64,000 nt of DNA from Haplodiscus bocki (taxonomy: Eukaryota), in contig OZ296648.1 of NCBI GenBank assembly GCA_965655095.1, positions 22,506,001 to 22,570,000 on the forward strand, written 5' to 3'. Position numbers and translations under genes: made by a program. The notes beneath the pieces are model-generated. The model did no database searches and was not told the DNA's origin. It was given only the letters and a program-made list of their open reading frames with translations. Position 1 is the stretch's first letter. Each line of letters opens with the position of its first letter. This document shows positions 1 to 64,000 of this stretch, one piece after another.

Positions 1-1480
1 TCATTGCTCACAGCATCGTCCGTATAAGCCTTTGCTGCCAAAAAACACGGAGTGTCCGTTAGAAAGCAGACACATCTTGGCCGGGTAGTTGGAGATGCGA
101 TTTGACTCGAGCCTTCAAAACGTTGGCGTTCAGTTTCTTTTGCCGCCTGAAGAAACGCTTGAGTTCTTCGTAGCTGCCTTTTTGGGCAGTAGTGGAGGAC
201 CGACAAAAAGTCATCATCACCAGTTAGGCGGGCAGAAAAAAAAGCAAGCGGGGGTCGGGAGTCAGAGAGACCTAATTAGAAAGCGTGGAAACAGCTTCAA
301 ATTGTGTAAGAAAGTCTTCCATAACTGTAAGACCCGTGAAGACGTTAAATGGCAGGAATAGTTAAGGGCAGGAGCAGTGGCAGCTGCAGTTATTGTCAAT
401 TATACAGTATAGTTTTGTTTTAGAGGAGCAGGGTTATGCGATAGCTAGCACAATTTCTTGGACATAAAGTCAAATACTTTATGAAATTCATGTTCGTGTA
501 ACGCACTAGCAAAAACAGTCTCATTGCGATAAACATGCAGGCAATTATGACGATCAGTCTGGGCATATTGGTTTGAAAAAATGGGTAGTGAGTTTTTCTT
601 CAGACGATTAGTTGGGAGCAGGCGAAACGCAAGCGGGGATCCATCAGTAGCACATTGGAGTTCATGGACGAGCACTGGCAACTGGAGATGAGGTGGAAAC
701 AAACGAAAGTTGGGAGGACTGACAGTAGTGCCGACCATCAGAGACTCAACTATTAACAATGAAGGTACAACGCGAAAGTCAAATTGAGAAAGAAAGAACA
801 GGTGACGCAAAGACACAAAAGTTCAAAAAAGAAACGGTTACTAGATTGGAATGTGAATTGAACGGGAGCGTAGTTGTTTTCCGGAACCGAAAAAACTTCT
901 TCGTAAACAGGTGGAGGCTTACGGGACGAAACGGTAGCAGGAGGCGACTCAGGTTCTGTAGGAGGTGCTGACATGAAATGCTGAGCGTTTAACGAGACGG
1001 AGCGAGCGTGATTGCCACGGAATTTGACGTCGAAGCGGCACGGAGTGGGGCAGAAGTAGGTGGAATTGCGAGCGGAGTTGGCGATTGGGGCGGCAAAACA
1101 ACCGCGAGGCGTTGGTTCAACGTCAAAAGTTGCAAATGGATGATCGATGCAGCGGCTAACCAAAAGAAACGTCGGGGGTCTCTCGCGGAAGCGGGAGTAC
1201 GGAACTGCAAATATGACGAAGTGAGTGATTCGGGAAATGGTTAGCGTAATTTTGCCGGAGAAGTGTGGTGTGAAGAAAATTAGTTGGCGCGGGGACCGGG
1301 TGACCAGAACCTGGCTGGGAATCAAGCAGTTCTTGTGCTTGAAGACACTGACAAAAAAAACATGAGATGGTGAGCGGAACGCGACCTGAAGAAAGCGGAA
1401 AGTATTGTGTGAAAAACATACAAGATCAATTGTTCGGGAGTAATAGAGCCACATCGCAAGGACGGTTGGGAAACTTAAAC
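1..1480 (-). pseudogene. Degenerate, frameshifted coding-like region (Pro/Ser/Thr-rich), probably an accessory ORF of a transposable element
   Basis: More GC-rich than its flanks; overlapping minus-strand ORF fragments (753-1454, 989-1210, 445-816) read as one broken protein (e.g. APPTEPESPPATVSSRKPPPVYEEVF). No domain recognised. Confidence 0.3.
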
Positions 1481-2661
1481 AGGCACTTGCGGTAAACTTA
1501 AGGAAAAAATCTCCGTGAAAATACAGGAACTACGCTTAGCTTTAATCTAGCTGTTCTGGTTCACTAGAAATGGAAATTGGCTATTTCAATGATTTTTGAC
1601 TTGTTTTTGATCTGCACAAATGGCAGTACACTGCTTGAAAAAGCAGGAATCAACTTAGTTTTGCTTATTTAAAGGCGGTTCAGAGTTCTGAGACTCGGAG
1701 AAATCTCAATTTTCATTGCAAAAATTCAAAACAGACGAACGAAGTTAGTGCCTGAAGTCGCAAATTCAACAAATAAGGTGAAAAGAACTGGATGAAAAAG
1801 GTTCGCAAACACACTGTCATCAATTTCCATAGCGTCCCTCAGCGTGGGTAGTTTCTTGTTTTGGTTAAAATTGCTTAGAGTTGAATTATGCGACTATTTT
1901 CTAAGGTTAAAAAGGTGTTTTTTTGAAAGCAAAAATGAATTTATTTGGTGAAGAAAAAGACTAACATCGTAGCAAGCTTTACAGTGTGGGTGTTTCTGCT
2001 CAAATGATGATGATGTTGATGGCAACTTTCGAAGCAATTATCGAGTTAAACGAAGAAGAGATCACGTGATGGTCACGTGACACAATTATGAGGAATTATT
2101 GGTAGCGATGAGATTTTGTAATGATCGTTGGTACCATTCAAAACGAAGTTATTACATCAGCAAGAAAAAACATACGATTAAATACGAAAAAGTTACATAA
2201 GAAAGGAAATTCAGTGGAGAGATTAAAATGCAATTTGATTGTAGGCGAGCGCTATGATGTTAGGTGAAGGTACAGATGAACAACTTCAGGAGGCTGAGTC
2301 TTGGGGGGATTAGCAATGCACTGTTGAAATGAAAATGCACATGGCCTGGGTAAAAATGGCTGACTAAAAAGTATGAATTTATTGAATGAAATGTTTGTTG
2401 TGTTTGAGTGTTACACTAAGTACTTAGATTCCAGAGTTTTGAGTCGGAGAGAATTACTGTGGGCAATATCACCAATTTTATAAAATTTGAATTTTGAATG
2501 ATTTGTTTGGTTGTTATCCAACGATTTCGGTTTGTTTCTTCAAGATCTAGATACACCCAATGAAACAGAAGAATAATTAGTGAATCAAACAGGTTTTGCT
2601 TTTTTTGCTAATCTAATTTTTGTTTTACTGCACAATTGAGGTTATGATTTATGCATTTCAG

Positions 2662-2686
2662 GCTGTCCGAGATAACGATAGCCAAG
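2662..2686 (+). CDS. Candidate 25-nt penultimate micro-exon of an unidentified host gene (..LSEITIAK)
   Basis: Acceptor atgcatttcag| and donor AAG|gtaaag; ends in phase 0 and joins in frame to 3020-3070. Confidence 0.5.
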
Positions 2687-3019
2687 GTAAAGTTCATCAG
2701 TTTTCTCACTTATGAGTGCCCCGAGAAATCAAGTCGAAAAAAAAGAATTGAAGAAAACGTATTGTTTTCAATAACCTATTGAATAATACTTTTCCTGAGG
2801 TTTTATAACAAGCTTATCAAGACCATGCCGATATTGACAAAATACAAAACGCTGGTTTTGTAAAATAGTAAACGTGTTGTTTTCACTACTTGCAACTTAA
2901 ATTTTGAAAAAATTAGCAAACATTATTTCCCTCAAATATCGTGGGTTCTATATTTTAACACACACGTACATTTTGCAATATGATTCCAATCAAAATATTC
3001 CGAATGGTTACTTTTTCAG

Positions 3020-3070
3020 GTTACTCAGGCTGAAGCGGAACATAATTCCAGGGTTGCCGATTTGGACTGA
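3020..3070 (+). CDS. Candidate terminal coding exon (VTQAEAEHNSRVADLD*) of the same gene
   Basis: Acceptor actttttcag|; the joined peptide is LSEITIAKVTQAEAEHNSRVADLD-stop (TGA 3068-3070). Upstream exons would lie left of the window or were not found. Confidence 0.5.
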   Translation, partial: VTQAEAEHNSRVADLD

Positions 3071-3910
3071 TACCAAATTTGGCAATTGCAGTCAAGATTG
3101 AAAATTGGCAGAACCACCTCATAAACTGATCATGACAAAAAACAGACTTCTTAGGCACCATGTTTTATAATTTGCACATAGCAACATTTATTTTCACAAT
3201 TTATTGCTCGATTTGTAAAGCTTCTCAAATTATTTCATTTTTGTCTCAACTTATCAATTTTGACAGCTAACGCTCGGGTTTTCAAGAGAACCAGTAAAAA
3301 ACTCAGGTAGAGTACATCCTTCCCTGGCGGTGTAGTTTCATTAATTTGCTACTTAAAAAATAGCATCGTGTTACCATATAACATCGTGCCAAAACTATTG
3401 GGCAACTGGGGATGATGGTATATCCAGATCAGCCACGATGAAAACTAGCCTAGATGTAATGAAAAAACCCTTTGTCAGCGTGGTTCCCTTGGAACTTGAC
3501 GGCAATGATGTATTTTTGGCGACCAAAAAACAGGGCCCGTGATGTCGCCGCGGTTGCAGCACTGAAAAATTCTAAACATGAAACTTCATCAATTTTTGTT
3601 AAAGCTTTCAAACCCTAAACTGCCCCAGAAAATAACCCGAATTGCTGGTAAACATGTGTTCAGACCCATTCTGTGGATAGGAGCGCGTCTTGCCACCAAA
3701 ATATGTTGAAAAGAGCTGAATTCTCCAGTGAACTTATGCTGACTTCTAGAGTGCCACATTTAGACGTTACGTCATTTTTAGTGACTCCTCTAATTCTGAC
3801 TTGCTGCGTGTACATAGCAAATGCCATGAATATCCGAAAGAAAAGTTTGCTAGTCTGGTTGAAGCTGTCTTTTCTTGAATTAACTTGTGCTCTCTTCTCG
3901 TGTTGACAGC

Positions 3911-4035
3911 CATAGTCAAACATGACGATCATGCTATGACATGGAATGACCATGGTGATTCATACTCGCCATGGTATGATCATGGCAAGATCATGGCATG
4001 GTCATCATGAAATATAGCATGATCATGGTATGGCC
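3911..4035. repeat. CATG/CATGATCATG-rich degenerate short repeat block
   Basis: Dense catg/atgatcatgg units; a related block in opposite orientation at 7605-7714. Confidence 0.7.
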
Positions 4036-4678
4036 TTCTGTAGAATTTTGAAAAGCTTTCGAACAGAGGTTCTAGGCTTCAACTCAATTAAACCGTAGTA
4101 CCGTTGCTCACGAGACGGGGAGCACGGCTGAGATCCACAAAAAAATTTATAACCTCAAGGTACACGGGTGAATTTGCGACTTGAGGGCGGTGGGGATTCT
4201 TTTGCAAAATATATGCCTAACCCTTTGATTTCTAAACGATCGCTCAACAGGGTGTTTCGTTACTGTTTTTCTAGGCTCTTGCTTGATGAGGTGTGAAGGG
4301 AAACAATAATTCGCAACAAAGAATGTTTTATTTGAATCTTTGGAGGAAAGTGTATTATTCAACGGGTAAATAGGTTATGAAGTGAATAAATAAGTTTAAT
4401 TAGGTTTGAATACTTCAAGATAGTATGCCGCATTTATTACGTTGCATTAAATAGTAGGAAGAGGGTAGTTGGAGAATACACACAATAAGAGCACACACAG
4501 AAAATAGAGAACAATTAAGTAAATGGAATCTCGAAGAGATTGAAGCTGATGAACGCTCAAATGGCGTAATTAGAAATCGTTTCGAGACGCTACCGCGAAT
4601 CACGGTACTCTCATTCGCCGCTCTCTCTACGGTTCTAGATTTCTAACTCGAGATCAGTATTGGATCGCACACCAACAC

Positions 4679-5294
4679 TGTCGCCGCAGCACAGAAGAAA
4701 TCTCAACTTTCTCGCTCTCTTTACTCCGAATCCGATCGAACACGGACTTGACAGCTCTGATCCAACACAAAGCTGGTATTTATGGTCCCAGACCACAAAC
4801 AGACAATTTCGAATCTCTAAAAACGTTTGACAATCCCGGATTGTCGAGATATCTCTAATGTTAGTCCCGGACTAAGTTAAAGAACGAATTTTCCGGCTCC
4901 ACTAAAGTAGCAACTGTCCCACAGTTCAACTCACTCTTGTTTTGCACTTCTCTTTTCGCCTGTCTTTTGATTTCAGCGCTATTGACGGCCCCTTTTTGCC
5001 GCTAGGGGTGTCCCCGTTTCGTCGTTTCTTAAAATCATCATTCTCGTTCTTTTTCGTCAGGTATTACTAATGGAAATTTCTGTTTTAGCCACTTTCGCTG
5101 GCTTTCGGTATTGGCAATTATTTTAGGCCTATTTCGGTATCACTAAAACGTCCAGTTTAAGATGATGACTAGGTGGTTGGTGGTCGTCACCACTAAAAAT
5201 CTATAATAAAGTAAAGTGACTGTTTATTCATCATTTCGTTTCCATTCGTAAATGTCACATTTTTGATTGACAACCTCTTTCGGCTGATGTGTCA
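4679..5294 (-). mobile_element. Candidate LTR followed by PBS-like and leader sequence (truncated LTR retrotransposon)
   Basis: On the minus strand it begins TGACACATCAG and ends CTGCGGCGACA (loose terminal inverted repeat), contains CATAAATA, and is followed after 4 nt by TGGTGTGCGATCC (TGG-start PBS-like). No partner LTR seen. Confidence 0.35.
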
Positions 5295-5370
5295 GCTTTT
5301 CTATTTGTCTTGCCTGGTCAAGTACTTCCAAAATAAGCGATTAAAATCTCTTCCCTAACAGTTCCCCTCA

Positions 5371-6860
5371 TAAGATCCATGCAAAACTAAATGTCCGAAA
5401 AAACGTGTAATTTTTGAGTAAAATTCAATATTTAATTGTGTCTATCCTATACGTCGTAAAAATAAAATGAGCACATCGTTACAGGCGCTATTCAAGGTAG
5501 TTTTTGACAATGTATATTTTGTTATAGTTATGTTCAATATTTGTGTTCAAAAATTGCAATTTTCTGAAAGTCGGCAAAACTCCATATCCGAAAAGTCGAT
5601 TTTTGGTCACTTTGAGGTCATTTTTCTCAACGCATATTATTTTCCCATAGCGGGGGTGGTATTTTCCTGTTATTGCAGTCCAAGAGGAGTATTTTAACGA
5701 AAAAATGAGCTCTCTAGCTGGTCTCAAAAAAAAGTTATTCAATTTTCTGCAAAAGTACGATTTTGGCCACTTTTGACTACCTGGGTCCACCTTCAAAGTC
5801 GATTTTCTCAACATACAGGCAAAATTTCAAAAAATCCCTGGAACGTTTGTTAGGGGAGGTTGTTGGGAACATTATGTTAAGTTTTCAGCTTTCTATCTTT
5901 AAAAAGGTGCGGGGGGTAGCCGTTTTGCAAGTTCGACATTTTCCAAAATCCGTGATTTTAGCTAGTTGCAATTTTGTGGGCGGCCATTTGTAGCTTGCTG
6001 TGCTTGTTGTATTGTTATTCCCCATTCCTCCCAATAAAAAGCTTTCGATCGCTGTTAATTTGGTTCTTTTCTATTGGCTGTTCGTTAACTAATAGGCGAA
6101 AAACTGCGATTTTTGACGATTTTAGGCTATTTTGGGCGCTTTTTGGCGATTTCTTACTCAGTTCTCCAAAATTGCTGAATATAATCAATTCATCTTTCTA
6201 GAAACGTTAGTCCTATCAAATATCTTCCGTTTAAGATTAATTTGAGCCTCTTTTGATGCGTGGTTCGCTCAGAATAAATTTTTAACTGAACTCAATTTGG
6301 CAATTCCCGGAGTGCACTTTTTCGGTTACTACATTTTTTCAATATCTTAAATTCGTCCGATTTTGCTCATATTCCAAACTTAGGGTTTCCTATAGATGTA
6401 ATTTACAATGGTGAAAACCGTTTGTCGATATCTTTTTTCATCTTCGAGAAATAAGCAAGCAAACATTGGGGAACATTTAAAAAACAGGTTTAATTTTGAG
6501 CAGCGAGAGCGTAAATATGCTAATACGTGGGGTAGTGGCGGCCGTGCGCGTGGTCAAAATTCATTCCAAAATCATTCCTATTGTACTCCTTTTGTATTTA
6601 TAACAATTTGCGTCCACTCCGCTTTCACTTTTATACGCTTCTAAAGTTGCAACTGAACTGTGAAATCACAATTTTACCATTTACCAGACCGTAATAATTT
6701 TCGTTTTTATTTTTCGACAACTTTTAATTTTCAGAATGCGGTGAAAATCACCCAACTTGTTCGTCTTGGAATGTAGTTTTCATTGGTGAAAACCGTTTTG
6801 CTCTATCTATAACAGTCTTTGAGAAAATGGACATCAAAGTTGGGGTTCGAATTAGATCAA
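5371..6860. mobile_element. Probable non-autonomous DNA transposon remnant(s)
   Basis: Non-coding; internal duplicated motif TGGTGAAAACCGTTT at about 6408 and 6784; composition typical of MITE interiors. Termini not resolved. Confidence 0.3.
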
Positions 6861-7604
6861 CTTTTAAATTTTTTGCTGCAGTTGCTTTGCTATGTTAATA
6901 CACGTGACAAGGTTGTTCCAAAATAACGAATACTTGCTCCGCTGCTTGTTCACATTCCAACGTAGTTTTTATTCAGTTCAATATTCACTTTCCGCGTGTT
7001 CTACATGAATAATAAATATTCATCGGTCTTAATTTCAGCTCTTCAACCTCTTCGAGTTAATATTTATATCACTTTAATAGTACTTCATTCATCAATAATA
7101 CGGATGAGGATTAAATACAAGTAATACACACAACAAAAAAAATGTGGTATATTTTCCACACCTTCATGGAAAACAGGATGACCATGTCATGGTGACCCTG
7201 GTCATCATTATAACGTAATCCGGACGCTAATTATCCAACCAACTTTGTTAATTAATGCCCAGGTGGTAATCCGTTACTTTTTAACGCGGAATATGTTGAA
7301 CGAACCTACCAAAAGCTACCCGAAAGACGTTTAACTAAACTGAATCTTGTTCTCAAAAACTTGTAATTACCAAAAATAACGTAAAGCTCTAATATATATG
7401 TTATATTGAAACAATCTTTAAAAAAGAACTGCTTTCTAGTTATCATAGAAGAAAACTCTATTTCTGAGTAATCCTCGGTAAGTTTTGATGACTCTGCAGT
7501 TTAGACGCGTAATTTCTTCTAAGGCCAGTCAAGTGTGCCATATAGTGATGTATGGCATCAACTATTTGAGAAAACAGTCACTAACAGTTCATTTTAAAAA
7601 CAAA

Positions 7605-7714
7605 CATGCATAACATGATGATCATACCATGATCATGGAATGAATCATGGAAAACATGGTAATCATACCATGATCATGCCGTGAATCATGACGGCCATGT
7701 TTTTCCAATCCGGG
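7605..7714. repeat. CATG-rich repeat block ending CCATGTTTTTCCAATCCGGG (probable MITE end)
   Basis: Same motif family as 3911-4035; a weaker CATG block at about 7160-7205 may be the other end. Confidence 0.6.
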
Positions 7715-8599
7715 TTATATTAGGAAGTATTGGGCAATTTGTGGTCACCAATAACAAGTTACAGGTTCTCCATTCACATTTCACATCTAATTGCGTTCAC
7801 TAGTACCGTCATAAATACTCTAGCATGTGTGTAAAATGTTCTTTCGAGTTTTATACAGCACCTATTTCTCAATCAAAATTATGAATTGAGTCAATTTTCA
7901 AAAAATCTCAAACGTGTTTATTTAATACTTCCGTGCAGCATTGTTGCAAAATCAATTAAGTTGATGCTTTTCGACCGGTGCTTCAAGACTGTCGTAGACT
8001 TCTTAATAGACTAATTTGACTGGTATCTGATGCTCATCGTTGAAAGAAGTTAAAATTTCCAAGTGATTTGATGGCGAACTTGATAACCAACATACTTCTA
8101 TTTTCAATTCCTCTGTTTTAGCCCCCTTTAAATTCCAAGTATGACATCGCTCACATTCGGCGTTTCTCAGCCAGCCTTCCCTGTTTCAATTAAGTGAATG
8201 AATTTTTTTGATCTGATTTTTATATCTCAATTAAGGAAAATGTTTCAGCATTATTGTCACGTATGAGACTAATGCTAGGTATAGTTTGCTCTTTACTGAA
8301 AAACTCGCTCTTCACTGAGAAACTTGTTTCTTTAGTTAGTTTATTCTCCAGGGCAGCCCCATGCCCAAAAGTATTCTAGGAATATCAGTCTTTGCTCATC
8401 TGGGAAGTTATTCAAGAGTTCAGCGATATTTCGAGAAAAAGTTTGTTCTGTAAACATTGGATAATTTACTTGAGTTAGAGCAAATAATTAACGCCGAGGA
8501 ACTGAACTGATCGCATGTTATAATCTCTTTTTTTGACGGTAGCGGATGCAGGCAAAGTTTCAATCCGAGCAAGATTTAAACTCTAGACTGGCGAAAACT

Positions 8600-8799
8600 N
8601 NNNNNNNNNNNNNNNNNNNNNNNNNNNNNNNNNNNNNNNNNNNNNNNNNNNNNNNNNNNNNNNNNNNNNNNNNNNNNNNNNNNNNNNNNNNNNNNNNNNN
8701 NNNNNNNNNNNNNNNNNNNNNNNNNNNNNNNNNNNNNNNNNNNNNNNNNNNNNNNNNNNNNNNNNNNNNNNNNNNNNNNNNNNNNNNNNNNNNNNNNNN
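8600..8799. other. Assembly gap (200 N)
   Basis: Run of exactly 200 N; a round placeholder length, so true distance is unknown. Confidence 0.99.
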
Positions 8800-9677
8800 G
8801 CAGTTCATTCTATTTTGCGTCCAGAAGATGATCTTTTATCAAATTGTGGCCAGAATTTCCAAAAAACTGTTTCTTTCGATGACATTGTGCACTTCCTTGA
8901 TGTGGAGGACATCGTAACCTATGAAGATTTTGATTGTGGTATTACTTTCTACCCTGAAATTCCTACAAAAAATCAGAGAGATCAACAGAGAAAGGAATTA
9001 CCTTTCCAGATCCTGTGAAAAATCCAAGTGCATTCCCAGTAACTATCGGCATAACTGTTTTATTGATGAGCAGCATAACTCTATTATCTTTCTGAACCCG
9101 TACATTTTATGGGACATGGTTCCAGCAGCTCTTATGTCACTCAATCACACTAATGATAGATACTCTATGTCCAATCAGTACCTTCAACTAACAACTCACC
9201 AACCTAGAACACACTCATATCCGGTGTTCTCTTCCTTGCGAAGGATGGACAGTCAAAGTAAAGGATTGCGCGTCAGCTTTGCATCCTTCCAACGAAATTA
9301 CCTACCAGACGGACGAGTAAACGCAACAGTTGCTACGGTTGAAGAGTTGAGTGATCTCTGGAAACCCGGAGCGATGGATGGAATTCCGCCGTTTGTGATG
9401 AACTGTAATTGTATTTAAGTGTAGCCATTTGTTTCACTTGTTTGATTTCTATTATTTGCTTGTGCAACATTTGTTGTTTTTTCGAAAATTTAGTCTTTTG
9501 TTCACTTTGATGACTTTGAGTGAGAAGTAAAACTTCATCGACAACTTCTATGTAAAGTAACACTCCCTTAGGCAGCCGAAGCCGCAACCTATCTTAGTAC
9601 ATTGCAGAAGTTCACCCTAGCGTAATACAAAGGTGCACACCCTCCTCAGCCACCACTCTCTATAAACTACTTCAACA
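8800..9677 (+). mobile_element. Frameshifted ORF remnant (8815-9018, 8921-9418) followed by a TG..CA-bounded LTR-like segment (9394-9677)
   Basis: Two overlapping ORFs in different frames; the downstream segment starts TGTGATGAA and ends TTCAACA and shares motifs (CCTATCTTAGTACATT, CACTCT...ACTACT) with the 13620-14520 element. Confidence 0.35.
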
Positions 9678-9993
9678 CTTGATCAGGTCGGTTCTCTGCC
9701 TGATCATAGGACATGACGTCATCATAAATGAGTCATTGAAATCAGACTACTTTTCTCTGTACGTTGCCAACCTCATAGTCTCTAGTAGAACCTCGTTAAA
9801 TAGCATTACTTATCTACGTATATCGATGAACCAACTTGGATCAGATTGGCTGTCTTAATACGTCTGGTTACGTTAATCACAGTTGGGGTACAGAAAGCCT
9901 ATCCTAACAGAATAACTTGACTAATTGAACCCAAACCATACATCAAAACATTACCGAAATATGCCCTCTTTTGATGAGTGAATGAAAATTTGG

Positions 9994-10366
9994 CACACTG
10001 CAAATGAAGTACACTCAAAATCTGACGCGTTGTACTTTTTTAAATTCAAAATCTGACGTCTTGTATTTTTTTTTAAATTCAAAATCTGAGGCGTTATATT
10101 TTTTTCATTTCAAAATCTGTCACGTAAAGAATATTTCAATTCAAAATCATGCTTTCTAAAAAAGCACGAAAAATGCAAAACATGTCGTTTTCACGGAGTA
10201 AAAAGAACCAAAACGTAATTTTTTTTCGATGCAAACATTTTTCAGAATCTGACAAGTCGAAAAATTTTTAATTCAAAATCTAACGCGTTGTATTTTTTTC
10301 AATCCAAAATCTGGCGCGTTGTAAGAACTTCAAATCAAAATCTGACGCGTTTTGCATCAGCAATGT
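9994..10366. repeat. MITE-like element with internal ~31-bp tandem repeat (TTCAAAATCTGACGCGTTGTATTTTTT)
   Basis: About 8-9 degenerate copies of CAAAATCTGACGCG; ends CACACTGCAAATG / CATCAGCAATGT form a degenerate inverted pair. Confidence 0.7.
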
Positions 10367-10746
10367 TTTAAGATTGGGAATAGCTCAGCAATGTAAAAGG
10401 ACTTGTAAAAGGAAAAGTTATTCAATTTCGACAAATTTGAGCAATGAATTCCAATCGTAAGCAGGTTTTGATGAGAAACTTCACCAGTGGTTGGGTACGT
10501 TCATAGCTGGCAGAAGCGAGTTGCTGTTGTTGGGAACGATATTTAAAGAATGATTTTGCAGAGTAGCAAATTGCTGCTTTTATATGATTTTAACCGATTC
10601 ATACCTGCTTTATATGGACAACCTTTCCTTTTTTGGTCGAAGCTACAACGAGTTCCATACATGGAAGGTGTTTCCTTTTTTGGGGACTTGGTGCAAGTTT
10701 TAACACTGTTTTGTTTTTCAGTCATCTGTTCAGAGTAATTTCTCCA

Positions 10747-10808
10747 GACAACCTGTCGCCTTATCAGGGGCGACAGGTTGTCGCCCCTGATCTTCTCAGG
10801 GGCGACAA
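10747..10808. repeat. Four alternating inverted copies of TGTCGCCCCTGA (overlapping hairpins)
   Basis: 14-bp stem 10747-10760/10769-10782; 13-bp stem 10778-10790/10796-10808; middle copies also pair with each other. Confidence 0.9.
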
Positions 10809-11171
10809 ATCCTCTTCTTAAGTGATTTTCTCAGACACGTTGTCTGCGTTGTTAGTCCCGTGAATATTTTTCCCAGACAGTCTGTCACCATAAAAAAGGG
10901 AACTTGTTCCACTTGAGTTGTTTTCACAGACAAGCACTTTCATCGTTACAGCCAGTTTTTAAATGTAAATAGTCCGTTTCTAAAATGAAAGAAAATGATT
11001 GACAGCTCCTCTCATAGTTGGTTTTTCCTTTTTTGAACATTTCATATCTCATATAAATAATGAGTAACACTTGCTACATATTTTTGCCATTATTTCTTTT
11101 TCATTGCTTCAGTCAAGTTGCTACAAATTTACGTTTATTTCAGAAACTTCTTCTATACTACTATTACTCAA

Positions 11172-11330
11172 ATGTCTTCCGTCAAAAGCAACAAAAGTCA
11201 CTTGTGAAAATTGTGGGACACAAACTAGAAGAAGCGCTTTCTGACACTATACGAGATGTTCAACTGGGGCGCTTCATTTTACTCAGTGTCCCAATTTCTC
11301 AACAACTTCCCAGACTTACCTAGCTTTCCT
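11172..11330 (+). pseudogene. Degenerate tandem zinc-finger remnant (CxxC..HxxxC), Polinton/Maverick-like
   Basis: A frame not in the ORF track reads KVTCENCGTQTRRSAF*HYTRCSTGALHFTQCPNFSTTSQ; frameshift after the ATG and an in-frame stop. Confidence 0.5.
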
Positions 11331-13222
11331 TCGTTACTTTTCTCAATTGACCGTTGAAACATGACTGCACTTTTTGTTGACAACATTCAGCTGGTTTTGA
11401 ACAATTAACCGCTCTGGAAGGCTGGAAATAATTCTCTGGCAGGTAACAAGTTACAGAGCACCCTTCATGCAATCTTCACCCTAGTTATCTACCCATTAGT
11501 CTTTGTAGCATCTATTGAGAGCCCGGACTCTACAACTATGACCGGTAAGAACACATGTTCTATTACTTTTTAGTTATGTAGCTCAGGTAGGTCCGGTTAA
11601 TTTCTATATATGGAAGCACCTTCCTGTCACAGGTCAAGTTCAATTTATTTAAATAATAAATAACGATGTAGTCACTCCACGTCTTTCTCGCTGTATGTTG
11701 ATCGGTTCTCGCTTCCAATCACTTACGGAACTGTTTAATATACTTGATACTCGTCAATCAGCTTGCTAAAACTATTGCTTGATGATTTGTCTACAGGACT
11801 TCCCTTTATGGCAATGATTTTAAATTTGTGTCCATATAAATACATGTAGGTATTAAGTTGCCTGTTTGTAATATAGTTAGGTCGATTTTTGATTTTGCTA
11901 TTGGGTGACGTAAAACTCTATTCTGATTGGATGTTGACAACGTTTCGCGAACGCTGACAGCAGCATACTAAGATCGATCATAGTTCGACAATATGCTAAG
12001 ACAGGTTATAGCTGAGCAATATGATTTTGTTGGTGTTTAGTTCAACAATGTAATAAAATAGGGTGTACTTCAGCAAAGTAATAAGATAGCGTAGACTACC
12101 CGCGAATGTATTAAGACGGTATACTTCGGTAATGTAATAAAATATGGTTTGGATTTGGGCGTCTGAGTCATAAAATTGAGATAAAGTGGGGCTTTCAACA
12201 AAAACCGAACGTATGAATCCGTCAATGTATTATGAGGTGCGATCCAAGTCGATTTTGTTCCATAATGTATTTTGAAAGCGTGTAGAGCCGGTCGCCTCAA
12301 CTTTTTGGCCACCTTCCTGCATATACACTCGGTATTATTTGGCATTAAGCCGTAAGACACATGAGTTCATCATTTAGTTTTAAGCATATTGGTACCAAAG
12401 TAAAAAAATGGTTGATATGGCTTCATAATCTTTGATTTTCAAACTAAGACTCTTGTCTCAATCATTTTGTATGCTTGCTTTTACTCAAACTCCATGATTT
12501 GTGTAGACAAACCCAAAAATGCCTGAAAACACAGTTTATTTATCAACTTCCACAAATTTGTTCTGGTATCCTACAGTCATGCAGACTCTGTTGCTGTGCG
12601 TTCAAACCATTTTTTGTTAGTTGAGTGACTCTTCGACGTAAAAGTACTGCTTAATGGTGAAGTTGTAACGCAAAACTATACTTTTGTAATTTTTCAGTCA
12701 GAAGCAACTAAAAACAATTCCCACGACTAATTGATCAGACACGCTAAGGAGACAATAGTCATGAAAATCGTTATGCAATTGAGAACAAACGTCAACTACA
12801 TAGCCTATATATCTGAATGTTTGATTGAGATCTGTAACACTCATACAATCACTTTTGGTTATCAAACCCATTTTTTTTCACAATTTACCTTCAAGATACA
12901 TTTAGCATTAATTGCCTTTGATTGTTCACTGTGAGTATAAGGAGCAGGAGTGATGATGGTAAACATCGGAACAAGAATAGCGTCGGTGAACGTTGCTTTT
13001 TATAGTTCAAGAAATGCGGCTTTAATTGAACATAAAGTGTTGCAATACACAACATTATCTATAAAACTTCATCATTGTACCTTGAGCGAAATAAAAACCC
13101 CAGTTTTTACATTGTCGGGCATACTTGCTTGTGTCTCAATACATTGCGTGGATCAGAAATAACATTCAAACCCGGACTTTTTGACAAAATCTATCGGTAA
13201 TACGTTGTAAAAATGTGTTGAC

Positions 13223-13429
13223 TTAGCAAATGAGTACCTGCAGACGCACAATGCAGGCGCAGGCGTGAAAAATCATGTTTTTTGTAGTCTGCATCAATGT
13301 AAATGTGCAGGATATACAATGCTTTTGTTTGCATTTGTTCTCTCTAACAGTTTTGAAAATAAAATCATTCTTTCTACACAGAATTAGGTTAAAACAGTGT
13401 CCGCAGGCGTAACAGAAAGTGATTGACAT
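13223..13429 (-). pseudogene. Cys/His-rich degenerate ORF, possibly a RING-finger remnant
   Basis: ACGHCF..LC and CISC...FHACAC motifs resemble RING ligand spacing but are imperfect. Confidence 0.3.
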
Positions 13430-13442
13430 CTCGTGCAGTTTT

Positions 13443-13505
13443 TCTTTTTATGGCTAGCCTTTCCATTTATGGCTGGTCTTTCCTTTTATGGTCTTTCCAT
13501 ATAGG
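13443..13505. promoter_or_regulatory. ~19-bp tandem repeat carrying CArG-box consensus CC(A/T)6GG
   Basis: Perfect CCATTTATGG (13463-13472) and CCTTTTATGG (13482-13491) plus two degenerate copies. Confidence 0.55.
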
Positions 13506-13619
13506 GTATGTTGTAGGAGACCACACATGCTACAGATTTTTCGCCATTTTTCTTTTTGCGTTGCCACAGTCAAGTAGCTACAATCTTTAAGTTTGTTTCA
13601 GAGTTTGATGTTAAATTAC

Positions 13620-14520
13620 TGTTCGGAAGGTTTCACCGAGCTATATCCTATCTTAAAACAATGCGAAACTAACATATCTTAATACATTACCGAACTAATC
13701 CCCATCTTAATAAATTGCGAAACTATGTCCTATCTTAATACATTGAGCCGAACTATACCCTATCTTTATACATTACCGAACTATGCCCTATCTTAATACA
13801 TTGCCGAACTATACCCTATCTTAATACATTGACCCGAACTTTACCCTCTCTTGATACATTGAGCCGAACTATACCCTATCTTAATACAATGCCAAAGTAT
13901 ACCCTATCTTAATACATTACAGAACTATATCCTATCCTAATACATTACCGCGCTAAACCATATCTTAATACATTACCGAAATAAACCCTATGATTACGGA
14001 ATTAAACCCTATCTTAAACATTACCGAATTACACCCTATCTTAATACATTATCGAACTACACCGTATCCTAAAACATTACCGAACTATACCCTATCCTAA
14101 TACATTACCGAACTATATCCTATCCTAATACATTACCGAACTATACCCTATCTTAATACATTGAGCCGAAATATACCCTATCTTAATACACTGAGCCGGA
14201 CTATACCCTTTCTTAAAACATTGAGCCGAACTATACCTTATCTTAATACATTGAGCTGAACTATACCATATCTTAATACATTACAGTCGGCAGCCAATCA
14301 AATTCCAGCAGCCGAGTCGTCAGCCAATCAGAATCGAGTATTACATTACCCGAGTCATCGCCAATCAGAATCGAGCATTACGTCATTACGTCACCCGAGA
14401 GCTCTCGGCTACGGTTGAAGACCCTTCTCAGCTCTCTGCTCGACTCGGCTCGCTATAGCCTATCTTAATACATAGGGTCTTCAACCCCCCCGTCTGATCA
14501 GCTCACTCTTCTACTACTCA
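13620..14520. mobile_element. Terminal repeat of a mobile element (Polinton-type TIR or solo LTR) containing the minisatellite, three CCAAT boxes and a hairpin
   Basis: Right end ...CTTCTACTACT (reverse complement AGTAGTAGAAG); GCCAATCA three times at 14293-14370; inverted repeat GGTTGAAGACCCT (about 14412) / AGGGTCTTCAACC (about 14474). Also TG..CA bounded but with no TSD. Confidence 0.55.
13636..14283 (+). repeat. Minisatellite of about 23 units, CCGAACTATACCCTATCTTAATACATT(A/G/GAG), 28 or 30 bp
   Basis: Directly visible head-to-tail units with no unique spacers. Confidence 0.97.
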
Positions 14521-14863
14521 TCGATGCCATGATAAAAATCGGAATCACACCAAAATGTTTCCGAAAAGGTTATTTTTGGTAATTTAATGAAAAACTAAGT
14601 CATTTTTCCCGACGAAAATTGAAGTTTTTGTCTGAGACATGTGAACATAATCGATAACGGTTCTAAAAATATGATTGGCGGGTATTAATTTTAGCGGTTT
14701 TTCGGACTAAAATCAGTAAGCCTGCTCGCACTCAGGCAATGACGACGGCGGACCAACTTTTGGGATCTTTGGGGAGTTCTTTGCTATTTTTCGACGCTCT
14801 TCATACGTATTCCTAGTTACCCTTTTAATTTTTTTGAAAGAAATCAAAATCTTCGTTATCGTA

Positions 14864-14896
14864 TCTCTCTCTCTCTCTGTCTCTCTGTTTCTCTGG
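14864..14896. repeat. (CT)n/(CTGT) microsatellite
   Basis: ctctctctctctctgtctctctgtttctct. Confidence 0.85.
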
Positions 14897-17511
14897 GTCT
14901 TTTGGGGCAACAGATGTATCCGTCAACGACTCGGTGGTGCGACTGTATGTATGTTTGTAACCTTATTTCATTGAGCGTTTTCTCGAGTGCGCTTTATACC
15001 TGGTTTTTTGTGAACAACAAAGATTTTTTTGGCTATTTTCTTGCTAATCCTGTTTGCTTTGGGCTGGAGTTGGAATTCGATAGTTAAGTTAGATTCCCAA
15101 AGCCGGAGTAAAACTGTTTTTTTTTTGCGATTAAGTAAACCATTTGCTTGGTTAGAAGAAACAAAAACTAAAAGCTTCGCTGTGCGAGCAATCATTAGAA
15201 ACTGAAAATGTTAGAAAGACTAAAAGTCGATATTGCGTTCCTCGCTGAAATCTGAAACTGTTTTGCGAACCACAGTTTTTTTGGAATCGCGATTTATTTT
15301 ACCTGAAGGTGGCTGAAATTTAGACGTAAGTGAGTAAAACATTGTTGGTTGCAAGTTTCCGACCGACGTAAGGTCGACCTCGAGTTATCTTTAATTATCA
15401 AGATTTCGTTGCTTTTACTTGTGCCTTAATTAGTCAAGTGGCAAGACGGGACTTTAATTCTTGCGTCACCGAAGTCCCTCCCTATAAAGGATTCTTTTGA
15501 GTTCTGTGTTGTGGTCCACTGGCAACTGGATTGTAGGAAAAAGAGCTACTGTAGTCATAACTTTATTCAACCCGTTTCCAAATGGTTTAATTTTACTGAA
15601 TTTAGGGAGGTGTCTAGGAATAAGAAGAGGAATTCACTTTACCCCGGACGGGTATATATTGTTCTCTGAAAGAAAAAGCCCGCTTGGACCCTGGTCTGCC
15701 AGAGGCTGATTGAAAGCCGTGAGCCCGAGTCAGTAAGGTACCAACGTAGCATCTCCCTGCCACGAACGAAGCAAAACTTCCAAGGTCTGCAGTACCGGCT
15801 GGTGCATGGTTGTGAACTGGACGTCTCGTTCTTATCCCTATGGGTGCAGAGTAATTTCTGTTCGATATTTTTTGGATAGTTTCTCGCAACAGATACTAGA
15901 TCTAACTATTAAGCGGGTATAACTGTTTATTTCTGCTAAGGAACAATTAGTTCCGCTTTCTGGTCTTTCTGTAGAGTAACTCCGAGAATTGGTATACCCC
16001 GGAGTGCTCTCTCAATTAACCACTCTCCACCAACGGGATTTTTGAGTACTTCAAAGTTTTCGGGTCTGTAATCCTGCACCTAAGGACTATATCCCTCCTT
16101 AGCTGAGAGGTGCCAATTTCACAATTCTCTATTTAAACATATGATGAAATGTGGGAAATTTACCAAGTTGTTCCAATCAAGTAGTTCAATAAAAGCGAAT
16201 AGCTTTGTTCTGAAACAGTTTTGTTTTTTTTTTTTGCAGGAAAATTAGACTTCAAGGATTGGAGAGAAATGCCACGAACCTAACTCTAACAAAAAGGCTC
16301 TCAAATTTCCCCTTGGCTTAGAATATTTCAACTCAACCTAAAATTCAGCAAATCTTGTATCCCTTCTTTTAATGGGGACTTAGAAATTTTGAGCGGAGTT
16401 AGTTTTGACGTCAGTGATAAGTTCCACTTTGGTTTGAACAGTTCTTGATTGTCTTTCAAAAATCGGATTTAACAACCAAATATCGCCACCGACTTCAACC
16501 TTCAACACGACTCCAAAAAAGACTTGAACGTTCTCGGTTGATAGTGTCAAGCAAAGAACGGAATTCATCAAAATACCTGTTATCCAAAATTTCTACAGTT
16601 GTAATAATTGTGTACTCGGCAGAAGTAGCTTCTGGCGCTCTTATTCAATTAATGGAAGCATTTTCTGCTCATAAAAATTTGTTCCGGGGAGAATCTGCAG
16701 ACTGGAAAAATCTGCTGAGTTTTGGGTTTATACAAACTCCGAAACTCAGTAGAATCTTCAAATGTTTAATTGTGGTTATGAGGATTAGCTCAACTTTGGG
16801 ATCAAATCACTATTGCCGTAAAAATTACTGCTAAAATTTCCTCTGCGTACACTCTTCTGTAAAATGAATTTAGGTTAATTTGGGTTCTAGTTGTTCCCAA
16901 GGAACAGATCAGTATGTAACTTTCGAGAATCTTCAAAGTGATAAAAGTAGAGAGAATCGTGACGTCTCGGGGCAAGTGACATACCTTAGAAAAAACTCCC
17001 GACTCTGCCTAGGCTCTGTTCATTTGCTTTTCGCTATCAGTGAAGTTTTGTGTTTCGAATCGAACCTTTGAACTAACGTATTAAATGACCAATCACTCAC
17101 TTCTTTCAAATCCGCTTTTCTCAACAACCGCTTCAAGTGATCCTCATCTGGAGACACGTCTTTTCCCGTTTGGATTTCGACTTCGTACCTGGGCGGGTAG
17201 GCGTTGTAGAGAATCATTTCAGACATGTTCTGATTCAGAGAAGACTTCAGGTGACCCAACTCAGTGGCACGTTTCTTCTTCTCTAGTTTCGGCTTCCATT
17301 TCTCTTCTGATGGCAAAATTTCTTCCATCGGCACATCCTGAAACGTTTGCAAAGGATTGTTTCTTTGTGATGGTAAAAACTTGTTGAATGACATTTCAAG
17401 AACTCATGCTGCACGAAATTTTGCTTGATAAAACATGGAGATTTTGATTGTTTTTTTCGAGAAAAAATAGACTTTTCTTTATAAACATATGTTTCAGAAT
17501 GTTTCGAAATA

Positions 17512-17868
17512 CCGTGTTTCCCCGGAAATAAGACAGGGCTTATATCATTTTTCAGTCCGAAGTATGACACTAGAGATTATTTTCGGGGGATGTCTTATTT
17601 TGATGTATCAAAAAATGAAGTTAGAAAGTGAAAATTACGAGATTTTCAAGTAAACAGATTTACTTACCATAACCATGTTTTTCATTCAGACACTCATTAA
17701 CAACGATTTATTCAAGAACAATCATATCACCATCCTCAGGAATGTCTTTCGTCATTCTGCCGCTCTCAACTAGGGCTTATTTTAAGGGTAGGGCTTACAT
17801 TAAAATTATCCTCAAAAATCACGCCAGGTCTCAATTTGCGGGTAGGTCTTATTATCGGGGAAACACGG
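17512..17868. mobile_element. 357-bp Tc1/mariner-superfamily (Tc2/pogo-like) MITE nested in the Gypsy element
   Basis: 23-bp TIRs CCGTGTTTCCCCGGAAATAAGAC / GTCTTATTATCGGGGAAACACGG (2 mismatches), TA on both sides (17510-11, 17869-70), internal AGGGCTTAT/GGTCTTATT subterminal repeats. Confidence 0.92.
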
Positions 17869-20800
17869 TATGTGCAATCTAAGATGTCTTAAGGTAATGT
17901 AAATATTCTTCACAGGAACAAATTACATATTTGCAAACGTTCTGCTCCATCCATTCATCAACTGTTGCAGAAAATTTTGTGCCCCAAATATTTCATTTGA
18001 ATCCCCTGTTTTCAAATTTAGAACTGTTGCAAGTCAAAATCAAAGCAGTGCAGTGGTCTGTAGATACAGTGCAGTTGAGATGGTAACGGCTTCGGTACTT
18101 GGTTACTATGTAACGTATGGTTATTTTTGGTTGATACGTATGTTTTGAATCTGCTTTCTGCTTTTGAGCTCTCTGCTTGTATTTGCTTCCGAAAGACTTT
18201 ATAAAATGATTCGTTTCTGGGAAGTGAAATGCAGTTTTTTTCCGACTAATTTGCCTTCTTTGTCTTTCCGACCACTTTTGGGTGATTTAACCGTTTTTTT
18301 CATCCAATTCTTTACAGTTTGTTTTCTCAAGTTTCCGCTACCATTCCACATGATGGTAACCGGCTCATTGGTCGGATTTTCTGAAAAGCAAAAAGTTCAC
18401 CAGTTGAACAGTTAAAATTGGTTCCGCACGGAAAGTATTCGTTAGTATCGTTCGCAGTTTTCTGGAGCAAGGTATTGCGAACGGTGTTAATTTCTTGTCC
18501 TGTGAAATATAAATCTCAATGCACAAAATGCACGATTCGCGCTTCTTTCTATTTTAAAACTGTGTTCTAAATTAGCCAGCAGCAATCTTTTAAGTGTTTG
18601 GATTGATCTTTGTAATATTTCAGTTGCTGTATGTGTAAACGGTAATTCGGGAATTAGTTTTCTGCCGAACTTTCAACAAAAGTAATTGATTTTTTCCGAA
18701 AAGCTGGTTCTATATCGGCTCGGATTGTTTTCGGTAACCGGAATATGTTAAAATGATTTTTGTCAAAAAGTAATTAGGTTTTTTTTCGGTTTTTGTCCAA
18801 ATTTCGCCTGATGGCCAATTACTAAAATGATATACTGCTGAGAAACTTGAGGGATTTCCACGAACGTGCTCGTTATTGATTTTTCCCTTGAAATTCATTC
18901 ACCCGGTTCTTTTGGGTCCATGACTCCACTTTTCTCTGTTGCCGATAGTTGTAGTTGGGTTTTTAGTTTTTTACCGGCTTTGATGCAGACAGTGCAGTTC
19001 TTCATTTCGTTAATAATGTCGCTAAAGCTTCTTTTGCTTGAGTTTTCTCGGTCACGCCATTGTTTGCTCGATTGTTTTTGTTCATGTTTCGTAGTTGTTG
19101 CGTCGTTATGTATTTAAACCTCATTGAAAATTGGTGTATTGATTCTTGTACTCCATTCTCAAAATGGTACAAACGCGTTCATTACATAGTTTTCATCGCA
19201 TTTTCTGTCGGTATCTGCTTTGGTGTACAGGTGGCAGAATGAACAACCTTTCAACTTTTTGTTTGCTCCCCGCTATAAATTTTACTTTACCATCACTGTC
19301 AGATATTCAGACTAGGCATCTGGTTAACTGTACATGGTATGTTTTGTTTGTTCACTTTTCTGCGGCAGCAGTTGTAAAAATTGATGGTCGGTAAGCAGTT
19401 TAACCGGTTTTCCGTATATCTAGTATCTAAAATAATCCAGTACCCGTACTACTCTAACTATTTCTAACTCTCCAGAGGCGTACTATTTTTCGGTGTTGTT
19501 CAAATGTCTATTTCAAAATGCTATTTGCAAATGCTGTTCGAAGAATTTCATCTTTCCGTTTCCACCATATTGATGCTCCCAATCACATGTGGCATGCTTC
19601 CGTTGTTGTTATGGTTTCCCTATCAGTTGAGTGGTGTTTTAAACATTGTACTTCTTTTACTTTTACCTGTAGGATCTCAAAATTTTTTTGTTTTATCTCA
19701 TTCCAAAACCGTTTCTCTTTTCTTAAACAGTTCTTGTGATCCGTTCGTTTGATCTCATACGGCCAGAGTGAATTTCGAAATATAGTGGACCGCTCTAGGA
19801 AAACATTCTAATGTAATTTGAGTTTTGGAGAATGCCATTTTGCGATGTTTTCGGTTTTTTTATTAGGATTTATAGCAGTTTCAGATATGCAGAGGCCAAT
19901 TCAATATGTTTCTTCAAAAAAATTCATTTCTTGACGGCTAGTTCGATGAACATCATAATGAATAAATTTTTATAATTTTTCTACCTGAAATCTGTTTTCT
20001 TGTTTAGTTCCCCGTGTCACCACAATGTTTTTGTTGGGCCAATTCGAGCTTAATATAATTCACCGTCGGTTCTGTTCCTTCTTCAAAGTTCGTATGTTTT
20101 TTGAGCAAGCAGTAGAATTTTCTTATATCCGTAGTATCTTTATATTATTCAACCAATCAAGGACAAACTTAACTGATTAATTGTCTTGTCGTCTGCTTTT
20201 AATTGTCCGTCTGCGTGTTCTACAACAATGATTGAAATTCATAGTTCCTTTTTTTGATCCTGAAATTTTTGAAGACAATCAATTCTTTAATTCCTGCATT
20301 TTTGGCGTTCGTGTTTGTCTTTTTATGCTGTTCCAATTGTGTTTTCTGAATTTCTTGCAGTTTTTACGAATTTGTTTTTGTTTGCAGTTGATGGAAAAAA
20401 TTGATGACATGTTTGTGCTTTGCGGTACTTTCGAGTTTTTCGGTGTTTCTAGTTCCTGTGAAAAGATTTCCCATTCCATACTGCTTCTTGTAGAAGTAAC
20501 GGTTTCGGTGTATTTTAGTTTGAATCAGCTGAATGTCTGGTTTCGAAATTTTTTCACCTTTTACGGCTTTGAATGTTTTCTTAATTTGGAAAATTTTGCG
20601 ACGCTTTTCAAACTGAGAGGTTTCAAATTGATTTTCAATCCCCGGCTGCTAACTCGCCCGTCTTTTTTATTTCTGAAGTTTGATTGGTCCGCATTTAGAA
20701 ATGTAGATCGTCAATCCTTTTAAAAGGAGCAACAGTGTGAAGTCGTCGCTGCTGCATTTTTCAACGGTAATTGACATTTTATGTCATTTTTTTCAACTTT

Positions 20801-21706
20801 TACGGTTTCTGACATTCAATTTTTTTCCCGCTTCTGTTGATGTCGTTTTTTCCTTGATTAGTTTTTTCAATGGAGTTCAATGCTTCTTCAAACTACTGGG
20901 TAGAATTGTGATTGCTGATCCCGTATCTAAGATGAATTTCTTTTTTTGATTGTTTTTTCCGACAATCAGTTTAATGTTTTATTCCGTTTTCTGTGTTTCT
21001 AGTTCCGGTTCCATAAGTTGAAAGGGCTCATATTCGTCGTCTTGATTGATCTATTTTAATTGTTTTTTAGGCATAATCTTGTGCAATGACCTTTCTTTTC
21101 ATGCTTGTAACAGTTCCTTTATTTTCCTGGCATTTTTTATCTGTCTGTTGTCTCTTGAAAGCGTTTCAACCAAGTCATTTTTGTCTCGGTTCAGTAAACG
21201 TATCACTGTGCTATGCTATACTCTCTCGAAATAAGTTGGTTTAAGAGAAGTTTCTATCGTTAGACTTTATTGTACACCTGTACATTGATATGTATAGGTT
21301 TGTTCAAAATGCATACAGCAGACAATGAAATACAAAAGTGTTTATGAACAAACAATTTAGCAACTGATGGTATCGATTTTTCCTTACTAAATATTTGTGT
21401 TTTTGAACTTTAACGGTTTTTTCAGTTGGCGGGTTGTTTACTAAAAAAATGCCTTATTTGAATAGACAGTCGTCTACCACGCACAGTATTGGAGCCATAC
21501 TATAGCAGGTGGTTAGCTGCGATTAGTCTTCCAAACTGTCATGAATGAAGTTCACTTCAGAAAACTATTTTGGGCTCTTTTTCTTTTCCCCCGATTGACG
21601 CTATTTCAGCACGTTTTCTTTTTAATATACTTGTCATTGGTAAGTTTTGCAAAATGATTCAACGATTCTTCATATTTGCAAAAAAAAATCATAAACTTTT
21701 TTGTTG

Positions 21707-21814
21707 TTATCCTTTTGAAGTTTTCATTGAAATAAAACTTGACAGTGCGGGAGTGGGGTTGCCTATTTTCAGTTTCTGACTGATTGCTGATAATGCCACT
21801 AGCGGAATTTTTTT
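21707..21814 (-). CDS. Terminal coding exon of the hidden minus-strand gene (KKIPLVALSAISQKLKIGNPTPALSSFISMKTSKG*)
   Basis: Acceptor cttttcccag|, phase 0 matches the preceding exon, TAA at 21707-21709. Confidence 0.6.
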   Translation of the reverse strand, partial: KKIPLVALSAISQKLKIGNPTPALSSFISMKTSKG

Positions 21815-22689
21815 CTGGGAAAAGTTCAAGAGAGTCAAGTTTAATATGTTTCCAAAATTTTCCAAATCGCTCTTCAGGAAAACTAAAACTCTCTAAATGA
21901 TTTATAAAAAAAACATGACCTCTTTAAATTAGGCCTGACTGAAAACTCCGTGAAGAAATTCATTTATGAGGTGAAATTTCTCAACACTGAAATGATAAAA
22001 CAATTTCACATCGACGAAAATCAATTTGTTTGGCTGAAATGAGCGTTCGTACTGTCCATTTAGTAAAGAATTATTACTTTCCACCTTATTATTCATAATA
22101 TGGGAGGAACATCATTCACTCAAATGGTACGTTTTTTCCTATATGTTTGCCAATTGTGCTTCTGTTTTTACTGATGTTCATTCACATTTGAAAAAAAATT
22201 GAAAACCCTCAAATATTCCTCTTGACCCGTAGAATGCAGTTTTAACAACTCTGCCGAAAAAATTGCCCCGAGTGTCTTTAGGCGCGATTAAACAATTTTA
22301 TTAAATCTGGGCGCTTTAAGCACTAGCTCATTCATTAATGCTTTATTTTGCTTTAATTTTCAATGTTGAAAAAGAATGAATTAGGCGTTTTTTTTTCGCT
22401 TTGCAAGCGTTATGTTGAAAATTTCTGCAGGAGTCAACAATTTTCTTCTCATTTCTGAAATAAAAATCCACGACACTTCAGGAGCAAATCAAAATATTCA
22501 AGAAGAAGTAGCCCTGATGAAAATTATCGACATTGTAGGGATGCAACAATCCACTTCTGAGTGGAAATCTGAGATCTCCAACATCGATTACTTCAACTCT
22601 GGGTCACAAATACTACCATCACAGAGGGGTTCCAATAAGTATTTTGAGGCAAAAAATAGGGTTTTGTCGAACATGTTTGAAAGACTCAC

Positions 22690-22806
22690 CTTTCCAGTTA
22701 TAGAGTCCCAGTAGAAGAATCGTCTTAGTGGTTTTTTGTTTTCGTTAATCTCTCGCTCCTGCTGTTGGTTGAGCTGGACTTGTCTTGTGTAACAACTGAA
22801 TGTCCT
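22690..22806 (-). CDS. Internal exon of the hidden gene (RTFSCYTRQVQLNQQQEREINENKKPLRRFFYWDSITGK)
   Basis: Acceptor tgtattgcag|, donor AAG|gtgagt, 117 nt; only the phase 0-0 frame is open across it. Confidence 0.65.
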
Positions 22807-22864
22807 CTGCAATACACAAAATTCTATCGTTCTTTAACACTCCCAAACCCATGCTTTTTATGAA

Positions 22865-23130
22865 GCTATGAAAACTCGTCTCAAATAACTCGCTGCAACC
22901 CGGGTCGAAATAATGGCCGAAATTTTTCCGGTATAAGAGCTCTAACGGCGGTCAAAATTAGCCCCAGAAGCCGTTATTACGCGGAAAAATAGCAGTGTTA
23001 AAGGCGTTGATCCGGAAAAATAGCGACGTTTTCCCAAAAAAGTTCGACCTGGGAAGCAACTCGTCGAAAATGAAAAGGCGGAAAACTCGTTGAAAGCAGC
23101 TCACCGAATATCCAAAGCAGAATGTTCGTC
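22865..23130 (+). mobile_element. Non-autonomous repeat with AACTCGTCG-rich subterminal motifs; second copy at 30200-30325 (minus)
   Basis: AGCAACTCGTCGAAAATGAAAAGGCGGAAAA (about 23055) matches the reverse complement of about 30250-30280. Confidence 0.6.
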
Positions 23131-23626
23131 ACAAATTAAAAGTCAATTATTTCATTGAAGAAGCGTAACTATCAAAAACGATAAATTTCTGCTGCTCTTA
23201 TTCGTTTCTTCTGCTGCTAACTTTGGAAAAATTCTGCTTTTTCGGCTTAACCGAAAGCATAAATAGAAAAAATTATTTTCACTCGAAGTGACGGACAAGA
23301 TAATCAATTCAAAATCAATGAAATCCGTATTATAATATAAAAAAGTGAGTTTTCAGAGACTCGTTATTCAGTTGATTCCTTTGCGATGCTAGGAGAATAT
23401 TCAAGAACTGAAAATTTCTTTCGACGTCAGCCCCTAAGCCAGCAATCCAAAGAAAACTTTGCGCATAATTTGCAAAAATTGGAAATTTCAGCCTCTGAGA
23501 TGCCCAGAAAAATGCAATATCGAAATTATACACATCGAAATCGGTATTGCAATAAACGATAGACGCCCCAATCCACAAACAATCAATAAATTATTTGAAA
23601 ATTTGGACTGACTCTGTAATCAGAGA

Positions 23627-24440
23627 TGTCGGGTGAGATTTTCAATCGCCGTGTCGGGTGAGGTTCTGAAAGCTTCAGCGTCCTTATTAAGAAGGGTCCC
23701 GTCTACGGACGATAGGCACGGAGACCTGCCGTTGGGTAACTTGCGCCCAGTTGTCTTGGATTAGCTGGTTGAGCAAATGAGTGAGGGTTGAAATCTGCTC
23801 GTTAAGATGTTCTAAATTAGCCTTGATCCTTTCTTTAATTAGCTCAGGTGACATCCGATTGATGTTTCCGTCGACCTCCTTTGCGCCAGGTTTTTCGGAT
23901 AAGTCAGCGGTGTTTTCGGTATTTACGGACATTTTCGGATGTACACTCTGTCTATAAGTTTTGTCAGTTCTAAGAGTCATACAGTCAGGAGAAACGCTCA
24001 TTGTTGAATAGTTTTATATATAATTTGCAACTATTAGTAATGTTGCAACAGGGTAAAGTCTATGGAATTTACGAATGAAAAGGCAAACAGATGTAAAGGT
24101 ATATGTGTGCCGATCTATGGAATAGAGCGTAATGTAGGCCAATGAGGTTTGATGTACATCAATGCAAGTTCACTGATGAATAGCAATGGCTCGGAACTGA
24201 CGAGAAAGGATGAATATCTCTCATTATGATCTGCTTACAGCTGGTTCCCTTTTAAATGAGCAATTGATGCGCCCTCGGCAATCTGGTTAGCGCTTGTTAA
24301 AAAATGTTCGGTTTTGCCTGCTCCTGGACGGATTTGCGCGGTCACGTGGCCAATGGTAAGACGCACTTCTCACAATTAGTTACCTCTGGGAGTTAAATGA
24401 TTAATTAAGATATGAAGCGCCAATCCGTCGCTAGAGTGTC
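23627..24440 (-). mobile_element. Solo LTR containing a 104-codon gag-N-terminus-like ORF (23687-24001)
   Basis: Ends ...CACCCGACA; shares TGCGTCTTACCAT.GG..ACGTG.CC.CG.AAATCC with 42443-43113; ORF contains MTLRTDKTY. 5' boundary approximate. Confidence 0.6.
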
Positions 24441-24619
24441 AAACGCATAATATTTATGCAAAGTAGTGAAAAAAACTATGAAAAAAGTGAATTGGTGTCA
24501 GTTTTCGTTCAACTATTGGAAATACTTTTCAAATGAGACGTAGGATTGACATTTAAGCTTAGGCTACTTGAATGAAGGTATGTGGTACTTTTTACAACTT
24601 TTAACGGAAAATTTTCGTG

Positions 24620-25420
24620 TGCTAGATTGCCGAGATAGCTCGATTCAAACAGACATCGAGAATTAATTGTATACTTGATGTGTCAGTTATTTCGGTTGGG
24701 GGCGTTTCTACTGTTACAGTCCGTCCGGGGCATTGCAAATTGTCTAATGAACTAATACGTCTGCTGTTTCTGAGTCTGAAAGTAGTCTGCACTGAGACAT
24801 CAAAAAATGTCTGCATTAGCGCCATTACAATTAATTAGATGAGTAAGCATCAAAAAATATATATTTTACGTCACCAAGTAAATTTTTATTCACAGACATC
24901 CGAAAAACACTGACCTTTGGAGTAACTGTATCATGTTTATACTTTCGCGTGTTGTATCCATCGGTTGCTGTCGGTAGCTTAGTTACAGATGTGTTATTCA
25001 CTGGTTTTCTAACCTGGGAGGATGGAAAGCCTTTTATTTCGATAACTTCCCCAAAATGCAATCTGCTTGTATTCTATCTATTGCCAACATGCGTCTCTCT
25101 TCTTCTATTGAGAGTTTTCGTATTTAACTAGGGCAAAGTTTACTATGCGGCAAGAAATCCAGACGGATGTGGCACAGACTCAGCTCATTTGTTCAAATAT
25201 TAGTCTCAATAGCAGAGTTAATGCATTACAAGAGGCAGTTGTAATAATGCAAGTTTCCGGCCGAAGCTTACCAGTGTCTGTTAAAGTCCTAATATGCTTT
25301 TTCACCTTTGAGGTTCAGTCTGAATCTAGCGCCAATCTGTTTCAAGTTTCTGGTTGTTTCTGCGTTGTCTTTGGTGTATATTGAACTGCTAATTTTTGGA
25401 ACGCTCAGCAAAGCATTACT
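24620..25420 (-). pseudogene. Degenerate coding-like stretch, unidentified
   Basis: Consecutive minus-strand ORF fragments (24622-24825, 24831-25061) and a stop-interrupted upstream frame; no motif recognised. Confidence 0.25.
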
Positions 25421-27489
25421 CAATTTCATTTACTACACAATGTGTTATGTAAAATATAAGTGCTTTCATATCGGGGGAAAAGCGGAAGTAAAATGAAATA
25501 CTTTTCTTTTTTATTATTGAGCATTTTTTGGCTACAGAACTTGCATTAAGATGTTATTTACTATAGCTGCTGCATGCATATATAACAGATACGTAATGTT
25601 GAGGATATGTAGATGGCTAAGTATTTCCATCATGCGAGGATGAAAACTGATGTCCGAGATTAAGTCAATCTTTCTTGGCGTTAGGCGATTGTTCGGACAA
25701 CCCAAAAACTATGAACATCTTTTCTGTGTTTTTCAAGGTGCTTTAAGGTTTCCACGAGACAGTCGCAATCCATCTCGAAATTTGATCAATGCGTTTTTTA
25801 ACTTTTTTAAGTAATTGAAGCTTTGATTTTCCGTTTCTTAAGATGGCTTGGAAGTGGTATATAGCATCCTAACAAAAATGAATCATCAGCTTTAAGTTTC
25901 TTCCGTACCGTTCAATGAAGCAAGTCATTTATTTGCTCAAACATACAGGAAAAGATATTCAAGTTCTCACAACTCACGGTTTCTGTTCCAGAAACTCTAT
26001 CGTTTGAAGGACGTGATCGCTATCATGCAAAGCTGTTCTTTTTCTCAAAAAAACTCAAGAAAGGAAATCTGTAACGTCTGTAGAAAAACACAATATTTCT
26101 ATACTCTACATGAACATTTGTCGGTTCAAAAGGTTTCGAGAGGACTGCTTTTTTCTGTTTTCCCGATAAAATTCCCACTTTTGCATTTTTCAAAAATCCA
26201 GTTTTTCAAAAATTTTAAGGTTTGTGTGAGCTTCCAGCAATCTTGTTTTCAAAACTTTATCTAATCAAAACCTTGCCTGCATGTTCTAGCAAAAAACTGC
26301 TGGTTAAATTCTGGAACTTCAGGTTGACCTAACTCCACGGAGAGTTGAACGCTACCACCATCTCAACTCAAAAATTTTATGTTTACATGACAAATAATGC
26401 CTGACTAAAAATCGCATGACTCGTGAATAACTAATCATAAAACAAAAAATTCAAACTTTTCAATCATGTTGGGGCAAGGAGATGCTTTTGAAACCAAACT
26501 GATTAAACTATTCCAAGGTTTTCAAAGTTTAGCAGATAGTATGAAACCCTAATTAATGGGATAAAAGTGACAAACAATTTAGTAAGGTGTTCTTTAAGTA
26601 AAAGAAAAGCAACAGTTGAGAGATATTTACGTGGAAACTTTCAAAAAGTGTGGATTGCACTCATGAAAAGTGGGCGAGTTGATGCTCTGCAGTTTTGAGG
26701 CAACAAGTACAGAAAGTGACCTTTCGGTTTTGTAAAACATCAAAATTGCCCCAAAAAGGCGCGAAATCTTTGCTTTTTTTGCCAGAATAGTTTATAAATC
26801 AAAATCAAAGCTGACAAACAAATGACTCAGGAATAATTCGTTCAGTTTAATGAACTGAATTTATCAATGAGGTAAGATTTCAGAAAAAAATCAGATTTCC
26901 CTATGAAAATATGGCCTAACTCAAGTACTTCGAATTCGAATTTGAATCTAACAAAAAATACAGTAAATTCAAATCAAGCTCAGAGTGTCAGTTAAGAAGA
27001 GCCACCGTAGTGCCCGGAAAAATTTTTGGTATGAGATTGGGCTGGAAATCTGTATGTAGGTTCAATGGGTAGGTGAAACTGCGAAACTATGTCAATAACA
27101 TCACGTGACTTTCAACTATGGCACTTTAAATGTTAAAGCAAGGTCAAAAGTAGAGTTCATTATCTCACATTGTTTCAAGGGTGAAAATATGCTATAATGC
27201 ACGGTATCGGTGCCATCAGATGCTAGGCAGTTGCTATGGCAATGTTTGGCCTCAAACCAAATATCATAACTCTCATCCATAAAACGAAATTTTTCAAGTT
27301 CCTAAGTGTTTCGCCGCAACAATTTCGGAAATCTTTCTGCTTTATTGTTGTTTGTAGTCCATAGTCTAAAGTTACCGATCAGTATAAATTTAGCCTCTAG
27401 AAAAGTATTTCTTTAGAGAAATGTCAGATCTCATCCATTTGAGGTTGCTCTTTTTTAATTTTTTGCGCCTTTTTCATAATATGGAAAGA

Positions 27490-27935
27490 AAATCATGTGC
27501 GAACGTTTTTTTACCCGATGTTTGACAATTGATGTCTGATGTTGCGACACTTTCTGACCGTGAATTTTTTTTACCAAATTGTAGCAAGTTTGCCGTAGAA
27601 TGGGACTGAAATAGTAAGATTTCTCAAAACGTACTAACTTTGCATTTTTTCTGAAAAAATAGATTGGTTTTCTCGAAAAAACTTGAATCTTCCAGAAATC
27701 GCTAATTGTGTCAAAATTTCTGTAGAATTCTTATCAAATGGTATTATTTCTTCAAAGTGTCTTTTCCACCTTATATGTGAGGTTTTTAAGGGAAAATTAA
27801 GGAAATTGCCAAAGTGGGAATAATCAGAAAATATGTTGTAGAAACACAGCATTCTGAAAAAAACGCTTTCTCCTAAAAAGGCATCTCTTCCAAAACGGGA
27901 AAGTGGAAATTATACCATTGGCAGCGGGCCGTCTT
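27490..27935 (-). mobile_element. Copy of the 'AAGACGGCCGG' non-autonomous interspersed family
   Basis: Reverse complement begins AAGACGGCCCGCTGCCAATGGTATAATTTCC and aligns by eye for several hundred bp with 40087-40500. Confidence 0.75.
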
Positions 27936-30327
27936 CTTTAGTATCTATTGTGAAATTTCTGTGAATTAATTGTGAGCCAAATATCACGCTTCTTTCGATT
28001 TCCGCTTCTCCTCACAGACCATTTCGGTTAGGAATAGTGATTTTCATTTAGGTTACACCTAGTAATTTTCGCTTTTTGCCTTTTTGGCGCGAATTTGGCG
28101 CGTTAATTGAGTCCCGAAAATTTTCGTTTTATTCGATTGCAGCAAAAACGTCTGGTTTTTGTTGGTAACTATTTACAAGGATAAAGCTCTTTTGCAAGAT
28201 TGTTTGCTTATGATGCCTGCCATTTTGATTTAGATCATAATTTGATGAATCATAATCATGATTTATGATGTGCAAAAACAAGAACCTTTTGCTTTTTTGC
28301 GTGCATTAGACCTGTGAATTACAGTAGTGTTTTAAAAGAAGGGAAATCCTACGCGTAAATTGACCAAATTTAGACATCAATATCTTTGGAACTAGAGAAA
28401 TGGCTAGTTTTGGTAGAAAGAAAAGTTTCCTCGATTTTTGTCTAGTTTAGAACCGTTTTTGCTGCAACAATTGGGGATGAATACAGCAAAAGTTAGAAAT
28501 GGCGATTTCGAGAAAAATTCGAACAAATTTCATATTTTTTTGATAATTAAAGGTCTCAATGAAAATTTTTTTGGACACAAGTTGTAAGTAAATTTTCTCT
28601 TAAAAATCTTAAAACCATTAAAATACCTGGTTTTCAAAAAACAATTCAAATTGCGCACAAAACTGTTGTTTTCACACTATCAACCTTGAAGTTGCATGTT
28701 TTGAATTAAATGTTGAGATTTGTGTTTTGAAAATTTGCGATATCTATTTAAATTCAAAGTATTTCTTCAATCAAAATACATCACGGAATTCAAGCAGTTC
28801 TGGGAAATTGTTTTGATTGATAATTTTTTGACGAAATTTTTTCTAAATTGGTGAAACTTCAAAAAAACGACAGAGGTTCCCAAAATTGGAGAACATTAAC
28901 CAATGAGATTGCGAATTGAGAGCAAAGAACATTATCTTTTCGGCTGAAGAGCGTCAGTGAACATTCTTAAGCACCATTCTCTTAAAACACTACTGTAGTA
29001 TCTAAGCTTTAAACTGACAGTGTCCGTTTTTATACATATGTAGAGACAACCCTCTAGTATTACAACTCAAAACATCGACCAAAATACATGTATTTTGATC
29101 GAAATTGCCGCACAACACAAATTTGCTGTTCATTTTTAATAAAGGTAACAAAGGTAAAAAGGCTGAAGATATTGGTCGTTCAAAAAAAATCAATTATCTG
29201 CTAGGAGTAGAATTACAATATTTTATGTTCCGTATAAAAAACCATGTCGGTGGAAAATTTCTCCGAAAAATAAACCATGGTCACGCTCAATCTTCTATTT
29301 TATTTAAAAAGTATTCGGAAACACTAATAGGCTCGGAGGTAGAGGCGTTTCAGAAAAATTCGAGAGATATCGCGATTTTTGCGCAAAAAAGGCAAAAATA
29401 AAAAGCACAATTCATTCATCCGCCAAAAAGATATCAATAGGGCATTCTCGTTTCTCTCCAAGCCCTCAAAGAATCAACGAATCAACTGCAAACAGCAAAT
29501 TATATCAGCGAAAGGAATTTTGAGAAAGTCGAAGTAATCTGATATTTCGTGGGTCGGCACAAATGCCAGTGCAGTGAGACCACGCAGGTTTCAGTAATGT
29601 GGTTTTTGAGAGCTTTTTTTAAGTATTCTGCCGTTAATTCCCATTGCTATCAAATAAAGCGACAGATATCCCGTTGGGATAGATTCGCGATCGATTATGT
29701 TACTATAGAGTTGACGCCGTTACTTCCATGGGATTTCAGTGGGGGGAAAATTGTTTGTTTCAAGTTATCTTCAGATAAGCTACCATTGACTACTTAACTT
29801 TCGCAGTATCAGAAAATTCAAGGGAAATGCTTCCAAGAAGGCTTTGTGTGGTGTGGGATTGGAAGTTGCAGCCAAAAAAGTGATTTCTATCAACTCTCTC
29901 ATTGCTTCATTCTTGGCGGCATCAAGGGCAAGGGCACGTGTGTGCTCATTTATTCTTTTTTTTGTATTTCAATATTAATTGTTTATTGGTATAAGGATTT
30001 TTTCTGGCAAAAATGATTTTCGTCTTCGAGCATTTTCGAACCACGTAATGTGGAGATATAACCAATTGAAACGTCTGAAAGTAGAAGGCCATGGACGTTA
30101 AAAATATACTAACTAACTACGGTTCAATCTAAAATTCAACTTACGCTTTTTCATAGTTATTGCCCTATAATCCTCGCAGTTTAACCAAATGTGAAAATTA
30201 CGACAAGTTTTTCGCCTTTAATGTTCCGACAAGTTGCTTTTCGACAATTTTTCCGCCCTTTAATTTTGGACGAGTTGCTTGCGACGAGTTGTTGGTGACA
30301 AGCCATTTGCGACGAGTTTTTCATATA

Positions 30328-31459
30328 CACTAGTGTGATTAAAGAATCGGACTCCTTACTGTGAGAAAAGTTTCGGACGGTATTCTTCTGAGCAAATAAA
30401 TTACTAATTAACAGAAATTAGTTTTGAGAAACTTAATTCTCGGCAAATACAGTTGACAAGTTTCATAAAATTAGTTGGCTTAAAGAGTTTGAGGATGCCT
30501 AATTGCAGTATTGAAGCTAAACAAAAGGTAGTTTCACTTTACCACAAAGGATATAGTTTATTTTCAATTTCGAAGGCTACGTATGTTCCAAAAAGCACGT
30601 GTTGGGATATTGTTCGAAGATATAATTCCCGCGGACATGTCAAAAATCGAAAAAGTCCGGGTAGACCGAAAAATTTGGATTCTAAAGAGGAAAAACGTTT
30701 GATAAATTTATCACAGAATGATCCCAAAAAAATTCAACTCAACTTTTATGGCATCTTAACCCGAAAAAAATTGTTCCACAAGTTTGATACGAAGAATATT
30801 AATCTCCTATAATTTGCATGCCAGAATTGCTATCAAAAAACCCTATCTTACGGCGAAAAATCGACTTGCCAGAAAAGTTTGGGCAAAAGAGCACGCTTTA
30901 CTTCCCAAAATTTTCTGGCAAAATGTGCTGTTTTCGGACAAAACAACTCTGGAACTGCACCCTAACAAACGAGTATTAGTCCGTCGTTTACCCAATACCG
31001 GAATGGAAAAGAAGAATTCATCGGAAACCCAAAAATTTGGCGGAAAAATATTGATTCGATCCTTTCAAAGACTTGGTTTTCCGAAAATGGATTAGAAATT
31101 CTCGAAAACTGGCCACCGAATTCACCAGACATCAATATTATCGAAAATGTTTGGAGTCTGCGAAAGAAAAGAGTTTTCCAAAGACATCCCAAAAATATTG
31201 AGGAATTTTGGGCATTTTGTCAAGAAGAATTCAAAAGAATACCTTTGGAGTACATTCAAAACTTATATAACTCAATTCCAGATAGATTAAATAAAATTGT
31301 CCAGTGTAATGGAAAAAACATTAAATTTTGAGTTTTTTTATTGTTAGTTTCAATGGTTTTTGTATTTATTTTTTGATAGAATTGCTTCTGCAGGAGATTT
31401 TATTGATTGTCCGAAACTTTTCTCACAGTAAGGAGTCCGATTCTTTTATCACACTAGTG
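30328..31459 (+). mobile_element. Tc1-family DNA transposon, 1132 bp, internally deleted
   Basis: 51-bp TIRs CACTAGTGTGATTAAAGAATCGGACTCC...TTCGGAC with one mismatch; TA target duplication at 30326-27 and 31460-61. Confidence 0.97.
30495..31331 (+). pseudogene. Tc1 transposase pseudogene
   Basis: N-terminal HTH with SPGRPK linker, RIAIKKPYLT..NRLARKVWAKEH, VLFSD (first catalytic D) and, in another frame, WPPNSPDINIIENVW (catalytic E). Frameshifts; the segment carrying the second catalytic D is missing. Confidence 0.93.
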
Positions 31460-32209
31460 TATCCCCTTTCATACTAAGTGACCAAAGAGCTTTAAATTTC
31501 AGAGCGGAGTTTAAACAGAATATTGTGAGCGAATTATCAAAAGTTGTGTAGATGAGGTTTTGTGGGCTCATTGAATCAAATCGCATGATCGTATTCGATG
31601 TTTTTGTTACAGTTTTTCATTATAGGAAATAAAGTGCGAATCTTATCATTGGTGACACCTCGTTACACTGAGACTAAACTTGAACCAGCCTTTGCAGAAC
31701 CCATTTTAATGAAATAATGTTTAATGAATAACGCAACCAAATAATCAGTAGTTGTTTGTTCCAATAAGCCAACACAAATTTCAGTTAGTTTCGCTGTGCC
31801 AGAAAATGAAACATTATAACTCTGTGTTCAACAGAACTATATGACCCGAAAAACGATACATGTTTAAAATTGGAAACTATCAGACAAGCTATGGTTGGTA
31901 TATATTTTAAGGCGGTGAAACTTCATTATATCTCGCATGCTAATCATCGGAAGTGACACCTGAATTGAATAAAAAAGGGCAAAAATGACCATATTAGGTC
32001 CAGATTATGAAAGTTGTCTAGAGTTGTTTAACCGAGACTATGCAATTTTCTCTGTTTTATATGCAATTTATGTTTGATAGAAGTGTCATTATTTCGGTTG
32101 ACTGACAAGTAAGGCAAAAAATTTCTCAAGCATTCTGGCGTCTTGTTAGCATTTTTGAGAGCTGAACAAATATTATCGTTTTTTTTTTGGGTCACCTAAT
32201 GTAACTCAC

Positions 32210-32298
32210 CCTCAGATCAGGACCCATTAAGAAGTCTCTGTACTGCAACTTCTGCAAACTGTGTAGCCTGATCGCATCCCAAACCATTTCTGCGTCTT
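32210..32298 (-). CDS. Internal exon of the hidden gene (KDAEMVWDAIRLHSLQKLQYRDFLMGPDLR)
   Basis: Acceptor ttttgtttccag|, donor AGG|gtgagt, 89 nt; the only open frame starts in phase 1 and ends in phase 0, matching both neighbours. Confidence 0.7.
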
Positions 32299-32324
32299 CT
32301 GGAAACAAAATGAGCCGAACGATC

Positions 32325-33128
32325 TACACTGAACTTTTTCCTCAGGCAAATCAGATAGGAACTCAGGTAATTTTACCTGACGGACTCAGGTTAAAAGAGA
32401 CTACCTATAGACTACCTACTTATAAGTATACTCGAAATTACCTGAGAATCAACTGTGAATCGAGAATTGTAGATCTGGGATATAACCACTTGAGAACTCA
32501 GGTATATAAAAATCTCTGGTATTTTCAGCTGAGTTCTCGAGGTAATTTCAACATTATTTTTTCATTCAATGTGCCTCAACTAAGGGTATTTTCCTTAAAA
32601 TAGGTTTTTATCGAGGTTTGGTTTTGTGAAGTCCGCTGTTAGCAGACTTCATCTCTTTGTTGCACTATACAAGGTCCAACTTCTCTGACTCAAGCAATTG
32701 TGAAGGCACAGTCAAAAATTTTCTCTGCTATTTGCTATAGAAGATGAATTGAAGTTCATTTTTTTTCGGATTCGTGTTCTGAATTGAACTTTCTGTACCA
32801 ACTCTTCAAATAAAATCTCTTTTGCCAATCAGGCTCTGGTCATTTAAATTTCCATTGTAATGAATGGCGGACTAAAACATGGTTTCGTTTGAGAAATAAA
32901 CTAAAAAGACCCCTTGATTCAGAAGGATTCAGAATTTTTTGCTCAAGGACTACGTTAGTAATTTTTTGAATCACCACCTGATTTAACTCAGGTAGTTCAA
33001 ACTACAAATCGAAATTCCTCGAGAACTCAAGTAAAGACCCTGATTTTTAGATTTAATGAGGTGACTCGGGTAAAAACAGCCTGAGTTAACGTTTCAGGCT
33101 AATCTGTTTCCAAGTTACTTCAGTCTAA
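32325..33128. mobile_element. MITE-like element with AACTCAGGTA/TACCTGAG subterminal motifs, inside an intron
   Basis: Motif clusters at 32340-32545 and 32970-33100; loose inverted ends TACACTGAA / TTCAGTCTA. Confidence 0.5.
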
Positions 33129-33179
33129 GGTTCTGCTTTCTTATCCTCAGTGGTAAAAATGAAAATTAGAGAAACTAAC

Positions 33180-33283
33180 TTTTGTCAGATTTATCACTGA
33201 GCTTGAGCGCATCTGGGGCGATTGTTCTGGTGGGAGGAGCTTCAGGATTGATGATGTGACTGGACCAGAAAGGACCAAATGTT
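33180..33283 (-). CDS. Internal exon of the hidden gene (TFGPFWSSHIINPEAPPTRTIAPDALKLSDKSDK)
   Basis: Acceptor tttgttctag|, donor AAA|gttagt, 104 nt, GC-rich island; phase 2 to phase 1 frame is open and compatible with 32210-32298. Confidence 0.65.
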
Positions 33284-33769
33284 CTAGAACAAATAATTTT
33301 CAAGGTTATTTACTTTATTTCTTTACGCTTTCATTTATTTTACGCTTCCATGATTTATGTAGAAAGGAGAATTATTCAATGGCTAGTGCCGTTTCTTTTT
33401 TCAGACGGATTTTGACAACTTAGAATTTGTTCAGTTGTTCACTTCTAATGAGAATTAGTGACAAGCCCTCAGTGTTTCCGTTTTTTAATTTGAAGCGTTA
33501 TATCTCAAAGCGTATTGGTCGAAGCGTTGTCGTTTTTTGAAAACCTGTACGGCAAGGCTGCCAATGACCTTGTCTCAAACTTTCGCCGTCTGAAATTTTT
33601 CGCCGAGAAGTTATAAGCGAAAATAAACTGAACACGCCGAAATTTTTTGAGGCAAATTGTCAAATTTGACAAGCATCGGAATCATGCGCATACGAAAAAT
33701 GCGCATATTCGAGGAATCGATTCAAAATCAACCTATCAGGATGACGTACTAGATCGAAATTTTTTTGGG

Positions 33770-34300
33770 AATTTTCTCGCTGGAGTTTCGGCGGAAAATT
33801 TTGCGAAAAAAACTCGAAATTTTCCTGTTTTCCGACAATGTTACCAACTGGAGAGCGTGCATTTGAATTAGTTGGTTTGAATCACTCATTGAATATTTTT
33901 CAGTCGTCAAGTAGACCTTGTGGTGCGTCAGGAACTTTTTTTCGTTTTGTTTCGGCGGTCTTTTAGCATAAATTTTTGCAAAAAAGTTGGAAAAATTCAT
34001 GTTTTCCGAGGATGTCACCACCTGCAAGGCGTGCAACTACTTTGGCTGTTTTGAAAACCTCGTTGATTAACTGTCAGTGGTTGAGTAAAACTTATGATTG
34101 GTCAGGAGTTTTTTTGGTTGTTTCTTTTTTGGCGGTGATTTAACGGAGAGTTTTGCGAAAAATTCAAAAGTTTCGTGTTTTTTGGTCTTTCAACCAGCGT
34201 GGAAGCCCGGAAAAAACTTGAGTGGTCTTTCAAACGTTGATTCAACTTCGTAAAACTACTAGAAGTTACCAATATTCAGAAAAAAATTCCCCGTTTTTTT
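33770..34300. repeat. Diverged ~175-bp tandem repeat, about 3 copies
   Basis: TTTTGC(G)AAAAA...TGTTTTCCGA recurs at about 33826, 34000 and 34176. Confidence 0.65.
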
Positions 34301-35049
34301 GGCAGTTTTTTGAGAAAGTCAGAGTCGACTTTCATTCATTTTTTTTGGATTTTGTTTTTTTTTGACGGGTTTTTACAATGTCTGGAAAGTCTTTAGTTAA
34401 TTCTGTTCAGTAAAAACCGAAGAAAAACCTTGCTAAACAATTCATTTTATGGGAACCTACATTTCTTTTTCCGGCGGAATGAACTTCCCGACAGTGAAAA
34501 CTTTGATTTAAAGAAGTTCCTTCCCTACGGCTTTTTTTCCGTTTTTACTACTAATTTGCTACTTTCACATCTCTTGTACTTTCAACCACTGCCTCAAAAG
34601 TTTTTAAACTGCCTGAATGAAGTCTAATTTTTTTTTAATTTTTACGAGGGATAACGAGAAATTTCACTGATTTTTCCGACAGTCAAAAGTTTGATTAAAA
34701 AATAATTTTTTTTCTTGAGGATTTTTCCGTTTAACTGAAGCCGATGTTTTTCAGAAATTGCTATCTCGTCAGAAGTTACATCCAGTTTTTTGAGCACTGA
34801 TTCAAATTGTATCATGTTGTGTTTTGCGCTAATCTATCCATTGAGTTCGCTGTTCAGGAAGGAATAGCTATAAAAGGATTTTCCCAAGTCGCAACATTTC
34901 TTGCATATATTAGATGCATTTCAGGTAAAGTTCAACGGCTGCAGGAAAAAGCCTTTCCTCAGAAGTCTTTGGAACGATCTTAATTTTTAGGTGCATGTAT
35001 TTTTGGCCCATGCGCAACGTTCGTGATGTTATTTTAGTGATGTTATGTT

Positions 35050-35348
35050 ATTTCTTTCCGGCTCATTTTTCATATATGGAAGGAAATTCATTAGCTCAAC
35101 AATCAGACCCAAGCTGAATATTTTGATTTTTCTTTCTTTTCGAAAGAGTCAGCCTGATTTGATAGTCCTTCTAAGTGAATACTTTTTCTTGCCAGAATTT
35201 GACTTCTTTAAAAAACAATCAAAAGTGTTGAGTCTTGATGCATTTTTACAAATTTTACAGACACTTTTTCGTTCCAGCTACTGCCTTTAAACGTTTCTTC
35301 TCTGATTTGGAAATTGGAAAATATCCCGGAGTTAGCTGGGCGTCTTGT
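35050..35348 (-). mobile_element. Copy of the 'AAGACGGCCGG' family
   Basis: End AAAATATCCCGGAGTTAGCTGGGCGTCTTGT is the reverse complement of the family terminus. Confidence 0.6.
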
Positions 35349-35460
35349 TATTTTTCGCCGCATATGAAATATGCAGGAAAAATTATTCATTCAGTAGGGT
35401 CGTTTTTCTTTTTTTTTCTTTTGAGTCCAAAATTGCCAACTCTTTGTATTCGAAAATAAA

Positions 35461-35529
35461 TGACAGCAGTGAGGTTAGGAAAACAGGGTTCTAAAACAGT
35501 AGGTCCAGGTTCGAGTCTCTGTCGTGCCA
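35461..35529 (+). pseudogene. tRNA-like (SINE-head-like) degenerate unit 1
   Basis: B-box GGTTCGAGTC, ends TGCCA; stems poorly paired. Confidence 0.45.
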
Positions 35530-35571
35530 ATTATTTTTATGATTTCGCTTACTTTTGTCAAAAATTCCAAT

Positions 35572-35645
35572 GGTTACCATAGCACAGTGGGTAGGACAAC
35601 ATGGTCTGGAAGATGTAGGTACGGATTCGAATCCTAAACTTTACC
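35572..35645 (+). pseudogene. tRNA-like degenerate unit 2 (possibly Gln-CTG derived)
   Basis: A-box-like TAGCACAGTGG, B-box-like GATTCGAATCC at tRNA spacing, ACAT/ATGT stem around CTG; acceptor stem broken. Confidence 0.5.
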
Positions 35646-35670
35646 TACAATTTTAAACATAAATATTAAG

Positions 35671-35942
35671 ACGGAAAATCGCGATACCGCCCCCCTCTTA
35701 TGCATGAAATTTTTCGATGCCCGAAATTAGCGTAAAACTAAAGGGTTCTCCTGCGAAATTTTTCGGCACTGTTAGACAAAAAATTTTCGACGGAAAAACG
35801 TCATATCCCCGCCCTCTTATCCATAAAATTTTTCGATACCCGAAATTTTCTGAAACATTGACGGGTTCCCCCACGAAATTTTTCGGCGCTGTGAGTTTGA
35901 AAACTTTCAACGGAAAATCGTGATACCCCTCTTTTGCATAAA
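35671..35942 (+). repeat. 119-120-bp tandem repeat, about 2.3 copies, inside an element ending at 36092 with the 'AAGACGGCCGG' terminus
   Basis: ACGGAAAA.CG at 35671, 35790 and 35910; terminus GCCAGTGCTAACCGGCCGTCTTGT at 36069-36092. Confidence 0.85.
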
Positions 35943-37258
35943 GTATAGAAATCAGTGTTGGAATTGATGTTTGTAAAAAAACCTTTGAAAACCAAATTCA
36001 AAACAGTAGTTTCGTTTTTAACCGTTTATAAAAGTTGATCAAAATATTTGTAGTTGCTTGAAAAATATGCCAGTGCTAACCGGCCGTCTTGTGCAATATT
36101 CTTCAAGGGAGCTGCTACTTATAAGGAAACATTTTCTGTCAGCGCACAAAGATTAAAAGCTGCCACTGAATTGAAGAATGTTCAAAAGAGTCAAAAACAA
36201 TGAGCAGCTTTCGGAATCTGTTTCACTATTTTATTTAGAAATCTACCAAGAAAAGTTGATCATTGTCAGAAAGTGCGCACGAAAAATAAACTTCTTCGTT
36301 ACGTGTTATTTTGCATTTGCATAATTTCCTTCATTAAGTCACAGTGATGTTTTAATTGTTTAGCAAGGGGCGCAGTGACGTATTGGAAAATGCCCCTATA
36401 TACAAAACTGAATCTGCAAAGAATGTGACAACTTTGATCAAAATTAGCTTTTTTTAGTTTTATCTTTTAAATTTGGTCTTTTCACCGTGAAAAAAAATGA
36501 ACTTTTTCATGAATTAAATTACAAAATTCGACATTTTAATCACCCAATTTTATAAATGTTCCAGAATTGCATACTGGAGGTGTCCCAGAGGCTTCAGGTG
36601 ATTCATCAATTTTAAAGTTGATAGTGTTGAATGAATCATTCATTTTGTCCCGTTTTGGTAGTTTTTGAACTGGTCAGTCTATCTCAAGTGCACCCGAGTA
36701 TTGTTAATATATTGGGGTAATAATGTAGTTTATTGTGTGGTAAAGTACAAAATCGCAATTTCAGCAAATTGAAAGGAAAGAACGTTTCTTTACGGCGTCT
36801 GTATCGTGTTGTGTTGGTATGTGTGCAAAATTTGCTGATCCGTAAATTAATTGTTACTACATTAGAAGCTCCATAATGCTCCATAATAGACCTTAGGCTA
36901 ATTGCTTAATCATTTTTTCGAGTTCATATCTCCATCATATTGGCATAAAAATCTTTTTTTTTGTCTACGCGCTACCTCCAGCAAACTGAGTTAACCACAA
37001 AACCCAGAAATTCAAACTACATTAACTCAGAAACTCAAAAGATTTGAATCGTTGCAAAATTGTGTCGTTAATGTAACAAGAACTTGAAGTTTGCCCACAG
37101 ATTAGAACACTATCAATTGATTGAAAAAAAATACGTCAAAGAACCTACAGAAGATGATATTCTCTACGGGGTGACCTTATTAAAGATCACTAGTTGCTTA
37201 CACCCGCGTAGGGACTCCGTGTTGTTGCTGAGCTTCTCAAGAAAAACGGACAACTCAC

Positions 37259-37310
37259 TCACTCATGCTCCGCGGGTCACTGCATCCATTAGTGGCAGTA
37301 AAAACAGGGC
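37259..37310 (-). CDS. Candidate upstream exon of the hidden gene (PVFTATNGCSDPRSMSE; the ATG at 37266 could be the start)
   Basis: Acceptor gttcag|, two tandem GTGAGT donors 4 nt apart; the distal donor gives phase 2, matching 33180-33283. Confidence 0.45.
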
Positions 37311-38314
37311 CTGAACTTTACGGAATAGCTTTTTAAAGACTGGCTCCTAAAAAATTTGTACTCAATTTTTCACTCCGATACTGCTAAAATACGATATTTG
37401 GATTGCATGCAAATGGGTAAACATTTCAGTAGACCATTGATGGCCTGTCAAAAAACTTCCAATTAATGTTTGATTCTTGAACCATCGGAATGAACAATTT
37501 TTCTAAACTGACAAACTCTTTTCTGTTGAACGATTTTCTGAAAATTTCATCAACGGGAAATCTGAAAAATGGCTTCAGTTTAATCAATATAACTAAAACT
37601 TGCATTCGATTGAGCTCTAGATGTAAGAAGGTGATTATATCCGACAACATATTCCTCTGAAAGAAATTTTTGACATCTTTTTCTGAAATATGAAACCAAC
37701 TATCAAAAACTGTTGCATGTGCGTCTTCACACCACAATCTTTTTTGTTACCTATGCAAAACTGAGTTTTAAGAGCAGAAACAACTCTAATTGTATCATAT
37801 GCAAAATGAAGGCGTGAAAGTATGAAAATACACCGTTTTTGGATAAAAGAATCGATATTTTGTGGTAGTGGAATAGCCAATACAAATTGATGAGCTGGTT
37901 ACAGCAAATCTCAAATAAACGGACTGGAACCTAGTTTTAAGTGACCAAATCGAGCAAACTGATTGCGTTTTCGTTGTTTCCAAAAGACCGTATGAGTCTT
38001 TCTTTGTCCGTTTCTGATACGTGTGGAAACATTTGTTGCGCTATTTTTTTGTTTACTCTTACCGATAGACACCGTTCATTTGATTTGCAATTGTTAAGTA
38101 ATTTTTATTTGATGAGCTGTAATTTGTTGAAACTTTGGAGCAATTTCTGAGACCTTTCACTCAATTTCTGATGTGGTTCAACTGATCCGAAAACTGTGTA
38201 ATATTAATATATTGTTCTCAAGTTATTGAACTTAACATTAACATCATTTTATGAATGCTTTTACAATCTGCAGGAGCCCCAAAAAGACCAGAGACTTTCG
38301 AGTGACGTCTCAGC

Positions 38315-38545
38315 TAAGACGACCGGCCATCCTTGACATTTTCCGCCCTCTAGTTTTGCTAAAGATCCCTTTTCGAAAGCTTAAAGCCTTGTTTTTTTTA
38401 AAATTCTGTCTTCAGCAAATTTTTTCCAATACAAATTTTTCCTGATTTCTGCTAAAAACAGTCAACTCAAGCAGAAAAAAGTCATTTACATGAATTAATA
38501 TCATATGATACGCATTCTACCACCTTTAATTATTTTAAAAAGTTT
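38315..38545 (+). mobile_element. Copy of the 'AAGACGGCCGG' family
   Basis: Starts TAAGACGACCGGCCATCCTTGACATTTTCCGC; shares ATACGCATTCTAC with the 40087 copy. Confidence 0.65.
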
Positions 38546-40086
38546 AGTCCCACGGCCATCTGTGGAAATCGAAAATTTACGAAGTGAAAAATTCGAATCG
38601 GTTACGTCATATACCCGATAGCTGGCTTTAGACTTTAGATGTTAGGTGTTTCTTTAGATGTTATTCTTGGTCACCGTCTATCTCGAGTTGACCTATTCGA
38701 TTCACCTATCTCAACCAAATTTGGAAATTTCTTAAAAAACCAGAACGTCCAATTTGTAGTGGAAGGGAATAAAATCTAAAGATGGACCTTATTGAATAAG
38801 ACTTGAAGTGCAACACTATTAAATGGAAAAAGATCTAAATTACCCAAAAACTGTAATTGTGTTATTTTTTCTTAAGTTTTCTAGAAGTGGTGATAAAGAT
38901 AAAGGTCTGAATCCATTTTGGGAACAACATCTAAAAGCAAGCAATGACGTACTGCAATTGACTACATTTAGCTTTGGACGTTGATAACTTTTAGATTTTA
39001 TTCCTAAGACGTTTTTTTCCCGTAGATTTTTACACGTTATTTCCGCCCCTACAATATTTTTTAATGATTGTTTTGAGTCGTTTTCATACAGTGGAGGAAA
39101 ATTGTAATGTGTTTTCATCAGACTTTTCAAATTAAAATTCCAATAATTTGAGTTTTTGGTAAAAATTCGTTTTCCCGCTCAATTAGTAGATTCTTCCGGT
39201 TCCCTCCGATAATCCGTGAATGCATATATTTTGAGTTAAACGGGTTTTTCAGACAGTTTAGACCGTTTTTCAAATTTCAATTTCTATCGACGGCGGGGTG
39301 AGGAAATGATAGTGGAGTGCGGTGGATCTCCAGTGGTCCACCAGTGGTTCATATGTGTGATTAGCCTGGATCGACGGTGGCCACTTGTGAAATTATCCAG
39401 CGTCTCAGTAATACGCGTTCAAATATCATGGCAACTATAAAACTATTTTACTATTTTATATCAACCGTGTTACGAAAACGTCTTGAACTTTGCCTGGTGA
39501 ATCTGAAAATAACAAGAATTTTCAAAGAATAGTTGTCAGCTTTGAGCCCGGGTGCGCAACGCATGGCAAAATTTTTTTCGTTAAATAAAAAAACTCACGC
39601 CACGAACTTTAAACTTCAAATCAAGTTTTTTTTTGCATGTGGTCGTCGCATAGGTTTTTTTTGTAAGGGAGACCGCTTACGATTTTTATCAAAATTGAAA
39701 AATTTTGACGTGCTCAAAAATGATTTTTCACTTTTCAGGGATTATTGGGAGTACGAATTTAATGAGGGAGACATATGCAACGGTATGATACATATGCAGA
39801 AAGAACAGCTATGAACTTTGAGTAGGTTTTTTGCCAATTAGACTTGCAGACAAACAACTGAATTAACAGCGCAAAGAAAATGGACACTTCAGTACAAAAG
39901 TAGATAACCGCGGCACCTGGACGAAACGCTCTTGAAATTGCAATTTCTAAATTTCTGTTTTACTTACATCCATTAATTGCTTCATTGTTTATTTGCCCAA
40001 CCGTTAACCGTACCATGTTGAAATTAGTATGTATGTAAAACAGATGGTGTTTTTACCAAGTTATTTCAGTTATAGTGAAAGCATAT

Positions 40087-40500
40087 TAAGACGGCCGGCT
40101 ACCACCGGCATATTTTCCGCTTTCCAATTCTGTAAAAAGGCCTTTTTAAAGGGTAAAAAAAGTTTCGTTTTCAAAAAGTACTCTCCATTAATTTTCCATC
40201 TTTTCCAAATTCGATAATTTTCTAACTTTTTCTGCAATAAAACCTCACAGTTGAAATGGAAAAGACGTTTTCAAGAAAAATTATCAACTAATACGCATTC
40301 TACAGGATACTTCGCCACATTTACCAATTTTGAAAAAAAAGAAAGTTTTGTTTTTTTTTCAAAAAAAAGCAACTTTGTCTTGCTTTTGAGAAATAATCCT
40401 TTGAGTAGCATTTTATGAACTACTATAATTTGGTGATGAAAATTTTCAAAGTAAGAATCTTCCGGTTGCAAGTAAACGTTAAAAGACACACGGGTTGAGT
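40087..40500 (+). mobile_element. Copy of the 'AAGACGGCCGG' family
   Basis: Starts TAAGACGGCCGGCTACCACCGGCATATTTTCCGC; collinear with 27490-27935 (reverse). Confidence 0.75.
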
Positions 40501-41994
40501 GAATTATTTTCTTTTCAGTCCTAGTGAAAAGCGGTTTAAATTTTTATATGATTTTGTATGTTACCTAACACTTTTTGAATGATTTTAAAAGATTCGTTTT
40601 CAATTTTCCATGACAAAATTTTGTCTGTTGCGTTGATATTTTCCAAGCTTCTTTGATGAATTTTTCAAAAGTTGGCGGGGTTCTATGAGTTACAAGTTAA
40701 ATATGAATGACATCAAACCATCGAAATTTTTAAAGTATTACGATTCGACTGAAGTTACTTTAGATTTAGCTGATAATTCTCCAATTTTGCAGAAAGAGTT
40801 GAATTTGAATTCATATGAAACTACTCAGCGTGCTTAATGAACAAATAATAGATCAACAGCCAACGTGTCAAAAATGTAATAAACGCTAAAAGCAAGCGCC
40901 AAACAGTAGCGATGGAAACATTGGAGAAGCGATTTATTTTATTTTATCTCTGCATTCTCCTCAACTTCAACAATTTTTCAAAGCAGCAGTGGAAACTTTT
41001 AAAATAAATGTATGCTAAATGTTTGATTTTTTGTGTTTAATAATTTTTTTGCCAGCACACATTAAGGCAGCATACAAAATATTCATGCAACTTTCACAAG
41101 GGATATTATAAAACCGGGTGGAAAAAATAACAAAAAGAGAGTTTTGTTTCATTGTTCCCGGTTTTTTCTATAAGTACCCATAGACAAAACTAGCAAGACT
41201 TGTGTGTCAATCAAAAGTGTTAACTCCGGATTTCCACAAGTTCTTTCTAGGGCAGTTAAACCAGGACAGTTACACACGATTTCTTAAGATATGTCATGCC
41301 AGCATGAAAGAAATATGAGATGTAAGCATATCCCTAAACTTACGGTATGACAAATATGTATGAAGCCATTATCATCATTAAGATTTTAAAGCAAAGTCTG
41401 TAACAAAAATCGCATACAGGTATAACTGCAGTTATGTTCTTTCACTTTTGGCCCCTTGTTATGAACGAGATTTATGTAATATGTAGACAACAATATGTAC
41501 TATGTAGCAAGTATTGCTCAGCATATTAAAAATCTTTATCCATCTAAAGCCAATGTGCTGGAACAATTCCATGAAAGTAACAGATTCCGCTGAAGGCTTA
41601 AAGTAACTAGCACTAACACAATAGACTCTGAAATGCTCCAACAGGAATAACATTAGCCACTACAAGTGCCCTCTGTGTTGGCCAGTCTACTAGGATAATA
41701 AATCAGCCGGGGTACATTTTTATCGGAAAACATCAGTTTGATGTTCCCCCTATTAATCCACTTCGGACACACACATACAGAAAAAAGAAAAATTTTAGTG
41801 AACAAAGACTGTTTAGATTCATCATAGACTCATACGAAACAACTGAATGAAATAAGCACCTAAACAAAAATCATTTGTTGACATCAGATTGATGTAAACC
41901 TCCGACTGTGCTTTAATCCGTATTTTAAGTTTCTGTCGGTTTTCATCAAAACGATCAAAACCTTCTGTAGAGACTACTAGAATATTTAGAACGC

Positions 41995-42025
41995 ATCACT
42001 TTTCATCCGCAGGATGAAAACTGAT
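41995..42025. repeat. Short hairpin ATCACTTTTCATCC-GCA-GGATGAAAACTGAT; partial copies at about 2694, 25624 and 42250
   Basis: 13 of 14 bp paired; GATGAAAACTGA motif dispersed in the window. Confidence 0.6.
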
Positions 42026-42442
42026 TTAGGCAGAAGTGCTACTTTCGAACCTCATCGTGTCTTTTGATAAAGTTTTAAACATCGTTGGTCTTCTACTCCA
42101 TGCTGTATTGAGCTAACCGTCCCCTTCTGAAAAACAGTGGAATAATGTGATGTGCTAAAAATGAAATGCATCGGAATTCATCAAACCTAGGGACTAGCAG
42201 CTACTAGACAAGGAAAAACAAGATTAGAACTAGACGAAATGATGAAATCCGATGAAAACTGAAGTAGCTTGCAAATGACATAGGAAAATGATTAAAACAT
42301 CAAGAATGCTGTAGTAAAATGACCAATCCCCTGAAGTTCACCAAGTGCACCAAGTTGACGAATATAATTGATGTATTTAGATATAATTCGCCATCTTGAA
42401 GTTATGCAAACTTGTTGCACCAAATTGGCATAATTAGCATAT

Positions 42443-43113
42443 TGTACGAACGTGGCCTCCACGTTTGGGGTGGATTTGCATTCACACCTTAATCAGTTAG
42501 TCAATGGCATAATCAACGAGCCAATGAGAACTCAACGATATTAAGGACTGCGTCTTACCATCGGTAACGTGGCCACGTAAATCCACCAAGCACCACCGCA
42601 AAATTGGCACAACCAACAAGCTAGATTTCACCAGGGCGGAAGCTTACCCGCGTTGCCAATACGGTGGTAAATAATTTGATATTAGTCGATGTAGCCTACA
42701 TTGACCACTAACTCAAGTTTTCATCATTTTTCATCCACATTTGTAAACTCGCTTGCAGTTAGATTCTCTTTTAAAGTAAACTCAGAAATATATCAAACTT
42801 CATCGTTAAATCCAAGTCTTGAAATTTGAATGCTTGATTTTGACTCTTACTGAGAACTAAGAAACGGCAAGGGGTACAAAATGAGCTCAAGCTACACTAT
42901 GAATGAAAACGGTAGTACTGAAGACAACAGAGCCGGTTATTCACCGGGCATTACTGAGGAAGAAGTTGCTGAAATTCGTATTTTGACCCAGGAAGCGGTC
43001 AGCTGAGGAATTGACTCGGCTGGTTCATAGGATGGTGACAACACCGCGTCCGAGTCATTACCCCAGTATTGATTACAGTGCCATTTCTGGCGCAGCCGTA
43101 CATCAGCCCGACA
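42443..43113 (+). mobile_element. Solo LTR, same family as 23627-24440
   Basis: TGTACG...CAGCCCGACA; CCAAT motif; shared core with the minus copy; contains decayed LRNGKGY gag-start-like frame. Flanks ATAT/GTGT are not a perfect TSD. Confidence 0.55.
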
Positions 43114-43780
43114 GTGTGAGATTTTTTGATACGCTCAAAAAAATTCCAAGTCTTGAAAGGAGATTGGGAGTCCAAACAATGGATTTTGAATCACTAAACT
43201 GAAAAATTTTGCAGACAAAAATACCTGCAATTACAGGTAGTTTTACGCGCGCACCGCTGGTATTAGGAGCCCACTCGCGTTTTATCTGCAGTACACGTCG
43301 TTTACCAGCTAAATTTACGAGCGTAATTTTTTACCTGCGGTTACAACAGTCAAGTTTACATGGGTCACTTTTACAGCGTACTTCTCTGCTTAGATTATTA
43401 AATCTTATATATCGTACTTAGATCTAAAATTGTTCAAATTGCAATATATTCCGTTTTTGGATTTTGATTGAATCGCCGAAGTTACGTTCGCGAAACAGTG
43501 ATGAATCTCGGAAACCTCCATAACTAGTTAAATATTGCATTAAAGGTTTGTTTTGTAACTTTGCGATTGCTAACTGTAATTAGTTCTACATAATAGTTAA
43601 TTTAAAATTTAGTTTTATAATACTATAATTAATTAACTGATTACGTAATGTCTGGTTTGAACAAATTTGTGTCTCGGAAATGAAAAGGTTGTAAAAAGTT
43701 GGTCACTGTTCATTTGAGGATGAGGAGCAGGAAGAGCACTACATAAAAACAACTTATCATGCTGCAGCGCTGAGTATGAC

Positions 43781-45433
43781 TCATATTTTCCACACAAAAC
43801 CCAGTCTTTTCGCAGTATTGGCCGTTTGCCCAACTTTCGTTTCTACACAAGCCGGGGCCTGGTAGTTAGGCATTTCGTTTCCATACCTGTCAGCTGATTT
43901 ATAACTGGGTCTCAAGTTTCCATCGCCGTCAAAAATTGGCCCATGTCCACCCCCAAACCCATCATTGGCTACCTTTACTAGCGGGTACAAATTTTTAGCG
44001 CCCCTTTCCTTTTCTTCCGTTATAACTTCTTTCACGTACTTCGTAAACTGTTGGGCTTCCAGACGGAGGAGCTCATTGTTGCGATGATCAACTTTCAGAA
44101 TTTCTTCCTTCGCTTTTTCCTCTTTCTCCTTCCTCTCCTTAGTTTGGGCCAGGTGAATTTGTTTCAGAGCCTTCTCATGCTCGAACCTTTCTCGTTGTTT
44201 CTTCTCTTCCTCTTCCTGGAAAAGTTGGTCGGCCATAATCCTAGCTTGTCTCATTTCCAAGTTTTCAAGTTTTTCACGCTTTTCTTTTTCTTCCCGGAGT
44301 TTTTCAGTTTCGAGTCTGTGCTTGTTTATCGACTCAAACATTTCCATCTGTTGTTTCATTTTTTCCGCGTCATCTTTCGCGTCTTTTTCTTCTTTTTCTT
44401 TCAACGCGTTGAAAACTCTGTCCTCCTCGTCGCTCTTCTTCTGTCTCAAAATATGACCCAACTTTTCAGTTTGTTCATCTCTGATTCGAATTTTCTCATT
44501 CAGCAGATCGTGTTCTCGTTTGGCTTTCAGTTTGGCCATCTCTCGTTTAGCCAGAGCAAACCTCCGAATCCTATCGTCAGCTTCTTCTTCATTTTGCCTC
44601 TGGATCGCTTCTAGAAGAGTTTTGTTAGCCAGCGTTTCTCCGTGTGCCTTCAAAAGTTGCCGTTTTTCTTCGTCTTTAACTTTCTGTACCCGAACCATCT
44701 CATCATTATATTGTCTCAGAGCATCTTGGATCTCAATGCCCTCCATACGGTCTCTAATTTTTTCACGATCTTTGTCCAACTGCTTTTTGCCGATTTGTTT
44801 GACCAAATATTGTCTATTGTCTTCGTTTTGTTTGCATCGCTCCAAAGTTTTTACTCTTTCGTTTTCGATAAACTCGTTCAGCTCCGCTTCGGCTCTAGTG
44901 ACATACTTCGCGTCGGCATTCGCTTCGGCTGATTTGATTCGTTGCCGCAGTTTTAACTGCTCGTCACGTTCCCGTAATACTTCGGTCAAAGTCAGCGCGC
45001 TGTGAAGAGTTTTTACTCGATCTGTCTTCCAGTACTGAAGTTTCTTGGCCTCATCCAAAACTTCTTTTCGTCTTTCGGCTTGATATTTTTCCTCCTCTAT
45101 ATCCAAAAGCTTCCGATCTTCTTCCTCTTTCTCGTCTCGAAGTTTTTTGGCCTGTAACTTTCTAGCTCGGGTGCCTGCAATTGTATTTGTCCAAGTGCTT
45201 ACAAGCTTTCGACTTTCGTTTTCAACTTTTTCCCTGTGAGCTAAATTCGCTTTTGCGATTTTTTCGGCTATCGGTTCTTCGGAAAGCTGGTCTGTAATTC
45301 TCTCCCATTCTGACCTTGGTAGAATGGTGACTTGGTTTAAATTGACCTTTGGCACCTCGGCACTTGCTTCAAGCATTCCGGGATAACTTTGTGTTCCCTG
45401 TTTTTTGGTTTTATAAATAGCGGTCGTAGCCAT
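43781..45433 (-). CDS. CFAP210: Cilia- and flagella-associated protein 210 (CCDC173)-like, trichohyalin-plectin-homology coiled-coil protein, 550 aa, single coding exon
   Basis: Only long intact ORF. Motifs QVTILPRSEWERI, WTNTIAG.RARKLQAKK.RDE.EE..R..LDIEE, QYWKTDRVK.LHSAL.LTEVLRERD.Q, C-terminal GGGHGP..G.LRPSY and KRLGFVW match my recollection of CCDC173/CFAP210; long E/K/R coiled coil. Confidence 0.9.
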   Translation of the reverse strand: MATTAIYKTKKQGTQSYPGMLEASAEVPKVNLNQVTILPRSEWERITDQLSEEPIAEKIAKANLAHREKVENESRKLVSTWTNTIAGTRARKLQAKKLRDEKEEEDRKLLDIEEEKYQAERRKEVLDEAKKLQYWKTDRVKTLHSALTLTEVLRERDEQLKLRQRIKSAEANADAKYVTRAEAELNEFIENERVKTLERCKQNEDNRQYLVKQIGKKQLDKDREKIRDRMEGIEIQDALRQYNDEMVRVQKVKDEEKRQLLKAHGETLANKTLLEAIQRQNEEEADDRIRRFALAKREMAKLKAKREHDLLNEKIRIRDEQTEKLGHILRQKKSDEEDRVFNALKEKEEKDAKDDAEKMKQQMEMFESINKHRLETEKLREEKEKREKLENLEMRQARIMADQLFQEEEEKKQRERFEHEKALKQIHLAQTKERKEKEEKAKEEILKVDHRNNELLRLEAQQFTKYVKEVITEEKERGAKNLYPLVKVANDGFGGGHGPIFDGDGNLRPSYKSADRYGNEMPNYQAPACVETKVGQTANTAKRLGFVWKI

Positions 45434-46329
45434 GATGAAATAACAAGGAATCGAAAATGAATCTTATGCTATCAGGTGCTTTTGCAGTGCTCACTCTTTT
45501 ATAAGAAAATTGTAATTATAGTGGGAAAATCCAGCTACTTACTGTACTTCATGTATACAAAATATTCTGAACGTTTTAATAGCAGTAAAAACAAATGCAA
45601 AAGCTGTGCACGTTTAAGATTTAGAAGCACGTGCGAAAATGTTGGTCAATTATTTTCGCAGTTCTGTTGTTTGGATTGAAAAAAATAGACTTCAGCTGCG
45701 TTTCATCACTGGCGTTTCATTAGAGCTTCAAAATAAGAGCTTTCAAAATCGCGACAACATAGTCAGTGGCTTGAAAATCTGGAACAAATATTCATTACCC
45801 AAATTTGGTTTTAGTCAAAATACCGGCAAAAGGGGAGATTGAAATTAGAGATTGCGTCTTGGACTGTTGCGGGAAATATATTTCTTTGTAAGGTAACGAC
45901 TAGTTCATTGGAGGCTTCACTGGTTTTTTTTGGAAAAAAAACTACATTATTTGTTATTTAATGCAGAAATCACATTTATGCTTTCATGTGAGTGAGATCC
46001 CTTGCCAAACGCTAACATCACTCGTCACTATTAAAAAAAGTTCTTTAAGGACTTCGTTCGGGGAATACGGGACAAAATCTTCGAACGTTCGTGGTTTCCA
46101 TTTTAAAGTATCGCTTTTCGCTTTTTCAGTGTTTGAATTATAATATTTTTCGGCACTTCCCCCACCCCCTCCCCCATACGTTATTTTTTGAATTTTTCAA
46201 ATGTAATTTGTTTCATTATGGACTATTTTTGGCCAGGTTACGCAACAGTCTTTTAAATACAGGAAAAAACATTGGGAAATGTTTTTGTCCGTTTGAAAGT
46301 TTATTTACATAAAAATTTGGCAATGTGTA

Positions 46330-46554
46330 TGTCATACGGTGGACTCCGTTAATCCGGTTATGCAACCGTACCGAATTAGAAGATACAGAAAATAAACTTA
46401 GAAACTCGTTTAAGTACATATTTGTAAACAACAGACTGCGCTATTTTCGGAACACTGTAAATTGATAAATCATTATTACCGAAGAAATCTTTTATGTTAC
46501 AAGTATAAATTAGAAACACAATTGCTTTTTTATTTATTTAGCCAAAATAGAACA
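46330..46554 (+). repeat. 5' LTR (225 bp)
   Basis: TGTCATACGGTGGACTCC...AATAGAACA; direct repeat of 51782-51991. Confidence 0.92.
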
Positions 46555-49500
46555 TGAAGCAGTTAGGTACATTTCTTATTGTCATTTTACCGAGACTTAC
46601 TGTACACACCGAACCAATTATCATACCGAAAGAAAATGACCGATGACAGATTACAAATACCATGCCTGAACGAGAAAAGGGTAGCTTGGAAAAAAATCTA
46701 CAGTTAGCGACAATGGTTAGAGCGATTTCAACAATATACGAAAACAAAATACCATACAGGTTTTTTGGACCTCTAATCCAAGAAGAAACCGAAAGAATAA
46801 AAGATACAACAAGATTTTCTTTGCGCATTGGGACCCGAAGGAAGCAACATACCAAATAGCACAATCTGAATACCGAACCGATCCGGACAAACATAAAATT
46901 GACAAACTAATCAAATTATACAAGAGATACTATTTACCGGAAAGGATCAAATAAAACTCACCAGGAGATTTTTTGGGCAAAACTAACAGATAGGGAAACA
47001 CCGAAAGAACACAGGGAGAAACCGATTAAACTAGAAAAAGAAATCAATTTTCGGGATTTAAGCACCGTGTTACTTACATCAAAATTGTTAACGTCAATCA
47101 CCAACAGAAAATTACGGGACTAAATTTTGAAAAAAAAGTAAGAAGTACCGAAAGTAGTCGAACAGATACAACAAAAAAACATATGACAGAAAGAATAAAA
47201 ACAATATTATACCAGAAGCACTATTATCGAAACCAGAAGATAAAATCAGAGAAGTACCTATACACAAAACAACGTGTACAGGAGAATACAGAACAAGACT
47301 CAACAAGAAACCGAAAGAACGAAACTGCAGATATTGCAAGGCACCAGATTGGCACCCTAGAAACCTAATCATAAATGTCTAGCTCGAGAATCAATATGCC
47401 ATAACTGCAGAAAGAAAGGTCACTTCGCGAAAGCTTGCAGATCCAAACACCGAAACCAACAGGATATTAAAAAAGTTACGGAACCTACTGATACCGAAAA
47501 AAACGCTACCGACAAGTCGATAACTATGATACCAGATATAAAACTCGTAACCGACCAAAAAACCACATTACCATGACAGTGAAAATTGAGTAAAAACTGA
47601 CATAACAGAAAAATCGTCCATTTTGGACACCGGATCAATGGTTACAATTTTTCCACCGGATACAGGATTAATAAAGGACACGAAATTTTCACCGATAGCA
47701 AGAAATATCAGGACATTAAAAAAACGAAGTGAAATTTGCCGGAAATAATACGGTAGAACGCGAGAGTAGAGGAATTAGAAAAAATTTGACAATGCTTATT
47801 AGCAAACGAGAAGACATAAACCCACTACTAGGTATGGATTGGTTACGAAAATTTAATTGAACGATGAGAAATATTGAAAGTACGACAACGACAACTGACC
47901 AGTCAGAAGAAAAACAAAGTAATCGCAACCGTTGAAAAGCTATCCAAGATGAACGGAAAAAATAAAGATACCGAGACGAAAATACAACTGAAGCCAGCAG
48001 GCCCACCGAGAAAACAGAAAACTGAACCCATACCAAACCATTTACAAAGTTATAAAGTTATGGGGAAAAACTAAACTAACTAATTCGATCCGGGAACGTA
48101 GAAAAAAAACAAAATGTAGAAGAAGACTGTTTCGTATCTCTGGTAGTAATAACGTGAAGAAAGATAAATCAATTGAAATTGCACTGGACTCAAGAACTGT
48201 AAACGACAGTTATATAAAAATGAGACGACATATTCCAAATATGGAAGACCTATTGGATCAAATATCGACAAAAAGAACGAGAGTACAAAACGAACCATTT
48301 CGGATATCGATGATAGATGTCGTGTACTCATGCGGTCAATAAAAAACTATCATAGGAAAGAAGTACGAAAATACAACTGTGCTTGATGGAAAAAATCATG
48401 AACGGATATTTTAGAATTAAAAAAGGATTTTACAGTCTATCTGACATACCGACAATGTTCCAAGAGAAAAATGACCAAACATTGAATTACTAGACACCCG
48501 TGTAGCTGGACGATATAATAATTGTAACAAGGGGGATGAGAAAAAACACCAGAGAAAGCTGTAGAAGACACTACAGAAACTTCAAGATGCCGAATACTGG
48601 GCAAGCGAGAAAAAATCCGAGTTTTTTCTCAAAGAAACAACTTGGCAGGTACATGAAATAAACAAACACGGAAAAAAAGTGAATAGAGAAAAGATTGCGT
48701 TCATTTTACAATCAAAACCACCGAAATGAAATAAAGATTTGAAAACATTCCTCGGTGCAAAAATTTTTTTGCAAAACTCATAGCCAAAGTTTCGGAAAGA
48801 ATTGACTGGATAAGACAGATATTAGGAAAAAAACGGAACGGTAATGGACCGAAAGAAAAAAAGAAGGCTTCAAGGGAATAAAGGAATTGATAACAGAAAT
48901 ACTATGCTCAGCCCATTTTACTAGAGATCGATACACTATAGTAGCAATCAATGCAAATAGAACCGGACCCGAAGTGAATCTACAGCAAAAACAAACCGAC
49001 AACTCAATCCGACCAAAAGCTTACTCCAGCAGATATTCGGACGACACCGATAAGATTTATTTATTGGAGAGTTGGAACTTTTAGCAGTGGTATGGGGATT
49101 AGAGAAAATTCTTTTCTATCTATACGGTAAATTAGTATACTTTTACACCGATCACCAAGCTTTAAAACCAGTAATCGAACCTAATCGAGCCTACCGACAA
49201 TACAGCGCACGACTAACGAGATGGCTAAACAGACTAGCACACTTCGATATTTCAATAACATACACGACAGGAAAAAAATCAAAACTTACGGACTAATTGA
49301 GCAGAAATCCAATAGAAGAATTGTTAACCGAGGAAAGGTACGACGAAGAATATGTTATCAAAATCCTCTCAGAATTTTTCAAATTAAATCACAAATATGG
49401 TCGACTTTTATAAACGGACAAAAAAATTCTAACGCCTAACCAATCACCGAGCATGGCTTCAACGACGAATGGAGAGCCAGCCAATGAAATAGCTTCCCTG

Positions 49501-51781
49501 AAGAAATTCCTTCCGGTCAATAAATCAAAAGATTTCACGCGCGACGAACACGAGCAATTACCATATTAAATAGTAGGATGTATAATGTCGTTGATAAAAT
49601 TAGGAAATTTGCGTTTAAAAGTTTGCAAAAGAAAAAGAAATTTACCTGCGAATACCACCACTGGGGAGCCAACAAAAAGATTATGGATAACATTACTAAA
49701 CTAGACAAAAGCCCCGAAACCCTTCGGTTAAAAGAATAACGACATGAAATAACAAAAGTCTGCAATCTTCGGTTGAAATTTGACCTTAACTTTAGAACAA
49801 AAGTGTGGGTACACAGGTGAAGAGAAAAAGCGAGGAAGAGATGGAGTGAATCTACCGAAAAAGTGTCGAGCACCGAAGAAAGATAAATTAGCACGCCCGG
49901 CAGCCAGTTTCTCTATCGTCATCGCTGAGAAACCAATTCAATATATACAAGTGAAGTACATGGCTGAAAAGTCGAAATTGGTTAACGCGGAAGCAGAGGA
50001 GAATTCTAACAAAGCCGAGTTTAATTTCTTGGTGGTTTTAGGAACGATAGTTCACAAAAATTTGGTTGATCCGAAAGTGCTACAGCTGAAAAATTGTCTA
50101 CACATTAATCAGAAAGAACGAGCCCCCGAATCTCTCTCTCCGGTTTTCACCAAACGGATTCGGTCTACTTTTTGCCAGAGACAAAATTGTAATACCCGAG
50201 GAGTTGAAGAAACAAGTGGTAGACGCACTGCATTTCGGACATCCCTGGTCGTCAAAAATGCTAGCTGAAAGTAATATAGTTTGGTGGGCCGGCGTGCGAA
50301 AAGACGTAGAGGAATAAGCAGTACACGCACAGCTTGCGTAGTCGCGGCAAGAACTTATAATATCAGTTACCGATGAGCAAATAACTCAGTCTACCGGTGT
50401 TGACCGAACAGGGACGAGAAATACAAGTCGATTTTTTTGGTAAATTACATTTAAAAAATGTAATCCGCGAACCGTTTTTATCGGAATTTATCGATATTTT
50501 AAATGGCCCGCAGTTCTGATATGCAAATCAATCAAAGCGAAAGAATACATCAATTTTCTAGAAGGTTTAATCAACCTGTACGGTGTCCAGGAGAAAATAA
50601 CAACGGATAGAGGAGCGCATTCATATCAAAGTTTATAGGGAATTTCGCAAGAACAGAAATAATGAAATAGCATACAGTCCACCGAGGCAAGACACAGCAA
50701 CGGGGGAAGTTGAACGGGCAATACAGGCGCTCCAGAAATTGATCATTGCCCACTTGAAACATAAGATCGGTTTCACCGAAAGGGCTGAAGAGCTCTGCGA
50801 GTAATGAGATTTGCTGTACATACCAGACTCGAAATGAGCCCATTTGAAATATACCCTTGCAGAAAACGGATATTCGAATTGACCAAGATAGTCAAAGATA
50901 TTGAAAGTTACCTGTCCGACTGGAAAACATTGAACTTTTCAATACCACCGAAACAAGTTGCAGTTTACGAAGCGCAAATTGAGAAAGGAGAACTAAAAGA
51001 TCACATCATAATGGCTAAGCAAAGAAAGATTGCTTGCTGTTCATCCCACAAATCACCAAAAGAACTCGGTAAGACCGATTATAGGAATCTTTCAATAACT
51101 CTATACCTTTTTAGGAAGGAGAAATCAGAAAAAATCGTTGGAAGGGAAGTATAGGCATTAACCGAAAATTGCAATCGGTGGTATCGAACACACAGTCCAT
51201 ACAATGGACAAAAAAATTTTACACTGGAACTTAATATCAAGGCTGCTGAATTTTCAGAGATGACCGAAGAAAGATGTGTCATCAAAAAAGCACACACTGA
51301 GAGGTCCTGGTGAAAAATGCATGAGTGTTTCGGAAAAAACAAAGAAAGCGGAAGAAGAAGGAACAATCTCTGCGTCCAAAAGAAAAGTTCGGACTGTAGA
51401 ATCCAATGAAGACAACAGCGACTTTGCATGCTACAAGAAATTCGACGTCAAACTGGTACACGTCGGCATCGACAAAGAAGTCACCGAAGGAAGACCGGCG
51501 CTGGCATTACTACCGAACAAATCGGAAGAAGATATGATTAATAACGTTGAGACAATGGGCGGGAACGGTAATTTTAGTGTACGCAAGTTTAACGGAACAT
51601 ATAAACCACCGGACTGATTGGGTCGTGTTCCATATTTTGTAAGTATTATTTAAAATTTGATATTGAAAGGACCGACCCCAGAAAGGCCATCAAAGCCCAG
51701 ATTGATGACAATGGAGGAGATAGATTCGGACGAAGACTACGATACGAAGCACGACCAGTGAAGAGATAGAAGGTAGGGGAT

Positions 51782-51991
51782 TGCCATACGGTGGACTCCT
51801 TCAATCCTGTTATGCAAGCGTACAGAAATAGGCGATACAGGAACTAAATTTAGAAACTTGTTTATTTACATTTTTGTAAGCAACAAAACGCTGTGAATTG
51901 ATAATTCATTATTAACGAAAAAATGTCATATTCAGGAATTAGAAAATAGAAACAAAACTGATTTTTTTGTGTTTTTATCCAGAATAGAACA
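51782..51991 (+). repeat. 3' LTR (210 bp)
   Basis: TGCCATACGGTGGACTCC...AATAGAACA, preceded by GAAGAGATAGAAGGTAGGGGA. Confidence 0.92.
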
Positions 51992-52126
51992 ATGTTTGTT
52001 TACGTGTGGCGGGGGGAGGGAGAAAAAAAACAAAAAGTTAAAACTTGCCAGTTTTTTTCACGTATCCGGCACTAACCCGATCCGTCATGAACATCTCGAA
52101 GCGCTTTGAGTAAATTGAGAGGTTAC

Positions 52127-52411
52127 TGGAATACATACAAATTTTAGAGAAGAAGTTACTGAAATATCAATGGACAAAATATAACTCTGTATACATTTCT
52201 TATATATGACTTTTGTAGATGTATATGATTTAGATATCAACTTAGAGTTGAAGTGTTATTCAAGTAGAGACTAGTTGTTCCTGTTGAGAAACTTTCGGAA
52301 AAATTACCGTACTCAAGGTAACATCAAATCAAAGCAAGTGTAGATCAAACCTTCTCATGGTATTAACTTCACAAGCTAAACTCCAAGAAACTTCGTTCTG
52401 AAGTTAAGACA
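52127..52411 (+). repeat. 5' LTR (285 bp)
   Basis: Shares GAAATATCAATGGACAAAAT and ATGATTTAGATATCAACTTAGAGTTGAAGT exactly with 59187-59470. Confidence 0.93.
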
Positions 52412-55400
52412 ATTTGGTTCGAGGACATTGAAAATCCATCCTCATCAAATTTCTCTGACTTTACTCTCCCAGTCTTCGTCTTTTCTTCTTTCGTTCACCT
52501 TTACTTTTACTTGCCTCTCTTCAATCTTCAGACGTTTTTTATTTTGAAAAATTCAAAAAAATTTGAAAAAATTTATGAAAAATTCAAAAAATTACTAAAT
52601 TTTCCTTCTCCAATTTTTGTTCAATTCTTTCGACTTCAAACTTCATAATCGTTTCGATACTAAATTTTCAGTCCCTTGGACTATAAACATCGACAGTCAT
52701 TTCCACTACAAAAGTGGCCATCTTTTCAAATTAACGTTCGCTGTCAGTCTTAGGAACAGAATCCCGCCTAGACCTTTAGCCTACTCCATTCTACTCCGTA
52801 TACTAACCCTTGTGCTCAGAATATTCTATTTGTGGGCCTGCGTTCATGTAAATACTTTTGTTTTGACTTATCTTACACATTTTTTTCACCATTTTTCTAA
52901 TATCGTCGACATAATTTCACCACTATCTCTGAAAGTTTTCATATTTTGTCTCTGAAATTAATCATTTTTCCTCTGAAGTTTCTAAAACCATTTCCTCTGC
53001 ACATCTTCATTACAGTTCATTCTGCATTCGCTGCAAATTTCTCATTCGCAATTTTCCTTGCTTTTTTTCTGATCATCAATATCTTCCTCTTTGAAAAACC
53101 CATTTTGACACACATCTACTATTGCGATGATCGTATGTTTTCCGTTGCAAAAATTTTCCAATTCCAGGTACTCCTTTACTTTGTGGCTCCCTACTTTTCC
53201 TTTTCCAATCCATAAGACTTTGAGTCATAACACGAAATTTGTTTTGCATAAGGTCTTCGGAATTTTTTTATGTTGCTGATCTATAGGGTGACTGTTTAAA
53301 GCTTAGTTATGTAATAAATGTCACCTATGCAAAATTCTCGACGTTTCTGAACTCCGTTTTGCCTCTTGAAGTTCTTTTGTCTTGTAAAACGTAAAAGTAA
53401 AGACTTGTGATCAGTATTGATCAGTTATTGTGCAGGAAGATTGATTGTTCAGAATTTCGCAATTTTTGTCCTAAGAGTATATTCCCTTTTTACCATTTCC
53501 ATCTTAACATTAAAAACTTTCGAGCTAAATATTTTTTTGTGTTCTGCTGGCATTATTTTGGTTGAACGCAAACGAACTTTTAATTCAATAGTGTTCTATA
53601 CCCTTAGCGTCCATTGGGTTTTCATTCTTGACTGTCGGCATTGTATATACACATACAAAACTCTGAAACATCTTCCACTTATATTTCTGCAACGAATTTT
53701 TTCTATATTTTAATTCATTAATTGTTGAAAATTTCTGTTCTCAAATACTTTTAATTCTTCTGAAACATTTATGAAATTAGGTTAGGTAGACAAAAAATTG
53801 TTGAATCAAACCCGAAAACTCCATCTGAATATGAAATTAGGAATAACAGCAACCGAACTGAAATTTTTACTGAATCTCCTCAAGCACAAATATCTGTGGA
53901 TCCAAACACGAATCAAATTGATCATACACAATGGAATCCACTGCAAACCCATGTTTCTTCTTACTCTGAAGTCTTCACCGAACGATCACAAAATCCATCT
54001 GTAGAACCTCAACAACAACTCTCTGAAGATTTCTGAAAATCATTGTTTAAACCTACAATATTAGAAGGGACTGGCAGCTGAAAATCTTTTACTACGGGAA
54101 CAAAGACTGTAACAAAATCAAATGTTACAACAATTGAATCAACCTGATACTGTAGTTCAATATGATAGTACTACTCCAGAAACTACTCAAATGATTCCTT
54201 GGACATCCAAAGTAGTACCGTCAAAACAAGTTGCTCAGTTTCAATTTTCATTTCCTACTCCAATCCTCTTTCTTGTTATAACTGAAGAACAAGTTTGAGT
54301 TTTTATTACGGATGCTACCAGTTTAACTGAAAATCTTATTTATACTTTAACAACGTCTCTACTTTTTGAGAAACACTGGAATGATAATTCGTCTGATTAG
54401 AGAACACGATTATTCTTATTTCTTTTTTACTCAAAATAAAAGTTGTGAAAAAAATTTGCTGTTGTTTTTTTCACAGCAGTTTTTAACTCAGTCAAAAACT
54501 GTACCACTGGAATCATCTCGAAGACAATTAAAGCAAAAGATATTTTGTTACCAGTTCAGCAAGTATTCGTACATTTTCTGAAAGAACTGCAAGAAACTAA
54601 TGAGTTTTTGGAACAACCTATAGTTGTTTCCTCTACACTTTATGAACTGCGTATTAAGCAACACTTTTTTGAAAATTTTCAAATGGATCAAGTCAAAAAA
54701 TCATAACAATCCACACCACTGTTTTTTTAAGAGACTTTACTTGAATAAATGCTTTTCAATCTACCTTCTTTCCGCAATTAACTGTTTTTGACACCGTAAC
54801 GATACCAAAAATTAAAAATTATTTTCTGTTTCTGGGAAAAAAGGTCCGTTTTAAATATCAGTGTATTTGGAAAATTTTAGAAAAAACTTGTTTTGAATGT
54901 TTTCAAGTCGTCTCTTTGAACAAAAGTCACTTCCATTTTTGATTATAAACGAAAATGTTCATTCAAATCGTCCTAATTTATTATTATTGAATATCGAAAG
55001 TTTTTCTCAATTGGACTTTCTCTCCAATAACATTACACGAGCAATCAAGGCGAACAGAGCAATTAATCATAAAACTGATGAAATGCGCCGAAATGGATCA
55101 TTGATCACTGAAAAGGTTATTTTTCCAAAAAAACACAGCAAAGATTAGTGCGGGTTTTCAATCTCAGACACAATCAACCTTTGTTAATAGCAATGCAAAT
55201 AAAAGCAATACTGAAACTACAGAAAGTCTACCTCCTACTGAAGATGCTCAATTCTCACATCCAACAAGTTCTACTCTAAAACCAGGTAATGATACTCCAC
55301 TGCAAGTTCCCACACAGATTTTTCCAAGCAGTTTTGATTTTCATGAAGATCCAAACATCTCTGAACATATTGGATCTCAATTAAATCCCTCTGGTGCAAC

Positions 55401-58400
55401 TTCTCATAAATTTCAAATCCAAAAACCTGCAACACTATCAATTTTCTAATTTATTAGAGCTCAGACGAATATACCAACGTAAAATCCATTCACTGATTAT
55501 ATAAAAAACAATTTCAAAGAAGTCCAATTGGAACAAATCAATCAAATAGATCTAATGATCATTCCTTCATGCTGAATAGAAAAAATTCAATTGTCCCACT
55601 TTGTCAATACCTAGTATGGCTCCGCTGAAAACTGCGGATACCTACTCATTGAGTAGTACCAACAAAAAGCCTTTTCATGGAAGTACCAATTGGTTGCCAC
55701 TGCAAACCCAACTCTAACGTCATAGCAACCACACACTACAACTGGTAAATGTCTTTCTGCAAGTTTACCTTCATCATTTTCTTTTCCCATTGAGAATCCA
55801 AAAAATCCTCCTGCTCTAATTGTCAAAACATAACCACAAATTTTTACTGTACCTTCTGTTGCACTGTTCAAATCTATAAAAATACTTGATGGACCCCACC
55901 ATCAATAGACTCCTGAAAAAAACTTACATCAAAATGGTTCACACATGCTTTTTACAATAGGAGAACAGCCTCTCGTTCTTGTAGCTCATAATCAATGGCA
56001 CAAAAATGACATATTTACAGTACTCCCTATCTGGAGTCGTTTTAAGCTGGTTTTTGGGACTTCCTGAAAGTTACAAAAACGATTGATCTGCTTTCGTATC
56101 TCCTTTGGAAAAAAAATTCCTCACAGAACTTTGCATAATACGCACAAGGTCAAGCACAAGATTTAACGCAAAAAATATTTAGGAATGTACGTCATTACGC
56201 TCTGAAACTTCAATAATTAGTTGAAAAAAACTGGTGTAATGAATCTGCCGCAACTATTAACTTCAAGTTTGATGAAATTTTCACTGGAAAAATAGTAAAA
56301 AAACTGAAGGACTTTGGTCATAAACAGCAAGTCAAAGATACATCCACTGTTATGGAACTTTCTATTTCATTTCATACTATGGTTAAATTTGTGGATGCTG
56401 AAGTTATTACGAAAGAAAAAAATCATAGTATTTATCTATCACTGAAAACAAATAATGTAACATCAAACCTGGTTTCTCAAAGTTTGTATTCTTAAACTGA
56501 TGGTTCAAATATTCAAGATATGCTCACACAAAAAACGATCCAAATGGCATAAGTGAACCTCGAATTCGGAGTTGCTGCAATTATTGTCATAAATCCAACG
56601 AACCTGTATCACACTGTTTTCGAAAACAACGAGAAGACGACGAAAGAAAACAGAATTCTCAAGCTCGATTGAAATCGCCTGTGATAACATTTAAGCAATA
56701 CTTTAAAGCTTATCGAAGCCAAATTCATCCAAATGAACAACCTACTTATTGTTACCGATGACCAAAATGACACTGATGCTGACTGATGCTGCAAGAATAA
56801 AAAAGTGATTAATGTTTTCACACAGACTGAATTTGATACCTCATCAGAAGCTGAAGTTTCTACGGAACGTATATTATTAACACCTCACGGATGTTTTACT
56901 AACCCTGCAAACTACTTGAAACGACCTTAAATTCAAAATAATTTCTTGAATTTTGATGCTGGTTTTGAATTTTTCGCTGTGAAAAACGAAACTTTGCATG
57001 TCAACTATGCACATACTGACTCTTTCCTCCTGCGCTGCGACTCTTCGACGTGCTGATCGTTCTGCAATTATGATAAAAATTATGCACAATCCACTTCAAT
57101 CTTATCCTTTGATACGACGTCTTCATTGGCTTTTTTCACTAAAAACCAAACCTGTGAAAAATTCTTTGGTTCATTATATTACCAATCTACATCGAAAAAT
57201 CAAAATGATCCCAAAACTAACCCTCTCAAATTTATTCCTCACAGAACTCTGGAATACTGAAACTTTTATGCACGAAACTGATATTTTAAACAAAAATTTT
57301 GATGATTTATGACCGAACACCCTGAATTATTTTTTTAGACATTTTCACTGATACTCTATGAAAACATTGTTCTGTAATTTGGAAGAGTTTGATTTTTCTG
57401 TCTGATAAAAATATGCACTGGCTCTGCACGGGCTTTAAAGTGGTTTTTCGCTGTCTAATTGGCTCACTGGCTTTTCACTGGCAAAATTCTTTGGATACTA
57501 GCTTCCTGGGTTTCTAGATTTCTGCATTTCTTGCTCTCTCGCTCTGGTTCTGCATTTCTGCATTGATTTCAATTCCTAAATCTTTGGCTCTACTGATGAC
57601 TGCAACTCATTATCCCGCTTCTGTGAACACTCCACAATGACAATGTCATAATACATTGGAAAAGATTTTACTGTGATTGCTGTTGTTTTGATGGATATTT
57701 TCTCCACCAGATCACCAATATACCCAAAATTTCTTGCCACATCTTACTGTTCATTGTGTCCCAAGTGAACCAAAGAATTGCGATTACAAACTGGCCCAAC
57801 TTCTGGTGCTTGAACTCTGTCACACCTTCTGCGTCAACCAAATTATTGCTCTGATGCAAGCACAATTTCGACTCATATTAGTATGAAAATTGGTTGATAC
57901 AATACAATTTTGGACTCTTTTTGAAAAAAACGTTGGAACTCATTAAAAACTCTTTTATAAACTTCGGACTTCGAGACTTCTTCTGTCTCAAATTATAGTA
58001 CCCAAAGCTATAGACTCAACAACTCCTTCATCCCGAATTATAACTTCTTTGTGTTATTATAATTAACTTGCTTTTGTCCTAATTTTGATTATTCAACTCA
58101 AAGTGCTACTTTTGTAACCACAATTGCCTTGTGAAACCCTCCTAGTTTTTTGCCTGATTCTTCTCTGCATCTTTCATTTTCATGTATGCGCAAAATTAAA
58201 TGGAGGAAAATGAATGCGAAAATAAATAATTTGTCTGAATCAAGAGTTTTCACGCTGAAATTTCTCTAAAGTACCCTCTGAAGTCCGACAAAAATACCAA
58301 ATTATGAACCAACTTCCTGAAGCTCTTTCGATTCCAAACACTAAATTTCCGTGACCCAGCTTCTGAGATTTTTTTGTCAAACTGGATTTCACGCAATTTT

Positions 58401-59186
58401 TTCACAATTTTTAGTTCAACTAGTCAATATTGATCTTTTTTGTTGTCATACCTGTTCAATTTTTTCGACTTTTTTTGGCAGCGAAAGCACAGTGTGGACA
58501 AAAAATCTTTGTCTTGACTAACGACCTCGAAGGAATCAGAAAATTTCCACTTTGAATGAGTGAAAAGTCTGAAGAACTGCTCTTTTTGAAAGGAATTCGA
58601 GAACTCAGACTAACCTGCTCGTTTGCTCCCTTTTTAACTTATAGGCTTGAACTAATTATCACGCTGACATGTTCATAACCCCCTACCTGCTTAATGACCA
58701 CCTCAGCAAGTTAAACTCTGTCATTCAAGTGAACTGGCATGTAATTATGTCATAGTACGTCTTCAAAGTAAATCGTCATGTTATTCGTCTAAGTTCATTC
58801 ATTTAAGTGAACAACGGATTAAAATGAGAATCTCATGTGTTGAAGCTCCCCAAACTAAAATTGAACTCTGAAACTTTCGACAGAAGTTGAAATGACCAGT
58901 AAAGTGAAATCAATAAGCACAGACCATTAATTTATGGTTTCTCGCTCCTAAATAAAGATCGAACCCTTAAGATTGAACTGTAGAAAGTAGTCGAATCTAC
59001 TGAAAAATCCTGAATAAAGGAAAAACTTTCAAAAAATGAACCTTCCTAGAATTGAAAAACTTCACTGAGAGCAAAAAAGTTTGACAAATTTATGGTGAAC
59101 CTCAAAACAGAAACCCCCCTGGACAGTGCTAATCTTTTTATGAACATGCTCTGAAATTAACGTTTTAATTCGAAGACCTTGTCGGA

Positions 59187-59470
59187 TGTAACACATTCAC
59201 ATTTTAGAAAAGAAGTTCTTGAAATATCAATGGACAAAATGTAGCTTTGTATACACTTCCTTTATTTGACTTTTGTAAATGTTTATGATTTAGATATCAA
59301 CTTAGAGTTGAAGTATTATTGAAGTGGTGAATAGTTGTTACTCTTGAGAAATTCCAGGAAGTTAGCGTATGCAAGATAATATCAAGTCAAAGCAAGTCTA
59401 GATCAAGGTCTTCTCGTAGTATTAACTTCACCAGCAAAACCCCAAAAAACGTCTTTTTGAACTTCATACC
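59187..59470 (+). repeat. 3' LTR (284 bp)
   Basis: Collinear direct repeat of 52127-52411; terminal CA mutated to CC; followed by TTAC. Confidence 0.93.
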
Positions 59471-61728
59471 TTACCTATCAAGTAACTTCAGTTTTCATGC
59501 TAAAATTCCGATTTCCTTGGAAGGAAAATAAGGTAGAGTGTTTTCATTTCTCATTGTCGACCGGCATCTTTAAAGGTGATTGATTTTATTTGTGGAAAAA
59601 AGACGTAAATTTAAAATAGAAGGGCGAGAAACAAGGCCATGAAACATTTTCCCTGAAATTTGCATTTTACTCTTCTCTGGTGTCAAGATCTTTCATCCCA
59701 TGCCATTTAAACTCATGCGATTTCATCTTAGATATTTTCAGCCGGTGTCAACTCAAAATCTCCAACGTGACAATCTGCACAATCTACAAAGTCAAAACCT
59801 CTTATGCCAAAATCTCCTCCACCAAAATCTCCGAAATTATCGATTATATTTATTGCTTTAACATATAAAGTAATTAAGCTTAAAACTGAAGAAAATTAGG
59901 CTAATTGCTTTTAATTAGTTAATTAGACTTCCAGTTTTTCGTATTTATTCTTTCCAGAAACACTTCTGTACTCAATGAAAAGAGTTATGGAGAGCTGGGT
60001 ATTTTTAGTGTCTCTGAGATTCACAAAATGTGCAAAAAAGTTAGGTGTAAGCTAGAGGGGTATCATAAAAATTTTAGTAATTACGCAATTTTTGGTATTT
60101 GCTTTTTCAATTTTTGAATCCAAAAAAATGAAATCTGAACTGCTTGTAACTTGAATATTAGAGAAGGGATCCCAAAGTGTTGGGTGTTATAATTTTTGAA
60201 ATTTTTTTAGCAGATGTTAAGTGTCCTCAAGAGAGCTATTGTTCGCATTTTTGATTGTTTCGTAGAAAATTTGAAAAGGGTTTCAAAATTTTTTGAGCTC
60301 CTCTAATGCCAAAAATAAGCTGAAAAGGTATGCCATTTTTACAGAAATTAAAATGGTTAAAAGTGCAAAAAACAATAGAATTCCACAATAACTTATTTTC
60401 ATATCAGCATTCTAGGGAAATTTTACAAAATTTAGATGAACATTTCCTAGCAAAGTTCAATGAAACCTGCGGAAAAAATGAGGAAGTTTTTGTTTTAAAC
60501 ATTTTCTCAAAAACATGCTATGATTATTGATATTGAGATTTTGGCTCCCGAAGATTAACATTTTGAAAATCAAATTTGTAGTAATATAAAAAAAGTTCTG
60601 CTGAAGAATTAGAGTTATAATTTTTCGATAAAAACATAATTCATCTATAATTAATAATAATAGTTAAATTTAACTTTACCCATTAACTTAAATACGTTTG
60701 TATGTCCTGGATAAAAGATAAATAAAGGGATTTGACCTCGTACATGAGGACTCATCAAATTTTGACTTCGCAGATTTTGACACGGAACTTTTCAGCTGTC
60801 GACACTTTCAGCCAATCGGGATTCAAGCTATACATTATCCACATAATTTGACAAATTTCGTGTCGAAATATAATTTATCGTTAATGAACGTTAATTGATC
60901 TTGATTTTTGTATTGCTATTTCTAATTTGTCGATGATAGAATGTTCCGACATTCAAATTTGCTGACGGCAGAAGTTTCTTTCAAGTCGTTTAATCTCGTC
61001 AGCCGAGCATCTTAAGTGATAACTCCAGTTCCCATCAAATTGCGGACATAGCCATTTTATATTCAGATCGAGTATATTACCTAAACTTACTGAGTGAACA
61101 AAAATAGGTTACGTTTAAAAAATTTCCAGCTCATAAAATAGCTGATATTTGTGAACATTTTTTCACAATCTCAAAAAAAGTAACTCACTTGTCCAGCAGG
61201 ACATCAAGCATCAAAATACCAGTTGCCTTTTTTCGGTCAGAAATGTCTAGACGACTTTAGTGACCTGAACACGAAGTTGGAGGTTTTTACAATTTCTTAT
61301 TCTCTGGTGGTGTCAATTATGATGATTGAAACATGAAACAACATAACTTGAAAGATGTTCCAAAGAGAAAGTCGTTTTCATCAATATCGTGATTAGTAGC
61401 AGCTAATTTAAAGTTCAAAACTTTCCACGAATTAGGTAGGCTGTATTTGACCGAAAGTATGCAACTTCCATTTTTATGTTTGTAGTGAGTGTTGAGATTC
61501 CCGATAATTGACAAGTGCAAAAAGTTATTTGGAAGCACGTTTACGTCCTGTTTACTCATAGGAGCAATTTCAAGTACCAAAACTTCGAAAGTTTTTAGGT
61601 GTCGCCTACTGTATCCCTTAGTTAGACGTGCAGATACAACATGCAAAATGCATGCATGCATCCAGCCAAAGTTGCGGTGAGATGAAGAAAATTCTGACAT
61701 TTAGCCTACATGTATTTTGAATCTTTTT

Positions 61729-61752
61729 GCAGCAGCAGCAGCAGCAGCAGCA
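61729..61752. repeat. (GCA)8 microsatellite
   Basis: Eight perfect GCA units. Confidence 0.95.
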
Positions 61753-64000
61753 AAAGTTTGTTCAAGATGTCAAGGTAACATAGGAAACGTAAAATATATC
61801 GCACGTCTATTGTCTCGACCACAACTGCTAATTTAGAGTTGATCATGTTTGTTATATCCTTGACGTTTTGACCGTTAAGCTATTATTTGCTAACAAAAAA
61901 TTTGGCATCGGTACTTATAAAATTCGCCTGTATTATTTTTATTGTATTGCGTGACAAAATTGTAAAGTTGTCTGTCAACTGTGAAACTAATTAGGCTGCA
62001 TCCAAAAATTTGCAAAACTTCATTTATTTTTCGTCTGCCAGATTTTGAAAGCAAACTACAAAACCCCGCCTAATATTATGAAATTCTTTGAAGAAACTTA
62101 AAAGACATCACAGCAGCAGACAAAATTTAGGCATGGAAAATTTCATAAGAATCATCCGCAGTCAATCAAGAAGTGTGCGGTAACATATGAGTTTTTACAA
62201 AGATTTCCTACTTTACAAGTAGGGTCAAAGTAGAAAAGTCGATGAAAGTTTCGATGTTTTGCAATATTGTGCACGTATTGTTTTTTTGAGGTATATTTGA
62301 TTCTATTGATCTCAACCGACTTTGTATTTAAGATAGCGTAAAAACTATAAAAATAAATCAAAAAGATCAAAATGGCAATGAGTCGAAATTGAAAAATGAC
62401 TTGGTTTGAAATAGTGAACGGTTGAAATCACATTTGTTGAAAGCGCATAAGTTGAAGTCCCATTAGGCGAAACGGCATGTAACCTTATTGGCCTTATAAT
62501 TCTCCCAACAGAGCTGCTAAAATATTCACAAGATTGCCAAAAAAAACAATAAGTGTTTCAGTTTGAAAACATCACAAACGCGGCTTCCTATATGTTGATT
62601 ATTTAAACCTCATTAAAAAATGTCGCGATAAAATTACAAACCGCAACAGCCTTCAATTTGAAAGTGTATCCAGACGACAAAGTTCTATAGACTCTCCTTC
62701 AAAAGTGTTTTCAATTTCTGCTCTTATTTCATAAGGCATGGAAAAATATTCGCTCAACAATCAGGTTTTTGGTTTTTCTTTCACAAGAAACTTGTTAATT
62801 GCTCGATAAACAAAACTGCACCATGAGAGATTTTTTTTAGACAAGTTTCTCCAAGAAGTCATGTATTATGGTAGCACTTCTCAGAAAACTGTTTTTTTTT
62901 CACCAAAGCCTAGGGTTTTTTTTGAAAAAGCTTGAAACAATTCACTATTTTGCCCAATTCGGAGGCTAAGTTTGAACAAGAGGTGCACTCGCTTTGCAAT
63001 TTTTTCCGCGTCAAACGGTGCGGGAAGAAGTGATCGAACATACAGAAAATGATTTTCACAAAGAAATATGTTTTTGAAAACTCAAAAAGTGGTCGATTGA
63101 CACCTTGGTGGAAGAGTTCAAGCCGATAACTTTAGAGATTTATGTGTTTGAAAATCGACAAATCAACAATCATAACTGCACTGTTTGTCATATTGTGCCA
63201 TCAAGTTTCTGGTGCTCGGAGAAAACCAAAAGTTTTCAATACCAAGAATTTTCTACACTTAACAAATTGTCATTTAATGCTTTGATGGAAGATATGAAGA
63301 TGGTAGGTTTGGAAATGTATGATGAGTATGAGAAGTTGTAGTGTCAAATTTTGCCTATATAAATAGGTGTTTGTGCCAATTGCAACATAGCAGTTTTCCA
63401 ATAGAGAAAGATAGGAACAAAATTCAGGGTGTTTTTCATCGAAAAGTCTGCCTGAAATGGAACGCTATCGAATGAAGAAGTGAATCAGGCTGTGTCAAGG
63501 AAAATTGAGTTTGATTTTTAAAGCGTATCTTACGAAAATGAGTCTTTTTGTAATTTTGGTCTCCCAAGACTCTGCTGCAAGGAAAGTTACCTGAGATAAT
63601 ATTTTTGAATAACTGTCTGTCGAAAAAACTGTTGGTTGAGACCTCGAGGGAAAAAATTTCGGCGGTGTTTTTGGAGAGAAATGATCGTTTTGGAAAACTG
63701 ATAATTTTCAATGGCATGATCCTCCGTGAGTGAGACTTTGATTCAAGCATTTAGACCGAAAAATTGGAAATTAGCGAGGTATGTCACAACCTAAGGGTCT
63801 TAGGGAAATTCTTACAATCACCTTTAAACTTCAGGGCCAGAATTGATAAAATTTTCATTGCATAAACCTCATCGGGCAAATATTTTCTCGAGGAATTCAA
63901 GATGGTTTTTTTTGGGTACATTGCGTTTGAACATCGAGATGTGTCAATAGATATCGCACATTCTGCGTTTTTCAAACTGTTACGACTCCGGCACCGGGAA

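Follow-up and report, generated by a model that had tools for sequence, protein, structure and literature searches.

Do five short segments on the minus strand of an AT-rich, repeat-rich stretch of acoel DNA belong to a genuine spliced gene, or are they one of the many chains that such DNA would offer to a patient eye? In the window, the 64,000 nucleotides of the Haplodiscus bocki genome analysed here, a sequence-only reading had joined the segments 37310-37259, 33283-33180, 32298-32210, 22806-22690 and 21814-21707 into a gene. Re-reading of the sequence found this anatomy exactly as claimed: an AG stands before each segment, the first four are followed by donors (GTGAGT in three cases and GTTAGT in one), the phases run 2, 1, 0, 0, and a TAA closes the last. 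Two codons are split between exons, GA/A (E) and A/AA (K), and exons 3 and 4, like exons 4 and 5, are joined in phase 0. Exon 2 (104 nt) contributes one nucleotide that completes the incoming codon and one that opens the next, and ends at the GTTAGT donor; exon 3 (89 nt) ends at AGG/GTGAGT; exon 4 (117 nt) is in phase 0 on both sides; and exon 5, as proposed, consists of 35 codons plus the stop. It had also been said that in two of the exons the matching frame is the only open one. The frame is indeed the claimed one, and the count has to be corrected, since this holds for three exons (1, 3 and 4).

In-phase chaining is by itself not above chance. Candidate exon-frames in the region number 2,247 for internal and 1,002 for terminal exons, and the best five-exon in-phase chains in every other 18-kb tile reach summed splice scores of 29-45, versus 22.0 here, on a generic metazoan splice matrix. 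The only sites to stand out are the donors of exons 3 and 4, which rank in the top 0.07% and the top 0.01% of the window's GT dinucleotides; on the generic matrix nothing remarkable marks the donors of exons 1 and 2 or the acceptors of exons 1, 2 and 4. With candidate exons in the thousands, some chains are bound to be in phase, and the whole model could be an artefact of reading by eye in AT-rich, transposon-rich DNA, in which case the match to a relative that we describe below would reflect a shared repeat. We regard this as highly improbable, and it fits the data poorly: the four exons tested (2-5) each match only themselves in the 1.5-Gb genome, and the matching protein, P0001, apparently shares its contig with an orthologue of the neighbouring gene CFAP210. 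The same single-copy status across the genome led us to rule out a transposon origin of the exons. The introns are another matter, and the suggestion that transposable elements had inflated them was borne out to the extent that the 9.4-kb intron 3 contains a young Tc1/mariner-like DNA transposon (30323..31462, plus strand). Its inverted ends of about 54 bp match each other in inverted orientation, its ORF remnants match Pfam HTH_SB / HTH_Tnp_Tc3_2, and at least 39 copies with 92-98% identity are found in the genome. A scan of all four introns for additional cassette exons returned none that would preserve the frame and combine decent splice sites with coding potential.

Three other observations place the locus above chance: exons 2-5 are single copy, exon 4 has a conserved counterpart in a relative, and the codon usage of exons 2 and 3 is of coding type. 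Codon LLR, trained on 27 kinase ORFs of the same genome, is 0.161 per codon for exon 2 (top 2.3% of chance candidates) and 0.251 for exon 3 (top 0.6%). CFAP210, taken as a control, falls in the top 2%; exons 2 and 3 use codons in the manner of that gene. Exon 5 is at null level (-0.031 per codon, top 31%), and so is exon 4.

Exon 4 forms the conserved core of the model, with the motifs TFSCYTRQVQ and KKPLRRFFYWDSI-GK. Used as a query against 1.84 billion representative proteins, it gave one match, P0001 (word search E 2.8e-12; phmmer E 3.5e-12), with 29 of 39 residues identical (74%) and no indel. The similarity is confined to 22815-22684 and ends at both splice sites of the exon: the alignment adds two residues encoded by the splice consensus on each side, for 32 of 44 identical in all, and P0001 is a read-through ORF call, for whose 85-aa tail, derived from intron sequence, the window holds no counterpart. 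Conservation of coding type, which the sequence-only reading had named as a way of checking the gene, was seen in a relative, with borders at the splice sites, for exon 4 only; a word search with exon 5 found no match.

Could the conserved 117-bp block be a conserved non-coding element or the exon of a non-coding RNA, open by chance, with the remaining segments a chance chain? A chain that does not exceed chance and an exon 4 with null-level codon usage would be in keeping with this, and the comparison with P0001 uses amino-acid data alone, in which the observed identity is compatible with drift if nucleotide divergence is 0.15 or less. At greater divergence, 29 of 39 identities without a stop become unlikely under neutral drift (P = 0.02 at 0.2 and 1e-4 at 0.3). 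Moreover, conservation starts and stops at the AG and the GTGAGT, and 39 codons are aligned without an indel. Changed residues cluster, 6 of them in a row (permutation P = 0.002), and a variable linker lies between two invariant blocks. The substitutions are also more conservative than those of a random simulation (P about 0.05). An Rfam scan of 16000-46000 matched no family, and exons 2 and 3 are coding-like independently of exon 4. We therefore consider a non-coding origin of the block improbable. The proposal that a real gene lies at this locus emerges as very probable, given a conserved exon 4, single-copy exons 2-5 and coding-like exons 2 and 3.

The reading that we favour, and hold to be probable without being secure, is a real protein-coding acoel gene of five exons, 6.5 kb downstream of CFAP210, with its ATG at 37266 and a product of 141 aa. 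The exons would be joined as given, with translation starting at this ATG and the 3' end of the gene at exon 5. The model is weakest at exon 5, whose null-level codon usage, together with the lack of a relative in the word search, would suit a different arrangement in which exon 4 does code for protein but its transcript is assembled otherwise, with another last or first exon or with exon 2 skipped. A substitute last exon could come from the ORF at 17394-17023, a single-copy, coding-like frame with a score of 0.12-0.16 per codon and a phase-0 acceptor (TTTCAG/G) at 17337. However, with an ATG of its own and a GTGAGT donor inside it, this ORF fits a separate downstream gene; a search of the protein Atlas with it gave no match. 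Skipping of exon 2 could arise at the end of exon 1, where donors stand in tandem (GTGA/GTGA/GT) and use of ATGA/GTGAGT, after 37263, would keep the frame from exon 1 into exon 3. Several observations argue for the arrangement as proposed: no phase-0 acceptor closer than 2 kb to exon 4 is better than that of exon 5, exon 3 has the best of the five phase-0 donors found from exon 4 up to CFAP210, and exon 2 has the highest coding potential of 37 possible upstream partners for exon 3. Coding potential thus ranks both exon 2 and exon 3 first as partners. We judge a differently assembled transcript to be unlikely, yet a serious candidate. Downstream of exon 5, an ATTAAA is found at about 80 nt and an AATAAA at about 440 nt.

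The upstream neighbour, CFAP210 (CCDC173; 43781..45433, minus strand), encodes an axonemal microtubule inner protein and is present here as a single intronless ORF of 550 aa. It carries a Pfam TPH domain (E 2.2e-14) and is 31-39% identical to named CFAP210 orthologues and 99, 86, 69 and 68% identical to further ones. The position of the ORF, its domain and its orthologues all agree with the earlier placement of the candidate gene on the same strand, 6.5 kb downstream. We also considered the five exons as a 3' end of CFAP210 itself and rejected this, since the only decent donor of the ORF (after 43887) leaves 2 nt where exon 1 needs 1, the alternative frame meets a stop, and the close orthologues, at 549-552 aa, are of the same size as the single ORF. 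P0001 and P0003, the CFAP210 orthologue with 86% identity, are each reported from an ENA contig of 123,563 bp, and, judged by this identical length, the relative of exon 4 apparently lies on the same contig as CFAP210 in this second species. Exon 4 changes about twice as fast as its neighbour (26% versus 14% changed residues). Because of this fast evolution, relatives one step more divergent, in which CFAP210 is 68-69% identical, would fall below detection, and distant kin are beyond the reach of a fast-evolving query of 39 aa. Metagenome contigs searched with P0001 for related loci yielded none.

What kind of protein would such a gene encode? The 141-aa product predicted from the ATG at 37266 has a net charge of about +9 (14 K and 9 R versus 8 D and 6 E), and no signal peptide, membrane segment or recognisable domain was found in it. 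The protein had not been recognised at first sight, and our searches, all run on single exons of 29-39 aa, likewise gave no family for any exon: Pfam, exon by exon, returned none at E <= 10, the PDB searched with exons 2, 3 and 4 gave no relative and no match to a solved axonemal chain, and the protein Atlas searched with exon 4 gave no match. An HD-domain or cyanamide-hydratase-like identity, guessed from an "AIRLHS" motif, was dropped, having no Pfam or PDB support. The locus resembles the taxonomically restricted, or orphan, genes of animals in being a short, multi-exon, fast-evolving ORF without per-exon matches in Pfam, the PDB or the Atlas, and in having its sole detected relative in a close species with conserved synteny.

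As to function, we would guess at an intracellular protein, small, basic and helical in part, that may bind an acidic partner. Since linkage to an axonemal inner protein is conserved, the leading guess, offered with a good deal of doubt, is a protein specific to the lineage and associated with microtubules or the axoneme, and it draws on composition and gene neighbourhood only. The small basic microtubule inner proteins of axonemes are alike in size, basic charge, aromatic motifs and linkage to a CFAP gene; exons 2, 3 and 4 have no sequence match among the solved axonemal chains, and the likeness is one of composition and neighbourhood only.

The finding is of an ordinary kind. The gene is probably fast-evolving and possibly clade-restricted, and if confirmed it would add one more such protein to the acoel gene set and offer a practical example on which to check the gene models of a genome whose proteins the large public protein collections lack. 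A cheap hypothesis for a ciliated model worm also arises from its linkage to a ciliary gene, which is conserved. The locus also holds a lesson for AT-rich, repeat-rich DNA, in which in-phase splice chaining is weightless alone and cross-species conservation bounded by splice sites is what counts.

The 5' end of the gene raises a question of its own. Exon 1 as first proposed spans 37259..37310 on the minus strand, and its frame closes two codons upstream of the acceptor; with the in-frame ATG at 37266, the first 14 residues of the original reading are more likely 5' UTR than coding, and the probable coding part of the exon is only 37266-37259 (ATG AGT GA). A short upstream ATG, in a different frame, is present at 37289. 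The AG before exon 1 could be the point of spliced-leader addition, or exon 1 could be the first exon, with a 5' UTR; the joining of an upstream coding exon at this AG would be less likely than either. Candidate acceptors would start the exon at 37310 or 37279, 44 nt or 13 nt before the in-frame ATG, and neither scores high on the generic matrix (-1.1 and -3.7). Either of these AGs, that at 37312-37311 or that ahead of 37279, may take up the spliced leader and not act in cis. That the acceptor of exon 1 is possibly a trans-splice site follows from the presence of the published 32-nt spliced leader of Symsagittifera roscoffensis (PMC9911081) some 1,400 times in the genome (1,387 matches, 695 + 692, versus 0 for the control). 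In the two copies that we inspected no GT follows the leader, and these are therefore not simple SL RNA genes; a search within the window found no copy. In S. roscoffensis, 30% of genes are trans-spliced and 70% are not, and genes have a mean of 3.2 introns, which average 2.5 kb (PMC9911081). The present gene is like the trans-spliced genes of that species (PMC9911081) in having an AG acceptor before the first in-frame ATG and a frame closed upstream, in a genome with hundreds of exact leader copies, and differs from them in that its candidate acceptors are not strong on the generic matrix.

Taken further, the gene might encode an acoel-specific small basic axonemal protein tied functionally to CFAP210, with both derived from one primary transcript. 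We consider this combination very unlikely. In such an operon-like arrangement, leader addition at 37310 or 37279 would resolve the primary transcript of CFAP210 and its neighbour, and the pair, if real, would have an unusually long spacing of 6.5 kb; to our knowledge, operons are not established in this phylum. Trans-splicing at the AG 37312-37311 would leave the out-of-frame ATG at 37289 ahead of the proposed start.

We show that the five minus-strand segments proposed in the sequence-only reading as a hidden gene (exons 1 to 5, at 37310-37259, 33283-33180, 32298-32210, 22806-22690 and 21814-21707) have the borders and frame that it assigned to them, with an AG before each and a GT after the first four. 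The donor is GTTAGT for exon 2 and GTGAGT for the other three, two junctions split codons (GA/A for Glu and A/AA for Lys), junctions 3/4 and 4/5 fall between codons, and a TAA closes exon 5. In three exons (1, 3 and 4), rather than the two counted earlier, the assigned frame is the only open one. The only N run of the window (8600-8799) lies far from the locus. Given the 3.2 introns per gene and mean intron of 2.5 kb reported for S. roscoffensis (PMC9911081), a span of 15.6 kb with four introns makes an ordinary gene here.

In-phase chaining alone is not above chance. With an approximate, generic metazoan donor/acceptor matrix, we counted 2,247 internal and 1,002 terminal candidate exon-frames in the 18-kb region; the chain scores 22.0, versus 29-45 for the five-exon in-phase chains that dynamic programming finds in every other tile of the window on both strands. 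The verdict must therefore rest on other evidence. No donors other than those of exons 3 and 4 stand out (within the top 0.07% and 0.01%, respectively, of all GT), and strict thresholds leave only five exon-like minus-strand candidates, these two exons included.

Exon 4 is real, and is the firmly supported exon of the model. It is single copy in the 1.5-Gb genome, and both a word search using the surrounding 81-aa open frame (residues 10-49 scored) and a phmmer search of the bare exon against 1.84 billion representatives returned one protein, P0001, a 131-aa ENA entry that is a prokaryote-style ORF call reading through the exon into the intron. By BLASTP, 29 of the 39 exon residues are identical without gaps, and the match takes in these residues plus two splice-consensus-encoded residues on each side (32/44 identical). 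TBLASTN of P0001 over the whole window finds 22815-22684 only (E 5e-19), with no match in the window for its 85 intron-derived residues. The ten changes in exon 4 are clustered (permutation P = 0.002), with a run of six flanked by two invariant blocks. At nucleotide divergences of 10%, 20% and 30%, respectively, 41%, 2% and 0.01% of neutral-drift simulations kept an identity of at least 29/39 without a stop. As the intron next to it can no longer be aligned, we take neutral divergence as high, which suggests that exon 4 is under protein-level constraint.

The upstream, same-strand neighbour CFAP210 (43781-45433, minus strand) is one intronless 550-aa ORF with a TPH domain and named CFAP210 orthologues; no AATAAA occurs within 400 nt of its stop. 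Its nearest proteins are ENA calls at 99, 86, 69 and 68% identity, and the top named ones reach 39% (Ciona) and 38% (Tubulanus), as expected if public protein sets lack the proteomes of this phylum. The close relatives are likewise called as single ORFs of 549-552 aa, in keeping with an intron-poor state of this ciliary gene in the lineage. Across the genome, many protein-kinase domains are encoded within unbroken open frames of 400-2,400 aa, so that a large share of genes would have long exons or be intronless. P0001 and the CFAP210 protein at 86% identity (P0003) each have one ENA contig as their reported source, with a length of 123,563 bp in both cases, and, on the basis of this shared figure, the linkage of exon 4 to CFAP210 looks conserved in the relative.

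Exons 2, 3 and 5 are likewise single copy across the whole genome. We scored codon usage as a log-likelihood ratio per codon, with a model trained on 27 long kinase ORFs of the genome (41.7 kb) and the window as noncoding background, and ranked it among about 20,000 chance AG..GT open segments. The control, CFAP210, scores 0.19 (top 2%), exon 3 scores 0.25 (top 0.6%), exon 2 0.16 (top 2.3%), exon 1 in the originally proposed frame 0.14 (top 5%), exon 4 0.00 (top 21%) and exon 5 -0.03 (top 31%). Between exon 4 and CFAP210, only five phase-0 donors score at least 3 with an open frame; that of exon 3 ranks first, and in coding score exon 3 is far ahead of the other four. Of 37 possible partners of exon 3, exon 2 lies closest and leads in coding score; its GTTAGT donor scores low on a vertebrate-type matrix. 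In introns 1-4, no additional exon that would keep the frame combines acceptable splice sites with coding potential. The description of the introns as inflated by transposable elements is fair, since the 9.4-kb intron 3 carries a Tc1/mariner-like copy (about 30323-31462; 1.14 kb, with inverted ends of about 54 bp) whose relatives in the genome number at least 39, at 92-98% identity, and a 16-kb query gave 21,902 first-look candidates in the genome. ORF remnants of this copy encode transposase HTH domains. The family is young, and other copies have about 150 bp between two matched blocks that this one lacks.

The interpretation as a gene is partly supported, with exon 4 firm through its P0001 match and single copy and the other exons plausible. 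Searched exon by exon, Pfam gave no family at E <= 10, PDB gave no relative of exons 2-4 except a chance coiled-coil match, and the Atlas search with exon 4 gave no match; these were single-exon searches with queries of 29-39 aa, so the blanks are weak evidence. Exon 4 is also evolving at roughly double the pace of CFAP210 (26% versus 14% of residues changed) and, with such short queries, relatives at the next step, where CFAP210 is 68-69% identical, would go undetected. This is probably a real, fast-evolving, perhaps clade-restricted gene; unannotated orphan-type genes are a known kind, and as one of them it is of modest interest. Exon 4 has no 100% self-match in the protein collection and the CFAP210 protein at 99% has an ENA source only. 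The collection thus seems to be without transcript-derived proteins of this species, and nothing follows on expression.

The exon translations contain 14 Lys and 9 Arg versus 8 Asp and 6 Glu, the N-terminus is not hydrophobic, and no hydrophobic stretch is long enough for a membrane span. Inspection by eye shows helix-like stretches in exons 3-5, together with a Lys-, Ser- and Thr-rich tail. The predicted product is a small soluble basic protein that would bind an acidic partner. The leading specific guess, which we consider unlikely, would be a lineage-specific microtubule- or axoneme-associated protein, a suggestion prompted by the apparently conserved linkage, in two species, to the axonemal inner protein CFAP210.

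At the 3' end, exon 5 is proposed solely because, among phase-0 acceptors up to 2 kb from exon 4, its own is the best. Further downstream, a single-copy 124-aa frame on the minus strand (17394-17023) has coding-like codon usage (0.12-0.16 per codon), its own ATG, a TTTCAG/G acceptor (17337) shortly ahead of an in-frame ATG and, near 17100, an AAAGAA/GTGAGT donor inside the frame; it has no relative in Pfam, PDB or the Atlas. A further unannotated gene probably lies here on that strand, with this frame as its first exon; the frame might instead be an alternative last exon of the proposed gene.

At the 5' end, the frame of exon 1 closes two codons upstream of its AG. The first 14 residues of the originally proposed peptide are probably untranslated, given an in-frame ATG at 37266, immediately ahead of the exon 1 donor, and a possible leader acceptor upstream; from this ATG, 8 + 104 + 89 + 117 + 108 nt give 141 codons and a stop. 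The start codon lies within tandem donors (ATGA/GTGA/GTGAGT, 37259-37270, minus strand), the upstream one of which would splice exon 1 in frame onto exon 3 (M-K-D-A-E...) and could yield an isoform that skips exon 2. Trans-splicing is reported for 30% of S. roscoffensis genes (PMC9911081), and in such a species the leader acceptor may be the AG that precedes 37310 or the one that precedes 37279; neither is strong, and use of the latter would remove an out-of-frame upstream ATG. The GC content of the window, about 36%, agrees with the value of 36.7% given in PMC9911081. The 32-nt S. roscoffensis spliced leader (PMC9911081) matches the assembly at 695 + 692 places with at most two mismatches, all 100 of the places listed being exact, and its reversed sequence gives 0 matches. 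We infer that the animal is S. roscoffensis or a species very close to it. Two copies examined (L006, C1:25472551-25472582, and L007, C1:36585249-36585280) are followed by TTTCG and TTTTT rather than a GT donor, which suggests that many of the roughly 1,387 copies may be retroposed leader-bearing RNAs or parts of repeats, not SL RNA genes. At L006, a second, partial leader copy lies 90 nt further on.
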